Part shown: positions 1 through 46,947 of the stretch, in pieces | Layout of the letters: each line of letters begins with the position of its first letter | Position numbering within the stretch: the first letter of the stretch is position 1 | Assembly: GCA_000388065.2 (NCBI GenBank) | Contig: KB932201.1 | From: Fonticula alba ATCC 38817 | Lineage: Eukaryota > Protista > Nucleariida | Strand: one strand, 5' to 3' | DNA: 46,947 nucleotides | Program-made: the position numbers and the translations under genes | Notes under the pieces: generated by a model | Database searches by the model: none | What the model saw: the letters and a program-made list of their open reading frames with translations, nothing else | Told to the model about the DNA's origin: nothing

Positions 1-565
1 GGGGGGGAGCAAGGAGGGATATGGGCGAGGACAGCCGGTAGCACGGGGAAGAGGGGTGCTGCGCGGGGCAATCCGCTCACAGGACAGGGTGCCGGCCGGA
101 AAGGCTGCCAGACTGACGATCGGCAGGCGAGAGATTTCGCCCGTGCATTGATTGATTCGGCCCCGCTGGCACTCCTGCCCCGGAGGCCATCCTTTCCTCC
201 GGGTCCCCTTGCCCCCCCCCCTCCCCTGCCCGCGCCTCCCGACGGCCTAGTACCTCCGTCGGTCATCCAAGGCCTACTGCCAGCGGTCCGGCTGCTCCCC
301 CCCTGTCCAGTGGCCCCTCCCCATCGGTTGGTGGGGTCGAGAAAAAAAATACCCCGCACAGAGAATGCAGCTTGGCCAAAAAGGCAGGCTCCCACATGAC
401 CTCGATGGAATGTAGGGTTCTGGTAGATCAATTAACAGGCACATTAACCGGTTGTTGGTAGTCTATTTTCGGGCAGCCAAGAGCGCCTGGGGGGAGGAGC
501 CGAGGCAGGGGGGGGGGGGGACCCGGGAACACAAGGAGAGACGGGGAGATCGCTCGTTCAGGCCA

Positions 566-2901
566 TCACCTCAGCTGGGATGGCTGGCTCGAGCCAGCCA
601 GAGCATCGCAATCCTCGCGGGCCCACTCACGGGCGGCACTCCGAGCCCATGCAGAGCTGCGCATTTCGGTCAGACGCGAGTGCGTCCGGGCAAAGGCAAA
701 GCGCTCCTCATGGCCAGACCCAGGGGCGGCCTGTTGGGCGGCGGCCAGCTCGGCAGCCGTCGGGGGCGGGCCCTGATCCACGTAGATCGCCTCGACCGGG
801 CACTGGGAATGCATCACCAAGAGGGACCCAGTCTCGTAGAGGACGTCAATCAAGGTGATCAGGCGTCGGAGCTCATCCTTCTGTGCTCGATCATGAACCA
901 ACATTACCGGAGTGGAGGGGGGGGGGGATGCAGCGACCTGTCAGAGGACTTTCTTTTTTATCGCTCTCTCTCTCTCTCTCTCTCTCTCGATCACCCTCTC
1001 TGTGCCTCTCGCTATCGTGTGCATATGCGCGAGAGAAAGACGCGGAGCATCATGGGCAGGGGGGGGGGGACAAACAGAAGAAACACCAACTCTGAGCGTA
1101 CCTGCTCCACGGTCAATGAGGGGACATTCGTCAGGAATACCCGGCGGAAACGCTGAGCAAGAGAAATGTAATCGGCGGCTCCGCGCGCCGAGCCACAGAG
1201 GGTCTTGTAATCGACCAGGACGGCCGGGTGCCGACGCGCGTGCGTCTGATCCAGGCTGGAGGTGGACTGCTCCAGGTCGGCAGCCAGGTCCGGCCACACA
1301 ACCATCCCCTCAACATCGAGCCAGCGCCCGACGCCGATGGAAATGCGCGTGGCAGCACGGACAGCCGGCCGGCGGGCCGGGTCCACAAGGGCCGCGGCCA
1401 CCGGCCCGGCGGCCATCAGAGTCCCAAGATCACGCTCGGCCACCGCGGCAAAAGCATCAGCCAGGCCGGCGGCCCGGTCGAAGCCCTCGAAGTACGGGTC
1501 GGCGAGGTGCTCTAGCTCACGACTGGCATACGCCCGGGACAGCGGGGCGCGAAGCTGCTCCAGCTCGGCGGCGCCCGGGGCCGCCGGGTGCGCTGTCTGC
1601 GCCTCAGGCGCCGGGGTGCCGTCCTGCTGTGTGGGAACAGCCCCGGAGGCAACGAGACTCCGGTAATCCAGGCCTGTCTTGCCCACCTGCACGACATTAA
1701 ATCGGCCGATGACCATGTCAATGAAGGGCAGGAAGTGCTCGCGGTTGATGCCGCGTAGGTAGAGTTCACTCGGGTGACGGTTGGAGGTGAAGATGATCGT
1801 GACACCTGAGCCGGGGGGGGGGGGGAGGAGAAACCGAGGACGAGGGGGAAGGCCCATGCATGCGTGGAGACAGGGGACACCGGTCAGCAGGAGAGCCGGG
1901 ACGTCAGCGAGGGCCGACAAAGAGCAGTGCTGCCCACGGGACCCACTCGGCGGGAAAACGCACCATTGTTGATCATGGTCTCGAAGAGATTCTTGACCAC
2001 CATGGCATCGGCAATGTCGGTCACCTGCAGCTCATCGAGACAGAGAAGACGCATGCGGCCGGCTAGCTGCCGGGCGACTGCCTGCAGCGGGTCCACGGTG
2101 GCCGGCTCCTCGGACCGGAGACGGTGCACACGTGCATGCACGTCCAGCATGAAGGCGTGGAAGTGGATGCGCTGCTTGGGGATGTGGGGTCCTTGCGTAT
2201 CAAAGAGGAGGTTCTTCGTGTATGGCGAAAGGGCGAGGGCCGAGGAGCGGCGGAGGGGTGGTCAGCGGGCCGAGCAAGGCCCCGGATACATGGCGGGCTG
2301 GAGGGCATTCAAGTAAAGGCAGTCGCACCATGATGCGAGTCTTGCCAGTGCCGACACCACCGTACAGGTAGACGCCGGCACCGCTGGTCGACGGGGCGGG
2401 CGCCTGCGCGGCCGAGCCACCAAGACCCACCACCCGGCCGAGGGACGACCGAAGGGAGCCCATCCAGCCGCCGGCCGGGGCCGGGGCCGGGGCCGGAGCA
2501 ACAGCCGCGGGCGCGGCAGCGACCGACGCATTCAGTTGGTTGTGCACGCGCTGAAGCACAATGCAGGCAGCCCGCTGCGAGGGGTCCGGCGCCGACTGGC
2601 CCGAGGCGACCAACTGGTCGAAGGCAAAAAGCGGCCCGGAGGTGGCACCCCGCACGTCGGCCGGTGTATCCATGTCGTGATCGATCGCCGGGGCCTGGGG
2701 GCTCGGCTGCGCAGAGGAGCTCAACTGCCGGGCGCCAATCGATGAAGGGCTTGGGGCCATGTGCATCCGGCTGGGGGAGCTCGGCTGGATGGCAAGCCGA
2801 GGGGATCCCACTGCGGCCCAGGCCCGGCGGGTCGTGGCTGGCCGGCGTCCAAGGGAGGCCGCCTGCCGGACGAGGGCGAGGCGCATGGTCTGCGAGAACA
2901 T
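566..2901 (-). CDS. AFG1: AFG1/LACE1 (ZapE-family) AAA+ ATPase, probably mitochondrial; 4 exons
   Basis: Exons 2901-2329, 2213-1964, 1805-1102 and 880-566, all GT-AG and in frame. Walker A GVYLYGGVGTGKT, HFHAFM, Walker B LCLDELQVTDIADAM, IFTSNRHPSELY, DYR, LCGSARGAADY, ELRRLITLIDVLYE and ERFAFARTHSRLTEM are all AFG1/ZapE signatures. The Arg/Ser/Ala-rich N-terminus (MFSQTMRLALVRQAASLGRR) resembles a mitochondrial presequence. Confidence 0.92.
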
Positions 2902-3850
2902 CTGGCGGAGGGGGATGCCCAAATTAAGTGGCGAAAAAAAGAGGGCAGGGCAAAAGAGCGAGGAGGACGGGGGAATGCGGAGAAGGGGGATGATCGTGGA
3001 CTTATGCTCTCCTCGGCGTGTCGCCGCCGAAAAAAGAGGGGCCGCCTTGGCCCTCAGATCGCGCTGCCTGGCTGATCCCTGCCCCCCGCCCCGCTTCACC
3101 CCCCCCCCCCCCCCGTGCCCGTCTTTGCCTGCGGTGCTACCGCCGCTCTGTCTGGTCGCCGGGGGCTGATCACGCCTGGAGTTTGGCGTCCCGTGCGAGT
3201 CACGATGATGCGTTGGCACCGGAGGCAAGTCCGTGGGTCGCGCTCGGCGTGCGATCTTCGTCCCCTCTGTGGGCTCCGCCGGGTGCCGGGCCTGATGTGA
3301 TGTGCGTGCGGTGCCTCCATACTCGGCATCTCCTGCACCACCACGTCGAGGGGCTTTTCCTGGCATACCGTGTCTGTGCCCGCCGTGTCTCTGCCCCGGT
3401 GGGCCTAGAGGCCATCCCTGGCTGGCGGTGCGCCAGCTCCGACGCGATGTTGAGCATGTGGGTCTGGTTGGGCTCTTGCGCCCGAGAGCCCTGGGCGGCC
3501 GGCGGCGACCGCGGAGCCTCGGGGCAGGGGATGCGGGTGTGTAAGGGGGAGGGGGGGNNNNNNNNNNNNNNNNNNNNNNNNNNNNNNNNNNNNNNNNNNN
3601 NNNNNNNNNNNNNNNNNNNNNACGGGCGGGGACTGGCGAGCGGGTCAACGGAGCAACCAGGCAGAGGGGCCCGACGACCAGGGGCGCAAGTCCGCACGGG
3701 CGTCTGGGCTCGTGTTCCGGGCAGTGAACTCTTTTGGGGAGGTTGGCCAGACCAGCCCAGCCTTCAGGGTGGGGGGTCACAGAAGCCGTGTTCCTGTGTC
3801 ATCTCCCCCAGTACACACACTCCGAGCACCCTCTCTCGTCCCTCGCTACC

Positions 3851-6416
3851 ATGCTGTCTCGCTCTCTGTCCGCCCGCCCGGCCATGGCCGCCGCCGCCAA
3901 CAAGGTACTTCCCCCTGTTGTGGCCTCCACTTTCTCCCTTCACACCACACTCACCCCTCCCTTCCGGGTCCTCTCGCCCGTGTCCCCCCCCCCCCCCCCC
4001 CCTCTTTCGGTCATGCAAAATGAAAGGCTTTCCTCTCGACTGTCGGCGCCAATGTCCCCAAGGTCCCCCTCTACATCAATGGCCAGTTTGTTCAGTCCTC
4101 CACCGACAAGTGGATCCCCGTTCACAACCCCGTGCGTGGCTCCCCCTCCCCCCCGTCTTGTCTCGGGGAAATGCCTCCTCTTCGGCGTCGCTCACCCCTT
4201 TCCCATGCTCCTGCCGCTGCTGCGCCCCCCTCCCCCTCCCCCCTCCATGTCTCCACATTCCGCATAGGCCACCGGCGAGATCACCTCCCTGGTTCCGGAG
4301 GCCACCGCTGAGGAGCACGAGGCTGCCATCGCCTCGGCTGCTGAGGCCTACAAGGACTGGCGCAACTCGACTGTCCTCACCCGTCAGCGCAAGATGATGG
4401 ATCTCCAGCTTCTGATTCGCAACGACATGGTGCGCTGCGGGCTCCTCTCTCTCTCTCTCTGTCGCATGTCTTGCTTGTGCTTGTGGTTCCCTTGCTGACC
4501 GCCGTCGATCGATCGATCGATCCACCACCTGGTCCGGGCTGCCGCAGGACAACATCGCCGAGCTCATCACCAAGGAGCAGGGCAAGGTCCTGTCTGATGC
4601 CCGTGGCGATGTCCTCCGCGGTCTTCGTACGTGCTTTCGCATGAGCTCCCCCCCCCCCTCCCCCCCTTCGGGGACCCCATATTCCTTTGTGGCTGACCTA
4701 TCTTCCTTCGCTGGCGGAAACGCCTGCCTCGATGCACATGCACGCGCACACGTCCACAGAGGTTGTTGAGCACGCCTGCTCCATCCCCTCGCTGATGATG
4801 GGTGAGACCCTCACCCCGGTGGCCACCGATATGGATCTCTACTCCCTGCGTCAGCCGATCGGTGTTTGCGCTGGCATCACCCCGTGCGTTGCTGCTCTCC
4901 TTCCATGCCTCCTTCCCCCCCCCCCCTTTGCTGGACACACCCGCTCACTCCTCGTTCCTCTGTTGATCCACACTTCCGCAGCTTCAACTTCCCCGCCATG
5001 ATTCCTCTCTGGGTGCGCCACTCTCCCCTGCCTCTCTTTTGCTTCTCTCTCTCTCTCTCTCTCTCCTCTGCCTCTTCCGCAATCACCCCACACACAGCCT
5101 ACTCGGTGACTTGCTGCCCTCCTCCTACCCGGTGTCGTCTGCACACAGGACTAACTGGTGCACGTCCCTCCCCCCTCCCCCCCTTGTCCAACATAGATGT
5201 TCCCCATGGCCAACGCCTGTGGCAACACCTACGTCCTCAAGCCGTCCGAGCGCAACCCCGGCGCCTCCATGCGCATTGCTGAGCTCACTGAGCAGGCTGG
5301 CTTCACCCCGGGTCTGCTGAACATCGTCCACGGTGCCCATGTGCGTGTTTTCTCCTTTCTCCCCCTTCTTCTGGTGCTCTCCCTTTCGCCGTTTGCTGAC
5401 CTCCCCCCCTTTCGCCTCCCCCTCATCCTCCTTCGCCTCCCCCCCTCCTCCTCCTCCTCCTTCGCCTCCCTCTCCCCCCCTCCCCGTCCCCCCTCCCCAT
5501 CCCTCCCAATCTGACTCACTTGCGCGTGACACAGGATTCCGTGAACATGCTTTGCGACCACCCCGACATTCGTGCCGTCTCCTTTGTCGGCGGCGACCGT
5601 GCCGGGCGCCACATCTTCGCCCGTGCCACCGCCACCGGCAAGCGTGTCCAGGCCAACACCGCGGCCAAGAACCATGGTGTCATCATGCCGGATGCCAACA
5701 AGAACCACACCCTGAGCCAGCTGGTTGGTGCGGCCTTCGGCGCGGCCGGGCAGCGCTGCATGGCCCTGTCGGTGGCCGTGTTCGTCGGGTCGTCGCGTGA
5801 GTGGCTCCCGGAGCTGGTGGAGATGGCCAGCAAGCTGAAGGTCAGCGGCGGCATGGAGGCCGATGCCGACATCGGGCCGCTCATTTCCGCCCAGGCCAAG
5901 CAGCGTGCCGAGGGCATCATCGCCGATTCCATCGAGCAGGGCGCCGAGATCCTGCTGGACGGGCGCCAGGTGACCGTGCCGGAGAAGTATGCCGCCGGGC
6001 ACTTCCTCGGGCCGACCATCATGACCAACGTCTCGCCGGCCATGTCCTGCTACTCGGAGGAGATCTTCGCCCCGGTGCTGTCTTGCGTCTTTGTCGATAC
6101 CCTGGACGAGGCCATCGCCCTGATCAACTCCAGCCCGTACGGCAATGGCACGGCCATCTTCACCAACTCCGGCGCCGCGGCCCGGCGCTTCACCAACGAC
6201 ATCGACGTCGGCCAGGTGGGTGTCAATGTTCCGATCCCGGTGCCTCTGCCGATGTTCTCCTTCACCGGCTCGCGCGGGTCCATCCGCGGCGACACCCACT
6301 TCTACGGCAAGGATGCCATCCGCTTCTTCACCCAGACCAAGACTGTGACCAGCCTCTGGCGTTCGGCCGATGCGGAGGTGTCCCGTGCTGCGGTTCACAT
6401 GCCCACCATGAAGTAA
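3851..6416 (+). CDS. ALDH6A1: Methylmalonate-semialdehyde dehydrogenase [acylating], mitochondrial (ALDH6A1/mmsA); 8 exons
   Basis: Exons 3851-3904, 4027-4131, 4268-4429, 4548-4626, 4760-4883, 4982-5012, 5197-5340 and 5535-6416. Motifs: [23 protein letters not shown], catalytic [47 protein letters not shown]. Presequence-like start [12 protein letters not shown]. Confidence 0.96.
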
Positions 6417-6749
6417 ATGCGAGAGCATGGCTGCCGGGGGTCCCCTCTCCCCTTCTCCCCGGTGCCATCTATCGATCGATTGATCGGTCTCCCTCTCTTC
6501 CGGAAGCATCCCCAGCGCGTCCGTGTCTTAGCCTGATCCCCTTTCGGTGGGTGTCCGGTGCTCATGTTGTGGATGCATCGTGTCCGTGTGGCGGGAGTTT
6601 CTCCTCACAGTCCTCGCCTGCACCCGTTGAATAAATGTGCCCCTATGTGTGTGTATGTATGTGTGTGTGTGTGTGTGTCTTTGTGTATACCCTGGGGCAG
6701 CAGCCTGTTCCTCGATCTTCCTTGCTCTCTCCCCCGGTGTCCGTGTTGG

Positions 6750-6751
<2 letters not shown>

Positions 6752-6786
<35 letters not shown>
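6752..6786. repeat. (GT)n microsatellite in the convergent 3' region between ALDH6A1 and the DUF2270-like gene
   Basis: About 17 GT units; a shorter imperfect GT array lies at ~6646-6677. Confidence 0.85.
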
Positions 6787-6790
<4 letters not shown>

Positions 6791-6979
6791 GCCCATCATC
6801 GCAAGTGCACACCTAATCTATCCATCTATCTATACATATATATTGGACGGCATGTAGAAATGCACACCTGGACAAAGGGCAGAGGGGCACGGAGAGCAAG
6901 TACAAAGGACAGCGAAAGCACAAAGGCAGAGGGAGGGAAGAGAGGGGGGCCGGGGCGGGGGGATGGCTGTGTCTGGGAC

Positions 6980-9542
6980 TCAGACGTCCAGGTCGCCTTC
7001 CTCGTCCCCGCACGAGGCATGCATCGGGTCGGTCCACCAGACCCCACGACCATCGGTGCGAATGCCGCTGTTGCCCCCGCCATCGGTAAGGAGGAAAAGA
7101 CGCAAGCGGAGCCAAGCGCGCGAGAGCCACGAATCCGGCCGCGCCACCGGGGCCACCATCCACCAGTAGAACACCCGCGGGGTGTACACCACCAGGGCGC
7201 TGACCAGCATGACGATCGACACGATGACCACCCGGAACCAGGGAAAGCGGATGCCACTGCCGCAGGGGACCCCGCTGCTGCTGGTCCCGCTGCCGACGCA
7301 CGGGGTGGCCGGCACCGGCAGGGCGATGGTCGACAGGCTGACCACCCAGGCCAGGTAAACAAACAGCAGCAGCGGCATGTAGTTCCGGCGCATGCGAATG
7401 CGGAAGGCGCGCAGGCGGGACATTCGAGGAATGGTTCCCGGCAGGTAGGCCGCCAGGAGGGCCTGCCGCCAGGGGGTGTTGATGGTCAGAGGCGGCCGGG
7501 CCAGGAGCCCGGCCATGGCGTTGTCGACGCCCAAAAGGTGCTCCTTTTCGGTGGACCAGGCCGACTCCAGGGGAAGGGGGGGCATTTGGCCGACCATCGT
7601 CGGGGGCATTGGCACCATCGGCGGCATGGGTGGCGGCGGGGGGGACTGCGCCAGCGGCGACATCATGGCCGGCAGGTCGCCTGGATTGGCTGTCGAGCCG
7701 GCCGGCGGCCACAGGTCATGCTCAAGGCTCACCGGGGCATAGAGCCCGGGCGAAGAGGCCGACCCAGGGAGGAATGGCATGTCGCCAGGCATGCTGGCCG
7801 ATCGGGGGAGTCCTCTTGAGGCGGAATGCGCCAGACCGGCCGATGTGTCGGAATGCCGGTCGGCATCCGTCCGGCCGGTGGCCGAAAGAGCCGGCGAGAT
7901 CGGCACCGGCAGGAAGGTTTGCCCGGCGATCGGGGATCGAGGGGCCGCGGTGCCGGGCTGCCCGGCGGCCCACTGCCGCTGCCCGAGACGTCCCTGGATG
8001 GTGGTCGGATGGAAGGGCCCCGGGGCCATGGACGTGGCCGCGGTGGCGGCCGCCGAATGGAGGGCCGATCGCAAGTCCGCCGAGAGGGACTCCTCCACCG
8101 GCAGCGAGGAGACATTGTCCGGCTCCTCATTGATGGGGTAGGAGTACCCGTCGAAGGTGTAGACCCGCTCGCGGCAGAGGGACGCCCGGCCGGACGTAGT
8201 CGACGGGAATGCCTCCGGATCGCCGCCAGCCGGGGCATAAATGCTCGGCCGGCCGAGGCTCGGCGCTATGCTCACGCGCCCGGGCGGCAGGGAGCCCGGC
8301 GGCAATTGCGGCGTGCCCGGCGGGCCAGGGTCATTGGGCAGGTGGACCGAAGCCAGATCATGGTCATCGGACACCGGGGTCCCATGGCGTGGGGGCCCGC
8401 CGCCGCTGAAGCCGGTGGCCATCTGCCGCCCGGTGGGATCCAAAATGGCCGCGTACATGCCGCGTTCCAGGACCCGGCATCGGTGGCGGATGACCGTGTA
8501 ATACCCATAGCGGCGGGACTCGATGCCGCAGAAGATCAACTACGCGGTCGGCGGGGCCGAGACCGGGGGAAGGAGGCCATGGAGCAGGATTCAACAAAGA
8601 GGAGGGTCAGTGCCCCGGGGCGAGCTTTCATGGCCGGAAGGGCCCGATATCCGGGGGAGGGGGGGGGGGGGGGCGAACGCACCACCATGACAGTGGCCAC
8701 AACAAAGACCGAGCCGCTGCCGAGAACCACCGCCGAAGAGGGATCGCGTGTGGGAAGCGTCGGGTCGGAGGCCAGGCGAATGGAATTTGTCAGCCCCCAG
8801 GCCACCAGGGCGGCAGCCGTGCTAACTGCCCAGGCAGTCGTGGCATCCAGCCGCGACCGGTAGGCCGTCAGTCGGGAAATCTGCGACCATCCCCCGGCGA
8901 TGATTGGCACACAGGCAGCGACACATGCGGGGAGAAGGGACATCCGTGGTAAGTGGGCGAGAGTGGCAAGGGAAGAGGCACAGCGGGCAGGGATGCAAGC
9001 AGCAAGGGCGAAAGGCCGCACCTCGGCACGGTACAAGTGCACCAGGGGGGTCACCTCATCCGGAGCCAGGGGCGTATCGCGCCAGGTGAGACGCGTCTGC
9101 ATCCGATGTCGCGGGGTCCAAAACATGTGGGTCTTGTAGGGGTCAACCGGCTGGCCATGCATGGGCAGCGTGGTGGAAGAGGAGGATGCCGATGAGGAGG
9201 AGGAGGAGGAGGAGGAGGAGGCGCGATGGGAGCCCGGCGCGGAGGCGTAGAGGCTTCCCCGGGTGGACCGGATGGACCCCCGACGAAGGGGCTGCCCATT
9301 GACCGTGGCCCCGGCGAAGGACATGGGCGACGAGGCCATGGTCGACTGCATGCCCTCCAAGAAGGACCGGTCGTCTTCGGCATCGGCCATGGATGAGCGC
9401 GAGCCGTAGCGCCCACCGCCGACACGGCTGCCGGCTGGCGGTCGCCGACTGCCGGCCCGTGAGGGGTCGGCGCTGATGCTGAACCGGCCGGATAGCGGTG
9501 TGGGTGGCAGACTGCCGCTGGCCGTCGGGGTCGGAGGCACCA

Positions 9543-9574
<32 letters not shown>

Positions 9575-11812
9575 TGCCGGGCCGATGATGCTGAGCTCGA
9601 TGTCCCGAGCGGCTGCAGCTCGATGGCCGCCAGTGCGGGCCCGCGTCGACTGGCCCGGCTGGGGACGAAGTCAAACTCGAAGTCCGGGATGAAGGCCTCA
9701 TCCGACAGGGAGCCATGGATGTTGCCAGCCGGGCTCGGAGCATAGGGGTGCTGCAGTTGGCCGCCCGGCCGGAAGGCCCCGCCGATCATGGCCGCAAGCC
9801 GAGGCCAAGGGCTGCCGGTCGAGGTGGCCGGGCTGGATCCCAGTATCCCCGGGTCCAGGGAATCCGAATCCAAGGCGCCTGCTCGCATGGGCCCGAACCC
9901 GGTCGGCTGGATGGCCACCGGCGAGGCCGAGCCACTTGCCGGGACCGACCGGCCGCCGATGCGCCGGGCAATCAGGTGTCGCGAATCGTCATCATCATCC
10001 TCGGCGTCGATGCTCGAGTGCCCATCGGCGAGATCATCGTCCGCGCCGTTGCCAGGCCGGAGCTGCGGTGCCAGGGGGTAGGGTGTGACATGGGAGGGGG
10101 TAAATTGCTCGCTCGTCATTCGTTCGGAGTGGATTTGGGGATGAGCATGGTGGGGAGCCCCTGTGCGGGAAGCCGGCGCGGCACGCGCACGCCCACGCCC
10201 TGGCGGGATGGATGTCACGGCCGAGCCTGCATGGGGGGCCCCCACGGTGGAGGAAAGCTCCTCCGGCCGACCGGGGCCCCCGATTAAATGCGGACTGGCC
10301 CCATGGGACAGGTTATCCAACTCGGAGGTGGACATGGTCGAATAGAAGCCCAGCTGCGTGGGGGACAGGCTGGCCGAGGAGGCCGAATCCAGTGAAGATA
10401 CCTGCTGCTGGGGGCCGACCGACAGTCCGGGACTGGCCGTTGGGGCTGGGCCAGCCGGGCCGGGCCGAGTGATCGGAGCTGCCATGGCGGCGGGTGGCTG
10501 GCTTCGGGAAGTCCCCCGGCCGGCTGCCAAAGGACTGGCCACCGAGCCGCCGGCCACCGATCGGCCAACAGTGCCGGTTGCGCCTGGGCCAAAGTTCGTC
10601 GGTTGTGGGATGGCCGGGTCCATCAGATTCAGCGGCTTGAGTTGGGACTCGGAGGGAAGGATGCCACTGTCCAGCTGGTAGGGAACCAGGCCGGTGGCAT
10701 CGGAGGGGCCCGACACTCCTTCGGCCTCGAGCCCAGGCGCGGCCGAGGGCGATGCCTCTACCAACCCGCAGGGCAGTGATCGAGCGGCCTGGGTGGCCGA
10801 CATGTCGCGGGTGTTGGGAGGCCAGTTGAGCAGTTGCCCGGTGTAGTGGTCTTGCAGGGGATAGTGCAGGTGGCGGTTGTCGGCTTGGCCAGCCGCTTGG
10901 GCAGCGGCGACGGCAGCCGCGGCGGCGATGGCCGCCGCCGCCGTTGGCGGGGCGTAGCCTCCACCGGCGGCCGGGGAGGCCATGGCCACCAGCCCAGGCG
11001 GCTCACTGGCCGACTGGCCGAAGCTTGTTCGAGGTGAGGGGTTCCAACTCCGGGCATGGGTCAGGTGTGTGGGAATGGCAGCGGCCGGACCCGTTGCCGG
11101 GTGGGCACTCTGCTCGCTGGAGGCCGCCGAGACTCGGGAGGGTGGCTGCTGGTGCGCCGGACGCGCGCCTCGGCCTTGGCCGGCCGCTGCTCCGCCATGC
11201 ACAGGGAGTCACGGGAAGAAAGAGGAACAGAGGAAGGGGGGAGGGGTGAGGGAGGGGGGAGGGGTGAGGGAGGGGGGAGGGATGAGGGAGGGGGAAGCAA
11301 AGGGAAAGGAGAGGAGCGAAGGAGGGGGCAGAGAGGGAGAGGGGGAGGGGGGTGATGCAAGCGGGTCACAGGACGGCAGGGGGATGGCCCTGTCCGAGGA
11401 AGAGCAGGGGGGGGGGGGACCAAGCGGCTGAGCCGGCTTGTGGAGTGGGCGCACCAGCAGTCAGAGCACGGGCCATGTTGGCCGCGATGATGGCATCCTC
11501 ACTTTCTGCATCATAGAGGGTGGACACCGGGGCAATGCCGACCGAAAATTGGGCCGCCGCGGCGGCTGTCGGATGGGCCGGCCCAGCGCGCGGGTCCCAC
11601 CCGGACGGCGAGGTGGAGAAGGAGGCGCGGGGGGGCTCGCTTGGCGCGGCTTGCGGCGAGGTGGCATGGGCCGCGGCCTCGAAGGACCGCCGGGCGGAGG
11701 ATGGGTTCGGCGGTGAGGGCAGTGGCGAGGTGAAGTCAATGGCACCGGGGACATAGGCGGACGCCGGATTCGACGCCAGCGATGAATTGGAGCCCCACGC
11801 CCGATTGGACAT
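6980..11812 (-). CDS. DUF2270-like integral membrane protein with ~900-aa disordered N-terminal extension; 4 exons, ~1426 aa
   Basis: Exons 11812-11455, 11186(or 11189)-9022, 8880-8683 and 8539-6980. The spliced product reads HLYRAE-ISRLTAYRSRLDATTAWAVSTAAAL...LIFCGIESRRYGYY...RCRVLERG...WRQALL...RMRRNYMPLLLFVYLAW. This matches the DUF2270 pattern H.YR.E...W/YR.RLD.TT.WA...IE.RRY...R.RRNY as I recall it. The start is uncertain because a gap lies at 11880-11993. Confidence 0.72.
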
Positions 11813-13285
11813 GGCCTCACGGGGACAGGGACGCGTGGTCTTGGAGGGGGGGGGGGGAGAAGGGGGCAGGACTTGCGCGNNNNNNNNNNNNNNNNNNNNN
11901 NNNNNNNNNNNNNNNNNNNNNNNNNNNNNNNNNNNNNNNNNNNNNNNNNNNNNNNNNNNNNNNNNNNNNNNNNNNNNNNNNNNNNNNNNNNNNGGGGGGG
12001 GGGGAGGATCGGGCTAGGGCCGGCTGGAGGCTCGCGCGAGCGCGAGCGGCCGAAAAGCTCTCAGCCGTATGGGAGCCAGCCCTGGCGGCGAGGCGACCGG
12101 AGAAGCTGGGTTTCGATGTCGCCGCCCTTCGTCGGGATGGGCCTAGTGCGTGCCAAAGTGGCGACCAGGGGGAGGGACCGGGTGGCGGGAACGTGGATGT
12201 ATGTATATGCATGTGTGTGCGCAAGAAGGGCCTAGAGGCCGGGGCCGGCGGCCCAGCGCGATCTCGACCCTGTGTGGGGGATCCTTCGCGCCTGGATTTG
12301 GAACACGGCCATGTCTAGCCCCGTCCCCCTGGGTGGGAGACCGGCAGCGGGGGGGGGGGGGGGGGGGGGGCACGACTTGTCATTGTGGGGTGTCTGATCA
12401 GGCAATAACATCCGGCCCAGGAAGGACGCGCCCCCTTCCCTCGGGCGAGCGGGGGATACCTGTTGCCGGTGGCTTGGAGTGAAATCATCCGTGGCCGGCA
12501 TCCCGGGGTGGATGCCGTGGCCGCCGAAGCGCTGGCCGCCAACGGGGTTGCCCGCATCCGGCCGGCCTGGGTTAGTCCGCCCGCAAGGGGCCCGGAGAAA
12601 GGACCCCCCGCCCGACGGGGGGATCCAGCGGCCAAACACGCGCGCACGATCAGGCCGCTCCGCGAGCGGGGGCTGCACAGGGCGGCAGCCATCCAGAAGA
12701 CGCGCGGGGCATTCCCCCCCCCCCCTCGACCGTCTGGAATGCCACTTTGTTGACAAAGTCATCGAGACACTGGCCCCAGCGCGGAAAGGCCAGGCCCACG
12801 AAGAAGGGGTGCCGTAGCACACCTCGCGCCCTGCGCCAGAACAGCTGCTGCCCCACCCCCACCCCCCAGGCTCCTTCTCCCAAAGGGGAGATCAACCAAG
12901 TGGGACCATGAATGCGGCGAACATCCCCCGCCTGCCCGGCTCCGCCGCCCCTGGTTGGCGCGCTGTAAACACGTTCGGGTACCCATCAGCACCCATGCAC
13001 AATGCGTGTACACCCCACACGCCCGCTGCCCGGGCCCCGTAAGTGTACCATTCCAGACAGTGAAAGGTGGGAAGCCAGGCGTGAGTGTGTATGTGTGTAT
13101 GTGTATGTGTGTGTGTGGTCGGGCGGGGGAACCAGACACACAAGAGCCGCCCCCCCTGCCGGGATCGCCCCAGGGAGATGGTCTCACCTGCCCGTGCTCC
13201 GGGTATAATGGTGGTGTCGGGTAATATTGGATGACGGAATGTGTATCACATGTATTACAATGATACCCGATCACATGCCGGCGAC

Positions 13286-13804
13286 TCAGCCGGCCCACGA
13301 CCCCAGCCGGCGACCCTGCCGCGTCAGCCCCTGCAGGACCACCCGTGCGGGCCAGAGATCCACCTGCCGGCGGGTGCGCAGAGCATCAATCGAGTGTCCG
13401 GTCATGGCGACTCTGTCTCGATGAGAAAGCTGCGCTCGGAGGTCAGGGGTGCCGGCAATTCCGCGCGGCGCATGCCCGCCCATCATCCCCACAGAGGGAT
13501 TATCCGACGTGGCAGCCGGCCTGGGGGCACCGCCAACAGGGCCAGGGCCGGGTGTCCGGCTCGGAACCGGGGTCCCCGGGGCAGGTGCCGGGGCGTCCCA
13601 CAGGAACTCAGGCCCAAATGTGCCCTGAGTGTGGTGATTGCCGTGGCGAGTGGACAGCAGCGATGGGTGGCCTGGAGTGAGGGAAGCAGGCACGGTGTCA
13701 AAGGTGCTCGGGGGGAAGGCCGACAAGCTGGCAGGCTCGCCAGGGCGCGAGCGCCGGGTAGCCGGGCCTGGGGTCTGGAAGTTCAAAGCCTGATGAAGAT
13801 GATC

Positions 13805-13836
<32 letters not shown>

Positions 13837-16486
13837 GCGAGTGCTGCGGGTGCTGCGGGTGCTGATACAGACCATCGTCAGCATCATCTCCAAATGGACG
13901 GTGGTCCTGCTGTGAGTGTACAGGGGAAAGATCTGAAGAGGAGGAGGAGGAGGAGGCGGCGGCGACGGCGGCGGATGGTGCGCCGGCAGCCAGGGCAGTC
14001 ATCGGACTGGGGGAGGCGGGTTCGGCGGACGCGGTGGCTACCACGGCCGCCAGCGACCCGACGCGGCGTTGCAAGGATGTGGCCGGGGCCGGGCGGGGCC
14101 GAACAAACAGTGGCGACGCCGTGCCCGGGAAGGAGGTCGGCGGGAGCCGCCGTTGCAGGGCCGGCGAGATGACGGGCGCAAGTGCTGGCAAGGCGGGGCC
14201 CAGGTCCCGGGCTGAAGCTGGGGTCGAAGTCGGGACCGAAGTCGAACCCGACCCAGTACCGGGCTGCAAGGGTTTGGCCAATGACGAGGCCGGGCGCGAG
14301 GCGACCGGCGGGGGCGGCGGCTGGCTTCTCGGGGAGGAAGCCCTCGTGGGGCTGAGATCCGACGATGCCAGGGGGATGGAGATGTTGTCCAGTGGCGACA
14401 TGCCATCAGGCCCCGGCACCTGGCTGGGCTCAATCGGCGAGAAGGCCAGCAGGTTTGACAGGAGTTGCGAGCGCCGGGGGGTGGTGAAATCGAGGTCCCC
14501 CCCTGGGACGGGTGCCCCGCCAGGCTGGGGGGTGCTCACTGCCAGAGAACCAGCAGGCCGGGTGGGGCGCTCGGGTGTGTGAAAGTGCCGGTCCAGGCGA
14601 GGGGGCTGCCCAGGCGAACTGTCATGGCGCGGGCGCTTGCTCGAGGGAAGGGGAGAGACTGGCGGAAGGGGGATCGGCCGACCTGTGGGCCTCCGTTCGG
14701 CGGAGGAGGGCTGCCAGGTGGGGGCAGCATCCGCAGGCTCGGCCGAGGCCGGGGACTTTGGAGGAGCATCATCGCCAGAGCCAGCAGAAGCCAGGGCATC
14801 GGGGGGACTCGGCGTGGTTTGGTTGCTGGCCCCATTCGCCACTGGGGAAGACATTCCGATGGCCGCCACGTCGGCGCTTGGCGGGGGTGACAACTGATCG
14901 CTGCTCGGGACCGCGATCGGCGGTGCCGCAGCGACAGGCCGGGCAGGAGCAGCTGGAGATGCAGTCACCGGGCCCCCCGTGGCCAAGGTCGCTTCTCCCG
15001 GGGCGGAGTTGCTGCCCAGCGAGCCGCGGGTGATGGATGTCCGTCTGGATGGGCTGTTGGCACGGTGCACATTGCCGGTTGCCGGAATGTCGGAAGCAGC
15101 TTCTTTGGCCGTGTTCGAGGATTGTTGAACTTCACGGAGGCGCCTTTCGAGGGGACAGTGGTCGGGGACATATCAGCAAACGGACAACCCCACAGAGGGG
15201 GGTCACTTGGGGCAAGGGCATCCTCTGCCGGGAGTACCTCTGAATGTCAGCCAGCCGGGCCTGCTTCTCCTGCACCCGGCTCCGCAGCTCCGACAGGAGT
15301 TGCGACGAGCCGATGAGATCGTCATCAGTGCCATCGGCAGGAACGTCGCTGGACTGGGAAGAAAAGCGCCGACACTCGCCGCGGTCGATCCGTGCAGCCA
15401 TATCTGGGATAGGTTGGAGGGCACACGGAGGAGGGGCAGGAGAGGGGGGGGGGGGCGGGAGCAGAGGCGCGGGCGAGGGTCGGAGTGAGTAGCATGCATC
15501 TCCAGGGTCAAACGCATGAGAGGCCACAAAGGAAAGCACGGGCAGTGGTGGTGGGGGCGGGGAAAAGCCACACACACCTCGGAGCCCATCAACCGCCAGG
15601 AGGGCCACATCATCAGGCGTGGCATCGGCCTTGAGCAGCTGTCGGGCCACCAGCCGCGAACAGAGGTTCAAATGGTGTTCGCGCTTGGTTGTCGTCGTCA
15701 TCGCCGTCGGCGGCAGACGGGGGGCAACACCAGCGGCGGCACAAGAGTCCATGGTCAGTAGAAGGCGGGGAGTTTGATGGGGAGAAAGGGAGCCAAGGGG
15801 GGTACCATCTGCCGAACCGTGGACGCAAGGTGATCCCGGCGCTGCATTAGCTTGTTAACCTGATCCAGAAGGACCTCGCGCGAACGCTTCGCAAGTGCAT
15901 CGGGGCCATGCCTGTCAGTGACTTACACATGTTGAGGGGAGTCGCATGGCAAGAGGAGAGGGGGGAGGAAGGGAAGACAGGGAAGCGCCGGAGGACGCAT
16001 CCGAGCTCGGCGTACCTGAGATGAGGCTAACGCGCGCTTACGATCGGAAATGGCCAGGAAGGAGCGATCAGCGTGGGGGAGGGGGATGTCCCCATGGCCG
16101 CGGAGGGGCGGCCGCGGTGCGGAAGCGGGCCGGCTCTGGAGGTATGCCCCGCCGCGGAATCGTGATGGCGACAGGTCGCCCGGCGCCGGTGCCCCCGAGG
16201 CCGGGCCTACACTCAGGGAGGGATCAGCCTGGCGGAGCGAGGCCATCAGTTGCGAGGAAGAAGTAGCCAAAGGGGGAATGCTCGAAGCCAGAAGGGGAGC
16301 CGGTGGCATGGGAGGAGATGTGTCTTCATCCATGGCCGGGAGCGCCGGCGAGGGGCCGGCCGATCCGGATCGGCCGCCCTGGGACCGGGCCGGCGTCCGA
16401 ACCAGCGTATACCGCGGGAGGAAGGGGTCCGCCGCCGACTTCTCCAGGGGAGTCCCCCCGGAGTGGTCACTCAAGGTGTCCCCCAT
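13286..16486 (-). CDS. Hypothetical protein (~896 aa) with a central helical/coiled-coil region, long Ser/Pro-rich disordered tail and polyQ/H tract; 5 exons
   Basis: Exons 16486-16042, 15921-15806, 15683-15578, 15403-15238 and 15143-13286 join in frame through GT-AG junctions. The product reads SFLAISDLTDRHGPDALAKRSREVLLDQVNKLMQRRDHLASTVRQMREHHLNLCSRL...LSELRSRVQEKQARLADIQRRLREVQQ. No family recognised. Confidence 0.6.
13805..13862 (-). repeat. CAG/CAC trinucleotide tract encoding HPQHPQHSRQQQQQQQQQH
   Basis: (TGC)n on the + strand, in the last exon of the hypothetical gene at 13286-16486. Confidence 0.8.
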
Positions 16487-17012
16487 GTGCCGAACTCGAA
16501 AGAGGGGCGGCCAGGATAGCGCGGCTGGCGGCAGGGGGGGGGGGGCGGGTGTAATTGGGCGTGCGGCGAGGGGAGAGGGGGAACGGGAAAGCGGAGAGGG
16601 GGGCCGCAAGGACGGGAGGGGTTGCTCTGGACCGCCGCGGCGACCGTTGCCCCCCCGCCAGAGAGACACCGGCCCAAATACCCCGGAAGATGTTGCCGAT
16701 CTGAACAATGACCTGCCGCACGTGCCAACGAAGCGGCCGATCGAGGCCCTCCAGAGCGCGAGCACGACCCCCCCCCCCCCGACGGCTGTTCCTCGGGGGA
16801 GGTTGACTGGGGGGGAGGGCATGGGGCCGGGCGCATCCGCGGCGATGTACAAGAGGCGGCGTGGCCCTGCCACACGGACACCTCCGATGGCCGGACACCC
16901 CCCTCGCCTTCTCCCGTCTTCCCCCCGTCCCCTCCCCCTCCCTCTCCCCCTATACACGAAACTCTCCGCACTCCTTTCCCACGTCGTCTGCCCGACCCCC
17001 AGGCCCCTTCCC

Positions 17013-18327
17013 ATGTCCTCGTCTGCTCCCTCTCCCATGGCCAATTCGGACGGCCCGCAAACGCCCGGCCCTGCCCAGGGCGTCTGGCCCTCTTTTTCCG
17101 CGCATTGGGCCGCAATCAAGCGTGATCTGGCCCGCCTGCATGCCGGACAGACGAACCCTTTCTCCTACCCGCCGGAGGACTTCGCCCGCTCGGCTGATGG
17201 CTCCCCCCTCGAGAGCTCGCGGGATTACCTGGAGACCAACGAGGTGATCAACTTCAGCCGGGCCTTCGTGGCCGGCTCAGTGCTGGGGTTTGTTGGTGGC
17301 GGTGTGGTACGTTCGCGCGCTCTCGCTCGCTCTCTCTCTCTCTCTCTCTCCCTCTCTCTCCCGCCCGCGCCCTCCGGGTCCTGTCGTCTTTCGAACTTTT
17401 TCTCTTCCTTCCTGCCCCCCCTTCCCCTGTGGCATGTGCCATGCAGTGTGACTGACAGCGCCGTGCATCGTCACCGACCCCTTCAAGATTGGCTCTGTGG
17501 CCACCTCCTCGGCCGATTGGGACCGTCGGCTGAAGCGCTTCGGCCGGGCCGACGTCGACCCGACCATCAAGCTGAATTCCCTCTCCAGCGCGGATCGCAT
17601 GAAGTTCCACACTGCCCGTGCGCCGGTTATGTTGTCATGTACGTCCCCTTGTCTTCTTGCCGGTCTTGTTAGTTCTCTGACTCGCCGGCCTCCTCCCCCC
17701 CCCCGCCCCTCCCCCTGACCTTGCGCCATCCCCTCATTCCCCCATTGTCTCGCGGTGTTTCCCCCGTCTGCCGGGCTTGCGCGGCAACCGGCAGCTCTCT
17801 TCATGAATGGCATGGTCACTGCCGCCCGAGCGGGTCTCTTTTGCGCGACCTTCTTCACGGTGGCCGGCGCCGTGTCCCTCGGCATGACGCACCTGCTGAC
17901 CCGGGGCAAGTCCAGCGCCGAGGAGTCTTCGACGGCCGCGGAGCCGGCGGCGATCGCCGCTCCCCCGTCCGAGCCGTCGGCCATCCAGCGCTGGGGGCCT
18001 CATCTCCGGGGCACCGTCTCCTTCGGCGTGGCATCCCTAGTGCTAACCGGCCTCTATGGAGCGATGCTCTTCCGCCGGGGCCGGCTCTTTGGCATTGAGA
18101 CCCAGCGCATGGCTCTCAGCCAGGATGGCCTGCTTTTGGGGCAGTCGGCGCGGCCGCTCCTGCCGACCGGGGCAGCCTCCGCTGCTGGCTCCTCAAGCGG
18201 CCCGCTGCGCTCGCCCTCGGAGAATGCCCAGTCCATGGTGCGGTCCTTCTCGGTGGTCAGCATCCTGCTTGGTACCCTGACCGGTGCGCTGGTGGACCTG
18301 CGTGCCTGGCTCCATTCTAAGATGTAG
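17013..18327 (+). CDS. Tim17/Tim22/Tim23-family membrane protein, TIMMDC1-like; 3 exons, ~325 aa
   Basis: Exons 17013-17306, 17488-17638 and 17795-18327. Four Gly-rich hydrophobic segments: AFVAGSVLGFVGGGVIG, GMVTAARAGLFCATFFTVAG, VASLVLTGLYGAMLFRRG and VSILLGTLTGAL. The polar loop after TM1 resembles TIMMDC1. The gene model is solid; the family call is by pattern only. Confidence 0.5.
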
Positions 18328-18567
18328 TGCCGTTCTCTCTTTCCCTCTCTCTTGGAGCTTCTTTTTTTCCACCCCTCCCTGCTCTTTGCTTTTCTCCCGA
18401 CTTCGGTCCTCTGTGCCCGGCCAACCCCCCCATAGACACATTTCCCCTTCCAAAGAGCGGTGTCTAAATCAGAGATGAATTATTCTATGAGCGGAGATGG
18501 GGGGAGGGGGCGATGATGAAATGGGCAGATGTCGATTTGGCACAGGTGCACGCGTGGAGGGCGGCGG

Positions 18568-20112
18568 CTACTGGCTCGGAGCCGAGGCGGTCGTCGCAGG
18601 GGTAGCCGAGGCGGTGGTGGCCTCGGCGGTGGCGTCAGGGGCGGCAGAGGCGGCGGCGGCGGCAGCGGCGGCGGCGGCGGCTTCCACCCCCTCGCGCGTG
18701 CGCCGGGCCAGGAAATCATCATTCTCGGCGATGATCGTCTGCACGCTGGCATCCCACTCGTCCACTCCGCGACGCAGAGCCTCCCATTGGCTCGGGGTGG
18801 CCACATGCCACACGCGCATTTCGTTGTCCTTGGACAGGCAGTGCACATCGTACCACACATCCACCGGGGGCAGGCCAAAGAGGGACTCTTGAATTTGGGC
18901 GAAATTGCAGCAGGGGCAGGAAATGATGCCCACCTTCTCGGGCCAGGTTTTCCGGTACGGCGGCAGCAAGTAACGGAGGGCCTCATTTACACCGACATGG
19001 CAGTGCATGAGAACAAGGACAATGTTTTTCTGCGGCACCAACGCGACCAGAAGAAGACGACACGCCAAGAAGCGTCCGGGAGATTGAAGGAGCAATACCA
19101 TGTCAGCTGGTGCTGCCACAGAGGAGACAAACGATGGAGACAGACAGAGAGAGAGAGACAGAGGGAGAAAGAGAGGGAGAGAGAGAGAGAGAGGGAGAGA
19201 GGGAGAACGCACCACCTCCATGTCGCCACAGTGATCGTCCAGGTTGAAGGCCTGGATGGTGGAGCGGACCGGGACCAGGCGATTCACCTCCGACCAGGGC
19301 CCCTTGACCTTCATCAGGGGATCGATGCTGAAGCACTGCCACTTGGTCCGGCAGGCGAACATGATTCCGCCACGGGGGGTGGATCCATCGCCAACGGCCA
19401 GCAAGGCCGTGTGCTTGGAGTCCTGCGGGTCAAAGCCGCCGAGAGCCGCCGCGGCCAGCCCACTGATGCGCGAAGCATCGGTCACCAGGGGGGAGGTCCG
19501 CTTTCGGAACATGTTCTTGGAGGCGGTTTTGAGAGCCTGCTTGGCCAGCAGGTGCGAGAAGCAGGCCGCGAAGCAGGCCATGGTCTCGGTCAGCTCCTTG
19601 GCCGGGCTGTGAATATCAAAGACCTTGCTGCTGAGGATGATCGGCGCGCTGCCGAGGCATCGGATGAACTCATTCAGATAGTGCAGCGACGCGGGCACCC
19701 CGTCGGTGGTCTGCAGACCGCCCTGTGACCCGTCGGCCTCGGTGGCCGCTGCACGGGCCACCGCCATAAACTCGGCCGGGATTTCCCGTGCCGAGGAGGT
19801 CTCGGTGTATGACGCCACGAGGGGCAGGCGCCGATCAATCGGCAGCAGGTTGCGCAGCCGCAATACGCGGATGCTCTTCACGCGGTTGTACAGGAGGGGA
19901 TTGGTCCGGCGGAGCTGGTGCTTCTGCCCGCGCGTCATCCCGGCCAGCAGGTCGGGCCCGGCACCAGCCAGGACCGCCGCCGAGGAAGGAGCCGTGCCCT
20001 GGTCCAGGGTCGAGGCATCTGCAGAGGTGGGATCGGCGACCGAGACGTCCGTCGAGGCCTTGGGATCGACATGGCCAATGGTCGGCAGGGCCGGCGGGCT
20101 GAGCTTCGTCAT
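18568..20112 (-). CDS. Uncharacterised protein with class I SAM-dependent methyltransferase-like motifs; 2 exons
   Basis: Exons 20112-19213 and 19029-18568. Contains LAVGDGSTPRGG (motif I-like), WQCFSIDP (motif II-like acidic strand end), VLVLMHCH and IISCPCC. An additional 5' exon across the 20153-20347 gap cannot be excluded. Confidence 0.55.
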   Translation of the reverse strand: MTKLSPPALPTIGHVDPKASTDVSVADPTSADASTLDQGTAPSSAAVLAGAGPDLLAGMTRGQKHQLRRTNPLLYNRVKSIRVLRLRNLLPIDRRLPLVASYTETSSAREIPAEFMAVARAAATEADGSQGGLQTTDGVPASLHYLNEFIRCLGSAPIILSSKVFDIHSPAKELTETMACFAACFSHLLAKQALKTASKNMFRKRTSPLVTDASRISGLAAAALGGFDPQDSKHTALLAVGDGSTPRGGIMFACRTKWQCFSIDPLMKVKGPWSEVNRLVPVRSTIQAFNLDDHCGDMEVVRSPSLPLSLSLPLFLPLSLSLCLSPSFVSSVAAPADMVLLLQSPGRFLACRLLLVALVPQKNIVLVLMHCHVGVNEALRYLLPPYRKTWPEKVGIISCPCCNFAQIQESLFGLPPVDVWYDVHCLSKDNEMRVWHVATPSQWEALRRGVDEWDASVQTIIAENDDFLARRTREGVEAAAAAAAAAAASAAPDATAEATTASATPATTASAPSQ

Positions 20113-20709
20113 ATCGGGGCGTAGACCCAGGGACAAGGGAGGAGGGGGGGGGNNNNNNNNNNNNNNNNNNNNNNNNNNNNNNNNNNNNNNNNNNNNNNNN
20201 NNNNNNNNNNNNNNNNNNNNNNNNNNNNNNNNNNNNNNNNNNNNNNNNNNNNNNNNNNNNNNNNNNNNNNNNNNNNNNNNNNNNNNNNNNNNNNNNNNNN
20301 NNNNNNNNNNNNNNNNNNNNNNNNNNNNNNNNNNNNNNNNNNNNNNNCCCCCCCCGATGCGCGGGCCCAGGGACCGAGACGGGGGGAGATCGCCGGCCGG
20401 CACTCGGCAAAAGGCCATCTCCACAGAGCTCCACGTGCACCACCGGATGGGCGCTCAGCCGCTAGATCGTTGGGAGCTGGGGTATTTGTTTTGTATTGTT
20501 GCTGGAAAAAAAAGGGCCAGGGCAAGGGATGAGGCCCCCCCCCCCCCTCCCGCCCCCGTTCGGTCCCGCGCCCCGCCGGCGGGCCGGTCGGCAGCAGGGT
20601 CCTCTCCACCCCCGACGAAGGGTCCCCACCATGGGGCAGTGACCACCGCGCAGACCGGGAGGATGAGGGGAGGGGAGAGCGGGCTCATGTGTGTCGGGCC
20701 GGGAGCTGC

Positions 20710-23279
20710 TCAAGCAAACTCGATGGCGATGTTGGTCGACAGGTAGGCCAGATAGAAAACCAGCAGAACAATGGCGTAGTTCCGGCCGGCGCGCCAGCCG
20801 CACACCGGGATCACGATGCCCGACATGACCAGGGACATGAGGAGCCCGGCGAAGGCGGCATACAGGTTGGTGTCGATGGTCAGGGGGTACTCAGCCTCCG
20901 GGTAGGTCATCAGGCGGATGGTGAAGGCAATGCCGAGCCCAAGCAGGAGGTTCAGCAGGGGGCCACCGAAGCAGGCGCTCACGCCGATGGCGGGGAAGCC
21001 CTTGCGCGCGATGGCCGGGTTGGCGATCAAATCTGTGGTGGTGACAGAGCCACAGGCAGAGGAGACGGGCAGGGGGAATGGTGGTGGTGGTAAGGAGGGG
21101 GGGGGTAGTGTAGAGGAGGGGGGGGGGGGAGGTGCGGGGGGGGGGGGGAGGGTGGGGGGGGGGCCACAAAGGGGGGGGGGGGGGAGGGGGGAAAACGCAC
21201 CGCCGATACTGTTGCCCCAAGCCAAAATGGTCAGGCCGAGGATGGTGTCCGACAGGTTGCACAGGCGACCAAGGGTGGCCAGGGCGCCGATGAGCTCACC
21301 ACTGATCAGGTAAATCCACAGAGCAGAAGAGGCAAACCCGACGAAGGAGAAGAACTGAGACCAGCAGAGGAGCACCCAACGAGATGGATCAGTTCAAATG
21401 GCCAGATCAACAACCAAGAGAGAAGGAACGCCAGGGAGGGGGGGGGGAGGGGAGGGGAGGGGAGCAGGGGACCACAAGGCGGGCAGTCCACTAGCGGCAG
21501 GCACAGCGCGTACCGGGAAGAATGGCGGGTCGATGCGGGACTTGGTGAACAGCAGCATCGGGATAGCCAGCAAGGCGCCCAAGCAAGTGAGCAACATCCA
21601 AACGGAGAACTCCGAGTCGCCCGACACCGAGGTATTGAAAACTTTAGCGGCCCGAGCGGCGTATAGAGAAGGATGTCAATCGCACGGCATTGAGGACGCA
21701 GCACCGAGGGAAGCAGCAGCACGCCCAAAAGGCGGGAGAGAAAAAGGACGCGGGAGAAGCGGTGCCACGCCGAGAGGCTACATACCACCAGTCGAGAGGG
21801 CGATCCACAGCGGCACGGTGACGGTGTGGATGACAGACATGTTCTTGTTCCATCCCTTGAGCGCGCGGCCGTGGTCCACGCGCGGGATGGTGCCATGCAT
21901 GAAAAAGACAAATGGCGCGCCGATGATGTTGACAATGCGATCCAGCGGGCTGGACTCGGCCCAGGTAGTCACCACCGGGAAGAGGGCCTCGGTCATGGAA
22001 AGGGTCTGAGCAGGAGAGGGGGAAGGAGGGGGGAAAAGAAAGAGGGCAAAGGGCACATCCGGTAAGCAGGCAGACGCGACAAGGGACAGGGGCATGGCGC
22101 GCTCAGGGACATGGGGGAAGGACTGGCTCCCGCACCTCCGGGTTGAACTCCTCCTCCATGGAGGGCTTCTTGCTGGCAGGCGGATCCGGCCCCAGCAGGG
22201 GAGTAACATCATACACGGGCGATGAGTTTGCCGCCAGGAGCCCCGACGTCTCATTGAAGTTGTACTCCCCGTCGGAAAGAAGGCCATCCTGGGGAATGGA
22301 AGCGAAGCCAGCCAGATGCTCATCGGGCGAGTTGCCCTCGTCATCGGTGTTGTCCTCGGTCGATACCTTGGAGAGGGGCCGACGCGGGCGCAGACCTACA
22401 ACGGAGCGAAAGTCGGGATGTGAGGGAGGGAGGGAGAGAAAACGGGGGGAGGGGAGAGGAAGCAGAGCAAGAACCCAGGGCGGGCAACGTACGGCCCTGC
22501 TTTTGCGCGGCGCTGACGGCCACCGAGTGGATGTTGGAGGCGGAATCATCGATGCCGGCATACTCATCGCCGAACTCGAGGGCTGGCGAGGGGGAGTCCC
22601 CCTCCAGGTCTGGGCTATCGCTGGCGGTGGAGTTGATGGTGTGGGACGTCTCGTCCGGGTCGAGACCGGCGTCGAGAGCGGCCGCTGGAAGAGCCAAACA
22701 AGCGCAGACACGCACGCAGGGGAGAGAGAGAGAGAGAGAGAGAGAGGACGGGGGGCATTGGGTAAGCTCATGTGACACCAACGAGAGAGAGAGGGTGGAG
22801 AGAGGCGGTTGGCCGTTAGCCCGGGGAGAGAGAGGACAGGGAGAGACGTACCAAGACGCTTGGCCTTCATGCGGCGATAGATGAAGTGCCCCACGAAGAC
22901 CGTGATCACGTAGGCCACGTAGAAGCCAATCATCAGGAGGGACTTCCAGAGGGAGATACTACCAACAAGCTTTAGGAGAAGGGGGAGCAAGCGGGATGGG
23001 GAGAGAGAAAGAGAGAGGAAGAAGAAGAAGAAGCGCGACGCCGAGCGGGTGGGTGAGTCAAGCAGGCTAACCAGTAGAAGCACACATCAGGCAGGAAAGG
23101 TGAAGCCGCATATTCCTGGGGAGGCACATACGACATTGAAGAACATGAACAGGACGGCGGCTGTGTAGAAGAGGATGTCCCGAACGAAGGGCCGGCGATT
23201 GACACGGAAAGACTGCTGCATGCCGATGGCCGCAACCACGACCGTGGTCACGAAAACGCCACCGCCTACAGGGGAGAGC

Positions 23280-23336
<57 letters not shown>

Positions 23337-24803
23337 CAAGGGGGGGGGGAGAGGGTGAGCTGGGAGGGAGTACGCCCGGGGCAGGGGAGAGATTGCGTAC
23401 CGAGGAGCTGGCCCAGGGCCAAGTTCGGGTTGTCCGAGGTCACCGAGGCGATGGAGCCGAAGAGATCCGGCGCGCCGTTGCCGACGGCCAGGAGGGTGAC
23501 CTGGGAGGGGACGGGGGGAAGAGCCGGAAAGTTGGGGGAGGGGGCATGTGAGTATCAAAAAGAGGAGGAGGGGGGAGGGGGAAGAAAGGGACGAGACAAG
23601 AAAGGCCAGGAGAAAAGGGGCATGTGCGACACATACACCGGCCATGTTGTCGGACAGCTTCAGCAACAGGGACATCGCACGAAGATTGAGCACGAAAGCA
23701 TCGGCAATGAAGCTGATCACCACAAAGATGACACCGACCCAGATGATCTGCCAGCAGGGAGGGCAACGTGTGGCGGGCGGGACGGGTCAGCACCAGGCAA
23801 GTTGAGATGATCGGGCGCGGGGGGAGAGGAGCAAAGAAGCAGAGGCCGATCGGCGATCGGTGTCACGCACCAGGAGGATGTACGATAGCCAGGAAAGCGC
23901 CGGCGAGCCGAACCAGCAGAAGTGGTTGCCGTAGTAGTCGATCACCGAGTCGGCCGGGCAGTTCTCCTTGACAAAGGCGCAGGGGTCAGGCTGCTCGGAG
24001 ATGTACTTCATAGCGCACTGTATGTCGATGGGTGGGCACAAAGACCATAGCAGGGAGGGTGCCACGCGGAAGCAGGAAGTCAGCTCGGGCATCCAACATC
24101 ATGGGGGCCCTGGCAGCGGGCTATACGTGGGGTCGGGGAAGGAGAGGGAGAGGGAGAGAGAGGTATAACGCAGAGACAACACGCAACGTACAATGTCCTC
24201 CTCCTCCTCCTCGTGGCCGGAGGAGGCGCTGTGGTTGCCGGAGCCCATGGCCTCGTTGGCAGCCAGCAGGCTGCGCGGCGAGAGAAGACGCTTCGAAGCC
24301 AGACGCACATCCCCGAGGAAGGCGTCCCACGAGATGTCGGGGCCAAGGAAGCCGGGGGGTGAGGCCTCGGCGGTCTGCGCCGTGGCGGTGGCGGCGTGGC
24401 GGATGGCCGCCCGGGCGCGGGGGTTCCCGCGGACCTTGGACCGGCCAGAGAGGGAAGACGTCTCATAGAGGGTGGCAGCGCTCTGGCGAACGGACTGGAG
24501 CATGGTGTCGATCTGTTCGCCAGCACCAGCGCCAGCCGAGGAGAGTGCCCGCTGCAGCGGGCTCCAGGGAGTGGTGTCACTGGCAGTGGTGGCGGTGGCG
24601 GCCGCCGAGTCGGGAGCACCCTTGCCTGGCGACGACCGGAGACCGGACAGGCCGCCGCCAAAGTACGCATGGGCGAACAGGCCGAAGGAAAGGAGAGTCC
24701 AAACGACGCGGGCAGGCCAGCGGAAGCCGCCGCCAGCGGCCGGCTGTCCGGACCCGGCCATGCCGACCGGCGCCGGCATGAGGCTCGGCGAGGAGGCGGG
24801 CAT
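20710..24803 (-). CDS. SLC8B1: Cation/Ca2+ exchanger of the CCX/NCLX (SLC8B1/NCKX6) family; 12 exons
   Basis: Exons 24803-24192, 24017-23871, 23747-23637, 23500-23401, 23265-23132, 22969-22852, 22684-22493, 22395-22136, 22005-21786, 21641-21514, 21354-21201 and 21032-20710, all in frame. Alpha-1 repeat AGVTLLAVGNGAPDLF and alpha-2 repeat GLTILAWGNSIGDLIAN...SACFGGPLLN are CCX/NCLX signatures. Also has the Cys-rich N-terminal PCAFVKENC..IDYY segment and PFVRDILFY. Confidence 0.9.
23282..23337. repeat. (AGGC)14 / (CCTG)n tetranucleotide microsatellite in an exchanger intron
   Basis: Perfect AGGC array inside the intron at 23266-23400. Confidence 0.9.
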
Positions 24804-25498
24804 CGGGAGGGGGAGCGGAGGGGCGACGGCGGCGGCGGCGGCAAGTCGGTGTTGGATCCGGGGCAGGCCCCGGGCAAAGGGGCCAGGGCAGTTGCTTTTC
24901 CGGTCAAGCCCTCGACCCCGGGGGGAGCCAGGGAGGGGGGTGGGGGGGGGGGGGGGGGGGGGGCCGAGGGCGAGCACCCCCCGGTCACCCGGGGGGCGGG
25001 GGCGGGGGAGATCGCCTCCCGCCGAACCCTGTGTGCGCCATGCAGGCCGACCACCGGGCCGACAATAAAATAACAACGGAACCGATAGCCGGGGGCCGAC
25101 CGCACTATTTTCATCTGGGCTCTCTCTCTCCCTCTTCCTCTCCCGGCGGGGGGCCCGAAGGGCCGCCCAGGGAAAAGGTAAATAAAACCGAACGGCGGAC
25201 CAGAGGCAAGAGCTGGCCAAGGGCCGGAAAACCGGCCATGGCCGGAACACGGCCGTGCGGACGCGTCTGGGTTGTCCATGTGTGTGTGTGCCTGTGTGTG
25301 TGTGCCTGTGTGTGTGTGTGAGTGTATCGGATATGGATGCTGGCCAGGGAGGGACAAAATCGTTGTGCATAAATGTGATCACGAGGGCATCGAGACAACG
25401 CGTGGCCTGGCCGTTCTGGCCAAGCAACCCGATTCACACTCGCGCTGTGGGACCGACCCAGGGCGATTGCCCCTCGGACTCAGGGGCGCGATACCCCC

Positions 25499-25524
25499 GC
25501 GCGCGCGCGCGCGCGCGCGCGCGC
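25499..25524. repeat. (GC)13 alternating purine-pyrimidine tract
   Basis: Perfect GC dinucleotide run in the divergent intergenic region between the exchanger and YwqG-like genes. Confidence 0.9.
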
Positions 25525-26083
25525 CCGAATATGTGGGGCAAGCGGCGAGGGGGCGCAGTCGAGAATTTGGCCGCCGGTCCGAATCCCCAGAGACCAACAG
25601 GCGGTGGCCGCGCTGCCAACGACAGGAATGCCGTTCACATTCTCGGATAATATACAACGGAATCACGCGGCATGACGGATTGCAGTGTGATTCATGCCGG
25701 TTAGTTTAGCGCCCGCCGCCCCGCCCAAGACACTAGCGTTCAGTTAACCACTCGGCCCGCTGCCGCTGTTGCCGCCGCCGCCCGAAAGGCCCCTCTTCCC
25801 CTGGCCCTTTTGTGGGCCGATGGGCGTGGAGCGCCAGGCGAGTGGGTCCCAGCCAGCCGCCCGGGCCCGGGAGGAAGCCGGCCCCGGCAGGCCCGCGATT
25901 TACGGGGCGCCCCGAAACACGGCCCGACACAGCGAGAGGCAGCAACGTGCTGATCTTGTGCGCGCGAGAATTGGCCAGAAGGAGGGGCGACCTGGTCAGT
26001 GTGTCTCTCCCCCGGGCCACCGGGGCCGGCTGGTCGGATCGAGGGCTTGCCCCTTGGGGATCGAATCCCAGCCACCGAAGGAT

Positions 26084-26187
26084 CCAGTCTGCCAGTCTGC
26101 CAGTCTGCCAGTCTGCCAGTCTGCCAGTCTGCCAGTCTGCCTGTCCGCCAGTCCGCCAGTCTGCCAGTCCGCCTGTCCGCCTGTCCG
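26084..26187. repeat. Octamer tandem repeat (CCAGTCTG)n, 13 units
   Basis: Seven perfect CCAGTCTG units, then six mostly variant units (CCTGTCCG, CCAGTCCG). Confidence 0.9.
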
Positions 26188-26408
26188 TGGGTGTGTGGGT
26201 GTGCATATACATACGCACGCGCGCACGATGTAAGGGGGAGGGGAGGAAAGCTGCCCTAAAAGGAGGCGTCCTGCCCCCCCTCCCCCCCCCCCCCCCCACC
26301 NNNNNNNNNNNNNNNNNNNNNNNNNNNNNNNNNNNNNNNNNNNNNNNNNNNNNNNNNNNNNNNNNNNNNNNNNNNNNNNNNNNNNNNNNNNNNNNNNNNN
26401 NNCCCGCC

Positions 26409-27644
26409 ATGTCTCTCTCGCGCCTGAGCCAGCTGAGCGCCACCATGGCGCCCAACCTCCTGCGCATGGTGTGGCTTCCTACTGCCTCCTCGACGACGGC
26501 GGCCGCGGCGGCCACGGCCACGGCCACCATCCCCACGCGCTTTGTCGCCCCCGAGGTGGGCTCCTGCGGCCAGTCCGCCGCCACGACCGATGCCCCCGCT
26601 GCTGGTGGCCGGCCAGCGGTCCTGCGCGCCGTGGTCGGCGGTCGGACGGCTCTTCTGCCCCCTTCGGCGGATGGCTGCTCGGCCCAGTGGCCCACCTGTG
26701 GCAGCTGCTCGGCCTGTCTGGCGCCGCTGCTGCGCGTGTGGGTTGACCACCAGGCCGATGGGCCCGGCCCCGGGGCCACGGTCAGCCCGCTGCTCGGGTT
26801 CTCCGCGCTGCAGGTCCTTCAGTGCACCAGCGACCAGTGCGAGTCGCCGCAGGATGCCTCGGTCGCCTCGCGGCTGGTGGTCGCCCGGGACGGAGCGGCC
26901 CCCGCCTTCGCCGGGGCCGGAACCAGCGCCCTTGCCGCGGCTCCCGGCATCCCGACCGACGGCCAGGCCGAGGCGCACCAGCACTCGCTCTTCACGCATC
27001 CCGGCCTGGGACGCCTCCTGCATGCCAGCGAGCTGGAGCTGACCGCCGCCGGGGATGCCAACCTGCTGGAGGCCGATGGCGGCTCGCTCGGGTCCGAGGG
27101 TGTCTCGGCCGAGGCGCTGGCCGGCGCCACCCCCTCGGCGGCCATGGCCTCCGGGGCGGAGCTGCGCCGGCTCCTGCGCGCGGCCACCCTGCCGGCCGAT
27201 GGCCTGGAGCTGCCGACCGTGTCGCACCTGATGTCCCGGCAGCCGGACCTCGAGCAGCTGGCCGACAGCCTGGCCGAGGTGGAGGGCGCCGCGCCCCTGG
27301 AGACGGTCCTGCAGCTGAGCGGGCGCCAGCCGGACACCGGCATCAAGGCCGGCGGCTGGCCGGCCTGGCCTGACGGCGACCTTCCGGCCGGTGGCCTCCT
27401 CGGGTGCGAATGCTGCGCCAAGGGGGCCGCCTGTGCCTCGCCGGATGCCAGCGTCCTGCTGATGCAGATCCCGGCCGAGGCGGCCGGTCTCGGGGCCTCC
27501 TCCACCGGCGATGACATCGAGGATGACCATGATGATGGCGCCGCCGCCGACACCGAGTCCAGCTGGTATGACCAGAGCTATGTCGGCATGGTGCTGGCCT
27601 GTCCGTCGGGCAAGTGCGTCAACTTCACCTGGACTTCGCCCTAG
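26409..27644 (+). CDS. Intronless Cys-rich protein resembling the YwqG/DUF1963 and PDCD2-like families (411 aa)
   Basis: Single ORF from ATG 26409 to TAG 27644. Two related half-motifs: WPTCGSCSACLAPLLRV and KAGGWPAW...CECC...LLMQIP. It ends with an acidic loop and WYDQSYVGMVLACPSGKCVNFTW. A gap (26301-26402) lies immediately upstream. Confidence 0.55.
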   Translation: MSLSRLSQLSATMAPNLLRMVWLPTASSTTAAAAATATATIPTRFVAPEVGSCGQSAATTDAPAAGGRPAVLRAVVGGRTALLPPSADGCSAQWPTCGSCSACLAPLLRVWVDHQADGPGPGATVSPLLGFSALQVLQCTSDQCESPQDASVASRLVVARDGAAPAFAGAGTSALAAAPGIPTDGQAEAHQHSLFTHPGLGRLLHASELELTAAGDANLLEADGGSLGSEGVSAEALAGATPSAAMASGAELRRLLRAATLPADGLELPTVSHLMSRQPDLEQLADSLAEVEGAAPLETVLQLSGRQPDTGIKAGGWPAWPDGDLPAGGLLGCECCAKGAACASPDASVLLMQIPAEAAGLGASSTGDDIEDDHDDGAAADTESSWYDQSYVGMVLACPSGKCVNFTWTSP

Positions 27645-27915
27645 GTTGCCTCCCCCCCCCCCCCTCGGTGATGATGTGTGTGTGTTGGTTTTTTCCCTTT
27701 CCTGCGCGCACGCGTGTCGAGGCGCCCCGTCCCTCCGGCCCATCCACTCCCCCCCCCCTCCCCCACCTTCGAATACACCCCCCCATATAGACAACCACCC
27801 AACCATGCCCTGCATATTGGCCTTTCCCGCACACCACGGGCCCTCGAAGGTGCATCCCAGCCAAGCAGGAGGAGCACATGCAGCCGGTGCCCCCCGGCGG
27901 ACGGTGGGCATCTGT

Positions 27916-30900
27916 CTATTCGCCGCTCACCGCGGCGCCTCCCTGATCCAGCGGCTGGAAGTATCGGTGGAGAACCAGCCCGCAAGACCGGTCAGCAATC
28001 AGCTGCCCGGCGCTCGAGTCCACCAGCGATCGCAGGGTCTCGGTGGCCGGGGCATCTCCGGCAAAGGCAGCCCCGAGGCCAGCAGGCACGGCCTCCGCAC
28101 TGATCAGTGTCTGGGGGTCTGTCCCCTCGTCGGTGGCCGTGGCCGCGGCCAGGAAGTGTGCATTCCCCTCGTGCAGGTGTGACCACTGGTCGCGGAGAGT
28201 ATTCAGGGCAGACTCGCCGATCTCCTCGGTCCCCTGGGCAGCGCGTGGCCGGACGCACTTGATGCGCTTGGCTCGCGAAGGGTGGGCGAGGACCTGGGAT
28301 ACACGATGGCGGGGGCGGTCAGGGCGGGGGGCGAAAAGACAAAAAAAAAAAGGAACCGCGTGTGGGTCCACCCCGCGATGATGGCCAGGCAGCCAAGCAC
28401 CGGGACATACCTCGTCCAGGCATTCGCACTTGAGCAAGTCATGGGTGAGGCTCAGGGTGTCGCCATCAAAGCTGAACAGCTTGCGGAGCTCGGCCCGCGA
28501 AAAGGTGGTCTTCACCTTCTTGCCATCCTGAGGCCAGGTTCAAGTGGGGGATGGCCAGGGGGGGGTGGGGGGGGGGGGGGGGGGGGGGGTGAATAGGGGC
28601 CCTGCTCTGGGGGGAGGGGAAGGGGGNNNNNNNNNNNNNNNNNNNNNNNNNNNNNNNNNNNNNNNNNNNNNNNNNNNNNNNNNNNNNNNNNNNNNNNNNN
28701 NNNNNNNNNNNNNNNNNNNNNNNGGGGGAAGGCTGCTGCTCGCACCACCACCGCATCTGACAGCGCCTCCTTGGCGATCTGTCGCAGGAAGATGCGCTCC
28801 TCAACGGTGCCCACCGAGAAGAGTCGATAAATGAAGGTCGGGCGAAGCTGGCCCTCGCGCCAAATTCGCCCCATAGCCTGCTGGTCGATGGCCGGATTCC
28901 AGTTGATGTCATACAGCACAAGGCGCGAGGCGCCGGTCAGGTTGAGGCCCGCCCCGCCGGCGCGCGCCGACAGTAGCAACACCCGCACATCGCTGTACCC
29001 GGCGTTGAACCGGTCGACAATCTCCTGGCGCTTGGCGGTCGGAGTGCTGCACGGAGAACAGGCACAAGGGAGCATGCTACCCTGTGAGAGGGAGTCGCAG
29101 GAAACCGAAGCAGCGGTGTGGGAAGGGGAGCAAGGGAGAGAAGGGCCCCAGAAGATCGGAAGAGCACACGTCGACAATCTCCTGGCGCTTGGCGGTCGGA
29201 GTGCTGCACGGAGAACAGGCACAAGGGAGCATGCTACCCTGTGAGAGGGAGTCGCAGGAAACCGAAGCAGCGGTGTGGGAAGGGGAGCAAGGGAGAGAAG
29301 GGCCCCAGAAGGGCAACGCACCGCCCATCCAGACGCAGGGCCTCCGCCCCCTCGACAATGCACAGAGTTTCCAGCACATCCAGCGCCTCGGTGAAGCTGG
29401 ACACGATGACCACCTTCTCCCCGGGCGAGCTGGCCAGGATGGAAGACACAACACGCAGCTTGGAGCTCCAGCCCCAAAGGAAAGCGCGCACCCGGTCAAT
29501 GGCCTCCTGGCCGTCGGCCGGCGTGGCACCGGCCGCGGCATCCAGTACTTCGGCTGCCCGCCGCCGGGCTAGGTCCGCCAGGCTGGCCCCCAGGGCAGCC
29601 TCCTCCTCGGAGGGATTGCCATCGACATCCCCATCCACATCTACGTCCAGCTCGGCGGGCACCGAGGCGGCCCGGGTGTCAAGCTGCGCGACCAGAGACT
29701 CCGGGGCCCCGGCCGTGACGGCCTGCTCGGTCAGCATGCGCAGGAAGCGCCCCGGGTCCAGGGTGGACAGCGAATTGCAGATCTTTCGCAGGAGCGTCAA
29801 GCAGGTCAGGTGCAGGGCCGAGCTGGCCGCCGAGGCAACCAGAATGCTGCTCAGGGCCGAGCTACCGATGACAAACTCGTAAACCGCCCGCTGGGTGTCC
29901 GTCACCGGGCAGAAGATCAGAATCTCGGCTTTCGGCCGCACATAGGTCAGGATGACTGATGCAAGCAAAGGGCAAGCAAGAGAAACAGACAAAGGCAATG
30001 AACGAGCAGAGGGGGGCAGGGGGGCAGGGGNNNNNNNNNNNNNNNNNNNNNNNNNNNNNNNNNNNNNNNNNNNNNNNNNNNNNNNNNNNNNNNNNNNNNN
30101 NNNNNNNNNNNNNNNNNNNNNNNNNNNNNNNNNNNNNNNNNNNNNNNNNNNNNNNNNNNNNNNNNNNNNNNNNNNNNNNNNNNNNNNNNNNNNNNNNNNN
30201 NNNNNNNNNNNNNNNNNNNNNNNNNGGGGGGGGGGATGCGCACATTTGGCCGGTAGGAACTTCCGATTGACGTCGTACTTCCGACGCAGGATGAACAGCC
30301 CAGTCATGCGGGACAGCTGGGGACAGGGCGAGAGACACAGAGACGCAGAGGGGGAGAGAGGCAGAGGGGGAGAAGCACATCAATAACGGCCAGCGGCCAA
30401 CCGGCGGGCAGGAGTGGCGAGCTGCGAGTGCCGAGGGACCCACCTCGTCGGCGCGTAGCTGGGCCAGACGCAGCTGCTCCGGCGAGGAGCCAGGCTGGCG
30501 TGAGGCCACCACCGGGTCCTCAAACACCCGCTTGAAGAGGGCATAGTCGCCGAGGATGGTCGGATTGACGACGTCAACCAGGGCATGGAACTCGGCCAGG
30601 TTGTTTTGGACCGGCGTGCCGGAAAGAATAATACGCCGCGTGGTGGGGATCAGCCGAATGGCCTTGCTGATGTCGACGTTGGAATTTTTCAGCCGGTGGC
30701 CCTCATCCAAGACAACCAGGTCCACCTTGGAGTCGACAATGTCCTTGGCAACTTGGCGGAACTGCAAAAGGCGAGCCGAAGCACCGGCACATGAGGTGAG
30801 CGAGTGGCGGAAAAATGGCAAAAGCGAAGAACCCAAGAGGCCCGATGGGCCGAGCAACTCACCTTCTCATATCCCACGATCAGCACCGAGTACACCGTTG

Positions 30901-32436
30901 TCCGGTTGAACTCCTCCAGCGAGGTGGTCTGCGAACCGGCCCCCAGGACATAGGTGCGCACCCGCTGGTCACCCAGCCACTTGCGGAACTCGCGCTCCCA
31001 GTTCCGCACCAGAGTTGCTGGGCAAATGACCAGCGCCCGGCGGATGACCGGTTGCCGTGAATAGGGGCCCTGCTCTGGGGGGAGGGGAAGGGGGAGGGAA
31101 TGGCGTGTGAGCGGGAGAAGGGGGGAGGGGGCAGCAAGCAGAGGCAGAGGACGGGGGCAGAGGTGGATGCAGAGCAGTGGGATCGAAGGAAAAAAGAACA
31201 TACTCAACAGAGTCCAAATGAGGGCAATCGTCTGAATCGTCTTGCCGAGGCCCCTGCACAGGAGCACCGACGAGGAGAGAGAGAGAGAGAGAGAGAGAGA
31301 GTATGTCAATCGCAAAGAGGAGGCCAAAGGGGGCGAGAACCGAGGGGGAGCCGAGAGAGGCAGAGGCGGTCAAAAGCCGCGATGGAAGGGGAGAAGGAGA
31401 CACAAAGGGGCAAAGAGCAGGTCCGGGGGAAAAAGGGCAGCCAAGCGGTTGACGCACATTTCGTCGGCCAAGATGGCTCCATTGCCAGTAAAGTTGCGGA
31501 AGCCCATGACACATTCATACAGGAAGACCACGCCCTCGCGCTGGTGAGGGCGCAGCTGGCCTCCAATGTGCGGGTCCACCACCACGTCATTGACCGGAAC
31601 ACTGGATTGACAAGGGGCGACGGCGCGGAGAGGGGGAAGGGGTTGGCAAGGCCCAGGCAGGAGCGGAAAGAAGGTGAGAGAGAGAGGGGGGGGGGGAGCG
31701 ATCAGAGAAGTAGCCGGAAGGAGGCGCGCACCCGCGGGAATGTTGGGCCACATGGGCCTCTGGCGGCCGGGGAAGAACCAATGCCCCAGGTGCATCCGGG
31801 CTATGCCGGGGCTGAGAGGCTACAAGAGCATCGTCATTCGGACTGCCTTCGGCAGCAACCTGCCGGAAGGAAGGAAGCTTGGGCGCTGCACGGGCGGTCG
31901 GCCGTGCCGGTGCCGCTGCTTCCGAGGTCACGCCAAGGAAACACTTGCCGCTTTCAAAGAGAGATGCCTCCACTGGGGCCATGATTTCGATTTCTCTCCG
32001 CGAAAGAACAAGGCTTTCCCCCTCACGAAGGGACGCCAGTTGGCTAAGAGGATACTGGTTGGCACGTCCGAGACTGTTTGTGTGTGTGTGAGAGAGAGTG
32101 GGTGGGTGCGGGTGTGCGGCGGTGGATCAAGTCGAGAGGGCAGGGTGATGAGAAGAAAGCAGGATGGAGAAGCGGGATGGAGAGAAGAGGGAGCGAGGGG
32201 GGGGGGGGGGGGACGAACGATGCTCCTTGCGAGTCCAGAAGGTGAACGCCAGCGTCAGACACCTCAATGAATCCATCGCCGTCCCACTTTTTATGCTGAA
32301 GAGTAGGGTGCAGAAACATGAATCGGCGGGGAAATGGATATGTCCAGGGACATGAATTGCATCGTGAGATATGGGGAGAAGAGGAGGGGGATGGAGGAAA
32401 CACAGGGAACAGAGGGAAAAAAGTCAGACAATTTAG

Positions 32437-32487
<51 letters not shown>

Positions 32488-33023
32488 GAGGGGGGGAAAC
32501 CCACCTTGCTGTTGGTCATGCGACGGAAAACCACCGAGAAGTAGCGTTTGTTGAATTGGCCCGACGCGGAGAGGGGGGCCGCCGCTTCGAAGCCGAGCGC
32601 ACGGGCGGCCATCGAAGCTGCCTGGCTCTTGGCTTGCTCGCGTGCGCTTGCCGCCGCTGCGGCCGCTTGTGCCTTCGGGTCCACGGGGACAGCTCGCGGG
32701 GTGGGGAGCGCCGTCCGGGAGAGACTCGGCGCGCCAGTCGAGAGCCCCACCGGTCGACGACTGCCCAGAGCACGCAGCCCAAGTGACCGGGTCCGGGAAA
32801 CAGCGGGCGTCCCGGTACTCGGCTGGGCCGAAGGCTCAGCAGCGGTCGGGGAGGCATCCACCGAGACTGCTGCCGAGACCGGGGCCACTGCTTTCGCTGG
32901 TGGCATCGGGCTGGACAGCCTCGACGGGGTGGTCAGCTTCAGAGGGGCTGTCAGCTTTGCCGGGGCAGCCCCTGAGGAGTCAACAAGAGCCCGACGAACG
33001 GAGGGGGCCTGAGATCGGCGCAT
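27916..33023 (-). CDS. RAD54B: RAD54B/Rdh54-like SNF2-family DNA translocase; 12 exons
   Basis: Exons 33023-32505, 32295-32219, 32073-31732, 31601-31458, 31253-31204, 31074-30863, 30761-30444, 30316-30244, 29928-29322, 29046-28746, 28527-28411 and 28293-27916. Motifs: [80 protein letters not shown]. The N-terminal MRRSQAPS and HKKWDGDG point to the RAD54B clade. Confidence 0.93.
28589..28626. repeat. 38-bp copy of 31057-31094 at a gap edge
   Basis: GTGAATAGGGGCCCTGCTCTGGGGGGAGGGGAAGGGGG occurs at both positions. This copy lies between a G run and the N gap starting at 28627. Confidence 0.85.
29013..29311. repeat. Direct duplication of 142 bp (29013-29154 and 29170-29311) joined by adapter sequence; artefactual
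   Basis: The two copies, GTCGACAATCTCCTGG...GGCCCCAGAAG, are identical by eye, offset by 157 bp, with adapter at the junction. Confidence 0.9.
29153..29172 (+). other. Illumina TruSeq adapter sequence (assembly contamination)
   Basis: AGATCGGAAGAGCACACGTC is an exact 20-nt match to the start of the TruSeq read-1 adapter AGATCGGAAGAGCACACGTCTGAACTCCAGTCA. Confidence 0.95.
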
Positions 33024-33517
33024 CTTGTAATGTGAAAAAGAGGCAGGGGAACTGCGCAAGCGAAGACCGGTCGGAGGGGGGGGGAAGGGAGAGGGAAAGA
33101 GAGAGAGAGGGGGGGGAGGGGGGAGAGAGAAAGGGAGAAAGAGAAAGACAGGTCTTGGCTCAGGCGTCGGGAAACATTGGCCAGAGGGCTTGAGTCTTTT
33201 TATGCCATCCTCGGGTACAGTTATTGGCACCGACTCAGGCTCCCAGCCAGACCCCCGCCCATGCGTCTCGCCCACTCATGCGGTGCCCCCGTCGAGCAGG
33301 GCACACGAGCTCTCGGTGGAGATCCCGATCTACGACCACAAGACATGGCCAGTTGCGCCACCCGATCAGGCGATTGTGGGGTTCGACCACTCTGCGGGAG
33401 GGAGGTGCCCACGATTGGGGCGGGGAGCAAAAGCACCCACACGGTCCGGCATTCGGAGGAACATCGGGGAAGGTGGGTATATTTACACAAGGACAGGATT
33501 TATTCACTCCCCTCTCG

Positions 33518-33518
<1 letters not shown>

Positions 33519-33575
<57 letters not shown>
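33519..33575. repeat. G homopolymer (~57 nt)
   Basis: Uninterrupted G run 70 bp beyond the surface-protein stop codon and ~500 bp upstream of the RAD54B ATG. Confidence 0.85.
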
Positions 33576-33576
<1 letters not shown>

Positions 33577-33645
33577 GGAAGTTGACGGGGAGAGGGATGG
33601 AGGCAAGAACAGGAGAAGGCAGGAGAGACTCCCCGCCTGAGCAAA

Positions 33646-36600
33646 TCAATCGATGAAATCCCCACCCCGGCGGAAGGTCTCCAGCTCGAAGGACTGCTCG
33701 CCATCGACCGGGGGCAGGCCACCAGCAGCCAGGCCGCCCTCGGGCCCGGTCCGCCCGGTCCCCGGGGAGATGACATCCGGCACCTCGCCACGGGCCAGGC
33801 GCTCCTCCAACGACAGGGCCTTGATGGACTCGCGGTGGTTGGCCTGGCGCACGTGGAAGAGGACCACACGGCGGAGAATCTGTAGCAGGATCAGCAACAG
33901 AGACAGGGTGGCCGCCAGGACCGAGGTCAAGTTGGGCAGGGCACTGCCACTGTTCGAGCCGCCGGTCTGCCGGGACCCGATGCGGAAAAGCTCGATCGCC
34001 AGCTGGGGAATGTCCTCGAAGACCATGTTCAGCAGGCCGAGGAAGCGCACACGATCCTCGCCCCGCGGTCCGAGAGGAGCATTCAAGCTCGGCAGGGCAA
34101 ACACACGCGAGCGCGAAAGCAACAGCGACTCGACGTGCACCGCGCCCAGGACACCGAGCGCGACCGCGGTCCGGGGGAAGCGCCGCGTCCAGCTATCCGT
34201 CACCGGGGCAATGGTGACGCTGGTCACTTGCTTGTTGCGGCCGAGGGTCCCTCGGCCGAGAGACCCGCGCCCGCCCTCCGGCCGACGGAGGATGGTGAAC
34301 ACATGCCACGTGAGCAGGGAATTGACCACCAGCGACAGGAGGACAATGGCCACGGAAACGATGGTCATGACGGTCAGACGGCCAGCCGCTGAGGCCAAGT
34401 CCAGTGTCACCTTTTCGGCGGCCGAGATGGAATCCACCACCAGGTCCGCCACCATGAGGCAGGCGGTCACCAGCTCCGTGTTGAAGGCAAGCGGATCCCA
34501 GTGCCGAGCCACCAGGTACAACACCAGGCCCAGGATCGCGAAGAAGACCAGCATGCCCAGGGCCACCCAACTGAAGAGGCTGCCCGCCTGCTGGACCCCC
34601 TCGGAAGCGGTGGGGCTACAGCGCCCGGTGGACGGGTTGTATGCGTCCCCTGGCCGAGCACATGTCAGGCACTGGTCGGGCCCGGGGCCGACGCAGCTGA
34701 AGCACGTTTCGTGGCATCGCCCGCAGGAGTGGCCCCCGGACCCGATTGGGTATGCCCCGGAGGTGGGACACCCGCGGGTGGAGATGCTCTGCTCGGCGCC
34801 GGCATTCTCCCACAGGATGTACCCAATGGGGATGCGTGCGTCGGAGTTGGGAGGCGTCAGACTCGAGCCCGACGCCGAGTCAGACGGACTGCTGTCGCTG
34901 GCCGCGGTGGCCTGGAGAGAGCCGCCGAGTGCCAGCAGCAGGTGCTGCTGCTGCTGCTGGTGGTGCTGTTGCTGGTGCTGCTGCTGCTGCTGTTGCTGCA
35001 CCTGGTGCTGCGGGTTCCAGGGGAGGGCGTTCCCCTGGGCAAGGTTCACGGATGCGATGCTGCCGCTGCTGCTGGCACTGCCGCCGCTGCTGGTACCACC
35101 TCGGCTGGAGGAGGATGCCGAGGAGCTTGAAGAGACTGAAGAGCTGCCGCCGCTGGTGCTGCTCCCCTCCGGCGAAAAGACCGAGGTGACCCGTCCACCC
35201 GTGGCAGCCAGCAGCGGATGGCCCGGTGGCACAAAGACCCCGGAGAAAACACGGACTTCAAATTGGGACTTCAGCCTCAGGCCCTCCAGTCGGTGGTGGG
35301 TCTCGGTCAGGTAGAAGGGCAGCGTGGCCCAGCCGGCATGGCCGCCATCACCGGCACCAGGGCCCCCGGAGCCACTGTCGCTAGGGGGGACAGGAGTCGG
35401 CGCCGCAGGACCCACCTCGCGGTACAGGAGCTCGTACACCAGCGACCCGGCCGGCACATTGCCCGACACGGCTGGTGCCTTCCATGACAGGTTTACACTG
35501 GTGCTTTCGATGGTGGAAAGACCGCCATCGGGCCCGGGGACCCAGGCGTCCGGTCCGGAGGGCGGCGTGGCCGAGATGAACCCACATGGGGGGAGAGATG
35601 TCCGGGCGATCAGCTGTGCCGCCAGGGTGGGATACCGATCCCCATGCTGGGGATTGTTTGTTGGCGAGGTCGGCCCGCACCACAGCTGCAGCATGAAGGC
35701 ATGGAAGTGCTCCAGGCCGCGCAAGGTGATGACAGACCCACGTGTGAGCCCCTCTATGAGAGAGAGAGAGAGAGAGGGGGGGCAAAGGGAGGGGAGCGAG
35801 GGGCAAGAGGGCGGCAGGGGGAGGTGGGGGGCGGAAACGCAGTCAGTGATCCGCGTGGAGGAAGGCCGAAGGGAGGTGGAGAGAGGCAATGAGGCGCACC
35901 ATTGCCGGGCACCGGATCCATGCCAAAGCCGCCGCGGCTGAAGCGAAGCTTGAACTGGGAGCAATGCGAAGGGAAGGCCGAAGCGAGGCCGGGGGTGGCC
36001 ACCAAGGCCTGGCCATCGGCCTCGGGCATCGAAGAAACCCCGACACCGGACGTGCTGTGGCTGGAGCTGGATGCAGGGCTGTAACTCCACTCGACGGTCA
36101 GACGCGAGGAGTCCGCGTTCCGGACAAGGAAATGGAATCCCTCATGGCCGAGATCGGTGTCTTTGGAGCAAAAGCAGAAGGGCCCGATTGTTGCAGGGGG
36201 CCGTCCCCTGATAGGTGAGTAAAGCATCACCAGGGGGAGGGGGGGGGGAGAGGGAGAGACAGAGAGAGGAGGGCGGAGGGCGGGGGAGCCGGAGGAGCCG
36301 GAGGAGTCGGCCACGGGAGGGCACAAAGGAAGCAGGAGCCCGGGAGGCGGACGCACCGAAAAGGCAGGAGTCGAAGTTCGCCTGCCAGACACTCAGACTG
36401 CTGGAACACTGGTAAAAGGGGGCATGCGAGGGGGATTGCGTGAAGCCAGCCGGGCAGACCGCGGGCAGAGTGGTCGCCGGATGCGCCCGAGGGAGGGCCG
36501 GTGGTGGGAGGTTCCCATCGGACGGGGGCTCCGAGCTGCCCGCGGCCGGGGGGGCTGCTTGCTCGCCAGCCAGGTGCAGGCCCTGCGGCATGGCCGGGCA

Positions 36601-39600
36601 GTCCTTCTTGCACCGCATGCCGGCCTCGGGCGCGTCAACCACCGCCGAGAGGCCATCCAGTCGGCATCGGCGCGCGGGGACCACCAGGACCGGTCGGCCC
36701 TCGGTGACTGGCGCACCGGCCACCTCCGGCGGCAGGCTGTAGCCATCCATGCACCGGCCGGTGACAACCCAGGAGTCTGGGTCGGCACCAGGGCTGAGTG
36801 ACATGGCCGGCGCAGCAGCCGGCCACATGGCGCCGTACTCCTGACTCTGTGGGGACTCGCAGAGAATGGCTATGTCGGGAGGGAGGGAGGGAGGGCACGG
36901 GGGGGGGGGGNNNNNNNNNNNNNNNNNNNNNNNNNNNNNNNNNNNNNNNNNNNNNNNNNNNNNNNNNNNNNNNNNNNNNNNNNNNNNNNNNNNNNNNNNN
37001 NNNNNNNNNNNNNNNNNNNNNNNNNNNNNNNNNNNNNNNNNNNNNNNNNNNNNNNNNNNNNNNNNNNNNNNNNNNNNNNNNNNNNNNNNNNNNNNNNNNN
37101 NNNNNNNNNNNNNNNNNNNNNNNNNNNNNNNNNNNNNNNNNNNNNNNNNNNNNNNNNNNNNNNNNNNNNNNNNNNNNNNNNNNNNNNNNNNNNNNNNNNN
37201 NNNNNNNNNNNNNNNNNNNGGGGGGGCATGATACATGGATAAGAATCGCATCCGGGGGGCTGTGTGGTTCACACCGAGGGAAGGACACCGGACGCACGCG
37301 AACAGGTCGGCCCGCCGGCAGCGAGCCTCCAGCCGGAGGTCTCGCACGTGGGCTGCTGGCCGGTCGGGGCAAAGCCAACCGGGCAGGTCACCTCGCTGAC
37401 GGGGCTCCCATCGGCCGAGGTCTCGGTAAGGCCCGGCCGAGGAGCCGGGAATGTACCCTTAATCCGCGTCGAGTCCCACAGGGACATCCCCCAGCCCACC
37501 GGCCAGGGAGTGGATGTCGCACCAGGGAAGGCCACGCTCGCCGAGCAAGTGGCGCCTGAAGTCCACGCTCCGGGGGTTAGAGGAGCCGGGGGGGGGGGGG
37601 GGGATGGGTGGCAGGGGCGAAAGGGCCGTGATTCCTATCGGAGCCCGCGACGCACCCGTCTGACAGGTGATCTTCGTGCCCACACTCCAAAGGCCGCTTG
37701 TGTGGCAGAGCCGGTGCCGGGAGGATTGCGACGAGGGGGTCAAGCTGCAAGCTCCCTCGGCGACCCCTTCGTCATCAGGGATGACCAGAGCCCCGGCTGG
37801 CGAGAGTGTGCCCATCTGCGACGACCGGGTCAACAGGCGGACCGTCAGGGAGGCTGGCGATGCCGGGAACTGCGTGCCAAACTCATCGGTGAAGGCCGGG
37901 CAAGTGGAACCTGCGATTGGGCGAAGGGGGCAACCGCCAGGGGGGGGGGAGAGAGAGAGAGAAAGGCATGCCGGTGACCATGATCAGCACAGGCCCGGCA
38001 CATGGCCACATGCGGCTGCAAGTGTCGGGCAAGGGAAGAGGCGAGGAGCAGGGGCCAGAGGAGCAACGTACGCTGGCAGACGCCACGCGGGAATGGAAAT
38101 TGCGCCTGCTCCTGAGGACCGAGATGCACGCTCCAGCCCTCGTGCGTGCATCGCCGATAGACCCCCCAGTCCTGGGCGAAAGAGGCCCCAGTGCCGGGGG
38201 TCCCGGCCACCTGGTGCCCTGGGGCGCAAATACCCGCCCGGAAGCCCAGATGCTGGGCCAGACCGCGGTTGTAAGAATCAAGCCCCAGCAAGCGGGCAGG
38301 ATGTCCTGGCACATTGACCGGCGATGTCTGGGCCGTCGAGAAGAGCACTCGCCGGACCGGTGGCCAGACCGCCGCCTGGAAGGCGTCGGCCGGGCAGGTG
38401 AATTCTGTGCAAATCCAAGGGAACGGGTCAGCAACTGGGTCCCTGTGGATGGCGGGTGTGGAAGGGCAGCTGTCGGCCGACGACATGGGGGAAAGGAGTG
38501 CAGAACATGGTGCGGGCGAAGAGGTCCAAAGCCACCGAGCACAGACGGCAAGACATACCGGGATTGCGCGCGCGCATGTCGGACCAGTGCTCGAGGGTCA
38601 CGCCGGCCAGCGAGCCAGCCGACCCCTCACGCAGGCTCAACAGACAAAGCTCCGGCCAGCCGTCATTCTCGAGATCCACATCGAGCAAGGCACGCGGCGT
38701 GCCGGAGAGCACGGGCCAGGCACCGTCGAGAGGGATGGGAACCGGCTGGGCCGCCTCCGCGTGCAGGGGAAGACGCTTCGGCGCAAGGGGGACCCACTGT
38801 TGGGCGTCGTCAGCGCCGGTGCCAGGGCCGGTGCCCGCAGTGGCCTCGCCCCGATGGTGAAGCACACGGAAGAGCGCCGCCTGGCGGGTGTCCTCCAGGC
38901 TCAGGAGGATGGCCAGATCGCGCTCACCATCGGCATTCAGATCGATGCCGGCCATGTGCACACGCAAGCGCTGCAGGCCGGCCGGCGGGGGAGTGCCCGC
39001 GGCCGGGGCCACTGGCAGCGACGCAAATACGGTGCTCCCGAGTGGCAGGGTTTCCAGGCCCATCAGGACCGCCGCACCGTCCGGGGTAAGCAGCACGCGC
39101 GACAAGTGCACATGCTGGGGCGTGGTGTCCGGCGGGACGGCGTCCAAGCTGCCGGTGCATTCGTGCCCCAGAGCCAGAGCCACGGTGATGGTGCGCACGC
39201 GGCCTTGCGAGTCGATCGAAGTCGGGGCAAAGCCGAGGGCCGAGCAGCAGGCCGGGTTCAAGGGCCCCTGGGTCAGCGGGTGCCGCAGGCCTTCGGGCAC
39301 CAGGGACACGCGCACCGTCGTGTCGAGGCCGGTATGGTAGAGGGCCAGGTGCGGGCCGCCGCGCGTTTGCCCGGTCGCCTGCGACACCTGGTGATACAGA
39401 TAGGCCACGGTGGTGGTGGCGGCATTCAGGCCGTGTGCCAGGTCCGGGAGAATGGCCATGGTCTGGAGGCCGGAGTGCCCGGCCAGTGGAGCACCCGGCC
39501 CGGGCCAGCCGGTCGGCACCCGAGCATGGGCAATGCGCTGCGCGTCATCCGGCAGGGTGGCCCCATCCGCGCGCAGGGTGGTGGCCTGGTGAAAGTGCCC

Positions 39601-40779
39601 CGATACCGGGGGGGAGGTGGCCAGCGACACCTCGACCTGGGACACGGAGTACATGTGCATGGTGGAGGTGGTTTGCCCATTGAGCCCGATGGCGAAGGCG
39701 AGGGCGCGCGGGGGGGTCGATGTGCCGGCGCCACCGGGGGCAGCTGCCAGGGCCGGCTGCAGGGCCACCAGTCCGGCGGGCAGAAGCCCCGCAAGATGCA
39801 CCAGCGGGACCAGCGAATGGACCACCCCGCAGGGGGCCAGATCCCCAGGGGCGGACCCATCCCCAGCGCCGGCATGTTCGGCGGTGATCGGGCCCAACTC
39901 GGCCGACGGGAGGCGCGTGTGCCCGGACGCCGCGCACTGGGCAGCCCCCGTGCGGGAGGCCGTGTGACTGATCGCCAAACAGATGGTGACGCCGGTGGAA
40001 TGGTCGGCGGCCGGTAGGCCCGGGCCGGAGCCCGAGGCAGACGCCGATCCGGAGGTCGAGTCACTGCCGGTCGGGGCGCCGGCGGCCGCGGTGGCGGCGG
40101 CCATCGTCAGTAGCTTGGCGCCGATGACGGCCCGATCGGCCGACTGGCGTCCGGCATCCAGGAAGGTCACCTTGGGGAGCCAGTGCGCCGGGATCGGCAC
40201 GGCATCCTGCACGATCTGGGCCTGCCAGAAGGTGCCCAAGTCGACTGACGTACCGAGAAGGATGCCCACCGATGGCTGGGACAGGGAGTCCCACCCGAGG
40301 GCCGATTGGTGGAGGGGTAGCCCCACCCCGGGGGTGGAGTCATCCCACGCGGGGACGGGCGCTGTCTGGCCGGCGAAGCCGACACGCGGCCCGAAGGGAT
40401 CGGCCGCCAAGTTGGCCGGGCTGGGCAGGGAGGCGAAGTATGTATTGGGTGCGGCCCAGACGCCGGGGTTGCCGGTGGCCAGGCGGCCGGTCAGCAGGAT
40501 GTCCGGCAGACCGTCACCGGGGGACCGAGCGCGCCAGCGAGTCGAGCCGCCGGAGCCGGCGATGAAGGGAACCGCCGAGGTGACATCGACCAGGCCGGCG
40601 GTGGAGACATCGGCCAGTGAGACCTCCCCGGGGGCAAAATTCACGTCGACCTGCCGCGCGGCCTCCAGGTGCGGCAGATCGTTGCTGCTGTCGGGGGAAG
40701 TCCCAGCCGCATGGCCGAGGGAGGAGAGCAGGAGTCCAGTGAGGAGGAGGAACACCAGCCGGGGCCCGGTGGCCAGCAT
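33646..40779 (-). CDS. Large cell-surface protein (~1996 aa): signal peptide, FG-GAP-like repeats, sushi/CCP-like modules, 2 FN3, furin-like repeat, C-terminal multi-pass membrane module with EDIPQ motif; 7 exons
   Basis: Exons 40779-38559, 38434-38072, 37910-37656, 37567(or 37555)-37298, 36869-36357, 36160-35900 and 35753-33646 total 5991 nt in frame. Signal peptide MLATGPRLVFLLLTGLLLSSLGHA. Ca-loop motifs DLNADGERDL and DLENDGWPEL. Sushi-like C.xGx...C..xGW..C segments. FN3 cores VNLSW..LY..LEGLRLKSQFEVRV. Furin repeat CGRCHETCFSCVGPGPDQCLTC. About five hydrophobic helices follow. The exon 2 acceptor is the least certain junction. Confidence 0.75.
36911..37219. other. Assembly gap (largest of nine)
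   Basis: N runs at 3558-3621, 11880-11993, 20153-20347, 26301-26402, 28627-~28722, 30031-30225, 36911-37219, 44374-44423 and 46292-46301. Each has a G or C run at or near at least one edge. Confidence 0.98.
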
Positions 40780-41478
40780 GATGGGGGGAGACCGGGCCGG
40801 GGTAGTGCCCTTGGATCGCACACGCGCACGGAGACCCAAACGGAGAACAGGGCCGAGGGGGGGGGGGGGCAGGAGCAGGGCTGCGTGCGCGGGGCCGGGG
40901 GGGGTGAAAGCAGCCGCAGCAAGAAATGAGCGGGAGAGGAGGAAGGAGGCAAGGGAAGGGCGAAAGGACAAAGGCAGGATGCCTGGCGTGAGGGCGGAGG
41001 CGAGCAGAGCCAAATGGAAGAGGAGATCTGAATCTGCCGGTCTGCCGGTCCTGGCATCACAGGGGCGCTTAATTGGCCACAATCACCAGGTGCCGATGGG
41101 CTCTCGGGCCGCCAGGAGGAAGGCCGGGGGGACGGGACGGGCGCAGGGAGGCCAGGGAACGGGAGGGGGGAGATCCTTTGTAGGGGCCACCGTTTGGGGA
41201 TGTGCGGGCTCCGGTGTTGGCGTGGAAGCGAGCCCGAAGGCGGGCTGGCCGGCCCCCGGCCCGGCCGAGCTCACAGGGGCCAGGCGCGATCTGGAGGCCG
41301 TCTTGCGTGCCGACGCGCGGGGTCGGGGATGAGCCCCCAGCCCGGGGAGTCTGACTGACAATGGACCAGCCTCGCGGCTTGGCCGTGGCACGCGCGACCA
41401 ACCCGTTCCGGTCGGATTGGGCGTGGCTCCGGGCCGGGAGAGGGCGTGCGCGAGAGTCATTGAGGGGGAGGGCAGCTG

Positions 41479-41483
<5 letters not shown>

Positions 41484-41522
<39 letters not shown>

Positions 41523-41560
41523 GAGAGAGAGGGAGACAGAGAGACAGAGAGACAGAGAGA
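41484..41560. repeat. (AG)n / AGAC compound microsatellite
   Basis: AG run followed by GAGACA variants, upstream of the surface-protein gene. Confidence 0.8.
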
Positions 41561-44271
41561 CAGACGAAAAGATCCAACAAGGGGAGATGGGAGAGAGATA
41601 TCGACCAGGAATCGACACTTGCCTGTCCTGCCACACAAACACATACACACACACATACACACACACAGGGGGCGGGCGGGCGAACGCATGGACTCGGCGC
41701 ACATTCGGATGCGAGCTCCCGACAGGCAAACGGCTGTCCCTCCCGCCGCCGGCTGTCCCCTTCCATCAGATCGTTCGGGCGGAGGTGAATGCTTTCGCTG
41801 CCCTTTTTCGGCAGACTGAGGATGGCAACGTGGGAGAGTGTGCCGTCACGCGGCAAACACACGCCCAGATGCTGATGTGCACTCGGGTCGGACCGCACGC
41901 GAGAAAGATGGAACTGAGGGCCGGCTTGTGGGTGTAGGTGTGTCCATGTGTGTACGTGCGCATTCGTGCGTACGTGCGTATGTGTGCGTGGCCACCGCCG
42001 GGCTTTGGCATGGTCTGGTGATATGAATGCCGGTGATAATAAAGGTTGAATATTTGCCACCCCCGGGTCTGGGGCCCCGCCACCTCCGCCGAGCCGGGGG
42101 CGCGGGCATTGTCCGTCGCGGCGCGGCAATGTGATCCCCTGGCGCCCGTCTCGGCCGGTGGGCGAAAAGGGGCCAAGCGCGTTCCCCCTTGCACACGGCT
42201 CCCCCGGGCCCGCCCCTCGCCGCGACCTGCCCCCTCGGATAGCCAGTGTGAGCAATTTCTATCGCTGGACTCATGGTGCCCAGTGTTTTTTTCCCTCGTT
42301 CGATCTCCCGTAAGTGCAGGGGCCGAGGGGGAGCGGGGGGGGGGGGGGTCGACCGCATACCCGACACCGGGCCCCAGGCGCTGGCTCGCCGGGCCGCTTG
42401 TCCCTCGCCCCCAAGTACCCCCTTCTGGGGCCAATCAAAGCTGGAGGTCGGCCAGGGGTGGGCCCCGCCCCCGTCCGGGGCGGAGGGGGGGGGGGACGCG
42501 TGGCCATCGTCCCTCGCCCACCGAGTGCCAGAGCTCGCAAGCATGCACATGCGCCATCGTTCCGGTCTGTTGCTCCCCGCGCGTCCTCCACCCCTCCGCC
42601 CCCCCGAAAAGGGGGTTGGCGGGCCGGTGCCAGAGAATGGCCAGGCGGCCGAGGGAGGGGGCAAGGCAGCGCCACCATGGGTCGCGACGGTCCAACATGT
42701 CCTGAGGCACATCACAATGCGGGCGTTCGTGTCTGTGCACGCGAAAATGCGTGCGCCTACCTGTCCCCCGAGGCAATGTGAAACCAGACCCCGCCTGTTG
42801 GAAGGAGCCGGCGGGCCCGAGGGATCCCCGGAACGGACGACGGACCAGCGAGATGCCCCCCCCCTCCCGGTTGCGCGATTGGGTCGACACACACACACAC
42901 ACACACATTTACACACACACATTCGGGCGGACCTTCTCCTCTGCGGGCATTCCGGCGACTGGCCCATTCGCTGAGACCGACACGCAACCTCTCCCCCCCC
43001 CTCCCAGCGCTGGAGGCGTCTGATTTCTTTCCCCAGCGACGGTGCAGGGAGGAGCGAACGCCCCGGTGGAATTCCGGTCCCGCATGCTGGGGCAGACGCT
43101 CCGGTCTGCGTTTTCTTGGTAGGGGATAATGGTGGGGGCCGTCCCATGCGGGGGCCGCCTGGCGCCCTGGGTGGGGGGCCCTCCCTTCGGCGACCCCCCC
43201 CCCCCCCCCCCCCCGTCGGGCATGTCCTCCCCCGTAGTCCCCAACGGCGAGGCAGCATGCCCTTCGTGAGCGGAAAAGCAAATACTTGGTCCAGGCCCGC
43301 GCGCAGCCGGCGAGCCCCCTTTCCGGGAAAAACACCGCCCGACCCTCGCCCGAGGTGAAAGGGATACCATTTCGGGCTGCTTCGGTGTGGGCCTGCTCGC
43401 CCGGCCGCCCGGCCCCCCCCCCCCCCGGTCAGCGCCCCGACTCGGTTGTAAGGCCTTGGGGGTGTCCACACGCCACGCCTTCCTCCCCAAGCCGGGTGTC
43501 ATCCTGGGACCCCGCTGTACGGGCCGGCCCAGCGTGTGTTCCTCCAGGCCGGCGAGGGCGAGGCCTCTCTGTCTTACTCTTTTTCGCTCGGGATGTACAA
43601 CACGCCGGGAGGCCGCTGGCCGCCAATGTCCCCCTCTCGCCTCGGGCTGAGCCTCGGAGCACAAGGCCTCTGGGCGCCGGCTCCGGCCGGGAGGCGCTTG
43701 GGGCGCGGGAGCGGGCCATGGCGTGCTCGCTCCTTCCGCGCCTACCCGATGGACGCACTTGCGCTCAGATGTGCTTGCAATTCGCTCGCGCAGGCCACGC
43801 ACCAACTTCTGCGCTCGACTGGGAATGGAAATGGATCGGGAAAAAAAAGCGATGGGCTCCTGCGCCTCCGGCTTCGGCACGACACGCATACGCTCGCCCA
43901 CCCAGCGAGGCCTCCGAGAGCCGTCCGGGCCGTTCATATGAGTCTCACCAAGAGCGAACAAGGGAACACGGGACCAACGACATCGTGTAGCAGGGTTCTC
44001 ACGGGCCCGGTCTTGTGTCAATGGAGCGAGGCTTTGACGGAGACTGTGCCGGAAATCCTACTACTGCTGAGGGACCACTCTGGGCATGAAGGAGGGCGTA
44101 CCTAGCCAGGGCGGGGGGGGTGGGAGGCGAGGGGCGGGCCGGCGGGGGGGCAGGCGGCGGGGGACTCGCGGAGGGGGAGGGGGGTGGGGGGGGGAGGGGC
44201 GGTGGGAAGGGCGGGAACGGCGCCGGAGGGGGGGGGGTGCGAGGGAGGGAGGGGGGGGAAGGGGGGGGGGG

Positions 44272-44373
44272 GGGCAGGAGCAGGGCTGCGTGCGCGGGGC
44301 CGGGGGGGGTGAAAGCAGCCGCAGCAAGAAATGAGCGGGAGAGGAGGAAGGAGGCAAGGGAAGGGCGAAAGGA
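44272..44373. repeat. Second, ~102-bp copy of 40867-40968
   Basis: GGGCAGGAGCAGGG...GGGCGAAAGGA is identical to 40867-40968, preceded by a G run and ending at the 44374 gap. Confidence 0.88.
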
Positions 44374-46301
44374 NNNNNNNNNNNNNNNNNNNNNNNNNNN
44401 NNNNNNNNNNNNNNNNNNNNNNNNGGGGGGTGAGGTAACCTGCACCGAGAGTACGACAACTCAACCAGAGGGCGAGTTAGTGGTCAGGCAGAATGGGAAG
44501 CAACTCGCCAAACAAAAGGGGGTTCGAGAGGAGGCCTTAGAACAAGACTTCGCTGGCCTGGCTCAAGCTTCACGGGGATGCTCTCGCATACACTCAAATA
44601 CATGCATCACAGGCAAGCAAGTGAGGTGTTCTCGCTCTCCGGAGGCTCCCGCGGGGAGTCGCCCTTTCGACATTGGGCAGGTCGAGAGGTGGAGATCTCA
44701 GAACCGCGCCTGTACGCGCATCTCCATCCTTTCCTTGGCCACCGTAGCCGTCCCTGCGCTCGGCGGCCCTCCGGCTGACGATCTCACTCGCATTCCTCCT
44801 CGGAGGAGGAATGCTATTCACACATACCAAAGCCCCACACGAGGCAATGACCGCGTGGATATCCTAAACAACACATGATCACGATGATGGAGATCGGGGC
44901 TACTGCCACACCCCGGTGCCTGTCACGCGACATGTTCTGATTAGTTGTGTGACAAGCACCGGGCCGTTCCAGAGGGGCCCGGGTCTACTCGCCCCCATCA
45001 GGCCCTGGGGCTCCTGTCTGCAAGTTGGCTGCTCGGTGCTGGCCGCCCGGGCACCCGAGGCCTGCCGCGGAGGGCCGTCTTTCTTTTTCTTCCTCCCTCC
45101 CTCTCGCTCTCTCTCTCTCACTCTCTCTGGCGATCTCTCTTTCCACTCTTTGCTCTACCCCCGCCCCGCCTCTACGTCATGCTCACTGCCATTCCCATGT
45201 GCAGCGCTTTGCGCATGTCTCTCGGCGGCCCGTCATTCCCTACCTCCGTGGGCGCCCAGGTCCGGGCGCAAGGGCACCCCTTGGATTGAAGACGGCCGGC
45301 ACGCGTGCCGCCCCAGAGCAAGGCAGATCGGTGCTTGACCCTGCGCCCTGCCTCCGAATGCCAACGATCCCCGGCTGTTAATATCCGGCCGTGCCGCTGC
45401 GTGCTGTACTCTTTCCCTCTCTCCTGCCCCCAGGGGGGGCGGGTGGGCCTGGGCCCGTGTGCGAACGGGGCGCCAGTCTGCCCACAGTTGGTAGCCGTGA
45501 CAGGGGGAGGGGGGGGTGGGCTGGGAGGGCGGGTGGCGGCCCCTCGGCCACTCAGCCCGGGAGACCCGCACCTCCTGTGCATTCCCCTGGGGCGCGCCGG
45601 TTCTCGGACCAGGTCCGGTGTTTTCGTCTGCTCGCTTGACGCCCTCGCCCCGGCAATGGGTCCCGACTGGCGTGAGCGGCCCGCGACCAGGAGGGGGGGG
45701 GGGGGGGGGCGGGAGCGGGACGGGCAAACTAGCACCCTCTGTGGACATATGGCCGGGCGGGTGTGGGCAGTGTCCGGCCACGTTCGCACCCCGGGAGGAA
45801 CCCCTCCTCCTTCAGCCCGACCCAGGGCGCGCGTCACCATGGCCCCTTGGTAGGGATGTCCTGCGGCCTGCGCGCCACCTGCTCGGTACATCGTTTTCCG
45901 GCCCTACCCCCCACCCTTGAACCCGTCCTTGGCGGCATAAACAAAGTATGTGCCCCCCCTCCCGAAGTGGGACTGGCCCGGGGAATCTATGCCCACCATT
46001 CTCTTGACCGAGAGAGAAGGAGGGACTCGCATGCCCGAAGCACCGTCCCCCCCCCCCCGCCTTGCTGCCAGCTTCTGTGAATTGAGATCAGTCTGAAAGG
46101 GGCGTGTGGCCGGACCTCCCCAGGGCACGGCCCAGGCAATTAATGGCACCCCAGTATTCTCCCCTCTCTTGCCTCTCTCCGTCTTCTCCTCCCCTCCCTC
46201 CCTCCTTCCCCCCCCCCTCTCTCTCTCTCTCTCCTGTCCCTTTCACTTTCTCCCCCCTTCCCATCGGCACCCTTCCGACACTTCTTGCCGTNNNNNNNNN
46301 N

Positions 46302-46913
46302 GGGCAGGAGCAGGGCTGCGTGCGCGGGGCCGGGGGGGGTGAAAGCAGCCGCAGCAAGAAATGAGCGGGAGAGGAGGAAGGAGGCAAGGGAAGGGCGAAA
46401 GGACAAAGGCAGGATGCCTGGCGTGAGGGCGGAGGCGAGCAGAGCCAAATGGAAGAGGAGATCTGAATCTGCCGGTCTGCCGGTCCTGGCATCACAGGGG
46501 CGCTTAATTGGCCACAATCACCAGGTGCCGATGGGCTCTCGGGCCGCCAGGAGGAAGGCCGGGGGGACGGGACGGGCGCAGGGAGGCCAGGGAACGGGAG
46601 GGGGGAGATCCTTTGTAGGGGCCACCGTTTGGGGATGTGCGGGCTCCGGTGTTGGCGTGGAAGCGAGCCCGAAGGCGGGCTGGCCGGCCCCCGGCCCGGC
46701 CGAGCTCACAGGGGCCAGGCGCGATCTGGAGGCCGTCTTGCGTGCCGACGCGCGGGGTCGGGGATGAGCCCCCAGCCCGGGGAGTCTGACTGACAATGGA
46801 CCAGCCTCGCGGCTTGGCCGTGGCACGCGCGACCAACCCGTTCCGGTCGGATTGGGCGTGGCTCCGGGCCGGGAGAGGGCGTGCGCGAGAGTCATTGAGG
46901 GGGAGGGCAGCTG

Positions 46914-46947
<34 letters not shown>
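46302..46947. repeat. Copy of 40867-41512 (5' leader/upstream region of the surface-protein gene), running off the window end
   Basis: Identical by eye from GGGCAGGAGCAGGGCTGCG through to the AG microsatellite, offset 5435 bp. Starts directly after the 46292-46301 gap. Confidence 0.9.

What the first reader, a model, noticed from the sequence alone, without database searches (positions are those of the whole stretch)
33646..40779. Adhesion-type ectodomain fused to an XK-like 'EDIPQ' multi-pass membrane module: candidate ligand-gated scramblase or channel receptor
Seen in sequence: one ~1996-aa spliced ORF with a signal peptide, ~1700 aa of FG-GAP-like, sushi-like, FN3 and furin-like modules, then about five hydrophobic helices (~34590-33820). 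A short cytosolic tail follows with no kinase, phosphatase or GPCR signature. The membrane part reads SWTRRFPRTAVALGVLGAVHVESLLLSRSRVFALPSLNAPL...RFLGLLNMVFEDIPQLAIELF (EDIPQ at 34017-34003). Established knowledge: XK-related lipid scramblases carry a conserved E-x-x-P-Q-L-x-L-Q helix and lack large ectodomains. From memory, not searched: an unnamed membrane family in early-diverging fungi has a similar W..../S...l..f.AP/EDIPQ pattern. Inference: this is a receptor whose effector is the membrane module itself, for example contact-triggered lipid scrambling, ion flux or membrane fusion. I know of no described receptor class with this architecture.
Basis: partly seen in the sequence, partly recalled or inferred. 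Interest (0 to 1): 0.82.

Follow-up and report, generated by a model that had tools for sequence, protein, structure and literature searches.

The report
Giant surface protein with half-XK membrane domain
A real, expressed gene of the slime mould Fonticula alba joins a huge adhesion-type outer part to a membrane part that is one half of an animal XK-type lipid scramblase, and that half is the one holding the acidic residues needed for scrambling; this layout is not described in the papers I could search.

Summary
Window 40779-33646 (minus strand) carries a 7-exon gene. My hand-built model is identical to the annotated 1982-aa protein H696_00651 of Fonticula alba. The assembly gap lies inside intron 4. 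All six introns are phase 1, so the frame is kept across the gap, but no RNA covers that junction.

The membrane part (aa 1669-1926) is one anchor helix plus a single XK-related repeat of the N-terminal (ND) type. Three independent lines support this:
- Pfam XK-related hits 8 of 20 family relatives (best E 2e-7, above the curated cut-off), always on the N-terminal half of the model.
- A family profile searched against all PDB sequences finds XKR9 and XKR4 first.
- A confident AF2 model (pLDDT 85) ranks XKR9, XKR4 and XKR8 at places 1, 2 and 4 of 48,161 chains.

The XKR 'acidic stairway' (Xkr8 D26, D30, E141) and the helix-breaking proline are conserved here as D1717, D1721, E1860 and P1863.

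It is not a canonical XKR. It has one repeat instead of two, an extra helix and a 1,670-aa ectodomain. Relatives are common in Mucoromycota and protists, with varied ectodomains and sometimes a kinase. Scrambling, and any gating by ligand, remain untested inference.

The parts
33646..40779 (-). Whole coding region of H696_00651. Seven exons: 40779-38559, 38404-38072, 37910-37656, 37555-37298, 36869-36357, 36160-35900, 35753-33646 (stop included). 1982 aa.
   Evidence: The hand-built model is identical to P0001. P0001 = XP_009492807.1 of Fonticula alba.
40702..40779 (-). Signal peptide, aa 1-26
   Evidence: Read from the sequence: basic n-region, Leu-rich core, GHA-AG end. No signal-peptide predictor was available.
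38560..40701 (-). N-terminal ectodomain region (aa 27-740). Possibly FG-GAP-like, with one clear Ca-loop motif DLNADGERD at 38943-38917.
   Evidence: FG-GAP_3 E 0.074. One motif match. Atlas feature neighbours are FG-GAP clusters at score 0.92, a lead only. The AF2 single-sequence model failed, pLDDT 31.6.
36358..38559 (-). Five tandem sushi/CCP-like 4-Cys modules (aa 741-1193) in exons 2-5. Includes introns 1-4 and the assembly gap.
   Evidence: Twenty Cys in a 5 x 4 pattern with C..P, C..SG(W) and C. No Sushi HMM hit. Intron 2 is confirmed by an RNA joint, 37908->38070.
36911..37219 (.). Assembly gap (N run), inside intron 4 (37297-36870)
   Evidence: Flanked by C runs. The exon 4/5 join is in frame (phase 1 on both sides). 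No RNA crosses it.
35245..36357 (-). Two FN3-like regions (aa 1194-1340 by reading only; aa 1360-1450 with a weak fn3 hit). Includes introns 5 and 6.
   Evidence: fn3 E 7e-4, 20.2 bits, below the 25-bit cut-off. UniProt's automatic name is 'Fibronectin type-III domain-containing protein'.
34795..35187 (-). Ser/Gln-rich low-complexity linker (aa 1470-1600)
   Evidence: Composition S 35, Q 19, G 14 of 131 residues. Read laying flagged 34930-35006 as a repeat.
34618..34770 (-). Furin-like / growth-factor-receptor-type Cys-rich module (8 Cys, three CxxC; aa 1609-1659)
   Evidence: GF_recep_IV E 0.0065. Many library hits to query residues 1-66 are Cys-rich only.
34498..34590 (-). Anchor transmembrane helix (aa 1669-1699). 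It carries the chain from outside to the cytosol and has no counterpart in XKRs.
   Evidence: Hydropathy. AF2 helix 2-32. It lies outside every structural alignment to XKRs, which start at model residue 33.
33817..34479 (-). Single XK-related repeat of ND type (aa 1706-1926): TM1 34479-34393, TM2 34371-34285, disordered cytosolic insert 34284-34210, partly inserted helix IH1 34209-34111, TM3 34068-33964 (EDIPQ at 34017-34003), TM4 33930-33817.
34432..34446 (-). D1717-x3-D1721 in TM1, equivalent to Xkr8 D26/D30 = Xkr4 D125/D129
   Evidence: HMM alignment to XKR4 and XKR9. Conserved 17/18 and 18/18 in the family. Role of the residues in XKRs: PMC8500837 and PMC12334663.
34003..34017 (-). E1860-D-I-P1863-Q, equivalent to Xkr4 E313-S-A-P316-Q (Xkr8 E141). 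The acidic stairway residue and the proline that breaks TM3.
33649..33816 (-). Cytosolic tail (aa 1927-1982). Acidic, with no recognised domain.
   Evidence: The tail is placed in the cytosol from the positive-inside pattern and from relative P0019, which carries a kinase after the module.

Best explanation
Shown: H696_00651 is a genuine, transcribed gene for a surface protein. Its order is signal peptide, a ~1,670-aa modular ectodomain (an FG-GAP-like region, five sushi-like units, FN3-like units, a Ser/Gln linker, a furin-like Cys-rich unit), one anchor helix, a single XK-related repeat of the ND type (TM1, TM2, partly inserted helix, TM3, TM4) and a ~55-aa cytosolic tail. The repeat belongs to a family widespread in early-diverging fungi and protists. 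That family keeps the three acidic 'stairway' residues and the TM3 proline of animal XKR scramblases.

Inferred: the ectodomain binds a surface, matrix or prey ligand. The XK-type repeat, alone or more likely paired with a second copy to rebuild the two-repeat XKR unit, forms a negatively charged, water-accessible vestibule. That vestibule thins the bilayer and lets lipid head groups cross, so the protein locally scrambles or otherwise handles lipids where it is engaged. It has no C-terminal repeat (CD) and no caspase-type tail. In XKRs those parts hold the N-terminal repeat closed, so control here would have to come from clustering or from the ectodomain.

The confidence given (0.45) is for the whole statement. 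The identity part alone I put at about 0.85, and the lipid-scrambling part at about 0.3.
For: Gene and expression: the model is identical to the annotated protein. RNA contigs lie over the module, FN3, exon 5 and a spliced intron 2.

Homology to the XKR ND repeat:
- PF09815 hits 8/20 relatives. The best is P0016 at 30.1 bits, above the 24.8 cut-off (E 3.1e-7 full length; 2.1e-7 for its module segment). In the four hits with listed coordinates the match lies within profile positions 3-175 of 337.
- The profile of alignment A2 finds XKR9 (E 0.011) and XKR4 (E 0.018) as its top two hits among 177,635 PDB sequences, with both motifs collinear.

Functional residues: D1717, D1721, E1860 and P1863 align with Xkr4 D125, D129, E313 and P316 and are near-invariant in the family. 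The three acidic ones are needed for Xkr8 scrambling (PMC8500837). In Xkr4 they form the membrane-embedded negative surface of the ND vestibule, and purified monomeric Xkr4 scrambles lipids (PMC12334663).

Topology: the positive-inside pattern fits, and relative P0019 carries a kinase after the module within one ORF.

Family context: relatives carry EGF, LRR, Sushi or furin-like ectodomains in front of the same module.
Confidence: 0.45

Rival explanations
1. The XK-type repeat is only a sturdy multi-pass anchor or a partner-docking platform. It might sort the protein, oligomerise it, or recruit a cytosolic or bridge-like lipid-transfer partner, as XK recruits VPS13A. The protein would then be an adhesion or recognition receptor without scrambling activity of its own.
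For: The same module sits behind very different ectodomains, and next to kinases and 7TM-receptor-like parts in relatives. That fits a general-purpose membrane module. XK acts as a docking site for VPS13A (PMC9436381). The CD repeat and the C1/C2 cavities are missing.
Against: A mere anchor would not need near-invariant buried acidic residues, or the TM3 proline, at exactly the XKR stairway positions. The XK loop that binds VPS13A is a beta-hairpin specific to XK/XKR2, and none is predicted here.
Confidence: 0.3
2. The acidic cluster binds or conducts cations (for example a Ca2+ site or a small cation path). The protein would then be an ectodomain-regulated ion-handling receptor rather than a lipid scramblase.
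For: The XKR9 authors note that the conserved acidic cluster of the ND could be a cation-binding site (PMC8298096). For Xkr4 a Ca2+ site at these residues has been proposed (PMC12334663).
Against: No XK-family member has been shown to conduct ions. A single five-helix repeat offers no obvious pore. Nothing here tested this.
Confidence: 0.08
3. The resemblance to XK proteins is convergent or chance: a short E-x-x-P-Q-L motif on a common helical bundle. The module would be an unrelated lineage-specific membrane domain.
Against: Two motifs match in the right order on the right helices. Pfam alignments of ~160 residues reach above the curated cut-off in a relative, and 8/20 relatives hit the same family and no other family recurrently. 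All three XKR representatives rank in the top four of 48,161 chains, each aligned on the same repeat. Forty-four of the 100 nearest Atlas clusters carry PF09815.
Confidence: 0.1
4. Gene-model artefact: exons 1-6 (the large ectodomain) and exon 7 (FN3-like, Cys-rich and membrane module) belong to different transcripts, or an exon is missing in the gap.
For: Only intron 2 has direct RNA support. There is no RNA over 35669-36411, 36563-37783 or upstream of 38220 in the runs laid. The gap in intron 4 could hide an exon.
Against: All splice sites are GT..AG and phase 1, and module boundaries coincide with exon boundaries. An independent annotation gives the same 1982-aa product. Exon 7 starts in phase with no in-frame start or signal peptide of its own. 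Even exon 7 alone fuses extracellular modules to the XK repeat, as in relatives.
Confidence: 0.07

Closest known systems
Animal XK-related scramblases (XKR8, XKR9, XKR4, XK, CED-8; Pfam PF09815)
   Same: The fold of the N-terminal (ND) repeat: TM1, TM2, a partly inserted helix, TM3, TM4. The D-x3-D motif in TM1. The E-x-x-P-Q-L motif with the proline that breaks TM3. A cytosolic C-terminus. The conserved residues are the ones needed for scrambling in Xkr8 and Xkr4.
   Different: One repeat instead of two, so no CD, no C1/C2 inter-repeat cavities and no IH3. An extra N-terminal anchor helix puts the N-terminus outside. A 1,670-aa ectodomain. No caspase-type inhibitory tail is evident. The F. 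alba sequence is below the Pfam threshold. Activity is untested.
Xkr8-basigin/neuroplastin and XK-Kell complexes
   Same: An XK-type membrane unit combined with a single-pass helix that carries a glycoprotein ectodomain (Xkr8-basigin: PMC8500837; XK discovered as the partner of the Kell glycoprotein: PMC9436381). Here the same combination is made in one polypeptide.
   Different: In animals the ectodomain is on a separate protein and serves as a chaperone or partner. The ectodomains (Ig domains, Kell peptidase-like) are unrelated to those here. Whether the anchor helix packs where basigin's helix does was not tested.
Unstudied single-repeat XK-like family of Mucoromycota and protists (AFDB and ESM-Atlas clusters; metagenomic proteins P0005-P0040)
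   Same: The same module with the same conserved positions (P..A.N, D..TD, N, W, LS..N.E..LL.S..F, AP, G, EDIPQL.IQ, S, R). It usually sits behind Cys-rich extracellular modules. The F. alba protein is a member.
   Different: The F. alba ectodomain is far larger and has no detectable sequence relatives. It has a 25-30-aa disordered insert in the TM2-IH1 loop, H for the usual N at 1820 and E for the usual Q at 1868.
Integrin alpha chains and adhesion GPCRs (large modular ectodomain plus membrane part)
   Same: The general logic of adhesion modules (FG-GAP-like, sushi-like, FN3-like) tied to a membrane segment.
   Different: No integrin alpha architecture beyond one weak FG-GAP motif. No GAIN/GPS or 7TM domain. 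The membrane part is XK-type.

Membership tests
XK-related proteins (Pfam PF09815, XKR/CED-8) | Sequence match to the PF09815 model above its gathering score | tested here: not met
   The F. alba module has no hit at E<=1, and the whole protein has none. Family relative P0016 passes (30.1 bits against 24.8), and 8/20 relatives hit at E<=1. The link is therefore transitive.
XK-related proteins (Pfam PF09815, XKR/CED-8) | Two structurally related repeats (ND and CD), each with four TM helices and a partly inserted helix (PMC8298096, PMC12334663) | tested here: not met
   Only one repeat. The four Pfam alignments with listed coordinates cover profile positions 3-175 of 337 only. Structural alignments cover XKR8 7-195, XKR9 3-192 and XKR4 108-365. 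Only ~55 residues follow the last helix.
XK-related proteins (Pfam PF09815, XKR/CED-8) | ND-repeat fold | tested here: met
XK-related proteins (Pfam PF09815, XKR/CED-8) | Acidic stairway in TM1 and TM3 (Xkr8 D26, D30, E141 = Xkr4 D125, D129, E313) and the TM3 proline (Xkr4 P316) in E-x-x-P-Q-L | tested here: met
   HMM alignments place the family's D-x-x-T-D on D125..D129 and E-D-I-P-Q on E313..P316-Q. The F. alba residues are D1717, D1721, E1860 and P1863.
XK-related proteins (Pfam PF09815, XKR/CED-8) | Other Xkr8 pathway residues (K/R134, E137, R183) | tested here: inconclusive
   By the XKR9 alignment, the positions of R134 and E137 fall on G1853 and N1856, so they are not conserved. A conserved R/K (R1909, 18/19) lies near where R183 would be, but the alignment stops just before it.
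XK-related proteins (Pfam PF09815, XKR/CED-8) | Both termini cytosolic and no large extracellular domain | tested here: not met
   A signal peptide, a 1,670-aa ectodomain and an extra anchor helix precede the repeat.
XK-related proteins (Pfam PF09815, XKR/CED-8) | Phospholipid scrambling activity | not testable with these tools
   Needs liposome or cell assays.
Single-repeat XK-like family (unnamed; Mucoromycota and protists) | Anchor helix plus repeat with the conserved positions D..TD, N, W, S, AP, G, EDxPQ, S, R | tested here: met
   F. alba keeps every position that is 90% or more conserved in A2. Library hits reach E 4.5e-7 to 1e-3. AFDB cluster hits reach E 1e-6 with TM ~0.65.
Sushi/CCP domain | Match to PF00084, and four Cys with a conserved Trp | tested here: inconclusive
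   No HMM hit even at E 10. The Cys/Trp pattern is present in five tandem units. Atlas neighbours score 0.80, a lead only.
Integrin-alpha-type FG-GAP beta-propeller | Several FG-GAP repeats with Ca-binding loops, and a propeller fold | tested here: inconclusive
   One strict loop motif. FG-GAP_3 E 0.074. Atlas neighbours are FG-GAP clusters at 0.92. The structure model failed.
Adhesion GPCR or receptor kinase | GAIN/GPS plus 7TM, or a cytosolic kinase | tested here: not met
   No such Pfam domain. The membrane fold is XK-type.

The most novel reading that the evidence does not exclude
The single XK-type repeat is an autonomous scrambling unit, or one that works as a homodimer. It would be the ancestral half from which two-repeat animal XKRs arose by duplication. 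In this family it is wired directly to receptor ectodomains, so that contact with a ligand, matrix, prey or another cell clusters the protein and triggers local lipid scrambling. That would make it a contact-gated scramblase receptor, a class not described so far.
Probability: 0.2. Interest if true: 0.85.

Novelty: new variant of a known kind. Interest (0 to 1): 0.64.

Why it matters
XK-family scramblases are studied almost only in animals, as two-repeat proteins switched on by caspases or kinases. How they move lipids is still debated.

A natural protein family that consists of only the repeat carrying the acidic vestibule would give a minimal system. It could test whether that repeat is sufficient for membrane thinning and scrambling, and whether the second repeat is mainly a brake. 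It could also show how the two-repeat fold evolved.

The direct fusion to receptor-type ectodomains (and, in relatives, to kinases) suggests a way of coupling outside contact to lipid asymmetry, in fungi and protists that lack the animal apoptotic machinery. In Fonticula alba, which aggregates and feeds collectively, such a protein is a candidate for cell-cell, cell-matrix or cell-prey contact biology.

Tried and rejected
- Word-indexed homologue searches found nothing beyond the query itself. This was true for the family alignment, for relative P0016 and for the ectodomain aa 27-1300. The ectodomain therefore has no detectable relatives by that method, and I could not obtain XKR sequences for an HMM-HMM (hhalign) comparison.
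- A single-sequence AF2 model of the N-terminal 719 aa was useless (pLDDT 31.6), so the FG-GAP propeller idea remains open.
- Pfam on the individual sushi-like units gave nothing.
- P0003 (1743 aa) carries a chance 'EIPQ' in low-complexity sequence. It was removed from the alignment.
- Read laying with three small 2012 RNA runs gave only sparse contigs, and none lie across the gap-bearing intron. The 2026 runs offered carried a different organism label and were not used.
- Literature searches for XK-related plus PF09815, Rhizophagus, or protist/fungal evolution found no description of this family.


Full report
**Observation.** The window is GC-rich eukaryotic DNA. Earlier notes of this scan name the genome as Fonticula alba, and the protein look-up confirms it.

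Reading the minus strand, I built a seven-exon model: 40779-38559, 38404-38072, 37910-37656, 37555-37298, 36869-36357, 36160-35900 and 35753-33646. Every intron is GT..AG and phase 1. The translation is 1982 aa and identical to P0001 = XP_009492807.1, hypothetical protein H696_00651.

**The gap.** The N run 36911-37219 lies inside intron 4 (37297-36870), between C-rich runs. Exon 4 ends and exon 5 begins at phase-1 sites, and each encodes complete four-cysteine units. The frame is therefore kept whatever the true gap length. No RNA contig crosses that junction. A further symmetric exon hidden in the gap cannot be excluded. It would add a module but not change the conclusion.

**Expression.** Contigs from three small 2012 RNA runs match at 99% or more over most of 33620-35668, in short contigs with several small breaks. 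That covers the membrane module, parts of the S/Q linker and FN3, but not the furin-like stretch 34692-34845. They also match over 36412-36562 and 37784-37908. One contig skips 161 bases with GT..AG ends on the minus strand, which is exactly intron 2. So the gene is spliced and expressed. Exon 7 on its own already joins FN3-like, linker, Cys-rich and membrane parts in one open frame.

**Ectodomain.**
- fn3 scores E 7e-4, GF_recep_IV (furin-like) E 0.0065 and FG-GAP_3 E 0.074. All are below the curated cut-offs, and no Sushi model hits.
- Five tandem units of four Cys with a C..P / C..SG(W) / C pattern align with each other. Exons 2, 3 and 4 hold one unit each, and exon 5 holds two.
- ESM-Atlas feature neighbours are FG-GAP clusters (0.92) for aa 27-740 and Sushi/fn3 clusters (0.80) for aa 741-1480. 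These are leads only.
- A single-sequence AF2 model of the N-terminal part failed.
- No sequence relatives of the ectodomain were found.

**The membrane module and its family.** An exhaustive HMMER search with the last 379 aa found 40 proteins at E<=1e-3. About half match only the Cys-rich stretch. The rest match the region around W...EDIPQ.

Their sequences share a clear pattern: anchor helix, P.A.N, a helix with D..TD, a helix with N, a loop with W, LS..N.E.L.LL.S..F, AP, G.....EDIPQL.IQ, and a last helix with S...S....FG...R. F. alba keeps all positions that are 90% or more conserved.

Relatives place EGF, LRR, Sushi or furin-like modules in front of the module, and one has a protein kinase behind it within the same ORF. 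Some start directly with the anchor helix.

AFDB fold clusters give many significant matches (E 1e-6, TM about 0.65) to uncharacterised proteins of 150-1260 aa. One of them is auto-named 'XK-related protein'. ESM-Atlas shape neighbours are two Mucoromycota clusters of about 910 aa (TM 0.73).

**Relation to XK scramblases.** Three independent lines agree.
1. Pfam XK-related (PF09815) hits 8 of 20 family members. The best is P0016 at 30.1 bits against a cut-off of 24.8 (E 3.1e-7 full length; 2.1e-7 for its module segment). In the four hits with listed coordinates the match lies within profile positions 3-175 of 337.
2. A profile of the family searched against 177,635 distinct PDB sequences returns XKR9 (E 0.011) and XKR4 (E 0.018) as the two best. 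The D..TD helix and the E..PQL helix are aligned in the right order.
3. An AF2 model built on the family alignment is confident (pLDDT 84.9, pTM 0.77).

**What exactly is shared.** XKRs consist of two related repeats, ND and CD, each with four TM helices and a partly inserted helix (PMC8298096; PMC12334663). The F. alba module is one anchor helix (aa 1669-1699) plus a single ND-type repeat (aa 1706-1926). Only about 55 residues follow it.

The HMM alignments put the family's D-x-x-T-D on Xkr4 D125..T128-D129, and E-D-I-P-Q on E313-S-A-P316-Q. Xkr4 D125, D129 and E313 correspond to Xkr8 D26, D30 and E141. They are the 'charged stairway': they are required for Xkr8 scrambling, and in Xkr4 they form a negative, membrane-embedded surface in the ND vestibule that thins the bilayer. 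P316 breaks TM3.

In F. alba these are D1717, D1721, E1860 and P1863, all near-invariant in the family. Xkr8 K/R134 and E137 are not conserved, since G1853 and N1856 sit at the aligned positions. A conserved R/K (R1909) lies about where R183 would be.

Topology follows from three observations:
- the ectodomain is outside;
- basic residues cluster in the TM2-IH1 loop and after TM4;
- a kinase follows the module in relative P0019.

These give five crossings and a cytosolic tail, which is the XKR ND topology preceded by one extra helix.

**Mechanism (inferred).** In XKR8/9 the closed, inactive state has TM2 of the ND held by CD elements and the C-terminal helix. In active Xkr4 the repeats separate, and the ND vestibule hydrates and thins the membrane. 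Purified monomeric Xkr4 scrambles lipids.

A protein that has only the ND-type repeat with the stairway intact could therefore perturb or scramble lipids by itself. More likely it does so as a parallel dimer that imitates ND-CD. The ectodomain and clustering would then provide the control that CD and the tail provide in animals.

Animal XKRs also work with single-pass partners that carry ectodomains (Xkr8-basigin, XK-Kell). The F. alba protein has that arrangement in one chain. None of this was tested here. I give about 0.3 to lipid scrambling or thinning activity, and about 0.1-0.2 to control of it by ectodomain contact.

The main rival is that the module is an anchor or docking platform (0.3). 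Smaller rivals are cation binding or conduction, chance resemblance and a gene-model artefact.

**Novelty.** I found no paper on single-repeat XK-like proteins or on XK-related domains in fungi or protists. Databases do hold many unstudied relatives and sometimes label them XK-related automatically.

I class this as a new variant of a known kind: a member of an undescribed single-repeat branch of the XK superfamily, with an unusually large adhesion-type ectodomain. The 'ligand-gated scramblase or channel' part is an open hypothesis.

Noticed in passing
window 38559-35753 (introns 1-6): All six introns are phase 1, and the sushi-like units coincide with symmetric 1-1 exons. This is the exon pattern associated with module shuffling in animal extracellular proteins, seen here in a holomycotan amoeba.
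   Followed up: partly
ESM Atlas shape search, row 3: A cluster of 251 proteins of about 183 aa, 99% from Nucleocytoviricota (giant viruses), resembles the module in shape (TM 0.61 by the hit, 0.46 by the query). It may be a viral copy of a single XK-like repeat, or only a similar helix bundle.
   Followed up: no
AFDB cluster hits: In relatives the same module sits inside proteins auto-named STE3-domain, Lung seven-transmembrane receptor, GPCR family 1 profile and SbsA Ig-like domain. In P0019 it sits before a protein kinase. The module seems to be a widely reused membrane unit in Mucoromycota-type genomes.
   Followed up: partly
window 33653-35314 (+): A 553-aa open frame runs antisense to the membrane-module exon. 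Long antisense frames are expected in DNA of about 66% G+C. No evidence of a gene.
   Followed up: no
window about 33540-33600: A long G run on the + strand (C run on the gene's strand) lies just downstream of the stop codon, in the presumed 3' UTR. Similar C runs flank the assembly gap in intron 4 and probably caused it.
   Followed up: no
window 34930-35006: A CAG/CAA repeat encodes a poly-Gln/His stretch in the Ser/Gln-rich linker. Read laying treated it as a repeat and cut contigs there.
   Followed up: no
window 40780-41082 (-): The open frame continues 101 codons upstream of the annotated ATG without a stop. The annotated start is favoured because a signal peptide follows it directly. 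An upstream exon or an alternative start was not examined.
   Followed up: no
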